Under the pieces are notes generated by a model. It saw only the letters and a list, made by a program, of their open reading frames with translations, was not told the DNA's origin and made no database searches. The translations under genes were made by a program, and so were the position numbers. A stretch of 64,000 bases of DNA from Hyphochytrium catenoides (Eukaryota; Protista; Hyphochytriomycota): NCBI GenBank assembly GCA_900088475.1, contig FLMG01002416.1:5267-69266 (forward strand), read 5' to 3'. Below, piece by piece: positions 1 to 64,000 of this stretch; position 1 is the first letter of the stretch; the number at the start of each line of letters is the position of its first letter.

Positions 1-93
1 GTATAGTGAGGCAAAGGCCGAATAGGAGCGAGTAGATGGAGAGGTGAGTAGGCTATCCACCACTTTCGCAGCAGGATCTTCCACACGTCGCTA

Positions 94-1610
94 TTACCTG
101 TTAACAATGGGCACAAGGATCCTATAGATCACGGTACTTCCTTCTACGCCTGGGAACTGAAGCCAGAAGAAAAGTACAGCCCACAGAGGTCCTGTGCCTT
201 GTAAGGACGGCTGCAGCCGGCTTGGAACGAAGACCAGAAGCGTCTCCATAGCTCTACCGACAGCGCAAAAGACAGCAAGAACCACCCAATACTGCAGACA
301 AAGCGGGAGGCTCCGTAGTGCTCGTTGATACTCTCTCTGTTGCTTCGACTGCACGTGTCGTTTAGACTTCATGCTCTCTTCTGCCTTGGCACCAGCTCCT
401 GTCTTTTCCGTATTTGTCTGCTCTTCGTCCTCTTCCACCTCCCGCTCTTTTTCCTCCTCTTTCTCTCCTAGGCGACCTTCTTGCTCCCGTATAGCGTTGA
501 GCGTAAGGACAGAGCGAACTAACGGGTAGTAGAAGCCCGGAATGTACACGATCAAGCTGTCAGGGCTAATGCCATAGAGCACAGCCGGGAGAAAGTACAG
601 CGAAGCAACTATGGGAATAAAGAAGAGGACGTGAGGGAGAGCCGCAGCAGCCACTCTTGACTTCTCTCTTACACTCTGGGACACCCGAAGATACCTTCTC
701 CTGATATTCTGCCGAACTTGCCGAACTCTGGTCCTCAACCTTCCTATGTATCCCTGACGCCTAATGAACTCTATCAGCCCTAAACCACCAGCACAGGCTG
801 CGAGAACCTTCGGGTCTTGCTCCATGAGGAATGACCAAAGAGCCTCTGAAAGGTACCGGACATGTGGAAAGCAGGCTTTTGACGTCGTGACCACTGCCAT
901 CATAATGGGTCGCAGAATCAGCATCCATAGCGTGGTCAGAGCTCGTACTAGGGCTAAGAGAAGGACAAGCACTTCGAGTATAGCCTGCCCTATCTCTGTC
1001 CAGTCTGTCTTACTAATGAAGTCGGGAAGGCTCTCTCTTACTTTGGCATCCACGGTCAATGTCGGCGTCACTCTCGCGATGAGAAACTTCAGATATCTCT
1101 TTATACAGCAACGGCGGGCGATAGAGAAGGGCGATGAACAGAAGGTCAGAGACGACAGAGCGAAAGAAGAGAAAGAAATATCAGAGCCCTTACCATCATT
1201 CGAGGCTCGACATCGTCATAGTAGATTGGAGCGGGCATGAAGTTCGGATCTTCGCTTTCAATGGTGACCGGCTCCGAGTCCTCGGCTAGGTTGACGTTCT
1301 CTTCCAAACGTAGTGGAAGATCTCCGTCTGCGTCTGCATGAAGCTCCATTCTGTGCTGTTGCACATCCAAGGCATCTGGGGCATGGACGGAGCCGCAGAC
1401 TGCTGACCTATCACTCCCGGGACCATCAGAAATGGAGGGAGACGCAGCTGCACAGCTGGTGCTTGAAATATCCTCCAAATCGTTCAGCGAAAGACCTGGG
1501 GCTATGGGCAGACAGGGGATGACGCACAGTAGCAAAGCCACACTATTCTTCCTCCAAATCATCTTGTTTGCCGCTATATTTCGTTCTCGGCACTTTACGG
1601 CGCTGCCCAT
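94..1610 (-). CDS. Multi-pass membrane protein with TB2/DP1/HVA22-like region; 3' end runs off the left edge of the window
   Basis: ORFs 1146-1610 and 94-1071 join in frame through a GT..AG intron (ATG ATG|GTAAGG ... TATAAAG|AGA TAT, about 1099-1193). There is a hydrophobic N-terminal segment and several TM helices. The motif LQYWVVLAVF...LFFWLQFPGVEGSTVIYRILVP resembles HVA22/REEP. The apparent stop at 94 lies inside a donor (AG|GTAATAG). Confidence 0.6.
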
Positions 1611-2424
1611 GCTACATATCCATGCGCCACCCTTAACTTACAATAAACACATAGCAACGCTCAGTCTGCGCAGGCGGCCTAGCTCACCAGTATAGGATAG
1701 GCTCCATCATTTGCAGCAGATCGGATGCGGAGAGCGACCCGTAAACTTCCGACGACCTAAGGCAGAGTATCCTCTGATAGCCCGCCTCACTGAATCCACC
1801 TCGCAGAGCTACTAGTCTCAACTGAGCAACCTGAGCTTCAGCGATGGCTCTCATAGGAGCTCGGTCTCCAAGAGCTGCATCTCCAGGTACAGAACGATCT
1901 CCCAGACATCTGGAAAAGCGTTCAAGAGATTCACAGCAACCGGCACCAAAGGAACCACTCTATCACGAATAACAAACGGCCTATCAGGGATAACGATAGG
2001 AGAATGCCCAACCAGATTACCCTAATAGGTTACTAGGGTCCCTGTTTAGCTCTTTGAACATAATCAAGTTCTTGTGGAACTCGATGCCGTTCCGAAGGAT
2101 ACTGGGTATCCACCCATACTACCCATGAGGCGGAACGATCAAGAGTTTTTTTGCTTGCGATTCTTCCTTTCCCATCAGCAGCAAGCAACTCGGCCCTGTC
2201 AGCGCCGCCAGAGCTCCGGCTGAAGAGAGATCACTCGCTGCATTCTCGAGCTTTGCTGCGCCCATTGCAAGGCTCCCATCATAGTTACTCTCTTTACCGT
2301 CTCTTTAACCTACGTTCGGGAATCTCTGGGCCTAGTCATTCTGTGTGATCGCCTCTCTTCTTTCTTAACTGACACCCTGTTTTCTGGTCAAGAGGCTCCT
2401 TGAGTCGCTGCGGCACCAAGAAAG

Positions 2425-4747
2425 ATGAATTTCATAGAGGAGCAGGCCAATAAATATCCTGAGCTCTCTGAAGATTATTCACAGATTGGAGACCTTTTTA
2501 ATAGAAAGTAAGTCAGCTTTAGCTCACCAATCCTCCGTCAGTGCCTTAGCTTTCCTGCCAACACAGGCTATACCACCAGTTATCGGAGAAGCTTGATGCC
2601 TTCGTCAACAACCCTAACAACAGTCGCGATGAGAACTTCATTGACGTAAGTGCTGTCAAATATATGTAGAGCTTCTGAGCTCTCTCCCGATCAGAAGCTG
2701 ACGCTCTTTCCTTGAACGTATCAGCTTTATATACACTTCGTCCGACCTATTGAGGCCAAACTGAATCAGCTTCGGCTAGTGCAGCTGGTAGCCCTGATAT
2801 CCCGACAGTACAAAGGTAAGTACAGAGCATCACCCTACCTTAGCATCATTGAGCTAGCTCTTTCCGTCTCTGGGACGCTTCTATAAGCTGCTAAGGAATG
2901 CATTCATCGACCACATAAATCAGATCCACTCAAGGCAGTTAAGCTTCTGGAGACACTGGCAGAGAAGGAGCAGCGGCTCGGTGTTGAGGTATCACACTTT
3001 CTCTAGATCAAACCAGCTCCCATTCTCTTCTCCGTCTTCCTACTCCTTGCATTGCATCGTCGACCTATCTCCTACGATGACTAACGTTGGACCCATCCGT
3101 TTGCGATACCGTCCCATCTAGGCTCACCTAGTATGCCTGATGGAGATTGGGCGCTACAAGGTTACACTTGGACAGACTGATGACGTGAAGACCCTGTTGG
3201 AGGAGAAGAGGCCAATTGTAGAGGGCTTGACAGGCGCTGAGCCTGTGGTGCACGCTTCATTCTATGGCCTGGCTGCCACCTACTTCAAGGTCAGACGTCG
3301 GCTTAGATCTGAAGTTTCGGGAGGGAAGAGGGTTTCAGGTTGATGGGGTGAAGGTGTAAGGATGACGTGATACTACCCAGACTGAGAATTAGACGATAGA
3401 GTGAAGGAGAAAAGGTCACCCAGTGCTTGTAGAGAGAAGCTTGGCATGGGGAGGCTAGATCAGGTCTCTGACTTTCTGCTCTATGTCCTCCACACTCTTT
3501 CTATCTACAGATGCTGGGTCCAGCTGACGCGTTCTATAAGAATGCGCTCATGTTCTTGGCCTACACGGACTATGATCAACTGACTGCAGCTGCCAAATTT
3601 GAACTGGCTACGGACATCTCCCTTGCTGCCTTGAGCGGAGAAGGTGTTTTCAACTTTGGAGAAGTAGTGAGTAGACGCTTACCTCCTGTGTGCAATGTTC
3701 AGTGCGACCGAAGCCTAACCAGGCTTACATTTTTGCCTCTAGCTGGCCACACCCATTCTTAAGGCATTAGAGGGCACTCCCAATCAATGGCTGTCGCAGC
3801 TCATGCATGCCTTCAATCGAGGAGACATTGACGCCTTCAACACGATAGTAGGCACACACGCTAAAGAGATCCAGGCACAGGTGAGAGAGAACGTGCCACC
3901 AGTTGAAATACGTCTGTTTGGCCTTAGTTTGCGTTGACTTTTGACTAGCCTTGGACTACGATCCTAAGCTTCTTTCTCCGTTTATTAAGCACTAACAAGG
4001 TATGCGACCTCATTTATCTCTTTCTCTTTCTATGTGCCTCGACCTTAGCCCTCCCTGGTTGCGAAGGAGGACTACATCAAGCAGAAGATTACTTTGCTTG
4101 CGTTGATGGAGCTAGTCTTCCATAAGCCTGCGCACCAGCGGAATATCCCCTTCGCAGAGATTGCTGAGGCTATTCGCTTACCCCTTGAACAAGTAAGGGA
4201 CGGCTAGGTGTTTATTGCAGATGGAGGTTGGCTCTGTCTGACCTAGAGCTAGCCTTTGACTGGAGTAACACGCGCTCTTCTAAAGTTATATGCGCTTTTG
4301 TTCACTGCACACCTATCACTGAGAACGCCAAATGTTTCTGCCTATTGGTCGGTGAGCTCACCTTTAGCATTGTTGGTTGCAGGTCGAATGGGTGGTCATG
4401 CGAGCGATGTCATTGAAGCTGATCAAGGGTACTATTGACCAGGTGGAGCAGATGGTCCAGGTGACTTATGTGCAGGTCCGTACCGCGACGAGTTTTAATC
4501 TAAGAATAGCGGCTTATAGAGAACTAACTGTTTGCCTCCCGAATGTCTCTATCTCTCTTGTCCCCTCGCTCTTATCTTCTTGTCTACTTCGTCGTCCCCA
4601 CCTCTTCCTCTTCTACACTTTCTGCCGCAGCCCCGAGTGCTGGATAACTCGCAGATTCAAGAGCTGACAGGCCGTCTGCAGGGCTGGGGAAAGAATGTCC
4701 AAGACTCTCTTCTATTCATCGAAGAACAGACTCCGGAGCTGTTCTAA
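2425..4747 (+). CDS. RPN9: 26S proteasome lid subunit RPN9/PSMD13 (10 exons)
   Basis: Spliced product MNFIEEQANKYPEL...LYHQLSEKL...AKLNQLRLVQL...FYKNALMFLAY...AALSGEGVFNFGE...KITLLALMELVF...VEWVVMRAMSLKLIKGTIDQVEQMVQVTYVQPRVLD...EEQTPELF*. All nine introns are GT-AG and in phase. Confidence 0.95.
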
Positions 4748-5082
4748 GCTAGCGTCTCTCTTTAAGCCACACAAATAAAGATCTATCGCCCTTTCTCTTC
4801 TACACGAGCCGGAATGCGTTTAGAGTATGACCCGCGAGAGACTGCGAGAGGAGACGTTCGAAAGATTGGCGCGCACTGTGCGGATGCTGAAAGGGTACAC
4901 AGAGAGCGAGCGCCACCATTGTGCATGTGAAAGTTAAGGACGGGTAGCCCCATGGATCCCGTTCGTGGGATAATAGACATGTTGCCCTCGCTGAAGTCTT
5001 GGCAACGACTGATAGCGGCTGAGGAAGAGTGGGCTCCAGCCAAGGAGAGACTGTCGCTGAGTGGTAGTAGACCATTGCTGTG

Positions 5083-7504
5083 CTACGTCCTGGGACGGTT
5101 CTGTCTCTCTTCACTCTTCTCTTTCCTCTTCCGTCGTCTCTCCAAGATCTGCGTGGCAGAAAGCGTCCGCCTTGTCTTCACTGCTACCATCGGCTCCTTC
5201 TTCTCTTCAGAAGTCGGCGATGTCACGTCCTCTGTCTTGGGTCTGTCCAGGTTAGGGGGAAAGCTCTGGTGCATTTGAGGAGAGGAGCGGCAGTATCTCC
5301 ACCAAGCCATAAACCCGAGAAGCCTGATGAACAGTGCCTTTCGCTGAGCTTTCAGTCTCTTCAGCTCCCTCTGTCTTGCTTTGATAGTGTCATGGTACTG
5401 CTTGTACCTCATCCGCTGCAGCTCCTCCTGCTTCCGCCTCCACCATTTATCGCCTAGGAAGGCTGCTCGCATGCTCAATTGGAGCTTCAGGGCAGGGAAG
5501 AAGAGGGCTGGGTGCAGCCGATGAAGGTCTTTGAACTCTGAGAAGTCGCATCTCCCGTCTCCGTTCTTATCCACTTGCTGCAGGACTTTAGGGACGTTGA
5601 TGAGCGGAGTCTCTGCGTGAAGGGACCGGATCAGTTGCTCCAAGGTCTCCTAAAGGTTACGGAGGGACGTCACTTGAGACCAGAACGAAGTGGCTAGCTA
5701 CAAAGTACTAGTGAAGAGCAAGCATGCTAAAGAAAAGCAGCTGACGATAAGGAGGAGACAGCGTGCTAGGTGCCCGGACAAAGATTAAGAGACAGAGGCC
5801 ATAGGCCATAGGCGGGCCAGTCTAGAGGTCTGACCATAGTGATATAGCCATTCTTCTGGACATCGACCACGTAGAAGGCGTCTGAGACCCGTGGCGGTGC
5901 ATAGAGCGAGAGGTGAGAGAGGTACAAGGTCAGCAGCTTGCTCCCTTGCGTGCAAGTGTTTAAAAGGACGGAAAGGATCATAGTGGGTGTAGAAGAGCCA
6001 AAGGAGGTGCTGATCGCCCTGTTCAAGAGAGAGGAAGAAAGGATTGAAAAGGGAGCGAGGAGAGGTAGGAAGATGAGGAACAGGGGAAAGAGAGATGGCT
6101 ATCAAGGGAAAAGGAAAAGAGCTCTGGTCTGTCGGTTCCTTACATTTCAATACATCCTCTTCCTCCATGAGACAGAAGGTTGTCAGTGTGTCGACGAACT
6201 GGGAGAAGTCCAGGGTCCCAGTAGTGCCATTCTCTATAAACATTGATGAAGAAAAGGGAGAAGCGACAGGTGCAAAAAGAGAGAAGAGAAGGTTGCATCT
6301 GGATGAGGCCGAGTTAGGGGCCTGCCAAAGAAGATGTGTGCTCACTGACCTGTGAGAATGAAGAGATGATCGCCAAACTGCGTTCTTTTCTCCTTGATGC
6401 AGCGATAGAACTCATCAATGTCCAGGGCCCCACTGCGACTGTGCCCACCCCAAGCAGGACGAGGGTAGCACCAGAAATGCGGAGAAAGAGAGAAAAGTAA
6501 AGAGAGAGCAAAGACAGGAGAGAGGAGAGAGAGAGGAAAGTGACAATCGAGACCATCAGCGAGAGGGTGATTAAGGAGGGAATGCAGGGTCAGAGTCAAG
6601 GACCACAAAGCGGCAAACCATGCCATGAGGCACATCTGTTCTACGTACTGCAGGGGAGAGAGAGAAAAAAGTGAGAGAGAGAGACAGAGAGAAAGACACA
6701 GAGAGAGAGAGAGAGAGAAAGAGAGTAGGTCGGGGGTGACGTTAGCCTCTCAGCAGTTAGAGACTTCCACTGTGAGTGTCGTACCCACCTCGTTATCCGC
6801 CGAGTCAAAAGCTGCCCGGAAGGTGATGAGGTCTTTCCCAGTCACTAAAGAGAAGGAGCGACAACCAAGAATATGAGGACTGCGGTTGAGAGAAGAATAG
6901 GGGGACGCGCATGAGGCAGACAAGAGAGGGCAACACGAGTCGAGAGACAAAGAGGAGGAGTGGGCAGTATATACGTGGTAATGAGAGTCAAGAGAGAACA
7001 AAGAGAGAGAGAGAGAGAAAGTGAGGAAAATGCGGAGTAAAGAACAGAAAAAAAGGATGATGGTCAAGAGAGAGGTCACTTCGTCATCAATACGAATGAG
7101 TAGGGATCGAAGAGACTGCACTCACGGTGCGCCCGTGCAATAGCTCGCTGCAAGCAGTCGTCCTGGAAGTTATTACTAGGAGCCAATCGCCCGTTGCCCG
7201 ACAGCGCGGCCATCGCCCGAGCCATCTTTTTTGGGACACAAGGATAGATAAGACAGCTTCTGTGAAAGGGGATGCTCATATATCAAGGTCTTTACTCTCC
7301 GTCCCTCTCCCTCTATCCCTAGAACTATTCCAACACCTAGCTCCACTTACTTTTTCTCTGTGCTTGCCAGTCGCACGGCTTCCAGACAGACAACAAGTCC
7401 ATCCCAGTGAGAGACCTTACATACGCTAGCAGTAGCGCACCTCCTGGTCAGAAGTGCCCTAACAACAGGCTCACCTGGCGCTGGTTCGGCACCAAGAGGA
7501 TCAT
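5083..7504 (-). CDS. Four-EF-hand Ca2+-binding protein (calcineurin-B/recoverin-like) with basic C-terminal extension
   Basis: Spliced: ...FRAAFDSADNDRSGALDIDEFY...ENGTTGTLDFSQF...YAFYVVDVQKNGYITMETL...VDKNGDGRCDFSEF...HPALFFPALKLQ...LGDKWW. The start codon is uncertain (7504 or 7225). The first EF loop requires the nested splicing described in the findings. Confidence 0.8.
6439..6789 (-). other. Complex intervening sequence: putative [D1,2] stwintron (internal intron 6788-6648 nested in the donor of external intron 6789 + 6647-6439)
   Basis: Exon...AAC GA | G [GTGGGT...GGCTAAC...(CT)n...CTGCAG] TACGTAG...CACAG | T CGC AGT GGG. Removing the internal intron recreates the donor GTACGT. The final mRNA encodes DNDRSGALDIDE. 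Confidence 0.75.
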
Positions 7505-8282
7505 AGCTGGAGCCGCTGCGGTCTATCTCAGAGAGAGAAACAGAAGACAAAGGAGAGAAGGAAGGCTGGGCAGGCTGGCGGGCGCAAGGGACTAGGAAGG
7601 GATCGTCGCCCCGAGAGAGGCAGATGCTGAAGGATGGCGCTCAGCTACCAGCACCATCGGTTGAAGAGAAGTATGTAAAACGGTAGTGGACGACAGGTCT
7701 CCCCCAGGAGTGATAGACTATCCGTTACATAGGGCAGAGAGCGTCGAGCCACTGATGACCTTACCCAGTGCGGAGTGCAGTGCGCCTTGCGGGCTTGCAA
7801 GGACCTGGCTGCTATTGATCCGTCAGTCAAACAACATGTTGGAGTTCGACAGTTATTAGAGGAAGGTAAGAGATGGAAGGAGACAGCCAACGGCGATGCT
7901 GATTATGGCTTACATTCCAGTCTGTAGCTAGTCATGCCATTGACTCAAGAAGCATCAAAGGCTACGCTCCGGTACTGTTAGCGCCCACCTGGGCATGAAG
8001 GCCCCTTGCGTGCGGTTATTACGACGGAGGGTGGGACTAGAGCACTCTACCCTTTTGCCAAAATTTCTAAGGAAGTGTCGGCGCTAGTCATAGTGTCATA
8101 GTGCATAGCAATCTTGAAGGATTGGGCCAAGTGTCCAGATAGTGTCCCCACTAGACCATGAAAGTGCTATGGCATGGTTCCCAAATAAGAAGCCGAACCT
8201 TACTACATGATGGAAGCGATAGATTTGAAGCATAGTAAGAACGATAACCCTACATCCTATCTGCGATTTTCCGGCGCCTCTC

Positions 8283-10489
<2,207 letters not shown>

Positions 10490-11294
10490 GGTTCTGAGGA
10501 GGAGATATGCACTTCCAGACCTTTAAAACGACAACACCAATATCTCGCGAAACAGACTAGTTGATAGTTGACAGTAATATGCGGTGAGCACCTCTAAATG
10601 ATCCTTCTGATATCCAGCAGACCAATAGAGGAGACAGTTGGACTAGAACGGAACTCTGCCAGATCTGCAGCTCATCGGATTTTGTGTCTCCAGGAACGGA
10701 AACTTCATTTTGTGAGCGAAGCGGCAAGCGAAGATACGGCAGGTGAATCTAAGCTTTCATAGGTCCCCATTGAAGGCCCAGCCCCATGAGATCCTAGGGG
10801 ACCCTCATCGCATTTCCCTGTTTTGAAGGGCTTTCGGCGCAATTGTCGGGGGCATGTTATGATTAATCAGCTAGGACTGAGACAGCTGTCGACGACACTA
10901 GGCGCCGTGCTTCTCCTGGGGAATGTCTGTCCTGAACCGCAAAGGAATTCCATCTTCATCTGTCATGGAGAACAAGGACGAAGGACCCTGACTATTCTGA
11001 ATATAGAACATTAGGTTGCGCTCTATACTCGATAGCGATCGAGATCAGCAATGCCCAAGGGGAGGTCTGGTTGGACGGTGATGGGTGATGGGTGCTGCTT
11101 GGTCTCAGCAGGAATCTCTATCTCCTCGCTCTAGCTGTACATTTGCCTGCTTTGACACTGCGTCTGCATCTGCGTCTTCATCTCCGTCTGCGTCTGCATC
11201 TGGCAGAACAAGCAAGAGCTGAGCCATCTTTGGATAGTTGAACAGCATAGTGGAGATATCTGCAGAGGGACCGTTACTATAAGAAGTACTAAAG

Positions 11295-12569
11295 ATGAAT
11301 AACTGCTATACGCCATGGAGGGAAGAAGAGGTGCCAGAGAGCACAGGCGGAAAGAAGCGTGGTCGCCAAGAACGGAAAGCAAATGAGTTTAGACCAATGT
11401 GTAAGTAACGTTGCCCTGCCTGACGAAGAATAAGCTTGTTTGACTTATGTACTTTCTCGTCCTTTTTTCAGATATCCGTCAAGGGGTGGTCAGCCAAGCC
11501 TCAGGATCTGCATATGTCGAAGTGGGCAAGACTAAAATTATCTGCTCGGTGTAAGAACAACTCTTCTCCTAACCTCCGTTACTCTTTCTGAAGCTGTAAC
11601 TCTAATCGTTCTACCTGGTCACAGTTACGGACCTAGATCTGGTTCCAAGAGACGTATGGACTTTAGCGAGGAGGGCGAGGTCGTTTGTGACTTTAAATAT
11701 GCCCCGTTCGCTTGCCGAAGCGGTAGACGTGAGAAGGGGCAGGTGAGCTCTGGCATCATACTCCAAATCTTGAGTTTAAGCTTAGTCTCTGACAAGATGC
11801 TATGTTTAGGGCCAGGATGAGAAAGAGCTATCTTTACTTATTGAGCAGACGATTTCTCCTGCTGTCATCCTGAAAAAACTCCCCAAGTCGATTGTAGATG
11901 TGTTCATCGTGGTCCTTGAGGCCGACGGAGGTCATAGGAGTCTCTCGCTCGTGCACTAAAGCCGCGCCTAATGCGTCTTCTTCTTCTGTCCATTCAGGCG
12001 AGTTGTCCGCAGCTATAAGTGCTGCGTCGCTAGCGATAGCAGATGCAGGGATAGAGATGTATGATATGGTCTCCAGTTGTTCTGCGGTAAGTTTTTCAGT
12101 TCAGAGTTTGTTTTCATCGATATATTCTAAAGCTTGCTCACCAGTGCTTGGTGGACGGTCAAGTTGCACTAGATCCAGACGCAGACGAGGAGCAGGCTGC
12201 AGATGCAGCTGCGCTCCTGGCTGTTATGCCATCACTTGAGCAGATCTCCCAGGTTCTGCACACGGGTGCGGCGCCACCTGCCAAGGCAACAGATGTACGT
12301 ATGTACTTCCTGGTGATCGCACAGCTGGTCAAATCATCTCTCGTTTGCTTCATTCTCTCTTTCCTGCCTCTTTAGCTCGCCCATTTGATCTGGGTCGCTT
12401 GCAGAACCCTTGCCCTGATCTATTACCCTAGTCACTAACGGTACCACTTATCCGTTCCCTGTCCGTTTAGCTGATGGAGCTCTGCCATGATGGTTGTGAC
12501 AAAATGATGGCAGTCATGACGAACTCAATGAGACAAAAAGCGGAACACTCAAAACCGGCGCCGTCGTAG
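11295..12569 (+). CDS. MTR3: Exosome RNase PH-like subunit, MTR3/EXOSC6 (RRP41-like) type (7 exons)
   Basis: Spliced: [40 protein letters not shown]...CDFKYAPFAC...[47 protein letters not shown]...LDPDADEE. DFKYAPFA and the YTPW N-terminus favour MTR3 over RRP41. Confidence 0.85.
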
Positions 12570-13586
12570 CAAAGTGCTAATAATAGAAAAACAATATATA
12601 TGATGAGTGGATGCTGACTCTGCCTGGAATGGGTGTTCGCCCGCGTTTGAGATACGAAAGTCATAGTGGCTGGAGAGATCAGATTGCGCCTTTGTTCTAC
12701 TTGACAAATCAATTTTAACGTTGTCTCTCTTGTTGCTATTTCCAAACCGACACTGTCGAGCTAAGGCCTTCCACGAGTTTCCGTCACCGTTGGAGCTACC
12801 CTGGGCGCCGATGGAGGTCGGAGGTGTCGAACGTATAACCGACGCTTCTACCGACTGAAGAGCTCAGTGCAGACGTATCGTTTGGCACTGTGAGGCATGC
12901 ATCCATGCAGCTCTCCCTAGAATATCCTCCACACTGCTTACTCGCCTGATGTCACAAGGGTCCGGGCCGTGTGACATCTTCCTGCTGCTATCATACAGCC
13001 TGGTCGTCTCAAAACGTCGTTGTTTTCAGCGTTGCGCTTTAGCGATTCTTGCAGTATGGGACCAACCGCACTGGCTCGTTGAAGAAAGCTTGGCGGGTAA
13101 GTTTCGCTCATTTATTTATTTCGGAACTCTGGAGACCAAAAATGACCGAAGATGACACAGATTATAGTGAAAGAGGGTTTCTGTCTGTCCGAGAATATCC
13201 TTCAGCCCTTTACGCGAAATCCATCAAAGAAAGTGTGAGACGAGGCTAACGAAATGTAGGACACAGTCCTTGCGTTAGCTCACGATATTAGTGCTTGTCG
13301 GTCATTCTCTAGCATCGTCCTCCCTGTCTCACTCTCCCGCACTGTTGCAGCATCACAATAGCAAATTCTTATCGATGGAAAGCGGCGTGCTCTGTCCGGC
13401 GTCAGAGCTCCATAATCTCTCTTGAAGACCTTTCTACCTCCTGAGCGGCAGACGAAGACATCCCGAACATCGAGCTAAACTCTCTAGGACAAACCTATCA
13501 AACCCCAGAATCTCTCCTTTCCATTGCTTGATAAACGACCGAGGAGCGTGGCCGATTGTGACAAGAGGCTTATTTGATCTACGACC

Positions 13587-14465
13587 ATGGATGCCAGAGC
13601 AGCAGCGGAGCAGCAGAAAATGCTAGAGGCTAGAGGCCATGGTAGGAGGACACCTTGTCGCTGCAATTTCTCTCGGCTGTTTCTGCTCAAAAGTAGTTTG
13701 GGATCAAGGCACCCCAATCCCAGAGACCTGGTCTCGACGCTCTGTCTTTTCTCTGAATTATGCTCTGTCTTGCACTCACTGCTGTCTAACTTTTGGAACG
13801 CTAATGTTGTTGGTGAACTCTATCTTGTGTGCGCCCTTGTGACTTCAATCACAGCCAATCATCCAGTTGCAGCTGAGGCTGTGGATTTTCACGTTGTGGA
13901 GGCAGAGAAGGTTGAGGGTGCTCCGGCGAATGTTCCTACAGTTGAGGTCACGGCAACCGCAGCGGCCGTGCCTGTGATCTTACAGGCTGAACCAGTCCCA
14001 GCGCATCAGCAACTTCCCATCATTGGTAGGTCCTACCACTTCGATGAAGATTCTGACTTTGTGCTCAATCAAGGCAAAATTCCTCACTCCTGAACCTTGG
14101 AAAATGACTGTCTTAGTTCTGCACCTCTGAGACTTGCTGTTGCCCTAGAAGTCCCTCATCACTTTGCTCAAACTCTACGGCGCCTTCCGCCACTCTCACT
14201 CTCTCCATAGTTCATTAAATATATGTATCTCTAAGTTTCTCCTGTCCGTCTGTCGCGCTTTCCCTATCCCTTCTCTTGCCTCTCGATCTTCTTCATCCCT
14301 CTTTTTAACTTGGTTACCCTCTCTCTTCCTTCCGTTGCAGCGCGTTGCCGAGATTGTCAGACCGAGTACCACCGGGATCCGAATGCTAAGGAGGCAAGCT
14401 GGGAGTACTATCGCTGCCAACGATGCCTGAAGGGTGGTCCTCTTAGAAACTGCAGAATCTTCTAA
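13587..14465 (+). CDS. Small (116 aa) uncharacterised protein with C-terminal CxxC..CxxC zinc ribbon and CaaX-like end
   Basis: Exons 13587-13641, 13855-14025 and 14341-14465 join through phase-1 GT-AG introns (351 nt total). The C-terminus is ARCRDCQTEYHRDPNAKEASWEYYRCQRCLKGGPLRNCRIF*. Confidence 0.75.
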
Positions 14466-14715
14466 AGCAACTTTCTTCGTCGTCATACATCCTTCTCATT
14501 CTGCTCCCTGTCGCACCCTTTTGTCCATCCTCAAAGTCTCTCTCATACGCTCACTAAACTTCTCTGTCCACAAGGTGTAGAGACCTAGACACCATTTATA
14601 ATGTATAGCTCAGTGATCACATCCTTACGATCCAATTACGGATATTGAATGACGCTGATGGAGAAGATATATATAAAGGTTAGACCGTCTTCCGATCTTG
14701 TATAGCAGAGACAGC

Positions 14716-17700
14716 CTAGAAATGAAGCCAGTCGTTGTCCATGGTCTCTATGCCGTCTAGAGCATCAATGAGGTCCTGGTCAATGATGTTCTGGTTGCGC
14801 ATTTCTTCGCTGAAAAGTTCTCCCAGCAGCTGAGAGAGTCCTGGAGAGCCTGGTGGCAGGATGTCGAACTCTCCTGCTGCCGGAGGAGGTGTGAGAGAAG
14901 GGGGCATCGGAACCGGACTCATCTCCCCGATGGTCATGGGAGGTGTCATGACGCTTGGGGGTGTGACTGGAGAAATGGGTGGCACGGCTGCAAGAGGCAG
15001 AGTAGTAGTGTTAGAAGGCAAGAGTTCCGATGGGCTGCCGCTTCCAATATCAAGGCTATCACTAGTTAGACGGAAAATATGGCCAAAAACAGGTGTTGGG
15101 CTAGGAAAGAGGTGCGAAGCCAAGACGACAGAGAATGTGGCAAAGATAGACGGTCAGGCACTTACGAGTTGTGGCAGAGGGATACTTGGGTATGACATAG
15201 AAGATAGTCAGCAGGTCCGCTGACTCTGTCGTCTCGACACAGATCCAAGTTTGGGCGTCAAAAGGCATTCCACTAACATCCACCCATCGCACATGCTCGA
15301 AGGTGCCGATAGTGGGACCAGTTTTAGCATCGAACTGGGCCAAGTACTTCATCAGCATCGTGGTGAACATATCCTTGTAGTCCAACGGATAGATTAACCT
15401 ACAGCGACAACGGAAAGCAGGGCGGCCGAAGTTATAGGGGTGAACAGCTATGTATAGGGTGAACATCTATGAATGGAAGATTAACGGTGGACGAGGTGCT
15501 CAGTAAGAGCTTCACGGGAAGCGTCAGAACGGCGAACACCCACAGCCCCAGTGCTGAACCGACGTAGGGGATCGACCACGTGTGTAAAGGCAGCTTCCTA
15601 GGTAAACCCGCATCCGGGTCCTGACCTCCCTTCTCTGACATGAACATTGAAAGCAACAGTCCTCCGCCCTTCCTCGGGGCTAGATAAACTTAGGACGCCT
15701 ACCTTGAGAGAAAATCCTTATCCATACATTCTGCTGATGTTGCGTCTTCCTCATTGACTCCAAATATCGCTTTTGCCACGTCGTTGAGGAAGTATTTTAG
15801 CTGTCCGTCATGGAAGACACGCGTGATAGATGCTCCTGCCATCTGAGGAGCGATTTTGTACATCTCCTGCAAGCATTGATTGACAGACTTCTTTCGCATA
15901 GCAGAAAACATTGCTTGGTGCTTGACTATTGACTTCGTAAAGGTGTCCAAATCTATTAGTGGGTCGAGAAAGAGACATGGCAGAGCGAACAGAAGAGAAC
16001 AATGAGAAACACCTTCATAATCTTAGAGCCCAGAAGAAGCACTATCTGTGTCGCCTGCCCACAACATGACTAGAGAGGAGACCATAAGACCAAGAACTGG
16101 CACTGAGAGAGGACAGATTATGGCAAAACAGTTTTGCAAGAGCTTATAGAGGAGACCATAAGCCGAAGAACTGGCGCTTAGAGAGTGCAGATGATGGCAA
16201 ACAGCTTGCAAGAGTATAGGCAAGAGGGTCCAATGCACTGAGCTTTAGCGCTACACTAGCAGATGGTGCAAGTGGTACTGGAAGAGAGCTGACATCACTC
16301 TACCTAAACCCTCATCCGTAAGTTCTGAGGCTGCCTCTGTCCCGAGCAGCTCCTCCAGTGAGATCCCAGCCCGCTTCATAAGCTTCAGACTCATGTCCAG
16401 GATGTATTGACTTTTCTTTAAGACTGCCACACGAAGGTTGTACAAACTAAAGAGAGAAGTCGAGCCACAGAGAAGAGGAATAGCAGTTTAGCCCCACAAC
16501 AAGCGACATGGGGGCACACGCACGACTCTGGCTCTTTCTCCATGTCTCGCTCATTGCCTAACAGTTCAACAGTCGTCATCTTTGTCCCTGTAAGAGCCAT
16601 GAACTTACCAAAACCTCTTCAGCTTGAACCTGGGAATGCAAGAGTTGTTGGACATGGAATAGATGGCTTCAAAGAGGATCGTGTTGATCTTTTTCGCTTT
16701 GGCGGGATCATCAGTAAGTGAGTTAGTCCGTGCGAGAGCTGCCGCCCTGATGGCTAGAGGGGGCCGACCCCGCCGCCTAGATGAATAGATACAGACTTTT
16801 CCAAGGCGGACGCAGCGCGAGCAGGGCTCCTGCCGGTCACACCTAACTTTAGACAAGCGGCAAGCAGTGCATGAAGCTTGCTGTTTTGCACCCTCGTCTC
16901 CCTGCTTATCAGCGGCAGCCGCATCAAGCCCTACATGGGACAATCATGAGATGGCTACCAAGTGTACGGCGTCATAGCCGCCTCCCTTTCACTCCTTCCC
17001 GGTCTCACTAGAAGTCTCTCCTCTTAGCCTTTTGCAGGCACTACTCCAGCTTCTGGGATATGTTCACAATAGGTTGCTCTATTGACCTCCGTCCATTTCT
17101 ACGCCCTTTGTCAGGAGAGGCACTACGCTCGTTCTCACCATTCTCCTCCTTCACATGAGAGCCAGTTGCTCTTGCTCCTGCCGGAAAGGACAGTCTTGAC
17201 TGCACCTGCGCCTGTATATCGTCCACAGAAGGCACAGAGGCCTCCTTGCCGGCGACTATGAGCTTATCCATATCCGTGATGAAGCTGGTGTCTGTCAGCA
17301 CATCTCCTGTCACGCGCATCACCGACTCCACAGTCTCAAGGCGAAGTCTAAGTACGTTCCGAAGCGCAGAGAAGAGACAACAATAAAAAGAGAGTTAGAG
17401 GTAGGGAAAAGTGATAGATCAATAGTAAGCGGAGGCGGAAGCGCCAATAAAGAGGCAATATGTCAAACTGCATCCCCGCCCCTGGGAGGTCCAAAGAATC
17501 AAACAGGAAAAAGTGACTGACGGCAGACGCCGGTGTGGGCATAGCATATGAAGGGAGCTATGGAGAAGAGATAGAGAAAGCATGAGAAGAGAGACAGTAA
17601 GACGGCCAGAGGGTGGCCAGGTGGCCAGCCCAAAATAAAGGGACGGGCTTTGACAGGTTGAAGGCGTTGAGGTCGTCAGAAAGAGAAGCTTTCGACGACA

Positions 17701-17891
17701 AGGAGAACCAACCTCGTCTTCACTTCTTTGAGAAAGTCCTGCCATTTGATGTCCTCTCCCACCAGGACAATGTGCGCTTTCTTATCTGAGCCCAGAAGGA
17801 AAAGCTGGACGGTTCGAGAGGTCACGCTGCCTGACAGCGGGCGCTTGATCATGGACTCGGGCCCTGACATGCTGCTGAGGTCCAACTCCAT
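14716..17891 (-). CDS. Zn(II)2Cys6 binuclear-cluster transcription factor with PAS-like domain and acidic tail (7 exons)
   Basis: SCTACRLSKVRCDRQEPCSRCVRLGKVC (C-x2-C-x6-C-x5-C-x2-C-x6-C) followed by RRRGRPP. Downstream YFLNDVAKAIFG...LIYPLD...RWVDVSGMPFDAQTWICVE..LTIFYVIP is PAS-like. The Pro-rich, acidic end is DLIDALDGIETMDNDWLHF. All introns resolve as GT-AG in phase. Confidence 0.85.
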
Positions 17892-18118
17892 CCCTGCCCC
17901 TATATAATGCTAGAGCTGGGCAGAACACGCCCAGCAGAGAAAGGATGGAAACCAGGGAGAAATATAAGGAACAACCAGTGGGTACAGATGCGGCACCAAG
18001 GGGGCGAGGAAACGAACAGAGACGGTGAGACCAAGGACGGTCTAGAGAAGCGCTTTGACCCTGTTATTTCTAATAAGTTAGAAAATTTGCTAGAGGACAA
18101 GAAAGAGTTGGTATGCGG

Positions 18119-18142
18119 GAGGGAGAGAAAGCGAAAGCGAGC

Positions 18143-18183
<41 letters not shown>

Positions 18184-18685
18184 GGGGAGGGAGAGAGGGG
18201 GTAGTACAAGGTACCTCGCGCTTCAGCGGCGCTGGGATGGCCGGCTGTCAGCCTCAGTCTTGGGAGATATCATGCACGGCAGTCGGGCGGTGCTCTCCCT
18301 CCCTGCTTGATTAGCGGTTCTAAACCTTCTGGGACAGTCTGAGGCGCGCCTGCTCTGGCTTCAAGCTCTGGCCTTCTGGCTCGCTCCAAACATCAGTTCG
18401 TTTCTTATAAAGAGAGAGAGAGCAAGTAGAGAGATAAAGAGACAGAGAGATAAAGAGAGAATGTGAGAGGGAAGAGAGAGAGAGTGGGAGAGAGAGAGAG
18501 AGAGAGGGAGGGGGGAAGAGAGCGAGAGAAGAGAGCGAGAGAGAGAGAGAGAGCGAGAGAGAGACAGAGAGAAGAGAGAGAAGTGGGGAGGGAGAGAGGG
18601 GGTAGAACTAGTAGTGATGCTGTACGTGGAGCCAGAGGCACTGGGAGCTTCTGAATGTTGGTTGTTGGGATGACACGCCTCTCTC

Positions 18686-18727
<42 letters not shown>

Positions 18728-18960
18728 TCCTCTCGCGCTCTCCATCTGATGACGAAGTTGTTGATGTTGACTCTCTCTCTCCTCCTTTCTCGATGGGGTC
18801 AAGAACTCTCTTCTCTTGCTCTGTCTCTGTCTCTCTCTCTCTCTCTCTCTCTCCCCTCCGAAAACCCATCTCTCCTTCTCTCTATCTCTGTCTCTCTCTT
18901 GGCCCTCTTTCTCTGCTTTCCCTCTTGCTCTACTCCGCCATTTTGTCTCTCTCTCTTCCT
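18119..18960. repeat. GA-rich and CT-rich microsatellite cluster upstream of the Zn2Cys6 gene
   Basis: (GA)n tracts at about 18140-18180 and 18410-18600, and (CT)n tracts at about 18680-18960. Confidence 0.9.
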
Positions 18961-21392
18961 CACAGGCAATTATGTATGGCAGAGAAGACTCTGTCTGGCA
19001 CTGAATTGCCCTTCATGTCCTCCCCCTCACCACAATCACTTCAGGAGGAGCACTGAGGGGTCTGGCATACAGTTTGTGGGCGACAATCCTTGTGGTGGAG
19101 ACAGAGTAAAGCAATATGTATACTAAAAAGGAACAAGAGAGACGGGGTAGCTAAATATTGGTTGATCGTAATAATATGCCTCGAGCCCCACTCCAAATGA
19201 CCGTGATTATGGGTAATGGACCTTAGTGATAATAGAATCAGATGTTTGTAATACTCCTGAAGAGTGGAAAACATGGGACTTTATGATAGACAGAGTGCGA
19301 GAGAGAAACGGTTGATTACTAGACAGGCAGTGTTTTTGGGTAGAAAGAGAAGGAAGAGACAGAGTGAGATAGAGAGAGGGAGGAGAACGAGGAGAGGCAG
19401 AGACACAGAACGACGTCCCAAAGCCTCCTCATCTCACAGAGCAGTGTACAGAGTAGAACGTTTAGGAGGGGACAGTTCAGGGCAGTTCTGTTAAGGGAGT
19501 TGGGAAGCCTCTGGCTGCAGGCGTGCTGCCTGCTGCTCGCTATACTGCCACCTGCTTCTAACGCTCCCGTCTCTAACACTGGTCCAGGACGAAAGCACAG
19601 ACAGACACTGACCACAGAGGAGCGGAGGATATCAGCACAGCACAGTGGTCCTTGAGGAAACGTCTGAGTCGGCAACTGCCATCGTCCTGTGTCACGCGAA
19701 GCTTCTTCTGTGGTTAGGCATCTTGTTTTCCCTGGGGAGATTTACTAAGACCAAGAAATGGATTTCTTTCTCCCCCGCCATCATCAGGGGCATCGATGGC
19801 TTAGTCAGCGGCACCATCGTGCAGAAGCTTATCTGGTTGTAGGTTTGGAGGAAATAATGATAAAAGAGCTTCTATGTTGCAGTTGTGTCACGAATTCTTA
19901 GAGTAGAAGTAGGGTGCTTGGTAGCTGCATTGAAAGGGGACGAGGACGTCTCTTCTGCAGAGTAGGCTTCATCTCGTTCAGTATGTCCTTTCCTTGGCGG
20001 TTGGAAGGCTTCATCAGGGGATGTTCAGAGGTAGTTCACGCATTGTAGTCGTGAACTCATGCCCGGACTACTAGAGCGAGAAGCCTCAATGGTGGTCCTC
20101 CTACTCGTGCTGCATGCACTTTCTGAGTCAACGTTGGTCAGACAAACGTCTGCTATGTACTACGTCAGCCGAGAGGAATGAAGATATACCATTCTCACCA
20201 ACGAGGTCAAGGCGGTAGCATCTTGGGCTACTTCATAAATGGCAATAAGCTCTTGTTTGACGGAACCTGCTATGGTTGTGTATGCCGACCAAGAAGAATA
20301 TTCAGCTTCGATTAGATAGACATCCTTCTGTTTTGCTCGCTTCCTTGTCTGTTGTCGTTGGTAACATTTTTACAAGACCAACCCCCTCCATCATATCCTC
20401 TCGTTAGTTCTCCCGCTATCTGTCTCTGCAAAAAGCAATCCTAGATGGTTTTGCACTCATCTGCAGCGTCAACAGGTGACGAGGAGTAGGCTCGCACAAT
20501 AATTCACATGATAACAAGGAAGGCTGCTACCACGATAGCCTCATGTCTTCTGCTCCTCCATCCTCGTGACATCGCACACAGCTTACAGAAGTCAATAGTA
20601 GTAACAAGAACACCGTATGGAGGATGGTGGCGAAGGAAGGCCACGATCTAAAGATGGACTTAGTCTGAGAAGACGGACGAGGCTTGATGATGAAGATTCA
20701 GGGATCAGGGATTGTTGTCGAAGGCTAATAAGCAGCAGCACATCGTCTTCGTTTCTCCTCATCATGATAACCATGATACCCATAACCTTTGACTCTCTCC
20801 TGATATTTGTCCTCGTTATATAGCAGCTATCCAAACAGAGGTACCCAGGAGGGTTTAGGGCTTTATGGGTTTATGTTGTTCAAGGTTATTATTTCCTTGA
20901 GGAGATGTCAGCGCTAGCGAAGCTCTGGTCGAAGCTTCGTACGGAAGAAGCTGCTGCTGCTTCATCATCATCCTCGCCTCAGCCTCTTCGTTCGAGTGCT
21001 GGACATCGCCAATCTCTCTTCGGCCATCACGCAGTGGAAGGCTTCCTTCCAGTGGCTCTCTAATCATCCTTTGACGGTCGCACTATCAAGGGCCTGACCC
21101 GTTCGCGGCCAACGATTCGTGCTGATCAACCGCTCTAACCTTGGGGTTCAAGCCGCGACGGGACTGTCTCCAGCTCTGGATCGCTCTTGGACTACCTCAT
21201 ACTTGCGTAATACCTATCAGATCAGCGCCCTCCTTTGGAGGGGGAGTAGTGCCAACGTTGACCGACTGACTGAAAAGTCTACCACTTCTTCAAGCAAAAG
21301 GTGAAATTGGCAGCTGCAACTACCAAAGCTTAACGGAAGCAAGCAGCCGCTAACTTATTTCTCGGTGCAGTCACTGACTTCTGGGGGCGAAC

Positions 21393-22442
21393 ATGGCAGT
21401 TGACAAGCTAAAGGTGCTGGTGCCGGTGGCCCTTGTCGCTGTCAATTTTGCCTTTGCTGGGTGGCACGTCTTGGGCAAACGTGCGCTTAACAATGGGGTC
21501 AATCCGCTAGTCTTCGCCTTATACCGCGAGATCTCGGCGACTGTCCTGATGTTCATGTTTGCGTTTGCGTTTGATGGTATCCAGAAGTTCAGCACTGTAC
21601 ATTTCTGGCGTATTGCTTTACTTGGTATCCTGTGCGCTGCAAATGTCTTAGGCTTCATCTTGGCTTTGAAGCTTGTCAGCCCTACCAACGCGGCAGTAAT
21701 GCAGCTGTTGGTACCTGTCCTGGTGCAAATCTTCTCTATCGCTGCTAAGCATGAAGTATTGTCTCTCCTGAAGCTTGTGGGTATGTCTTTCTCCATATGC
21801 GGAGCTGCTGTCATCACCATACTGCCATCGACGCATTCGGCTGACAACGACACTGCACCATCTGCCAACGACGGCCTTATAACTCCTCAGCCTCACTCCG
21901 TTCTTCTTGGAAATCTTTTGCTTCTTCTCCAGTGCTTCGCCGTTGCTGTCAGCGTTCATACTCAGAAGGAGCTCCTCTGCACCTATCCTCCTACATCCGT
22001 CACGGCGTGGTACTACTCAATCGCGACTGTCATATCAATGGCAGTGGTAGGGGCCACTAGGCCCCCGGCGGTGGATTTTCGGATATCGGACGCGGCTGTC
22101 TGGGAGGCTTTAGTCTATGCCGTCATCTTCGCTTCTGCATTTACGTATATCACTACCACGTGGGCCCTGAGCCATGCTCCAGCTTCTCTGGTGGCAACCT
22201 TCTCTACTCTACAGCCCCTAGCCACAGCACTCCTCTCTATGATTGTCCTTGACTATCATCTGACATGGGTGGAAGTCCTTGGCGGATGTTTGTTGACCGC
22301 AGGATTGCTAATCACTGTCCATGCCGGGAGGAACACGCAGGCAGTTCCCTCTCCTGCAGAACAAAGAAAGAAGGTGGCTGTAGTGGGTGAAAGAGAAGGA
22401 GAAAGCCTGCTGTACCTCGGCCGGGATGACGCTGAGGCCTAG
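21393..22442 (+). CDS. Drug/metabolite transporter (EamA x2; WAT1/nodulin MtN21-like), intronless
   Basis: 349 aa with about 10 TM helices: GWHVLGKRALNNGVNPLVFALYRE, SPTNAAVMQLLVPV, LLGNLLLLLQC, PASLVATFSTLQPL. Confidence 0.9.
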   Translation: MAVDKLKVLVPVALVAVNFAFAGWHVLGKRALNNGVNPLVFALYREISATVLMFMFAFAFDGIQKFSTVHFWRIALLGILCAANVLGFILALKLVSPTNAAVMQLLVPVLVQIFSIAAKHEVLSLLKLVGMSFSICGAAVITILPSTHSADNDTAPSANDGLITPQPHSVLLGNLLLLLQCFAVAVSVHTQKELLCTYPPTSVTAWYYSIATVISMAVVGATRPPAVDFRISDAAVWEALVYAVIFASAFTYITTTWALSHAPASLVATFSTLQPLATALLSMIVLDYHLTWVEVLGGCLLTAGLLITVHAGRNTQAVPSPAEQRKKVAVVGEREGESLLYLGRDDAEA

Positions 22443-22723
22443 AAGATGTAAAGTAGCAGCCGAATGGGACCTTTACGGTTCTGCATTAGTTAGAATGCCC
22501 TTCCCTAGACTTTGTAATCTCGTCACAGCCATAAATCAACGTCTTGACGTTATCCACAGATCGGACTAACAACTGCAACTGTCGCGACAGTTGTGCCTGG
22601 CAGTCGCCACATGTCACCTATACTTTTGAACCTAGAGGTCAAGCATGTGTCTCCTTTGAACCTCTTGAGCGCCATTGCGATGGGCTTCTTTGCTTCAGTT
22701 ATTACTATTGTTGTGCCAATGTT

Positions 22724-23143
22724 CTAGGCAGACAGCTTGTAGTTCTCTCCATAGCAGTCACGCAGAGCCATCATGAGCTTATAGCAGGGCTTGAGCTCCA
22801 CCTGATTGTCCCATAAGCATTTTCTTGCTGCCTTGAACTGGTCCCAGCACTTTTCCTGCGATTGCCTGAATCTGTGGTTGAAGGACAGTGAGCAAGAACC
22901 CCAAGAAGGTTGTATTCCATCCTCGCACTAAACGTTCAAGTCTCTCCTAGGGTTGACTTACACTTTATGTGTGCACGCAGTAACGAGAAGTGACTCGTGC
23001 TGATGCAATCTGGGATCGACTAACTTCTCCCGTGCTTCCTGGAAAGCTTTTCTATCTTTCTCGCAATCCTCATACATGATTGGCGAGACTGCTACGAGTT
23101 CATGGTAGAGAAAAGGAGCTTCCGCTTTCTGATTATGATCCAT
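22724..23143 (-). CDS. NDUFA8: Complex I intermembrane-space subunit NDUFA8-like (CX9C protein), 2 exons
   Basis: MDHNQKAEAPFLYHELVAVSPIMYEDCEKDRKAFQEAREKLVDPRLHQHESLLVTACTHKV|FRQSQEKCWDQFKAARKCLWDNQVELKPCYKLMMALRDCYGENYKLSA*. The DPR motif and CX9C spacing match NDUFA8. Confidence 0.75.
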
Positions 23144-25609
23144 GCTGGTCTTCGCAAGTCCTCTGTAACTAGGCAACTCACACCCACAAAGCTACTAAGC
23201 AGCCTCGATCCTCTACCTGAAGTATAGCCTTCTGCGCCTGTCAATTACAGAGACCCATAGACGGACGAAAGGCAACTTGAGACGCAATAATCTCAACAAT
23301 AGGCTAGGAAATCCATCACGCTCTCTCACGCTTTCTCTGCCTGTGGTGGCTCTGTATTTTGACCCAGACAGCCGTTAGCCGCTATAGACAGTTCGTCTCT
23401 TTATATCCGTTAGCGGCTTATCCTGCTTGTTATTATTGTGCCACGACAGAGAGAAGATGATGATGAATGTTCGCAGAGTCTATGGCTTTCTCATATAAAG
23501 ATGCTAAAGAAGGAAGACTGAACATCATCATCAAGACCAACGGCAGGACGGGAAGACGGAGGAAGATCCTCATCGACAATCAGAGGGCAGCAGCAGCAGA
23601 TCCATCATCATGGGCCTCTTCGTGCACGTGGTGGTATCATCTCCGCCGACAGAGAAAAAATGATAGTCCTTCTTCTCTTCTTCTTCCTCTTCTTCTTCTT
23701 GTCCTTCTCAATAAAGAGGATAATGCTTCGCTACATATAATGAATGACGATAAACTATTGAGCCGCCCCCGCTAATTCATAGTATGGTGGTGGTTGAGGG
23801 ACACCTTCCTATATCTTTACAAAGGATACTACCTAATGACCGACATCATAATAGAAGCAGCAGCTCCAATCCCCTGCTGATTGCATATATGCATTATTAT
23901 TAGTGCTCACCATCATCAACAATAGCGTGGGGGTCTCAGGCATAAGTACCACCCCAAGTGTTAGCAGACTAAAGCACCACTACCATTACTTAGCTTATTG
24001 CCCACGGCACCGTCGTGTGCCAGTTTTCTTACTGGTCCCTCCGGACACGTTTCGCTGGTTCTTCTCCCCATCTGCCTCTCCACTAGGGTAAGTAAAAAGC
24101 AGCAAGAAAGACAGCTGTAGAAGAGATGATGGTGATGATATTGACTCTTTAGTTTCTGATAATGGCACGTCGATGGAACAACCAGGCTCGCCGCAGTAGT
24201 CATTGCCCCAATCTGCGGCGTTGTGATGGACGGAGGACTCTGCCTGTGGGCCTTCTTCATATGAGGTGGTGCGCAGCAGCAGTACTATTACTATGTATAA
24301 TAAGGATGGAGGGTTGTGGAAGGTGATGACGAAGCACGCGAACGACACAAGGAGAAGCTTACTAATGACCATAAAGAAGAGCCTTGTTATCTTTCTAGTC
24401 TCCCGCTTTTAGAACGAGAGGTTAAACAAAGAAATAGCAACGACGACTAATAATGTTACCAAAAAGGTGGGGGGGGGGGGCCTCCTCCGGTCATCAGCAA
24501 CTATTATGACCAGGCTTCCTGTGTAGTCTCTTAATGTTAGTAATAAGGAGGGACTTCTTTGACGTCCAAACACTAGCTTCATAAGGCCGTTGCCTCCTGC
24601 TGCCTTCTTCTGTGTGAAGATGCTTACGACGATCAATATTAATCTCTGCGATGACCCGGACCAACCACAGTGGCGGCCAACCAATGCTGCGTGATGGTTC
24701 TCTCCTCCTTTGAATTGGGAAATAAACAAGCCAACAACTGTTGTGCCTGATGGTAATAATCGTACAGGTGGTGTCTGGCAGCAAATGTGAATAGTATATG
24801 ATGGTCCCACCGAACAGGAACGGCAGTTATCACCACCCAGCAAGCTTGACAAACCATCAATTTTTGAAATACTCACTACCGGGTGGCGGCCACGGTGAGA
24901 AAGACTAAGGGAGGAAGCAGTCTCTCCTCTACCGCCCATCATCTCATCAGCCGCTTGGCAGTTGGATACTATATCATCGCAAGGCAGAAGAAAGCAGGTT
25001 AGCCGAGGGGAGACGGAGAGATATCACAAGGCTGCAGCCTCGCTGCCAGCCAACCATCGCTGCAGTCCGCCAACAAGAACGAAAGATGGTGCTGATGATG
25101 AACGCGAAGGAGCAGGAGGGAAGTCGACGGAACTCTTCATAGTAGCGATTGAGTTGACAATAGGGAGAGCAGCAAGGAGGAGCGGACCGTTCTTGATAAT
25201 AAGAAGGAGGGCAGACGTCAAGAAATTTCCTCCGCGACTGTCGTCAGTGCAGCAGCAGCCGCGGCGGCGGCCAAACTCTCTCATCACTCAAGAGCCAAAT
25301 AGTGAGAACCGCCGGAAGCTCATACAGTGGTAGGCGGGGTTTCCCTCTCCAAGTAAATCACATGCCTTTACTGTGGTCACGGAAGGGGTAACTACCATGC
25401 CCTCTAGAGACCGGGGGTTATGACCAGGTTGGTTAGTAGTACAATAGGAGGGGAACAGGGGGGCCAAAAGAAAGATACCTAAGCAGAATCTGTATTCTGT
25501 TCATGCGGATTAAGAATCCTTATTGCTAGAGTGGACCTTGTGGCGCAAGGATCTGGAATATAGAGGGCAAATTTTTGCTGGAGACAAGAAAAAAAGAACA
25601 TAAGAGACA

Positions 25610-25625
25610 GAACGAAGGCAGAGAA

Positions 25626-25680
<55 letters not shown>

Positions 25681-25705
25681 GGGAAAAAGCAAGCGAGAGA
25701 GAGAA
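25610..25705. repeat. (GA)n microsatellite
   Basis: Long uninterrupted GA dinucleotide run. Confidence 0.9.
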
Positions 25706-26466
25706 GTCTTCCTTGTGTTCTGAGAGCACAAAGGCTGGACCGATGGATGAAGACGATGGTTCGAGGGGTAGAAGAAGAGCAGCAGCAGCAGCAGCAGCTG
25801 GGGCCTGATGATTATTGGCCAAAGAGAAGTACTCGTAGTGGTCCCTTCGTATCCCTCGCTATGATACTAGGAGAGGAGAAGAGAGAGGAATGAGGCAGGT
25901 AACAGCAGTAGAAGCCGTACAAGCACAAGGAGACAAAGTGCAGCAGTGGGCAGGGCATAAGCTCTCCTCCAGGATCGATGCCTTGCTCACTGACATATTA
26001 TTAGCGCCCCTATGAGAGAGGAGAGGAGCGACCTTTGTTCCGTGCACAGCGGCGCCATAGACTCTATATACACTTGATAGACCACGCACAGAACGCCGTT
26101 CTCCATACTGACCTTGCCTTACCGACGTCCTCCCGAGTAGTAGCTCAAGACTGGTCTCTGCTTAACGAATCCTGACTAGTCGATCGTCCTTTGGCCTCGT
26201 CGCAGCAGAGGTAGAGAAGGATGAAGCTGTAGGATCACTGGTGACTGCTAGGGAATCAAAGCAGCGCGTTCTCAAGCAACATAGTTGTCCTCTTAGTAGT
26301 CCCGGCGCTTACACGATGAGCGACACCGCTAGCAGAGACTAAAATAATCATCCCTGCTTCTTTCCCTTCTTCTNNNNNNNNNNNNNNNNNNNNNNNNNNN
26401 NNNNNNNNNNNNNNNNNNNNNNNNNNNNNNNNNNNNNNNNNNNNNNNNNNNNNNNNNNNNNNNNNN

Positions 26467-28235
26467 GGGATACTGGCGCTCTATTGCAGAGCGTCCGGAC
26501 CCGACAGCAGCTGCAGCCGGAGGACTTGGAGGCCAGGAACAAGTCCGGCCGAACACCACTTCTCTTGGCCTGCAAGCATGGCCATCCTGATCTCGCCATC
26601 CAGCTCATTAGGCTGGGCGCTGATGTCAATGCCGCAGAGGATCTGCGGCCAGAGGAAAAGCGAAAGCCCACGGGGAACACCATCTTGCACTACGCGTGCA
26701 AGCTACGCAGTTCCTCGCTTGTGGATCTTCTGCTTGATAAAGGCGCCAATCCATTCGTTTGGAACTCTACAGGCACGTCTGCGCTGGACGTGGCGCGTAT
26801 GGTGAAGAACTGGGAGGTTGCCCTCGTTCTACGACGGCGACTGGCGGTGATGCGCGGCTGGGTCCAGGTGGACTACCATCCTTTGCTTAGTAGAGAACAT
26901 CAAGAGGGAGGAGGCGTGGAGAGGAAGGGGCTCGTCGTGGGCAGCAGCGGGTGGCAGGGCAAACAGTTCTGTCTCGTGCTACAGAGCGGCTGCCCTGACG
27001 CCCTCGAGCTTCTCTTCTTTGACTCTGAGAGCGCAGCGGGAGAAGCGACCCTCCTCCGCACCTTTCACGTCAACTCGATCGTGCCTCCGCAGCTGCTTAC
27101 ACTGCGTCGAGCCTCTTCTTCCTCATCTAAGCAGGACAGGGGACCCAAGGAACAACCGAAAGGAAGAAAGGCAGTCCGCATAGAGGTGGGGGAGTGGGCT
27201 CTGCGGCCGATGAAGAACGGTAAACTGATGGTGATGACAGACAGAACGGAGACGAGGGCCAGTGGAGCGCTGACTCTGTTGTTTGATGACCGCAGAGAGA
27301 CAGAGAGGTGGTTTAACTTCTTCAAAGAGGAGGCAAAGCAGGCCGCAGCTCGACCTCTTTCCTCTTCTCTTCACGTCGGTATTAACCTCTCTTCCCACTC
27401 TTCAGTTCTCTCTGCGCCCGTCAGCGCAGCTGCTCCACGCTACTGTCGGGTCTGCAAAGGAGGTAAGACAAAGTCGTCAGGGCAGCCATGCCAGAGCTGC
27501 AGAAGCCGCCGTTCTCATCATCAGCCTCGTCGCCCCTCAGACTTCTACCAGTCGAGAGGCCGAGAAAGTTCCTCGACTCTTTCTCCTCGCCGAGCACATG
27601 GCCAAGCAGCGAAAGGAGAGCTTTCCGGTGACGTCCATCCACCAGGCTCAAACGCTGCTTTCTTAGCTGGAGAGACAGAGGAACCAGAGCCAGAGAGCAC
27701 GCCCTTTCCTTTCGATGTCTCTGCCTTCCAACCAAAACAAATGAAGGAGGAGGAGCTGATGCAGCTTGCCATTGAGAGGAGTCTGCCCTCTGTAGAGAAA
27801 GGGCAGCAGGTAGTCGACACCCCGCCTCTAGGACCTCCACCAATGATGCCCCTGGCGAAGAAGCTAGACGACGAGCATTACACAGGCGCAGGAGGCGGAC
27901 CACAGGCGATAATGAAGACGGTGTCAGGGGGTCCTGCGGCCCTTTCCGTCCATGGAGCGGAGGAAGAAGAGGCTAAAGCTGGAATGGTCACTCGAAAAGA
28001 GAGCAAGCCAGATGTGAGGCGGAGTGAGAAGGCGGCCGGAGAAGAGGGAGAGATTCTGTTCCAGGGAGGAGAGGAGTGTTTGGTGTGCTTCGGAGCCTTC
28101 AGGACCGGTATCTGCGTGCCTTGCGGGCATAATGTCGCGTGTATGGACTGTCTGACGGAGGTCAAACAGTCGAACGGGTTGTGTCCCTATTGCCGTCAGG
28201 AGATCCGAGAAGCCATCCGCCTTTACAAGGTCTGA
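26467..28235 (+). CDS. Ankyrin-repeat / PH-like / UIM / RING-HC E3 ubiquitin ligase (XBAT34/35-like), copy 1; start hidden in gap 26374-26466
   Basis: SGRTPLLLACKHGHPDLA, GNTILHYAC, GANPF; UIM-like EEELMQLAIERSL; RING CLVCFGAFRTGICVPCGHNVACMDCL..CPYCRQEIREAIRLYKV. Intronless. Confidence 0.9.
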
Positions 28236-29037
28236 CGACATCCTAGTACCAGCGGAAAGGGGAAAGGGAGAGAGAATTGGTGAAGGGGAAGAAGGGTTGT
28301 CAAATTTGAGGAGAAGAACGAGAAACTTAGGAGCCGCCCATCCTTGGTACCGCACGCTTTGACTGCTGGAGCAGGGATACGCTTCTTCATGATCCTGAGA
28401 AAAATAGGGCTGAAGGAGCCATGGCGACAGAAGGCTTAGAAGCGGAAGACGAAGGGAGACGGAAGGGAAAGTAAAAAGAGAGAGAGACAGACGGAGAGAC
28501 GACGAAATAAAGAGAGAGAGCCACAGCTATACCTCCCATCGTCGGAGCAAGGCGGAGATGGCTCTGAAGGGCATCTCTTTATAAGTGTACTATAGGTCGT
28601 TGTATAGTGTGTGTCCTAGTGGCGGCTATCCCCAGGTGCCTGACGCGAGGGATTGTGAATGGCTAAGCTATATAAATCTATGGCCTGAACCAGCAGAGAC
28701 GCCTCCTGCAAACTAATGTGACCTGATCACTGTGCAGCTCACTAGTGTCAATATAACTGCGTTTATAATGTGTACTGGCACACACACGGGAGAAGAGGCC
28801 CCTGTTGAAGCTAACGTTATGTGCCTTCCTTCACCCTCCTGGTACTAACACTGCTGCATATAATGCAGCAGGTGCGGTAGGAGCACTGGCAAATGGTTCC
28901 AGTGACCCTGTTTCTGACTTGTCCCCAGCATGGCGAGGGAGCAAAACATTGGGCACCTGCGCCCATTTTATAGAGAGAATTAGGAGAGGATGCAAGGTGG
29001 CTGGTCGCACCCTTCTCTCCTCTGTTCTCCGATCGGC

Positions 29038-32000
29038 TTATCTCCTCCTGATTGTGGCCTGTAAGTCCTTCACTCTTGCGAGAATCTCCTCCACCTTCCT
29101 CTCACAGACATCCAGCTGAACGTCGTGGGACGCCTATGAGGAAAAACCAATGATACGAGGAGATTCATGAGTTAGCAAGGTACAGCTTCTCTTTTCTTTC
29201 TGCTAGTCCTTCAATGTCACGGGTGCACTGTCCCTTGCGTTCATCCGTCCAGTTAGCCTCGATGGTGATGCTTCCATTTCTATTCCTGTTCTCTGATAGG
29301 CTAGACTTCAAAACGTTCTGTACCTGCTTTCTGAGAATGAGCTGCAGCGTCTGCTCAAGGAGCTGCGAAGGCTCATCAGAGGCGTTGGAGGCTCCACTTG
29401 CCGACCGCCGATTACCTAGCACATAAGCTTTGTGTCAGTTGCTTGGTTAAGCCTCTTTTTAACCTTATGGAACTCGAGAAGTAGACATGACAGTGAGATA
29501 GGTTGGGACCGAGCGCTGCGTAGCTAAGCCTTACGTGCAGTATGGAAAAACCTCCATGGAGATGGGGTGGCCCTCGGCACCGGCCTAGGGATCGGAGGTG
29601 AAGAACCGTAGAAAGATTTCTCCGGGAGCTTCCGGAGGTTGAGGCCGAAGGACCAGCAAGGGGGGGCGCATATGTGAATGCATACGTTAGGTGGCGATTG
29701 AATAGGGGAACGGAGGTCCAGGAAGACAATTAGTATGTGAGAAAGACAGTGCGAGAAAGAACCAGATATGAACTATTAAGAAATCGAGGTGAGGAGACTG
29801 TTATTCACAAGGGAAATGCCGCAAGACAGAGTGGCAGTCGGCAATACTGAGAATAGGACATCCATTCAGCGTCAACATCGACTTGCAAAGCACCTGAGGC
29901 TCATCCACTGGTGCTCCATTCTGCGGACCAGTCAGAGCTTCCTCGGGCTTAGAGTAGCCTTCTTTGCCTAGGAGATATCCACCTGTTAGTGGCTAGTCCA
30001 GTCAAGGCAATAGTATTGAGACAGGTCCACAAGGAGACGAGACGGTGGTTGTGGAATGAGCGAGAGAGAGAACGGATGGGGCAGAAAAAAAATAACGGTG
30101 TTAGAGCACACAGAAGCGTGTTTAGTCTCACTCGCGTCAGGAGAGAGGCTTGAGAACTCTCTTTCTAGTATGTGAGCCAGCAGCTCACTCTGCTCTCTTT
30201 CCTTCTCATTTTCTTCATCTATCAGCATCTCGACAAAGCCACTAGACACTATGCCCGCAGGTATACAGAAAATTATGCTGCCCAACACGGCGACTAGACA
30301 GCCGAAGGCCTTCCCGGCGGGAGTTATTGGCACCATGTCTCCATACCTTAGATGTTTGAAGAGAGCGGTCAAGTTAGAAACGAGGGAGAAGAGCAACACA
30401 CGTAGTAGAACCTTAAGGCGTCGTTGGCTCCTGAGCGAGATGAAGAAGAAGTAAGCATGTGACAGACAGTAGAAGTGTCATGGGAAAGAGACAAACAGGC
30501 GCCTTAGGGACACTCACCCTACGGAGGTAATGGTAACCACTGTCCACCACGCGCTTGCAGGCACGGAAGAGAAAACATCGGGCTGCTCATTGTGCTCAAT
30601 GAAGAATCTAGGAAGTGACAAAGCGAGGAGATATATTAGCGTACTCCTAGGAGTGTTGAAAACATAAGGTTAACATGGTTCACACTGATCGCAGTGAAGC
30701 TGCATGGAGCCAGTTCTTGTCCGTTCATGGTATGCAGATACTCACATGATGGTAGAACAGAGGATGATGCACAGGGCCAGGAGGTACACGAGGATAGCCA
30801 ACTCGCCCTATCGAAGAACGAACTTGCATTAGAAAGCTAGCGGGATGGTGATAAGGCAAACATCTCAGAATCCAGGATTTTGGAACAAGCGGTGTCGGCT
30901 TGCAGTATGGACAAAGCAGGAGAGAGTGAAGCAGGAGAGAGAGAGATGAAAATCTATGGTTCAAGGTAGGTCTTTAGGAAGGAAGGCAGCTAGCCTTAAG
31001 AGTGACGTATAGATATCATAGATATCAGCCCGCCGCCAGTATCTAGCATTCAATGACAGCAGCTCTAGTGGCTGACAGCTAGAGTAAGCGTTAACATAAC
31101 AGTAAGCGTCCACCGCCTACCCTTTTCTTTGTGAAGACCTTCTTCAAACTGATGAAGGCACGATATTGGCCCTCAAGTCTAAGAAGAGATATAAACCGCA
31201 GAAGCCGGACCACCCGGATCGTCATCGCGCCGCGGTAGCCCACATCAGGCTCACTTGAGATAGACGATGAAGACGGAAAGCGGGTCACGAAGTGTCTCGG
31301 TGCAACGTGCAATGCTTGGGACAGAGGGATGCCTATAGACCTTTGTACCTGTTGCTTGACATGTTTTCGTAGACATCCAGGTAGAAAGGGAGAAGACAGA
31401 CGAAGTCTAAAACCGGTCCGGGCGTCACCATCCAGCGCAGTCTGGCGAGCAAAGAGCGCTGAGACTCCACTGCTGTACCTGTACGCCACGATGTGCTCCC
31501 TTTGCCATGCGGTCCCTCCCTCCAACCTGCCTAATGCCCTTCGCTGCCCCACTTTTTCCCTTCACACCGTTATTTGCCGTTATTGCTATTGGATGCTCTC
31601 TCAAGTGCATCGGATCACCCAGTCGCGCAGTCACTTCACAGGTTTAAAAGATTGCAACATCCCTCGTCTGTGCCTTACCTGCCCATCGAACCTTGATAGC
31701 GCTTGTCTGCCACACAGGACCATAGTCGGAGCAGGTACTCTATAGTGAACACGGCGGTAGAGAAGAGGAGAAAAAAGAAGTACCAGCTGCCCAAGAGCTC
31801 TGGACGGAAGAGGTGACAAGGGCAGAGAGACAGAGACCGAGAGTTAGACAAAGAGGAAGTGTACAAAGCTTAGGGCTTGCTGCCTATCGATTCCGAAACG
31901 CCGGTCCGTTGTTACCTGTCTCGCTTCGAGAAGGGTCGTAAGAGCAGAGCATGACAAGGATAACGTTGCTGATGATGAGGATGAGTATAAGAGTCTCCAC

Positions 32001-32256
32001 TGCTTTAGACCATCGCGACCACTTTGAGCCACTTTTCTCATCGTGAATAAAGTGCATCACTAGCCACGTGATGTCCCGGAAGCTTAGCGAAGCCTTGTCC
32101 AGGTCTTTGGGTAGGGTAGATCGAGTGTACCTAGAAACTCCATTTAGTCAGAAAAGACGTTGCGGCGTGCTTAGAGAGGTGCTCTCACCCTTCATTCTGC
32201 CGTCCCTCCTTCAGCTTGCGACTGCTCTGAAGAAGCGGTAACTCCTCGTGATTCAT
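29038..32256 (-). CDS. Six-TM voltage-gated-type potassium channel (about 12 exons)
   Basis: S2 FSTAVFTIEYLLRLWS; S3 VLDFVCLLPFYL; S4 IRVVRLLRFISLLRL; pore VFSSVPASAWWTVVTITSV|GYGDMVPITPAGK; S6 IFCIPAGIVSSGF; coiled-coil tail ending LQATIRRR*. Confidence 0.9.
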
Positions 32257-32930
32257 CTTGTCCTTTGCCTATGAACGTTAAGAAGGCTAGCTCCACCAAG
32301 ACCTCGGGACATCAACAAACGTGCAATATCCTCACCCTTCGGGAGTGAGTGTCGGCCAGGCTGAGGCCCCACTGGAGCTCACGCAGTACGCGCTAGCGTT
32401 ATGATGATTGCATGTCCTCTTGCCGATGCCCTCTCAACAGTCATGCTGGTCCACCTGCCAGGCAGGCATCGCACTCTTCTCTCTCACCTTCTCCCAACAT
32501 CACTCCGCTTCTGACAGTAGGAACTTTGCTGCAGCTCTTGCTGCTATTGCTTCTTATCTTGGATATCAGTAATCGAGTCTCGATAACTAGAGATTGATAC
32601 ATCAAAGGTTTGGCGCTTGGCGCGAACTGTGACGCTTGAAAAGCATGAAGAGCAACCGAGCGATAAATTGCAGGATTGGGACACCTTGAGAAAGAGCAGA
32701 TCGTACTCGGCTCGCAAGTGGTTATTAGGAGGTGTTCCCGCTGCTTCACCTAAGCGCGGGAGAACATTTCTACCTGCGCAACTGTCCACATACGCCCACC
32801 GCACACTGAAGGATGATGAGACCTACGAAGCGCTACGAAGCGCTACTCTTGGACGATACCAAACCAAACAGGCCAATATTCCTAGGATGAGCATATAAGA
32901 TACGCGCAACTGCCGCTTTGGGGTGGTGAT

Positions 32931-34975
<2,045 letters not shown>

Positions 34976-34985
34976 TGAAGTAGCT

Positions 34986-35940
34986 TTAATGGACTGGAGT
35001 CACGGTCATTGCCAAAAAGGCATGCGGCCTACTTTTGCTCTGTTCCAGAACCAAAACTCTAGAAAATCTGCCCTTGAGGAGGAGGTACTCTTCTTGCCGT
35101 TGACTAATGAGGTTGGTGTCAAAGGCCTCGAGCCGCACATGCGCTACTTGGCTCTTGCGTAGAACTCCCAACGTAAAACCCTGTTGTACGAGCAGCTTCG
35201 ATAGCTGGTTGTGTCGGGGCCCTATAAAAGCTAGGATGGCGGCGAGTGCAACTATGAAAACCTGAGTCCGGTATGAAGACTGCGCGGAGTCGCAAACGTG
35301 ATAAGTGTCATCCAGTCTATTGTGCACACTAGCGTAGGATAGACACGGGAAAGTTGGAGACCAATGTGGCGCAGGCGACACAGCAAAATGCCCGAGGTCT
35401 AGTGCAGCTGGAGCACCATGATTCACGGATACTTCGTTGTGGCATTCAGGAAAGACTTGCCTCCCGATGTCGTAGATTGGAGGCTTCTGCGGCCCTGGGG
35501 CAAAGACGATGGTGAGTTTTTTTATACCCTTAAGCAATAGACAAACCTTCCTTACTTGTAGGTACTTTCACTAAGACATCTTGCTCTTGGCCCCTCTTGA
35601 CCTCCAGACGAAAGTGCAGCTCCATGAGTAGGTTTGGAATTGAGAGTGTATCAATTAGTACCTGACCAAGGAGCATACGCAACTGAAAGTTGCCCGTGTT
35701 TGAGGTTTCAGCGTACTCGGTCTCCGCGAGCTCTCCTAGCAACCAGAGGTCCATATACACCCTTTCTTTTGCCAGTGGCACGGTCACATTACCCTTCGGC
35801 GGTCCCAGCGTTGCATTGCAGTGGAACTCTCCGAAAATCATAATCGAGCCTCCTGCATTCACCTCTACTTCGAAGCGAGGGAAGCTAACGCTCGGGCTGC
35901 CATACATAAGCACTAGCGATAACAGGATCATATGTGCCAT
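34986..35940 (-). CDS. Uncharacterised protein with signal peptide and single C-terminal TM (type-I membrane-like)
   Basis: ORFs 35530-35997 and 34986-35537 join in frame through a 37-nt GT-AG intron (35565-35529). N-terminus MAHMILLSLVLMYGSPSVS; TM QVFIVALAAILAFIG. Confidence 0.55.
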
Positions 35941-36602
35941 CCATGATGAGTGAGTTCTGTAGCAAAGTCTTCTGGAAGCCGAAGTGCTATCCACCATGAT
36001 TCAAGCGCTACTAGCTCGATCTATAACCCTTCTCAATATTATATGTCCAGAGCATTCCCTTGGCCCACGAGGAATAAACAAGTGCTCTGTCTTTTCAAGC
36101 TGCTTGAGCTCCATGGGCCAAAACGAACCCGTCTACCTGTCGGCGAAACTTTGTAAATGGCTGGGAGATTCCCTATCTACTTATGGCACAGCGCCCGCCA
36201 AGTCCAATGCACGCAGCGAGAAGAGGCTAGTGCAGGTGACAATACATCTATTATCTTTTCAATTGCGTTCAGAGATATCAAAGGGGCCGCGGGATTGATT
36301 TGGAGCGGAAACGTAAATCAGCAGAAGGCAATAGCGACAGTTCTAAACTAATCAGAAATGGTGGCGGCGGGTGAAGGGCTCTCCTCTCCGATAACGAAGG
36401 CATTAAGGTGGACTAACGAAGAACATAGCCAAGAAACAACTTCATTATTTACAGTATGGCGCGCAGAGCCTGCCGCTTTACAGTGATTACTATTACAATA
36501 GACAGCAGCTGTGTCCCGATCGATCTCGATAAAGGAGGACCAAGCCGCCAACACGGGCGGTATTCCCTATTGCCACCAACTCAAAGCCCTCCCTCCCCTT
36601 AT

Positions 36603-38225
36603 TTAAACCTTGTACAGTCGGATAGCTTCCCGGATCTCCTGTCGGCAGTAGGGGCAAAGCCCATGGGCCTCCTTGACCTCTATCAAGCACTCCACGCAAG
36701 CTACATTGTGTCCACATGGTACACAAATCCCGGTCCTCGATGCCTCGAAGCATACGAGACACTCATCTGAGTCGTCCTTGTCTTTTTGCTCCTGACTTTG
36801 GGGCTGGTTTCCAGCATCTTTCAGCACCGCTGCAGGAGGTGCCGAAGGCTCCGCATTCTCGGTAGGTCGTGGGGATGCCCGATTATTTGCATCCGCCACT
36901 CCTTCTAAGCGTACGTGAAGATGTGCAGCGCTGATGGCTAGGCCCGCTCCATCTGCAGCGATATCAGTTGACAGGCTCCTTTCAATGGCAAGACGCACCA
37001 ACTCATCCTCGTCTAAATCGCCAGGTTGAAATATAGAGACGTTCCTTGGCGCACTGGGGTCTGGATGGCTCCCTATCTCCGCCACTACACCTTCGCTAAT
37101 ATCCTGATGCAGGGGGCCCAACGGGGCGGACGGGATAACGCTTGGGCTTCTTTCTATGGGTCTCCCAGAAGTAGGCACCACCTGAACCTCATCTATGTCC
37201 GGGGAGGTGATAAGAGGAGCCCCGCAGAACTTGCAAAAGGCATCTGATAAGCCGGCTTCCACTGTGCACAGGGGGCACCGCCGCCCTGCTCCAGAAGATG
37301 TGGAGCCAGTGGCTGTGCTCGATGAGTTGGACCCTATGTTGATAAAGAGGGGTCTGGAAGCGGCGGCTGTAGCTTCATGCTTGAAAAACTCTAGCCATTG
37401 CTGAGTGTCTTGAGACGTGTCGCAGCTGATTGTCACAGCCGCACTCGCTTTCGTCCGGGTACGGTCGGTGACCAGGTCCTCATGATGTTTGATCCATTCC
37501 CCCACTTCTAGTCGTATTCCATCCTTGCACTGCGGTGACGAGCCTGACAGCCAAGACGACTGCTCTCTGATCAACTCAGGAGGATGGACAAAATTAACGT
37601 GAAACGTCCGGACGAGCGAGGGCTCTCCAACCGTGATCTTGGTATCGAAGAACACTATTTCAAGGATATCTGGACACCCACTCTGCAACACCATGCAGTA
37701 CTTCCGTTTCCAGCTGTTGCCTCCAAAATCAAACCCGAGCATCTTGTTCCAAAGTGATTTCGAGCTTACCAAGACCCACCCTTCCTTCACTACCAGCCTT
37801 TGCTGTAAGACACTAGCCACTTCCCAGTTCTTACTGTGCCGCGCGACATCTAGCGCTGAAGCGCCGCGAGAGTTCCATATAAATGGATTAGCCCCTTTCT
37901 CCATAAGAGCACTTACTAGAGAGACATTCCGGAGTTTGCATGCATAGTGAAGAACCGAGTTGCCGCTCGCCTTCTTCCTTTCCGGCATCCACTCCTCGAC
38001 AGCATTCACATTGGAACCGAGCTTGATGAGGTGAATCGCGAGGTCTGGGTGACCATGTTTGCAAGCCAGTAAAAGCGGCGTGCGGCCAGACCTATTCTTG
38101 GCCTCTAGATCTTCAACACGAAGTTCATGCCGCCTAGCTGCAATTTGCATCACCACGCTGATGTCTCCATTCGTGGCGGCCTTGATTAGCCTCTCTCCGA
38201 CTGAGGCGCTGGACGAATTGCCCAT
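36603..38225 (-). CDS. Ankyrin / PH-like / zinc-ribbon / UIM / RING-HC E3 ligase (XBAT34/35-like), copy 2; ORF is open further to 38522
   Basis: Paralogue of 26467-28235, sharing SGRTPLLLACKHGHPDLAI, LQSGCPD, LAIERSL and the ending GLCPYCRQEIREAIRLYKV. Likely start is MGNSSSAS at 38225. Intronless. Confidence 0.9.
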   Translation of the reverse strand: MGNSSSASVGERLIKAATNGDISVVMQIAARRHELRVEDLEAKNRSGRTPLLLACKHGHPDLAIHLIKLGSNVNAVEEWMPERKKASGNSVLHYACKLRNVSLVSALMEKGANPFIWNSRGASALDVARHSKNWEVASVLQQRLVVKEGWVLVSSKSLWNKMLGFDFGGNSWKRKYCMVLQSGCPDILEIVFFDTKITVGEPSLVRTFHVNFVHPPELIREQSSWLSGSSPQCKDGIRLEVGEWIKHHEDLVTDRTRTKASAAVTISCDTSQDTQQWLEFFKHEATAAASRPLFINIGSNSSSTATGSTSSGAGRRCPLCTVEAGLSDAFCKFCGAPLITSPDIDEVQVVPTSGRPIERSPSVIPSAPLGPLHQDISEGVVAEIGSHPDPSAPRNVSIFQPGDLDEDELVRLAIERSLSTDIAADGAGLAISAAHLHVRLEGVADANNRASPRPTENAEPSAPPAAVLKDAGNQPQSQEQKDKDDSDECLVCFEASRTGICVPCGHNVACVECLIEVKEAHGLCPYCRQEIREAIRLYKV

Positions 38226-41200
38226 CAGCAAAGCGGATAAAGGTAGACTGGCTTGTTCCAATGACTGATACAATGCGGGCAGGACCCTCTCCTCTACAAA
38301 TTTAGCAAGCTTTGTACTCAACCAGCTCAATGCGTAGACCGATGCAATGCCCACCCAAGCCTTGAGGTTGTCCTTGTTGTCACAGCGACGGCGGCGATAA
38401 TCTCTGCCCCTTTCCTCTCCTTCGTTCTCCGAGTCTCGTCTACGCCTATTAGGTCTCCTCGAGCCTGCACTACGGCCCAGCGTGAGGCTCAGAGTACCGT
38501 CATCGCCAATATCCAGCTGCATTTATAAGCTCAAAGCTCTGCTGCGGATCTTCACAATGTCAACCCTCGTCTCTTGATTCAGCGCTGTCTTTTCTTGTAG
38601 TCGTTCTGCCCAGGGACTCTTGTACCATTTGCTTGTCCTTCTGAGAAGTGTAATTTTGGGCAGTGCTTGTTCTGGCTTCATCCTTCGTACCCCACCCTCC
38701 TACAGTGTGCAGTAAGTACAGACCTCACAAGGTCTTGTTTCGACACACTTCAGTCTAGATAGGAACGACAAGATCATATCTCGCTCTGAGGTCTGATGAG
38801 AGGGAAAGAGGATCAAGGGATGCCTCTGTCTCAAGGTATCTACGTGGTGCTGTGCTATGTGGAGAAATAAGGGCTCTGCGTACTCTGGTATAGTGAGGGT
38901 TCTCCCTACTGTAGACAAGGTATTTCTTTACGACAGGGAAAACCCCATCGCTTCTGACCTGGGGACAGTCGGCGGGTGTACTTTCTAAAAGAATGAGCAA
39001 AGAAGGGTGTCACGTGTTTCGAGGGATGTCGCACACCCCCCTAACCTTGGCCCGCCTTGGTTGTGACATTTACCTTCACTTCACTGTTACAAGTATAGAC
39101 TCATTATATCGGAGTACCTCTATCTCTTCTCTCATTCTGTGTCACACTCTCTGTACCAGAGAGTCCGAGATCACTGTCTGCAAGCCCCAGATCTTCCCCA
39201 TGACATTTCTTGATTTATCGAGCCATTGCTTGTTCAAGAGTGGTGACTAGCTACTAATAATAGTACAAGTAGAACTTTACGGAGGAGGAGGTAGTAAACT
39301 GCCCACCATTTGATGAGGAACAGGAAGAAGATATAAAGAAGAAGAAGAAGAGCAACAACAAGGCAGCAGCAGAAGTTCATCCCCCCAGTCATCACCACCT
39401 ACCTAGTACAGGTAGAGCAGGCAGGCCAGGGGAGGCTGTTGACAGGAAGAAAGCGGTTGCGAGGGCGCGATTATTCAACCCTTTCTTCCTCATCACCAAG
39501 GTTGTGAGAAGAGAAGAAGATCTTGATGATTCACCTCCTCTCGAACAGCAACAAGAAGAAAAATAGTAGTAGTAATAGCAGCAGGGACGGCGGCGGCATA
39601 TACTTGTTGAGGAGAAGTAAGGAGGAGAAGGAAGGGAGGAAGAAAGAAAAGAGAGAGCGAGGAGGAGAAGAGCAGATTGAGGAGCGGCGACGAAGAAGGC
39701 GCCTTCTCCTTTAGTAGAGCCAAAGACGCCTGACCGATGATGAATGCCGAAAGAAGTGTACCTCGCTTTATAACGTTACACAGTTGTTGTTATTGGCCCT
39801 CTCTCTATCTCTATATCCTAGAATAGAGGAGCATCCAATTGCCGATCAACTTATTATTATTAGCGCTTCCATGTTGCTTGTTATTATTTTTTTTTCTTAA
39901 TCAGAGTCCTCTCTTCGCCGCTCTTTATTATCATCATGCTGCTGCTGCTGTCAAGAAGACTTGCTTCTTCAGTCGACAATGGCTTTCGCCCTTTTCAAGA
40001 CGCGCGTAGCTCGCCGCTGACATCCATTTTGCTGCTTCTTAGTTGTTCTTACGACAAAGCTCCTCCTTTGAGAGTGCAGAAGAATAAATGCTTCCTTTGT
40101 CTAAATCGGCTTGCCAAACCACCGTCGTAATGAAGGCTAGGGGGCTGCATAAGCAGCTCAGTACACAATCCCATCGTCCTCATCTTTGTCTTATTTAGCC
40201 ACGCAAATCCGCGCTCGTCGGCGGTACGAACAGAAGAGACGGAAGAAGAAGTGGTGTCGGCGGTCTAAAGATTTCACATTCTTGGTGGCCATAATGTGCC
40301 ACTATACTGGCTGGCTTCAAAATCCTTCAGTCTTTATTAGTAAAGAGCGAGTGCACCGAAGAGTCAAAGGCCTTTATAGTGATAATAGTCTTTCCAGTAG
40401 CCGATGATGGCCACGGACTAGAAAAGCTATAAGTAGCGATGTAATGATGTGGACGACTCACCGCCCGCTCGCCGATAACATTAAAGCAATGGATACACTC
40501 AAGATTGGCTTGCGACAAGAAGGCAAGACTACTCGTACTTGTAAGATAGTGGTTGCTTCAGCAGGCAGGAAAGCGTGTGCAAGGAAGAAAGCGGCCTCAA
40601 AGAATCAAGTCCCTCGAAAGAAGAAGTGGACATTATCTTCAACATTTTCGAGTCGAAGCTCTGTTTCGTGACCTTTCACATGATGGTCTTATTATAACAC
40701 TCTCCCCTCCCCCCCATCACACGTCGTTAGAAACACGACAAGCAGCCTTCTACATAAACGTGCCAACAAAAGAGAGAAGGGAACTCTATGAAGCTGCGAT
40801 CTCACCCTAGTAATAATGCCGCAAATGTAAACGTTGTTCAGATCTCCTGTTCGAGTATCTGTAACCTTTTTCCAGCTTTACGTATTTATTAGCCGTTTGA
40901 CAGAAGGGTTCAAAGCCCCTTTGTACGCTTGTGGAACAGCGACGACGACGATCTGACTAGATCTCCGCCAGCTGGCAAGGCGGAATGCTAACTAAATACT
41001 AGGCTGGAAGAACAACTACGGAGCAGTACTTTTCTTCGTGTTATTTGCTTCACCCAAGCTTTATTGAAGGGAACCAGAAGCTGGTATGAGAAGAAGAAAC
41101 ACTGAAGGAACGCAAGCTTAGTAACGTCTGTCAGCGTTCAAGCGAACTACAGTACGAGTAATAAAGCTTCCCATTGGTTTATAGAATGGATCAAACGTCT

Positions 41201-44080
41201 GACACACCCGACACCATCCCGCGCACCATCAGCATGGAGGCGAGGTCAATGCCCACCCACTTCCAGGAGAAACGCCACCCACTCCCGACACCTTGATATA
41301 TTACAGCATTAGAAACTTGGAGCGGAGGAAGAACTTTCGTCAAGAAAAAGTGAGGGGAAATGGAAAGAAGATCTTGAGTGGTTCTGTTGGTCCTAGGTTG
41401 GTCCTACTGTTCCCTAGAGTTTGGCTTTAGAGTTTAGAGAACTTTGCTGCAGGGGTGTACCTTCACCTTCTTGCATTGGCTGATAGGCGCAACAGCGAGA
41501 GCGCTGTAAAGGATTAAGAAGAGCAGCCTCAATTGGTCTGTAGAGTCAAGTGGAGAATACTACAGACAAGGTCCAAATAAAACGAGCTAAGTAAGGGCTG
41601 AAGGACACAACTATCTTTGGTGGATCCTTACAGCTTCTCTCCAAGATCATGAGTTACCTCTTTGGTCTCTCTTGCTCTTTTATTGGCCTTTTGGCCCCCT
41701 ATCATGGCTTTGTCAACACTCATCACCGCTCATTTGGTGTCGCTGTCAGTCCGACCGTAAACGTGGTTGAGTAGCAACTTGAACCAGCCCACATCCATCT
41801 ATCGGCTTTTTCTTTATAAGTTAAATCCTTATGAGGGTTCGCTCTTACGCCTTCCTGATCAAGATGTTGGCACAATCGCCAACTGGAACTATGGCCGAAC
41901 TGTGAGGGGTAACAAAGCAGAAATTTGGTGACCCCAAGAAGGTTCCATCAAGACGCCCAAAACCCAAGCTGTATAAAAGGAAAGCAGTCGTCTCCACAAA
42001 CACTCAGTCCAAAAGCCTTAAGAGAAACTTGTTGGCGAGCTACGAGTACTAGTACTGCAGACTTCTCAAGTGTGAAAGGAGCGCCAAATGCACTTACACT
42101 CTTTCCTGGATCTACACTAAATGTTCTACACTGTAGGCCTTGTAGCCGGAACAAACAGCAGCAAGAGGCACAGTGGTATTATTGTATTGGCAAGCCTTGC
42201 TGCTACACTTGACTGAGAAACAACAGAAACCGTCCTGTAGAGCCAGCGGGCAAGGTTGACTGAAAGTATGATGCAGCCCCTCTGGGCTCCCCAGTACGTA
42301 GTCATGAACTCTACCTGACTACTTCCCTTTCCCTCAACACGGCAAGGGGCCTTCTGTGCAAGCCTGTCTATGATAGACTTGTATCTCTTCGTACAGTGGA
42401 TGCTGCTTTGACCTCTCTTGAGGGCTTTATCCATGTAGAGCCGTTATTCTACCTTTCTCCTCAAAAAACATTAGGAGAGACGGAACTGGGGACAGACATA
42501 GAAGTGGAGGAGACTTTACCTAATTTCCTGAGAATAATCCTCATTTATTTTGCTCCCAGCCAGGAAACGACGTTGCCTTGCACTCAAGGTTTATTAGACG
42601 GGGAAGCGGCAGACCTCAGAAATAAGCACCGAAACAGGTAGAGCCATCCGCCTCATCAGCATCCTACAGACAGAAGTACACTTACTTCCGGCTCTCTGGA
42701 TCTTTATGGTGCCTAGGAGCTGAGGGTGGACATCAGAACTGGCTGCACGGAGACAAGACCCATAATTGTCGTCTATGCTGATAATAATGGTGGCATTATG
42801 ATTTACTCATGGCTACCTATTGAGGACTAGGAGGCAAGTAGCCATCAAATGTCGCCGGCGGCATCGCTTCGCAGTCTTCTGAAAACACCGAAGCAGATAG
42901 ATGGACTTCCAGCTTGAGTTCCAATGACGGGGAGGACGAAGAACACTCTTCTCTCCCTAAAAGATAGCATATTCCTATAGTTCTATGCTACGAACTGATG
43001 AGCAAAGAAATTTTAGAGGAATAGATACAGCAGAGGTACTGATGAGACAAGCAAAAGGGATGGAACGAGGGGTTTTTCCACGGACATCTGTCCTCATAGG
43101 TTGTAGAACTACTTCTATGAATCCACCCCTCAAAAAAGCATACATCAAGATACAAGCTCCACGCAAGAAGGGAAGGTAAATAAAAGTGTGTGTTGCCTCC
43201 TCTGCGCTGTTGCCCACAGTGTACAGTTCACTTGTGCGTCGTCGTAGCCAGATAAACAGCATTTGTTGGGCCTCTTCTGTCAACCGCGCAGCAACACGCA
43301 CTGATAAAACTCGCCAGTTCAAGCGAGCCCTAATGCTGTGTGGCCGTCCTCTCCTGACAGAAGTAGGGTAGACAGTCTGAGTGAGGTAGACAGACAGAGG
43401 AAGCGTCAAGCACCTACTCCTCGCACAGTGGCGCTGTGGGAGCTGGAGGAAGAAGTATCCACATGGTCATTCCACCCCACACTTCCCCTCACCACCTTCT
43501 CTGCTCTCTTTCGCTGTCTTCGAGGGGCAACATGCAGGGTGACCTCAACTCTTAGTCAGTGTGTGGTACAGATAAATTGGCTATTGCAAAGCTCTGTAGA
43601 GATGCTTTCCCTGTTCAGATCAGGAAACGAGCAGCCTTGAGACAGGAGCCTCGTGTGCGTTGTAGTTGTTACAAGCCTCACGTTCGGTTCTCATCTTCTC
43701 TTTCTGTCAGAGATAATAATGAACGCCTACAAACGTTTCCTCGTCTGACCGTAGTGAGACATCTCAGTCCTCCCAGCCATGATAGTAAGACCAAAATAAC
43801 ATGCCTCAACAATAGAGTAAGCCTATAATGAACCCCGGCGGGCGAGGAGTAGTAATACTGAGGTGCGGCGTGCCTCCCCAGTTTAGGTGCATCATGCTGC
43901 CTCTCCCGTCCTATCTATCTTAACAGCGGGTAGGAGTTATTCCAGAGAGAGACAGAGGCAGAAGGACGAGAAAAGACTCCCGCCATCTCTGGTTCTTTCC
44001 TCTTGTTTTCCGCCTTCCAAGCCTCGCTTCCTGTTCTGACATCGATAGAACTACTGACCCTGCTGTCTCCTCTCTCAGAG

Positions 44081-44115
<35 letters not shown>

Positions 44116-44331
44116 CTTTCACTCCCACCTGTCTTGTCGCTTGAGTTCCACGACTCTCATCTCCTTTCTCCGTAGTTCTACCAGCTAGCAATGAGGCAGC
44201 CCCAACGAGCAACACACATGGTTCAACCTGGTATGGTCTCCCAAGTACCCGCCCAAGTCTCGCTAGTCTTCATTTTTCACGCCAGCAAGCAGACCAACGT
44301 GTAAGTCTCAACGTTGAGTTCTCGAGTCAAC

Positions 44332-44892
44332 ATGCCGATCGCACTCTCCCAACCTCAAGCGCTTTCCTGCTGGACCGATAACACTACCGGAGCCCTCCGA
44401 AGGTGTTCTGACGACGCCACCCAGACTTCTCTCTTTGTGGAGAAGCCGAAATCTCAGGGAGCAGATCTGGAAAGCGTCTTCCTTCAACTAAGAGACGGGC
44501 TGAATCGCCGCTATGGCTTCAAGAAGACCTATATTGGTTCTCAAATTATGAGCTCTCTGAGAGACTTGGGCCTGGTCCACAGTCGACCGATGGCAGCACA
44601 AACGCTAAAGCAGTTCGTAACCAACGGGTTGATCAAGCAGATTGATGGCAGCAGCTCCTCTCAGGGCTCTTCTTGCGGCTTCTACATTCTTACTGAGGCT
44701 TCTGAATCGGAGAACCTCAACAATAATGAGGTCTTTATGGATCGACGAAGCCGGACATCCCAGTGTAATAACTGTAATAAGAAGTACTTGGTAATGCTCT
44801 CACCGCACCAAGGCTTCTGCGGCGTCGACTGTCGGACGAACGCTGCTATCAGAAAGGCTGATGCACAACGGTTCCAGTCTATCTACGGCTGA
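44332..44892 (+). CDS. DEP-like winged-helix domain plus C-terminal FCS/FLZ-type zinc finger
   Basis: RRYGFKKTYIGSQIMSSLRDLGLVHSRPMAAQTLKQFVTNGLIKQI...FYIL resembles DEP. CNNC...FCGVDCR resembles an FCS-type finger. Confidence 0.65.
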   Translation: MPIALSQPQALSCWTDNTTGALRRCSDDATQTSLFVEKPKSQGADLESVFLQLRDGLNRRYGFKKTYIGSQIMSSLRDLGLVHSRPMAAQTLKQFVTNGLIKQIDGSSSSQGSSCGFYILTEASESENLNNNEVFMDRRSRTSQCNNCNKKYLVMLSPHQGFCGVDCRTNAAIRKADAQRFQSIYG

Positions 44893-45313
44893 GCAGGCAA
44901 TTCGAATCTTCCCTCGAGGCACCGCAACCAACTCGCTACATTTACGACTCTTGTTCCTCTCTCCCCGGACTCCACCCATAGATGGGAGTTGGGGTGGCAG
45001 TGAGTATTTATTATTCATTTCCAAAAGCAGGGAGAAGTGCTCTCCCCATAATTTATTCATCGTTGTTTGTCTTGGAAGAGGCAGCTGCCCCCTGTTCCGC
45101 TCGGTGGCCGACTGCCAGAGATGTTCTATCCTACTGCCCGCGTTGTCGCTAATGAGGTTGTTCCCGGCCTTTTTTTTAAAAAAGTTCTTTTAGCATGTAC
45201 TCTACAAACAGTCCGCTATTAAAGTAATGTATCATTGCTCATTCTGCCTTCTCAGCCGACGGCCATGATGAGGTCCATTTGAAGGATAGTAGAGTTCTAC
45301 AACGACATTTGAA

Positions 45314-46162
45314 TCACTTATCACCGCATAAGTTAATGACTCCCACAGATAACGGATATGCTACCAGCGGACTGTCGACAGGGAGCAAGAAAGTATGATC
45401 CTGGGTTTCACGTTCCTCGCTGAATACGAACTGGTAGGCTGATAAGTGTTGGAAGAATGTCTTGGTGCTAAAATCTACGATTGCTTTGATAGTCTCGAGG
45501 CTATTAAACACCTTGAAGTTGTGGGGAGGCTCTTCCACGCTGTGTAAGAGAATACAAGACCGAAAAATGTTGTAGACCTCCTCAACTGACATAAGTTGCT
45601 GTCCTTCCTTAGCCTTCTCTGATACTGAATCCTGACGTGGAAGGTACCAGCAAGAGTTAGGCAACGTTAAGATTGACGCCGATTGTGGTTCCTACCTCCT
45701 CTGCTGCATCCACTCGCCAGCGCGTAGCCTTCTCCAGTAGGTTTGTCATGATGGAAAAGAATGCCGAAGTCTCCTCCTCCGTCAGCTTTAGATCATGCGC
45801 AAAGCATAGATTTTGGAGGCTGAAGTCTACGTAAATTTTGCTTCTCTCAGATCTATTATAGTGCTCGACTTTCAAAAGTTTGCAAAGGAGGGCGATTGTG
45901 TCCTTGGGCTGCACTAGTGAGGACTTAAGAAGTATCACATCCTCCTATGTGGCATTGTTAGTCTTTCCTTGTACCAGAGAATAATGGCGTCCATTGCATT
46001 GCTTCTCACCTTTGACAGGTCTTGCCACACGAACCCTTGCCGCTTAACGTTCTGGCTATTCTCAAGAGAAGAAGAAGGCATTGGGGCTATTGACAGTGGC
46101 ATGAGTGTAGCTGCTGCCGGGGCCCCTGTGTGAGCGCCAGCTTTCGCGGCACTGTCAGGCAT
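45314..46162 (-). CDS. CFAP119: Flagellar central-pair C1a protein, CLAMP family (CFAP119/CABCOCO1-like), 3 exons
   Basis: FVWQDLS; IYVDFSLQNLCFAHDLKLTEEETSAFFSIM; FRSCILLHSVEEPPHNFKVF...IVDFSTKTFFQHLSAYQFVF. Confidence 0.75.
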
Positions 46163-47219
46163 AGTATCCGCTTTGTGGTAACCTGGTCCTGGCTCCTAGC
46201 AGTGTTACCAGACTTTATCTGCCTATGTAGGCGATCCTTTGGCTTATAGACCCTATGAGTTAGAGGACCATGGACCTCAATGATGAAGAAACTTCGTCTG
46301 CACTGGAGGACTGATCTCCGTTGGATCAACCTGTGGCAGGAGGAGGAGGAGGATGGAGGCTGACGGACAAGGACTAGGAGAAGGAGGAGGAGGAACAGCC
46401 GAGGAATACCGCGCCGTTACAGTGTAACAACAAAAGCCTCCCAGATCTCCCCCGGTAGTCATGAGGAACGGAAGTGGTCTGTACAAGTATCCTTAAGTAG
46501 AATATTCTAAGTCCACAGTTCCAGAAAGTCCGCACCTTGGCAATGAGCTTCCCCCATGCCCGATGTTGAGATTCTAGAGGCCGGCCCATCGATCCGCCAC
46601 ATCCTTAGAAGCAGATGGGTTGTTATCGCTAACCTCACTACAGGCCTGAAAGACTGGAAGAGGGATTGAAGCTTCACATTATTAGGAGGTCTCAATGCAG
46701 ACCGGCATTGCAAGCAAGCTGCTAGCATTCTGTCTAGACATGGAGCCTTACTCTATTAGGACCGATGTCTCATAGACGGAGTCCTAGATGCGGCAAATCA
46801 CGTCGGATGTACTCATGGTATGAATAGCTTCCTTCGCCGAGATGGTATACCACATTACTAGCTTGTGAGGGTGGTAGGCCATGAATCTTTACCTTTTGGA
46901 AGGCACAGGCCATCAACTCATAGGACAGTGGGCCGGGTACGCAGTCTGCCTTTGAGCAAAACAGCACACGCATGATGAGAACAATGGACTAGTCATGGGC
47001 TGCATGCAGCGACGCTAGAGGCCGTTGCCGTGCTTTGGTGGTATCTAATCTTTCTCGAGAATAGCTAATAGGCTGACACCAAGGAGGCAAATGGAAAATG
47101 TTACATCAGATAAAACAGTTATTCTTCTCTCACTGACAGAGGTATATTTGGAACTATGAACAGGGAGGCAAGCGATGCCATTCTCCACACTTAACCGTCT
47201 TCACTATTCCCGTCTCGCG

Positions 47220-50200
47220 CTACGCTGGTCCCACTGCCAAGTGGGGCCCTGTAAACGAAGGAACGGTCTTCTTGATTNNNNNNNNNNNNNNNNNNNNNNN
47301 NNNNNNNTTCAGGAACATTGAAATGTTCTCCATCTGCTTAAAGGGCATTCTTGACTGGTGGATACTGCAGAAGTTGAGATCGAGTCGATGTCAGACACTG
47401 ACGAATCCAGATGGAATGCAGACTCTACTAGTAGGCAAGAAGGCTAACCAGTTCGAGCTCTTAAGCAATAATTACGGGAAAGGATGAGAAGGAAGAAATT
47501 CATGCTTTCGTACTTGCTTATTGTCCCTGGCTGAATCTTGTTCAGCAGCTTACACAGAAGGACCCCATCTGCCAGGCTATCACCAAATGAAGCCGGAAAG
47601 CGCTCTTCAGTGACCTCCTCTATCCACTTCTGGACCTGCGCCTCTAAGTCGAAGTCATATCTCGCCAGTGCCTTGTTGAAAAAGAACGGTGAGAGTGCAT
47701 CTTCCTAACTTTGAGGAGCTGGAAGGCAGAGTCGGAATGTACCGCAACCACTAAAAGACAAGCCCGACGAACACCTTTATGCACCCGAGGTCACCATGAA
47801 GTACCTTCTGCGCTAGCTCCGCGTCAAGGCCAAAGCCCCCGCCTCTAGCTTTGATAGGGCTCCCTTTCGTTTCTGAGGCTTGGGGCTCTCCACTCCAGCT
47901 ATTGACATGGCTGGGAGGTGTCACCACTGTCTGACCGTGATCATTTTGGGGTCGGCCAGGAGATTCAGCGCTTAGTCCTCCAGGTCCTGGACTCTGGCGA
48001 TTAGTCCCTGCAGCAGGATTAGGACTTCCAAGCTTTCCCGCAGAGGCTTCGTAACGGAAGATCGGGCTATTGGTGTAGTCGATAACCGGCCGCTCCATCT
48101 TGTTATAGCTCCCTGAGCGCGGGAAACGTTAGATTTGACCACTGTGTCAACTTGTTCTATCGACTGACTCGCGTTTGGTCGTACAGCAGGCCACTGACAA
48201 GTCCAAGGTATTAGAGAATGGACGAATATGAGGGCGACAAGCAGGAGGAGATTGGCGATATCGAACCCGAGACCTATATCCTTACCTAAGTGATGCAGAG
48301 AGATATCCTTGTTAGGAGACCTTGAAGGGCCCGCGGCTGCGGCTCCGAAATGGACATCCGTAGACCGGTCAATTGGCAGCCGCTCCATCACTCCATGACT
48401 ACCTGCAGTTCACGGGCAACGGGGCGGGTTCAAGCGCAGAAAGCTCAGACGTTGAACAGAAAGGGATGGACTTAAGAAATGACTACTCGGGGCTCTGTCG
48501 GAGAATCTACTGGTAGATGATACTCCTTCGCCCAAAGGGTTAAGACTTACCCATGTTGAGTCGTGAAACTGCAGCGGCAGCTTCTCTCAGTTGCTTCTCA
48601 GTAAATTCTCTTCGATTCTTTTCCGTTTCCCTCACTCCTAAATGGGGACCCGGCCGGTCCGGGAGCTTTTTTTGGATGGTGCGCCCAAACGCATGCAAAC
48701 AGCGCACCACAATGGCTGTGCGAAAGTAAGGGAATCGTGGTCAGTAGAGGAGGCTGGTGTCATTGATGAAAATAAATAAGGGTTCAGCGGAAGAGAGGAT
48801 GAAGACTGGGAGGGATATGACACAGATTAATGGAAGACTCAGGTCGACTGAAGTTCGCCCAAGAGACAAGAGAAGGCAGCAATATATTTCGTAGCTGAGG
48901 TTTCGGAAGTGTTTCACCCTTGCTACATACTTAGGTCCTTCATCTCGAACAAGTCCACAGTTTCAAAGAGGTCATGTTCTGGCACCCCAAACTCTCTGCA
49001 AGCCTTCAAGAAAGCGGTGATGTTCTCCATCTGCTTGAAGGGCATCCAGGAGGACTCAATTCTGGTAGCACATAGGCCAGACAAGCAGAATAATTTGGCA
49101 GAAATTAGTTGTTAGAAGGCAGCAGAACAACAAAGATACCGGGAGGCTGATAAAGCGTCAACTACCACGGTGAATGAATGTGGTGACACATCATGAAAGA
49201 GAGCGAGACAGAGAGCGAGAGAGATGAGAGAGACAGAGAGGGAAGGAGAAAGAGAGAGAGAGAGAGAGATTGAAGAGAGAGGGAAAAAGAGAAAGAGAGA
49301 GAGTGCGAGAGAGAGCGAAAGAGGATTTAGGGAGAGTCATGGAAAAAGAGGTGCTTCCACCTGGTGATGGTGCCTGGCTGGATTGCGTTGAATAGCCGGC
49401 ACAGGACAACTCCGCTTTTCAGGTACTCCCCAAACGGAGCAGTGAACTTCTCGCCCAATATATCCTCGATCCAGCACTGCGCCTCCTCCTGCATAATGAG
49501 CTTATCCTCAAGATTGACGCTTTCTCCGGAGCCGCGACGAGATGAACTCTCTTCCTTCCCCTCTGTGTCTTTTGGGGCCTCAGCCGGAGGAGTGGAAATA
49601 GAAGAGACAGAGCCATTGGGAGAGTTTCGGCCGCTTGGATTGAGTGAAGGCCGCTTCGTGCTCTGTAGCTGCGGACCTTTATAATCTGGCAGATTCTTCT
49701 GCACAGCTCTGCCAAGTGCGTGCAGACAAGTGACAACAATGCCTGTCATACAAGAGTATAAAGTTGAAAGCGGGCCGACGTGATGATCAGGAATCCATTG
49801 AGTGAGTAACTTTTATAGAAAGTTGATAGAGAGGTTGCACAACTAAGTGGGGATAAAGATTTGAGCAGGAAACACTAGACTTCTGGCCTAGGGAATGCTG
49901 CGTAAAAAGGCCATTGGTGCACAGGTACATTGAGTACATTTCCCCACGAAGCTCGCTTGTTATTTGTGAAGGAAACCGACGTTGAAGACACAAAAGCATA
50001 TTCAAGATCCAGAGCAGATGCCGACGAAGTAGCTAAACCAACCTATGTCCTTCTTCTCGTAAAGATCTACGGTCTCAAATAGCTCGAACTCTGCCACGCC
50101 AAGTTGCCTGCAAGCCCTAATGAACGCCGACACGTTCTCCATCTGTTTGAAAGGCATTGAGGATTCTGAGGGACGAGGGACCAGACCTGGCTGAATCCTG

Positions 50201-50680
50201 TCGACCTGTTTGGCAGATCACGGAATCAAGGTTGTCAGGTGTCAAAAGGAAGTAGCAAATCACCAACCAATAGCCGAGGATATGCCACGCGATTCCGAAT
50301 AAAAGCTAATCATAGAAACCACTAAAGGCTGCTAGACGATGTCACTTAAAGGACAGAGGGAGCACGTGACACAATGGAGCACATGCCAGGAAAGCAGAGT
50401 CGATGAGAAGAAGGGTACTGCTTACAAATTTGCAGAGGACGTAGCCACTCTTGAGACTGTCCGCGAAGTTCGTGGGAAGCTATGGTGGTGGGCAATCGAA
50501 ATCGATGGTATTAGGATCAAAGAAGGAGCAGCTGGTTTGAGCAGGACTCAGTGGGGCGACTTGACGATTCTAGGCAAGAAACCCTACAACGAAAGACTCC
50601 TAGAAGGTGGGACTTACTTTCTCTCCTAACACTGCCTCAATCCATTCCTGGGCTTGAGCTTCAGCGGTCGGGTCGTACTT
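47220..50680 (-). CDS. Calponin/transgelin/myophilin-like protein with three tandem CH domains; start probably in gap 50681-50781
   Basis: Three repeats of (KYD)..EAQxWIExxxxExF..FxxxLxxGxxLC.L.NxIQPG....MPFKQMEN[VI]xxF...LFETVDL[YF]E.KD..VV.CLHA.GR...GP.L. Ends TVPSFTGPHLAVGPA*. Confidence 0.88.
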
Positions 50681-51773
50681 NNNNNNNNNNNNNNNNNNNN
50701 NNNNNNNNNNNNNNNNNNNNNNNNNNNNNNNNNNNNNNNNNNNNNNNNNNNNNNNNNNNNNNNNNNNNNNNNNNNNNNNNNGCTCCAACAATCGTTCTTG
50801 GAGAAGAATCTCAAACGCTAAGTCCAAGTGAGGGCCACAGCTCAAGGTTCTCTTCCAGATCACCTATTCCTATTCCCGCTCTGCTAACTTCACGTGATCC
50901 CTTGACAACGTTAGTACTGGCAACTCGTCTCCCTTCTCTGCTGGGGCATGCAGGTCGTGCGTCGTGACCTCTGCCCAAGGTAACAGTCGTCAACACTTCC
51001 CTGCTTCTCTTTGTTCCATCCTGTGCACTTTCCTCTCCCTACATCTCCCCGTTCCCACGCTTTGCACGTGTCCTCCCTTCCTCTGTGTAAGGGTTAGAAG
51101 ACCTCTTCCCACTCTTCTGGGCTCACTTTCCTGATCCTCACAGGCTCACTTCGCGGCTTGGCCGAGCAGTTCTAGAGATGAAGACCAGAGTCCGGCCGTC
51201 ATCAGAACCGCTACCTCTAGTAATACGCGGGATGCCGATTCACTTGAACTTCATCAAGCACAGAGTTATTACCTCAGAGCGGCGCTTCTGGCCGTAGTAA
51301 TACCTACATCTCTAGGAGGAAGAGCAGGGACAGAAGCGGGCACCAGAAGCGACATTGAGGTGAATCATGCTCCTTTCTGATAACCGACGCCTGACATATA
51401 TGATTATCGCAACAGCTGGTAGTTTCCTTATTGCAATTAGATCATTGAGGAATCCCCTCATCGATAACTAGAGTGAGCTGTTTCACATCATGAAGAAGGT
51501 CAGGAGTCGAGAGGTCGATCATCATCAGCGTCCACATCGAGCTCTGGAGGGCAAGCAGCGAAGGCACAGCGGAGGCGCAGCGACCAGGGACTAGAGATCA
51601 GAGACCAGCCACCAGCCCTGGCCGCCCCTGTTTAGATTCGAGACAGAGATCTAGAGGCTGTCGACATCTTATGCTAGCTGGAACAATACAGCTATAACCC
51701 TCTCGCAGTTGGATGCTCCTACGCGGCGATAGTCCTGACCATAAGCTGGTGCACTCCTCACGTACAACTTGCA

Positions 51774-53109
51774 ATGGAGGAAGAGAAGGCAGCTAGAGCA
51801 GCTATTGATAAGCTGTGTGATGATGCCATCCGGTTGATAATTGAGGGCAAGTTGGAGCTCGCACTTCCGAAGGCGATTAAGGCCATGGAGGAGTCCATCC
51901 GTCTCCATGGAAAGAAAGCTCCTCAACTCCTGCCCATCTTTTTGCTGGTAGTTCCAACTATTGTCTTTGTGCTACTATGACGTGCTCTGACTGTCCTACA
52001 GCTTGCGGAAATAAATCTGAGGCTGGGAAACCAGCGTTATGCTGAGGATGTTCTTTCTCAAGCCAATTGGATAGCAATAAAGCGAGCAGAAAACTGTGGG
52101 CACTCCACGCGCTCACAGCTCCATCGCAAATTTGGCAAGCTATATATTGCTCAAGGAAAGTACGAAGAGGTAGGCAATGAGACCGCGCGAGTCTTATAAA
52201 GTCGCCTGCTTATCGCCAACCGCCTTCAGCTCCAGTATACTTGAGCTCTGCAGTTATCTATTTGTATGCTGGCCACTATCGGCGTTTCTTATTTTGGCAC
52301 CTGGATTGATGTCTGTTGCCCAAAGGCTCTGTCCAACCTAGCAACGGATGTATATAGCTCCTCCCTTGACGTGGGCCCAGAGCATGTGAGCACCGCCGAG
52401 GGCTACTACCTGCTGGGCAATGTGTTTTATGCCTTGAATGACATAGAAAGTGCCTTGGCTTTCTATGACAAAGTAAGTTTGAGGGCAGTCTGGTCCTCCT
52501 GGTCCCTCACCGCAGTGACAATACTCCTCCTGCTTAACAGGTGGTAGATATATGGTTCAGATATCTTGCGGATGCGAGGATGGGGAAGAGTGATTTACAA
52601 CCTTTGACGGAGATGCAGTGCTTTGAGGCGCTTAACATGATGACGAACGTCCTCAATGTCCGTAACACCACCTTGGGCGACGCACACATTGCCACTGGAG
52701 AGGCCCGATATACGTTGGTAGGAATATAAAAAGATATCTGTCAATGACATAAGGTCTAGCTGCCGTTAACTCTTACTCTGCCGCTGCCATCCGACGACAT
52801 TTGAACTTCGAAGGGTTTGCTGCAAATTCTCGTGGGTCAGCCGGGTTATAACACCATCTCTCTGGCGTTCCAAGTTTATATCCAAGTGCTGGTAAGGAGC
52901 TCATTAAAGTTTGATTTTGAGAGGTGCTGGTGGAGCCATCACTAGCGACCGCACAGAAAAACTTTGTCTTCACTAACCTTGCTTGGCAGGGCCCTGATCA
53001 CCCTTCAACTAAAGACGTAGAGGGCGTCCTCGTGCAACTGGAGAAAGATCTCAATCTCGCAGCGGGGCCACAAAGCGCCGGGCTTGTTGTGAGCCAAGCG
53101 GAGTCATGA
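51774..53109 (+). CDS. ZMYND12: ZMYND12-like TPR protein (axonemal inner-arm dynein associated), 6 exons
   Basis: EGKLELALPKA...LLPIFLLLAEINLRLG...LSQANW...RSQLHRKFGKLYIAQGKYEEALSNLATDVY...GPEHVSTAEGYYLLGNVF...ALAFYDKVVDIW matches the ZMYND12 TPR region. Confidence 0.8.
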
Positions 53110-53253
53110 CCACCAGCCGTCTTAGGCACTTAGCGAATATTATTGGCGCGAGAAAGGTGTGATACCGCAGTGACTCAGTCAAATGGCCGCTTTGTGCGAG
53201 CGGAAGTGATCCAAGCGATGGGGCCAGAATGTAGACTAGGCGATACTGGAGCT

Positions 53254-56200
53254 TCACAGAGCACGATAATCCTTCAAGACCTGAGCAAAGCGCAACCAGA
53301 GCAACTCAGCCCAGAGAAGAAATGGTAATCCCGCCATCCAGAGGATGGAGATAGAGGAGCAGAAAAGAGACCACCAATCCCTTTAGGCACAGCTACCTGC
53401 TCCAATCGCACAAAAGCGGTCATAAAATCGTCGTCTTCCAGGCCGTAGGCGTGATACTGGTGGAGGTAAGCTCGGGCCGTGAACATCTCGTCGGCGGAGG
53501 CTAATAAACGCTCAAGTGGCGAGCTAATTCCACCGTTATTACTGAGAGAGTGAAACAGCAAGTGTCTACAGTCAACTGCTAGTTCAATTATAGTTTGAAT
53601 GGCAAGGAGAGAGAGGACGGATACCTGAGAAGAGAGGCGTGCTTGTCGTAGCCATTAAATGCAACTGGGCTGCGATAGCAGCTAAACGGGTCTAAAGCCC
53701 AAGGAGAGTATCTGCATTAGCCAGGATGGAATCAAGTTAGGGACGGAGTCAGAGGTTGCCTACGGCAGGGATCAAAATCAACCAAAGCTAGAGAGGAGCT
53801 AGAAAGAATGAGTGCCAGTGAGATGAAAGTGCCGTCGGATTGTTGCCTACAGTCTCGAGTCTTCGAAAGCTTTAAAATCTGCCTGGTCAGAGGCCGGTCC
53901 TCGCAAGAACAAAAGCGATGAGACGCTCCGGACATAGTCTGATACAAAGCATAGGTTAGCCCTCTAATTGTACCCACTCAGTGACTATAGCATAGAACCT
54001 CTATCGTTCCTTAGAGGTGAAGACTGCTCTGGCGGCCTCACAGACCAGTCTATCCCTTCTTCCAGCCAGCTGTTTGATAGGTTCATCTGACGTAAAGAAA
54101 GACGAAGGGAGAAGCTCAACGACTTAGCTTCTGCTGGTCTTTGGATCTTATCAATCACACAATAATCACAGCTTCCACTAACGAGCTTTCTGAAGTGGAC
54201 ATTTCTGTTTCATTCTCTACTAATGATCGAAAACCCAACAAACCTGATAAAGGTGCTTCAGGAGGCCAGGCCAGGAATGGCTGCTGAAGTCCTTTGACGC
54301 CTTTGGAATCTAAGAGTTTGAGAGAAAGAAGGCGGCTCACAACAGGGAGCTAGCAAGAGGCCATAGAAAATTGTACCAATACAGTCCAAGAGGGTGAACA
54401 CAAGCAGCTTGGACGTTGTTGCACGCTAAACTGAATACGAGCAAACCACTACCCTACCTGAGGGATCGACCTCACGGTTATGATTTTGTACGCCTAAGGA
54501 CAAGATGGGATATTAGGAGCGTCATAAGAATAGGGGAGGATTAATCAAAGAGCCGTTGGGTCGCGTCGATACATATAAAGGCCAAAGAGTAAAGACTACA
54601 AGGATCTTGTCTTGCCTAAGAGGGGACGAAGTGAGAATGCTTTTGTGAACATGGGTGAACAAAGTGAATACAGACTTACTGCATGGGGACAGAGTTGGGC
54701 GATGATGTCACTAAGCAGTCTAATGGACCTTGGCCTGCTGATGTCCTTTGAGACGGGTCGTTAGCGAGTGTCTTCCTTGGAATGAGGTGAAGGAAAGTCT
54801 AAAAGAAGATTAGTTCATGCGTTGAAGAGAGATGTACAGCGGACCTGGCAAACAGCAGACAAGGAATAACGGGTGATAAGAGCTCACCTCTGCTCTAAAG
54901 CTCGGCAGGAGAAAGGAGTTCATTTGCTGGGCAATAACCTGATTCATCTCGATGAAGGACGGTCGTGCCATATTCAGTAGCTTGGAGCAGATGTTGCTAA
55001 TCACATCGTTATCCACGATAACCACCCCATCTGAGACCTATGTGAAGGCAAATTGAGTCTGCGGCAGCGTCAAGTGGGGAAAGGCTTGGCAGGCCTCACA
55101 GATCTGTCCAAGTACCACACAACCTCTTCGAGGCTAGAACGCTCTCTCTTCACAACTCTCATCTCTTTCTTTGACGCGTCCTATCGCTCACCTCCATGAG
55201 CTTGGCCATGGTCAACAGAGAGTTATAGCTCTGGACGATCACCTCCCCACTGCTGTACGGCCAGATCTGGCACAAACGTCACGTCAGCAAACGCCCAGAC
55301 AAGAAAACTTCTCCGAGAGAGAGATGGAGGCTTTAGATGACAGCAAGCCTGTGTTGGCCCAGAAAGGCTCTGGCGTCGCTTTCGGGAGGAGGAGGGAGCC
55401 AAAAGGACACATCCTGAAAGCTTTCACTGTAGGCAGACGAGAGATCGACCTACGACGTGGTTCAACAGGAAAGTGTTGGAATAGAAGTCCCTCAGGTGCT
55501 CAGTGATGTAGGTTCCTTCACGGAGGTCACACCGCGAATAGAAATAATCGTCAGGTGCCAGGCCAAACGGCGGAAGAGTTTCTGTTTGAGGATTCACTGA
55601 CCCAATCCCGACCCCGTGCCTCCAGCGACGCTCTGCAAGACTTGGAATCCACCAAGATAGTCACAGGGCTCAACCTCCTGGACGAGACAGGTTATGAAGT
55701 CAGTAGAGGAGAGTGAATTAAACGAAGAACTAGCTTGCGAAGAGATAGGGACTCGCCGATCGGTTTTGATGATGATGACAACAGTGAGGACCAAGGAAAG
55801 GAGAGAATGATTTAGGGACAGCTACCTTCCGGATGAGATCGTAGACTTCTTCCTGCACTGCCGGACCGTGCACAGCGTATCCATTAGCCCAATTATTTCC
55901 CGAGCCGCTTTGGCGTGTGAACTTCCCTGAGTTCGAAGGCGAGCAGTAAGATCCCCATTCTTGACGCTCCAGGTGACGGTGGAGATGGCTGGTTACCTTG
56001 AGGATCATAAACCCATCGCCCCGACGAGCGAGCCAGAGCTTCGCAGTTGCTGACCACCTTCAGTGTCAAGAACGTGAGAGCAAAGTACGATGGCGACGAT
56101 GATAGAAGGGAAGAGAGGACCAAAATGACAGTCGAGATAGGAGCGAGCTCCAGACAAAAAGATGAAGGATGGAAGCACACAGCGATGGCAGCGCCAATCG

Positions 56201-56481
56201 AAATGCCCGGTTCATGAGGAAGAGCATCACCTTAGGCTCCATGTCAATCAACACCGCCCGGGCGGTCTGGAGAAAGGATGTTAGCCATCTGACATCCCCT
56301 TGCACTGGAGGTGCATTCTTACCGGCAGGGCATCCTCTCCGCGCAAGGAAAAGAATTGCTGAGTTAGTGCTGGCTGCAAGGCGTGAGGGTGGGAGCGGAT
56401 CTCATCCTGGAGAGTGGAGAAGAAGGTCTGCCCGAGCTGGTTTCCACACTGTCCAAGCTGCAGCGTCACTACCGCTGCCAT
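53254..56481 (-). CDS. TUBD1: Delta-tubulin (about 15 exons)
   Basis: [17 protein letters not shown]; [13 protein letters not shown]; [17 protein letters not shown]; [12 protein letters not shown]; [19 protein letters not shown]; [13 protein letters not shown]; [21 protein letters not shown]...VLKDYRAL*. Confidence 0.95.
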
Positions 56482-57113
56482 CCCTGCCGTTCACCCTCAG
56501 CTGTGTTTCCCTCTCCTTTCCGCTGAGACGTGCTTCTTTCTAGTCGCTCCACCACCTGGCACATCGCCGTTGGAGCCGAGAACCGAGAGACTGGGAGGGA
56601 TCGTTAGAAAGGAAGACTGCTGATCCGCTGAAGCCTCTACAGGAAGGAAAGACGGCGGGGAAGGTGCCACCGAGGAGGAGCCGAGCCGAGAGGCGAAAGG
56701 GTTGGGAACGAGGAAGATGAGCTCTGCACACCTCACCTGGATGCCGATTGGCCGTTAGCGGTGGGATTTGCGAATCCCTTGAAACATTCAGAGGCAGAAC
56801 TGTTCTCAACGCTCTCTCTTCGTCGCCGCATCCAACCTCCTTTCGCTCTCTCTCGATCGGCTCTCAGCCGCGAAAAGGGCAGGTGACCTTGTCAGAAATG
56901 AGTGTACAACTAACTTCCTAAGCTGAAGCAGAGAAGGCGCCAAGCACGCTGAGTGTCGGAGACGACGGTCTGGGATGACTCTGGCGAACGCCCTCTGAAG
57001 TGGTCCTCATCATCATGAAGAGATAGCCTCTTGCGCTCTTCCGTCTACCCACTAACCTTTGAACTTCGTTGGAGATTTTTGAAAGAGTCGCAAGGACTGT
57101 GGAGGAGGGGAGG

Positions 57114-59372
57114 ATGAAGGGCTTCGAGGCCAAGGAGGCACTGATGGTGCGGTGTGGAGTGTTCGGCGTGTGCCTTGGGCTCGGGTTGGGGTCCGTACTG
57201 GTTGCAGCGGTCTCGTTTATTTCCTTTAAAGCGCGGCTCAACGGTGCTGTGATGCCTCTCAGCACGTTTCTCTCGTTACTTCTCATGGGCAAGGGCAAGA
57301 TAATACCACGGCGGATTATCCTGATTAGACATGGAGAGTCAGAAGGAAACTTGAATGCTAACATATATTCTAGCGTACGGAATGACCCTACCACTCTCTT
57401 TCTTCGTCCCCCGTCCGCGATGAAGCTTCTCTCATAACCAAATGGATTGTCTTGGTTCTCCCTTGTCTTCTTAGTGCTGATGTTCTTTGAGGGCACAATT
57501 GCAAATTTGCTCGCGGCCCCTCGTCATATTATATGCAAATAGTATCGTCCTCCACCGACACGCTATCTTTCACCTTAAAGCGTCTCTGGCCTCCTGTCTG
57601 TGCTCTCACTTCTAACAAGCCGCTTCCCCACAGACTCCAGACTCGAAGCTGCATCTGACCAGTCGCGGCAGGCAGCAGGCAGAAGTCGCAGGGAAGTTTA
57701 TGAAAGAAATGTACTTAAAAAACGAGACTGTGGTACGTGCCCTTTGTTAGCAAAAGAGCACTGGAAGGCCATCTGGTAAATATGATGGAGACATAAGAGA
57801 AAGATGTCACGCAACTCCTATAATGTGGCCGGAACTCGGGTACAGAACTAACGATGACGTGTCGGACACCACTGTCGGCAGGTCCTGGCAACAAAAGAAG
57901 CAAGGCTACCTTTTTACCCTGACGGCTGCTTTGTTTCTAGAGGTTCCACTAACCAGTGAACTAGCGTTTCATTGTCTCTCCTTACACCAGGACTGTCGAG
58001 ACCTTCGAAGGCATCATCCGCTCCTGGGGCTTGCGGAGAGAGGATGTGTATTATGTTGAAGAACCGCGCATCAGAGAGCAGGATTTCGGCAACTACCAAG
58101 GTAAGCAGCATAACATAAGCCGCAAGCAGGCCGCGAATGTATGGAGGGAACAAGGTGTTGTATGATGGTACGAAAAGAGACTCTTTTCAGCACCGGTGTG
58201 GCTGGCAATGAAAGAGCTACCTGAGCGTGGTACCGCCGATGTGATGATAAATCGTGTGGCAGCCTCTAAGGCATGGGTGATCGTATTTATGTGTATAGTC
58301 GTAGCGTTTGCTATTAGATATGCTGTTGTTGGCTAGGCTTCTAGGGGTGAGACCAGCTTCTAACTTTTCTTGATGTTGCTATTGTTGAATCTGTGGGTCA
58401 CTTAGACCCGTCAGCGATGGTGAAGTTCAAGGAAGAAAGAAGGCGGTTTGGCACCTTTTTTTACCGTTTCCCTAATGGAGAGAGCGGTGCGGACGTATAC
58501 GATCGTGTTTCTTCCTTTCTCGAGTCTCTTTGGAGGAGTTTCCTCTCCCGTCCTGCTGAGAACTATGTCATCATAACACATGGACTAGCCATTCGGATCT
58601 TTTGGATGAGATTCTTCAAGCGGAAAATAGATGATTTTGAGAAGGTAAGACGCATCATTGATGATAAGGGCGCGAGGGGCCACATTGAGAGACTAAGCCA
58701 AAGACGGAGACTGGTCGCATTCCCACAGCGGCGTGTTTATGAGAACCCGTTCGTTCCATGTTTTTATTCCGACCACTGATGCGTAAGCATTCGGTTCTGC
58801 GTCATTGCTGCTACTTACTGCGGGTCACTCACTGCCTTCCGGGTTCTTTCTTCTGCCCATTAAAATCACTCTCGACAACCCTGTAACTGCTCCTGCCCTG
58901 GCAACTATTTCTGTCCAAGTTGGATAATTTTTCTAATTGCGAGTTTTTGGTTATTGAGAACATCGGCGGGAAATTTAAGGTCAAGGTACGGAAGAGCTTC
59001 AACTCCTTCCATTGAAACGACAGTGTCTCCTTCAAGCTCGAGCTCATAATCTACTTCAGCAATGATGCGTTCATTCTGTGGTCCACATCGCTTGGCAGGC
59101 CATGTACTATCTTCTTATAAGTACGACGAGAACTAAGATTGGTCCTGTGACTGATTGATCACCTCTTCGCTATCTAGGCTGTTGCAAAGCTTCCTGAAGT
59201 TGCCGAACATGGGCTAGTAAATAGGCTGAAAACAGATCACACCCCATCTGGTGCCTATTCCGAGATGCTAGTTAGTGACCATCTTAGAGAAAAGTCGCCC
59301 CTCCAATCGCCAGAGTGTTCACCTCTTATGGCAAGAAGAGAACAACCGGTAATGGAGAAGAAGTCCCTTTAA
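57114..59372 (+). CDS. Histidine phosphatase / phosphoglycerate-mutase family (Det1-like) with N-terminal TM segment, 6 exons
   Basis: PRRIILIRHGESEGN; TPDSKLHLTSRGRQQA; FIVSPYTRTVET; EEPRIREQDFGNYQ; RFGTFFYRFPNGESGADVYDRVSSFL; IITHGLAIR; NFSNCE. Confidence 0.92.
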
Positions 59373-61387
59373 GATACCTGTCCAACTAGTGTTGTTGTAC
59401 AAGAGACTAATGATGTACCACATACGAAGTTTGCAGCGGAGAAAAGACAGTAACCCACCGATTGTGCTTCAAACAACCTGCGAGTGAGCGGTGGCTATCA
59501 AAAGGACGGTGCAAATATCAACGAAGAGCTATGATACTACCGAAGTTACGCGAATCCAGATGGTTTTGAATATGCATCTTATTACTATTATAATGCTCCG
59601 ATTCCAACTACCTTCATCCTCTCAATTACCTTCATAATACGGAGAGCACCCATTCGATCATGCTCTGCTACACCAACCCAGGTAGCTGTTGTTCATTGTG
59701 AAGTACAAAAGTGGTAAGGTAGCTTCAGGTGTATTGATCATTTCGACAGAGCTCAGGACAGATTGATCCTGCTGATCCTCGCTCTTGTCGCCCCCCTCCT
59801 CTTCAATCCTCCGCCTGTTAATGGAAGGTCTTGCTTGCCCTCGTTGTTGATACCGCCGTTTGATCATCAACACATGGAGAAGGACAGTTGTGTACTAATA
59901 CGATATGATGGCAGACTAACGCAATAATAAAGCTGTGACTAGATGAAGGTAATTCAACTCCCTTTTTTTGGTCTGTCGTCCGGCGGTGCTGATTCCTTAG
60001 CATGGGGAATGCCGTAAGATTTAATGTCTCGAATAGATACTCTCCTGCCGGTACCCGCTACCAGTGAGATTGGTGCTGTCCCTCCAAGAAGAGTATTCAT
60101 CAGCCATGTTTTACCTAGAGGTCAGAGTGCCCTCCACGTCCCTCCCTCCACGTGAAAAAGAAAACACTAATCTACCCTTAGACTCGCAACAGATTGTGAT
60201 GTCTGGTGGATAAAGATGAATCTCTCTCATTGATCAATGGAGAGCTTCAATGATAACGTAGGATTTGATAGACGCAGATGAAGAAGCGCACAGTAGGTAG
60301 TATTTGCACCATCGACAACTCCCTTCTTATATATGGGGCAGCACCACATACCTCTGGAATCATAATCTCCGTTAGTATTGGATGGGTCAAGCCGCGATCT
60401 CTTCTTCGCCAGTATGACTTTGTTGAATCCTCCTTTAATGAGGACGACGAACTGAGATGGGTTGGCGATGGCAGCAGGATGGAAAACGTCGTTGAACGTT
60501 AAACAGACAGCCACTTACATTTTCACCGCTACGTGCACTGTGAATAGCACCTTGTTGGCTGGTAACGTATCACTACATACAGGCCAATCAGATTGCAGCC
60601 AACGGACCTTCAACGGGCTAATAAGAAATAGCAATAACTCTCCGCGATGGAGACATTCTAAGGATAATCACTACAGCCTGATGATGACGAGGATGACCGG
60701 CTTTTCATCAAAGTGGCATACTGTAGTTGTGGGGTTCGGAGACAATTTTGTTCTAAAAAAAAAATTCCAGTTCACAATTTTACTCGTACCCTACAATAAG
60801 TAGCGGATAACGCCAAGGATACTCTTCCCCGCTGTGAACGCCAAAACATCCTCTTCTTTTACCTTCTTCTTCCGTGACAACAAGGTCTTTTCTGCTAGCG
60901 AATCGCGATGCCTGTTATTGAGAGCTAACAGACCGGCACATGGCCTGATGATGGTAGAAGAATGCCGACAGTCACGAGGGGAAACACCAATCAGCAGCAG
61001 CAGCAGCGGCCATTGAGCCAGAGGCAGCTACCCCGAGACCAGACAATAACACAATCCCGTGGAGCAGTGAACCCTCCACGAAGTTGCGATGGGGATGATT
61101 GCGTGTTTCCTCGCGCAGCGGAAGGACATCTGATTCCATGTTAGATTTTATCAATAGCTTTAGGCTGGGCCTAGGGCTCGCCCGACGTTACTAGTGCGTA
61201 ATCCAGCAGCCTTCGGCTGCATTATTAGTGGAAGATGCTTAGATCACTGATTTAATACTTATACAGGTACAAGTAACACCAGGAGCTCTTCATTCCTTCT
61301 ACATGTAGAACTAGTTCTGTCAGTATTCCTTAGGCACACTCTCTAAAGGATCTCTCTACTCATTCCCCGACGCTTCCTACAGCAGAG

Positions 61388-61476
61388 TAGTGAGTGAGTG
61401 AGGAGTGAGTGAGCGAGTCAGTGAGTGAGTGAGTGAGTGACTGAGTGAGTGACTGAGTGAGTGAGTGAGTGAGTGA
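61388..61476 (+). repeat. (GAGT)n tetranucleotide repeat
   Basis: Imperfect gtgagtgagtgag... array. Confidence 0.9.
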
Positions 61477-61819
61477 ATGGCGAAAGTTTCTCAACCCTCG
61501 ACTGCCGGCCGCAGGAGTCGCGTGACATGTCACCTCCACCACCCTCAGCTCCTACAGCTAAAGTGAGGTTACAACACAAATTCCGGTGGACGCACGCACG
61601 CGTTACAAATTCGAGTTATGTTCATAAAAAAAGCCCCTTCGCTTCGGCTCTGACCCCTTTTAGATCTCCAAGGTACACAAACAAAGACACAAACCCAAAG
61701 AAAAGCCCAAACAGTGATTAGTGAAAATCCAAATAGTGAAATTTTGATCACAAACACACACACACACACAGACACACAGACAACACGAAAAAGTCCATTC
61801 GTGCTGAAGCCCCTGTGGG

Positions 61820-62078
61820 TTGAAATTGAGGCTCGCCCTCCAGGCTGATGCTGATTGGGCTAGTGACCCAGCTGATCGCAAGTCTATCACAGGCTACTTA
61901 TTGAGCCTCAACGGCGGGGCGGTACTTTGCGTGTTGCGTGGAAGTCAAAGAAACAATCTCCCCGAGCCTCGTCAACACGGAAGCGGAGTGCGCCTCTCTT
62001 TGGTCCGCAAGGCAGGTCGCAGAGCACTTCAGCGTGTTCCTGTGCGAGCTTGGCTTCTTCAACCAGCTGCCCATTCCT
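61820..62078 (+). mobile_element. Degenerate Ty1/Copia RNase H fragment
   Basis: ADADWASDPADRKSITGYLLSLNGGAV, frameshift, AWKSKKQS, frameshift, SLVNTEAECASL...FLCELG. This is the Copia RNase H signature. Confidence 0.85.
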
Positions 62079-64000
62079 AGTAGGGTAAGGAGTCTGTGTC
62101 CTTGGTCTCTTGGTTTAGGAATGGGAAAAATTATGCCTGTCGCGAGCTCTTGGATCATCAGACCTGTTCGGAGACATGGATCTAAGATTGTTCTCACTAG
62201 ATCCTTGCATATTGCAGGGAGGCATTTTAAGGCTATTCTAGGATAGTGCTCGGCCCTGAGGCGGTTGTTCCTGTCGGTCCACTACAAACTTGTGCTTTCT
62301 CTTCATTTGTGATGGGTCCCATCAGCTCTGCCCATCCCTGCTGTGTTGCCACAGTTTCCGGCCTAAGCATTTCCCACTGTTCTCTGTCTGCTGATCCGGT
62401 GGGGGGTTGGGTTGCAGGTAGTAAGCCTTTTCTTCGTTTGGTTTCTCCAGCACCTTTACCTGCACCCAGTTGGGTGGGGCCTTGCCGCGGCTGTCCAGTC
62501 CTCGAACTCTTGTGCCACTCCTGTCAGCTGTTCCTCCGTCGTAATTGTCGTTTGATGTTCTCCTTCTTTTAGATATGTTGCAACTTCCATTGGCTTTACT
62601 CGGGCTCTTGGCTTTACCAGCTTCCCAAATCTAGTCAGAGTCTTTCTATTGTTAGGTTATATGGGATGATTGGACAATGTCATTAGATGAGAGTGCTCTA
62701 CTTATAAGCCCAACTGGGGTCCCACAATCTAGAGCTATTCTGCAACTATTCCGAACAAAGTCTAAGATATGGAGTTATAGAGATATCCATGTCTAGAATA
62801 GTCAGTTCTGAAGGTATTCCGGGGTACTGACCATAAGCCATAGATATAAATAGGGACATTTTGTTTGCTTCATATCTCAGCTTCTACTGGGAATTTAGAG
62901 CTGAAACTTGGGTAGTTAGGCTTGCCAGCTTGTAGTCTACATAACTGTGTCTTCAGACTCGAACACTCCCCGCAGCTCGAACTCCCTATTATGAAGGGTC
63001 GAAGCTGAACATTCAACACTATCGAGAAGTTTTCGCCTCTTCAACCTCATTTCTCTCAGCGCTTTAAGGAACTTCATCCTTAGGAGGCGAGAGATCTCCT
63101 ATGAATTGAAGCTGCTATGTGCGTGATAGAGGCACGCCAGGGCGTCCCATTGTACCTTGTTAGGCCCTCTTGGGTTTGCCGGCAGTTCGGGCACTCTCAA
63201 TGCTATGTTTGCTGCCTTCTGGACTGTCTTTCGCACCTTCTTCGCTAATTTGTCGTGTGGGTGTGTAAGGAGTGATTTGGCAAGGTTTCCCATGTATCAT
63301 AATATGTGCTCAGACCTCCTCTGTGTCTGGCGGTCGCCGGATTATTGCTCCATCTGCTCACTAACTCACAAGTTGTCTACGTACCGCCCTTAGGTAGTTG
63401 GCTTCCTTGCTCCCTCTTGTTTGTCTCCCGGTGGTCTGGCCTAGGGCTTGTTTGCCTGCTTCCATCGATCACCCCTTTCTCTAGGTAGTTCCATGTTCGC
63501 TGTATGTTCCTGGTCCATCGCGGCTCCTTGACCTCAATCACCTGTTTCAGTAGAGGTGTAGACACTTCCTCTAGCCGATCAAGTACCCTTGGCACTCCTC
63601 TTGTTTCTCTTGGAGTAGCTTACTACGGAAGGGCTGAGTCCTTTCATAGTTCTCGAGCGCTTCGCTTTCCATATCATTATCTGTTTCGTCGTCCTCCGTC
63701 GCTTGTCTGGGCTTTGTAAAGGTAAGCCTGCCCCATTTCACCTTCCCTGCCCTTGTGTTAGTGGGAGGTCCACGTGATGGATGTCTACCTTGCCATCTCT
63801 CGCCTTCTGTTGGCCTTGCTAACGCTTCCGCTCGTAGCAATGTCCCATCATTTCTCAGTATTGTTTCTGCATAGGGGAAGTCTGCTATCACTGGAGCGTG
63901 GTCACTTCTGTCTAAGTTTCATTTTGTTATAATGTATGGGATTTGAAGACGCTCTCATTTAGGTTATGTGGTCTACTGATATGCTCGAAGTGAGTATGAA
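62075..64000 (-). mobile_element. Decayed non-LTR retrotransposon (LINE) ORF2: APE endonuclease end to start of reverse transcriptase
   Basis: NLDRSDHAPVIADF (APE SDH motif) near 63880-63918. ILDPCLRTGLMIQELATGIIFPIPKP..GHRLLTLL (RT domain-1 PIPK/YRPISLL equivalent) near 62075-62197. Many stops and frameshifts lie between. Confidence 0.75.

Follow-up and report, generated by a model that had tools for sequence, protein, structure and literature searches.

A reading frame interrupted between two exons

How can an interruption of 351 nt be removed from a gene if no single canonical splicing reaction preserves the reading frame? This question is raised by a predicted EF-hand gene of 315 amino acids, encoded on the minus strand at positions 5083-7225 of the window, i.e. 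of the whole 64-kb stretch of DNA that was analysed. The gene model consists of six exons (7225-7126, 6844-6790, 6438-6350, 6233-6144, 5881-5835 and 5649-5083), ends with the stop codon TAG at 5085-5083 and provides the protein with a basic C-terminal tail. Apart from the interruption between exons 2 and 3, its remaining four introns are of the plain GT-AG type. They have lengths of 116-281 nt and start with the donors GTGAGT, GTCAGT, GTAAGG and GTCAGA.

Exon 2 (6790-6844, minus strand) aligns with homologous proteins and terminates with ...GCG GAT AAC GA. It encodes ..LITFRAAFDSADN followed by the two leading bases of an Asp codon, which corresponds to position 3 of a calcium-binding loop. 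Exon 3 (6350-6438, minus strand) starts with T CGC AGT, reads TCGCAGTGGGGCC... from position 6438 onwards and encodes (D)RSGALDIDEFYRCIKEKRTQFGDHLFILT. It contains an additional in-frame acceptor, TCGCAG, ending at 6433. A one-step splice from the GT at 6788 to the AG at 6439 would remove 350 nt and, as the first-pass annotation of this DNA had claimed, shifts the frame of the gene, such that translation runs into two stop codons. None of the combinations of GT or GC donors with AG acceptors, all of which we enumerated, gave a single canonical intron that has its 3' end at 6439 or 6433 and preserves the downstream frame.

Anatomy of the 351-nt interruption

On the minus strand exon 2 is followed by a single G at 6789. 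We propose that this base, which is at the same time position -1 of an internal donor, provides nucleotide 1 of a split external donor (G|TACGT). Directly adjacent to it lies the proposed internal intron of 141 nt (6648-6788) with the donor GTGGGT at 6788-6783 and the acceptor CTGCAG at 6653-6648. Branch-like CTAAC motifs are located at 6760 and 6745, the sequence at 6747-6741 being GGCTAAC. They are followed by a long CT tract, in which no AG occurs across 6746-6649 until CTGCAG ends at 6648. The following 209 nt (6439-6647) form the remainder of the proposed external intron, which together with the single G amounts to 1 + 209 = 210 nt. This remainder starts with TACGT at 6647-6643 (TACGTAG at 6647-6641), contains YTRAY motifs at 6599, 6593, 6574 and 6559 as well as a second CT tract, and terminates with the acceptor CACAG at 6443-6439. 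The stretch from 6636 to 6439 is free of AG, with CACAG being the first AG past 6636. The first-pass annotation had located the same splice elements: each of its base positions matches the minus-strand sequence, and its lengths (350 nt for the single splice, 141 and 210 nt for the internal and external intron, respectively) agree with our recomputed values.

The base composition of the interruption is bipartite. Divided into quarters, one half has pyrimidine fractions of 0.46, 0.63, 0.91 and 0.91 and the other half of 0.54, 0.71, 0.92 and 0.67. Each half thus has a separate polarity from a mixed 5' part to a CT-rich 3' part and resembles in this respect the other introns of the EF-hand gene. 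The predicted RNA structure of the 351 nt was not unusual (z = 0.21). Within the 64-kb window no similar copies of either half were found, which gives no sign of an introner family, and an Rfam search of the window returned no matches.

Two consecutive splicing reactions would restore the frame

Published spliceosomal twin introns (stwintrons) of the [D1,2] type start with two successive Gs (PMC5639578), and their proof is an RT-PCR specific for the splicing intermediate (PMC5639578; the definition is also given in PMC6616335 and PMC12403724). The interruption studied here starts in the same manner: in AACGA G GTGGGT (6790/6789/6788) the internal GU comes right after the first G of the proposed external donor. 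The internal unit carries a complete set of U2-type signals (GTGGGT, CTAAC and CAG) and has, with 141 nt, a workable length. Upon its removal in silico, G6789 becomes joined to TACGT, and a canonical donor GTACGT is rebuilt to which an external branch element and an acceptor are available. Subsequent removal of the 210 nt yields DNDRSGALDIDE. Both the rebuilding of GTACGT with the resulting EF-hand loop and the fit of the anatomy to the [D1,2] definition, as described in the first-pass annotation, were reproduced at the sequence level. We thus lean, with reasonable if limited confidence, towards reading the 351 nt between exons 2 and 3 as a candidate [D1,2]-type spliceosomal twin intron.

According to this explanation a U2-type spliceosome would first excise an ordinary intron of 141 nt (6788-6648; GTGGGT...CTAAC...CT tract...CAG), for which the strongest donor would be used together with the AG that comes first after the branch region. 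In a second step the donor GTACGT, made from G6789 and TACGT, would be used with the next AG (CACAG, 6439), such that 210 nt are taken out. The end product GAT AAC GA|T CGC AGT would encode the canonical EF-hand loop. Three in-frame forms may arise as minor by-products and are likely to do so: a form that includes a microexon of 14 nt and is longer by 5 amino acids, a form that uses the acceptor TCGCAG at 6433 and is shorter by 2 amino acids, and a stop-free form in which 6647-6439 is retained, adding 70 codons. That the internal intron leaves before the external one, and that the mature mRNA carries the junction AACGA|TCGCAGT, is what we infer from the DNA and its fit to the protein family; it would imply ordered two-step nested splicing in the lineage of the host. 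For the stricter statement that such inside-out splicing of a [D1,2] stwintron is obligatory here, in a stramenopile-like protist, the balance tips just slightly to the positive side.

The [D1,2] reading is unique, because the AG|T at 6648 is the sole internal AG|T that is compatible with two introns of workable size. Several other classes of intron were considered and rejected. A [A2,3] stwintron is excluded, because the first base of exon 3 is a T and not a G (rule of PMC5639578). A U12-type intron is ruled out by a 5' end that reads GGTGGGTACG, with neither RTATCCTT nor a TCCTTAAC-like branch site. A classical recursive splice site would have the form AG|GTRAGT; the site found is CAG|TACGT, where the G is supplied from the upstream side.

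Splice-site strength and chance expectation

How often an internal acceptor followed by a donor remnant occurs by chance was estimated from 20,000 shuffles of the intron body, which preserved the dinucleotides and kept the ends fixed. Of these shuffles, 2.5% contained an AG|TRNGT in the interior at a position where it could be used, and 0.8% the stricter pattern TAHGT/TGAGT. From the window-wide frequency of AG|TRNGT, 0.13 occurrences are expected per 250 nt.

The strength of the donors was first assessed from their pairing with U1, for which the textbook 5' end of U1 was taken and not the host's own sequence. With this textbook U1 the internal donor is, at -11.4 kcal/mol, the strongest of the gene. 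The reconstituted donor CGA|GTACGT, whose exon-side context is poor, pairs moderately (-3.2 kcal/mol), with introns 4 and 5 reaching -4.8 and -3.9 kcal/mol for the same textbook U1. The weakest donor of the gene, again for textbook U1, is GAT|GTGCCT at -0.4 kcal/mol, which would be needed for the inclusion of the 14-nt microexon.

A second assessment used a self-trained hidden Markov model (HMM), which is crude and serves as a rough guide only; an earlier version free of a donor model slid the donors into the CT tracts and was discarded. The self-trained HMM, which is blind to the hypothesis, calls exactly 6788-6648 as an intron. In its donor matrix position +5 is a G in 55% and a C in 5% of the calls. 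GTACGT scores about 15-fold above GTGCCT in this matrix, which is crude and includes many doubtful intron calls. A "GG donor" that the HMM placed at 28536 turned out to be an artefact, as a canonical donor GAG|GTATAG lies 3 nt downstream. From counts of GT hexamers no donor consensus emerged.

Homologous proteins and the alternative of a microexon

The shortest realistic canonical alternative consists of two ordinary introns (6788-6648 and 6633-6439) around a constitutive microexon of 14 nt, TACGTAGAACAGAT, at 6647-6634 of the minus strand, next to which the weak donor GTGCCT (6633-6628) is found. This route requires solely canonical one-step reactions. The segment is flanked by AG| and |GT, and its inclusion is in frame and free of stops. 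The product contains DNEYVEQIRSG within DNEYVEQIRSGALDIDE, i.e. a loop with an insert of 5 residues and Glu at position 3. The two routes predict different proteins, which can be compared with the protein family.

A search with the last exon as query against 1.84 billion representative proteins provided 351 homologues with E <= 0.001, of which the best 150 of 351 were used. When the full model served as query in a local phmmer search, many of the listed homologues matched over residues ~20-250. Among the matches listed, 64 homologues cover EF-hand 1 and were taken for the comparison of the loop. Of these 64 listed homologues, 63 possess a loop 1 of 12 residues, typically DKDRSGTIDIDEF. Across the whole set of 64 from the matches listed, D occupies position 1 in 60 homologues and position 3 in 41, and G occupies position 6 in 53. 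The single exception, P0114, has an insert of 5 residues at the same spot as the microexon product, and its loop residues are degenerate. A profile HMM built from the homologues only assigned 233.1 bits to the product of the two-step route and 222.1 bits to the microexon product, a penalty of 11 bits.

Taken at the level of protein sequence, homology provides strong support for AACGA|TCGCAGT as the mature junction. A constitutive microexon shares with P0114 the 5-residue insert but conflicts with the 12-residue loop of all other homologues compared. Exons 2 and 3 have moreover retained all residues of the canonical loop, which would be pointless were the loop broken. GTGCCT lacks the G at +5, in addition to its weak pairing with textbook U1 and its low rank in the crude donor matrix. 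Finally, that a microexon starts with TACGT directly after an exon-final G would be a coincidence of about 1 in 100. We consider a constitutive microexon unlikely, though it is the alternative that survives best.

Removal of the interruption in one non-canonical step

The same mRNA as from the [D1,2] stwintron would result if a spliceosome that tolerates non-GT donors removed the 351 nt in one step as a GG-AG intron; no intermediate would be formed in this case. Recognition of such a donor is conceivable, as textbook U1 could pair across GAGGTGGGT in a shifted register with -9.7 kcal/mol. Non-canonical U2 introns with GA-AG and GC-AG termini exist, e.g. in dinoflagellates. GG-AG is among the rarest intron termini reported, and to our knowledge GG is no recognised class of alternative donors. 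With these introns, as with U12 introns, the interruption shares apparent termini that are not GT-AG. It differs from them in that RTATCCTT is absent at 6789 and that its interior is suggestive of two introns. A one-step removal would reduce the internal AG|TACGT to the 2.5% coincidence given above and would leave the bipartite composition unexplained. It would also have to bypass the first AG past the CTAAC branch motifs, which is located at 6648 and not at 6439. Such a one-step reaction appears very unlikely to us.

Support from DNA contigs and polymorphism

The first-pass annotation had named a one-base assembly error at 6788-6790 as an observation that would speak against a stwintron. We compared contigs from three DNA-like runs with the same organism label over positions 5000-7400. 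A contig of run X1 spans 6734-6988 with no gap, at a depth that equals the sum of both haplotypes. A contig of run X2 includes 6788-6790, contains both Gs and terminates exactly at 6788. The initial GG is hence found in independent contigs from two DNA runs. Since X1 is free of gaps in this region and X2 contains 6788-6790, an extra G introduced by the assembly is unlikely, and the DNA contigs speak against the error that the first-pass annotation had considered.

The samples of the DNA runs are heterozygous, which allowed the variants to be mapped onto the gene model. The exons carry 7 variants, namely 5 synonymous and 2 conservative ones; codons 97, 232 and 261, past the odd junction, account for three of the synonymous changes. 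The introns of the gene harbour 21 SNPs and all 5 of the 5 indels. In particular, haplotypes or samples differ from one another by 10 SNPs and 2 indels within the part of the external intron at 6439-6633, which fits non-coding DNA. Because the exon variants are mostly synonymous and the indels intronic, purifying selection acts on the EF-hand gene, and does so in the frame shared by the two-step and the microexon route.

A true frameshift by one base, as in a null or decaying allele, or an error in the sequence, starting from an ancestral plain GT-AG intron of 350 nt with one G fewer, would be in accordance with the perfect intron GA|GTGGGT...CACAG|T that results when one G at 6788-6789 is taken away and with the end of the X2 contig at 6788, yet it is contradicted by the X1 and X2 contigs and by the synonymous variants in the expected frame past the junction, again makes the internal AG|TACGT a mere coincidence, and is the least probable of the explanations weighed here.

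Comparison with known splicing systems

Stwintrons of the [D1,2] type are described from Ascomycota, namely from Pezizomycotina and Lipomyces, by Flipphi, Fekete, Karaffa and co-workers (PMC5639578, PMC12403724, PMC9024468, PMC7138796). In the stwintron literature that we searched, the papers using the term treat, or cite, fungal cases. The candidate in the EF-hand gene is alike in its GG start and in the complete U2 intron placed between nucleotides 1 and 2 of a donor. It is further alike in that excision rebuilds a canonical donor, here GTACGT, and in that no one-step canonical reaction restores the frame. In contrast to the ascomycete cases, the candidate probably occurs in a stramenopile protist and not in a fungus. 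The units are, with 141 and 210 nt, far longer than those of Aspergillus stwintrons (~50-60 nt each), the CT tracts are long and the branch-like motifs lie far from the acceptor. Sister copies of similar sequence are absent from the window.

Stepwise removal in 5'->3' direction, as proposed here, is also characteristic of recursive splicing, for which ratchet points and RS-exons are described in Drosophila and vertebrates (PMC5126111, PMC6224609). In both cases a 5' splice site that did not exist before arises at the junction formed by the first splice. As with RS-exons, a short downstream segment (here 14 nt with a GT of its own) would compete with the regenerated site. At recursive sites of the type AG|GTRAGT, however, the GT is located wholly downstream of the first acceptor, as befits a zero-length exon, and no exon base is lost, whereas here the G is located upstream, which corresponds to a shift by one base. 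The introns concerned in recursive splicing extend over tens of kilobases, compared to 351 nt here. With the microexons of intron-rich eukaryotes (<=15 nt) the 14-nt segment shares its arrangement AG|...|GT and its preserved frame. It is distinguished from them by a very weak donor and by the fact that its inclusion would break a conserved 12-residue calcium-binding loop.

If confirmed, the interruption would plausibly represent a known mechanism, that of the fungal stwintrons, in a new lineage. Stwintrons might then be a general outcome of splicing by intron definition and no fungal peculiarity: in a supergroup distant from fungi, nested introns that split a donor would be seen to originate in any system that pairs its splice sites across introns. 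Gene finders would be expected to mis-model genes with stwintrons systematically, and the EF-hand protein is indeed missing from large protein collections. Apparent GG-AG introns of protist genomes would likewise deserve a re-reading as two-step events. For the gene itself, the stwintron would sit in a long CT-rich intron and compete with a microexon route that switches off a calcium-binding loop. Whether EF-hand 1 can bind calcium is predicted to depend on which donor is used, the reconstituted one or that of the 14-nt microexon, and the EF-hand gene would thereby offer competition between splice sites in a simple form that can be tested.

Host and position of the interruption among homologues

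The organism's own protein is not contained in the representative library clustered at 50% identity, in which the best match is 32-44% identical. A further search for homologous proteins with the last exon, confined to set length limits, gave no match. The homologues derive from marine metatranscriptome and metagenome contigs with uninterrupted frames as well as from Mucochytrium quahogii, Cantina marsupialis, Choristocarpus tenellus and Phaeothamnion confervicola. A second gene of the window has its best match in the oomycete Achlya. Judged from the nearest homologues of these two window genes, which are stramenopile, the host is probably a stramenopile, and the label "non-fungal" of the first-pass annotation appears plausible.

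A scan of metagenomes for the junction with a gap of 0-16 nt was empty, as was a second scan with a 29-mer of the last exon. The closest homologues among the matches listed are intron-free transcript contigs; one homologue is found on a genomic contig, where frameshifts are present and introns absent. The first-pass annotation had suggested looking in orthologues for an intron inside the third residue of the loop. In the homologues from Choristocarpus and Phaeothamnion, both intron-containing ochrophyte genes, no intron is located within loop 1, so comparison with these two genes does not support the intron itself, and the position of the putative stwintron looks lineage-specific. The same two ochrophyte homologues do carry an intron close to the position of intron 3 of the EF-hand gene.

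Genomic DNA across the internal donor

The proposed internal intron of the EF-hand gene (6788-6648, minus strand) begins with the donor GTGGGT, and we compared this site with contigs from two DNA sequencing runs of the same organism label, X1 and X2. The X1 contig was continuous through 6787-6788. The X2 Logan contig across exon 2 ended exactly at 6788, which implies that the T of the internal donor GT is a branch point or an end of the X2 assembly graph. No variant was listed at 6787-6788 for the contigs of the DNA runs relative to the window.

Over the surrounding region (5700-7120) the samples were heterozygous, with allelic contig pairs of about equal depth in the DNA runs. Intron SNPs were dense here, and relative to the window the sequenced samples carried intron indels: +GCAGG after 6583 and, at 7118-7119, +GCA as well as +T. 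There were also fixed differences between X1 and X2 at sites within this region; the window is thus a mosaic of haplotypes.

Alternative products and intron positions

Once the internal intron is removed, the 209 nt of the candidate external intron that remain (6439-6647, minus strand) are in frame and free of stops; counting in G6789, the first nucleotide of the proposed split donor, this CT-rich stretch comprises 70 codons. Judged from the sequence, an isoform retaining it would, if made, escape nonsense-mediated decay. Two tandem acceptors lie around the start of exon 3 on the minus strand (6433-6443), CACAG (6439) and TCGCAG (6433), which are spaced by 6 nt and both in frame. Use of the distal TCGCAG would remove Arg-Ser from the EF loop.

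The intron at 6234-6349 separates EF-hands 1 and 2 and follows ...FILT. Its position is approximately that of the first intron in the homologues from Choristocarpus (L004:1217-1356) and Phaeothamnion (L005:1204-1351), and it may be an ancient position common to them. A homologue without introns was found at 2430-3460 of L003, an 80 kb polished long-read genomic contig from a marine metagenome. It is interrupted solely by frameshifts, which look like assembly errors.

Other loci in the window

A crude self-trained gene finder called a GG donor at 28395-28536 (minus strand). By eye, a canonical GAG|GTATAG donor lies 3 nt downstream, and this is therefore not a second non-canonical case. At 36606-38522 (minus strand) a single open reading frame of 639 aa encodes ankyrin repeats and a C-terminal C3HC4 RING finger; its top homologue comes from the oomycete Achlya hypogyna, with an alignment that covers 25% of the query at 33% identity.
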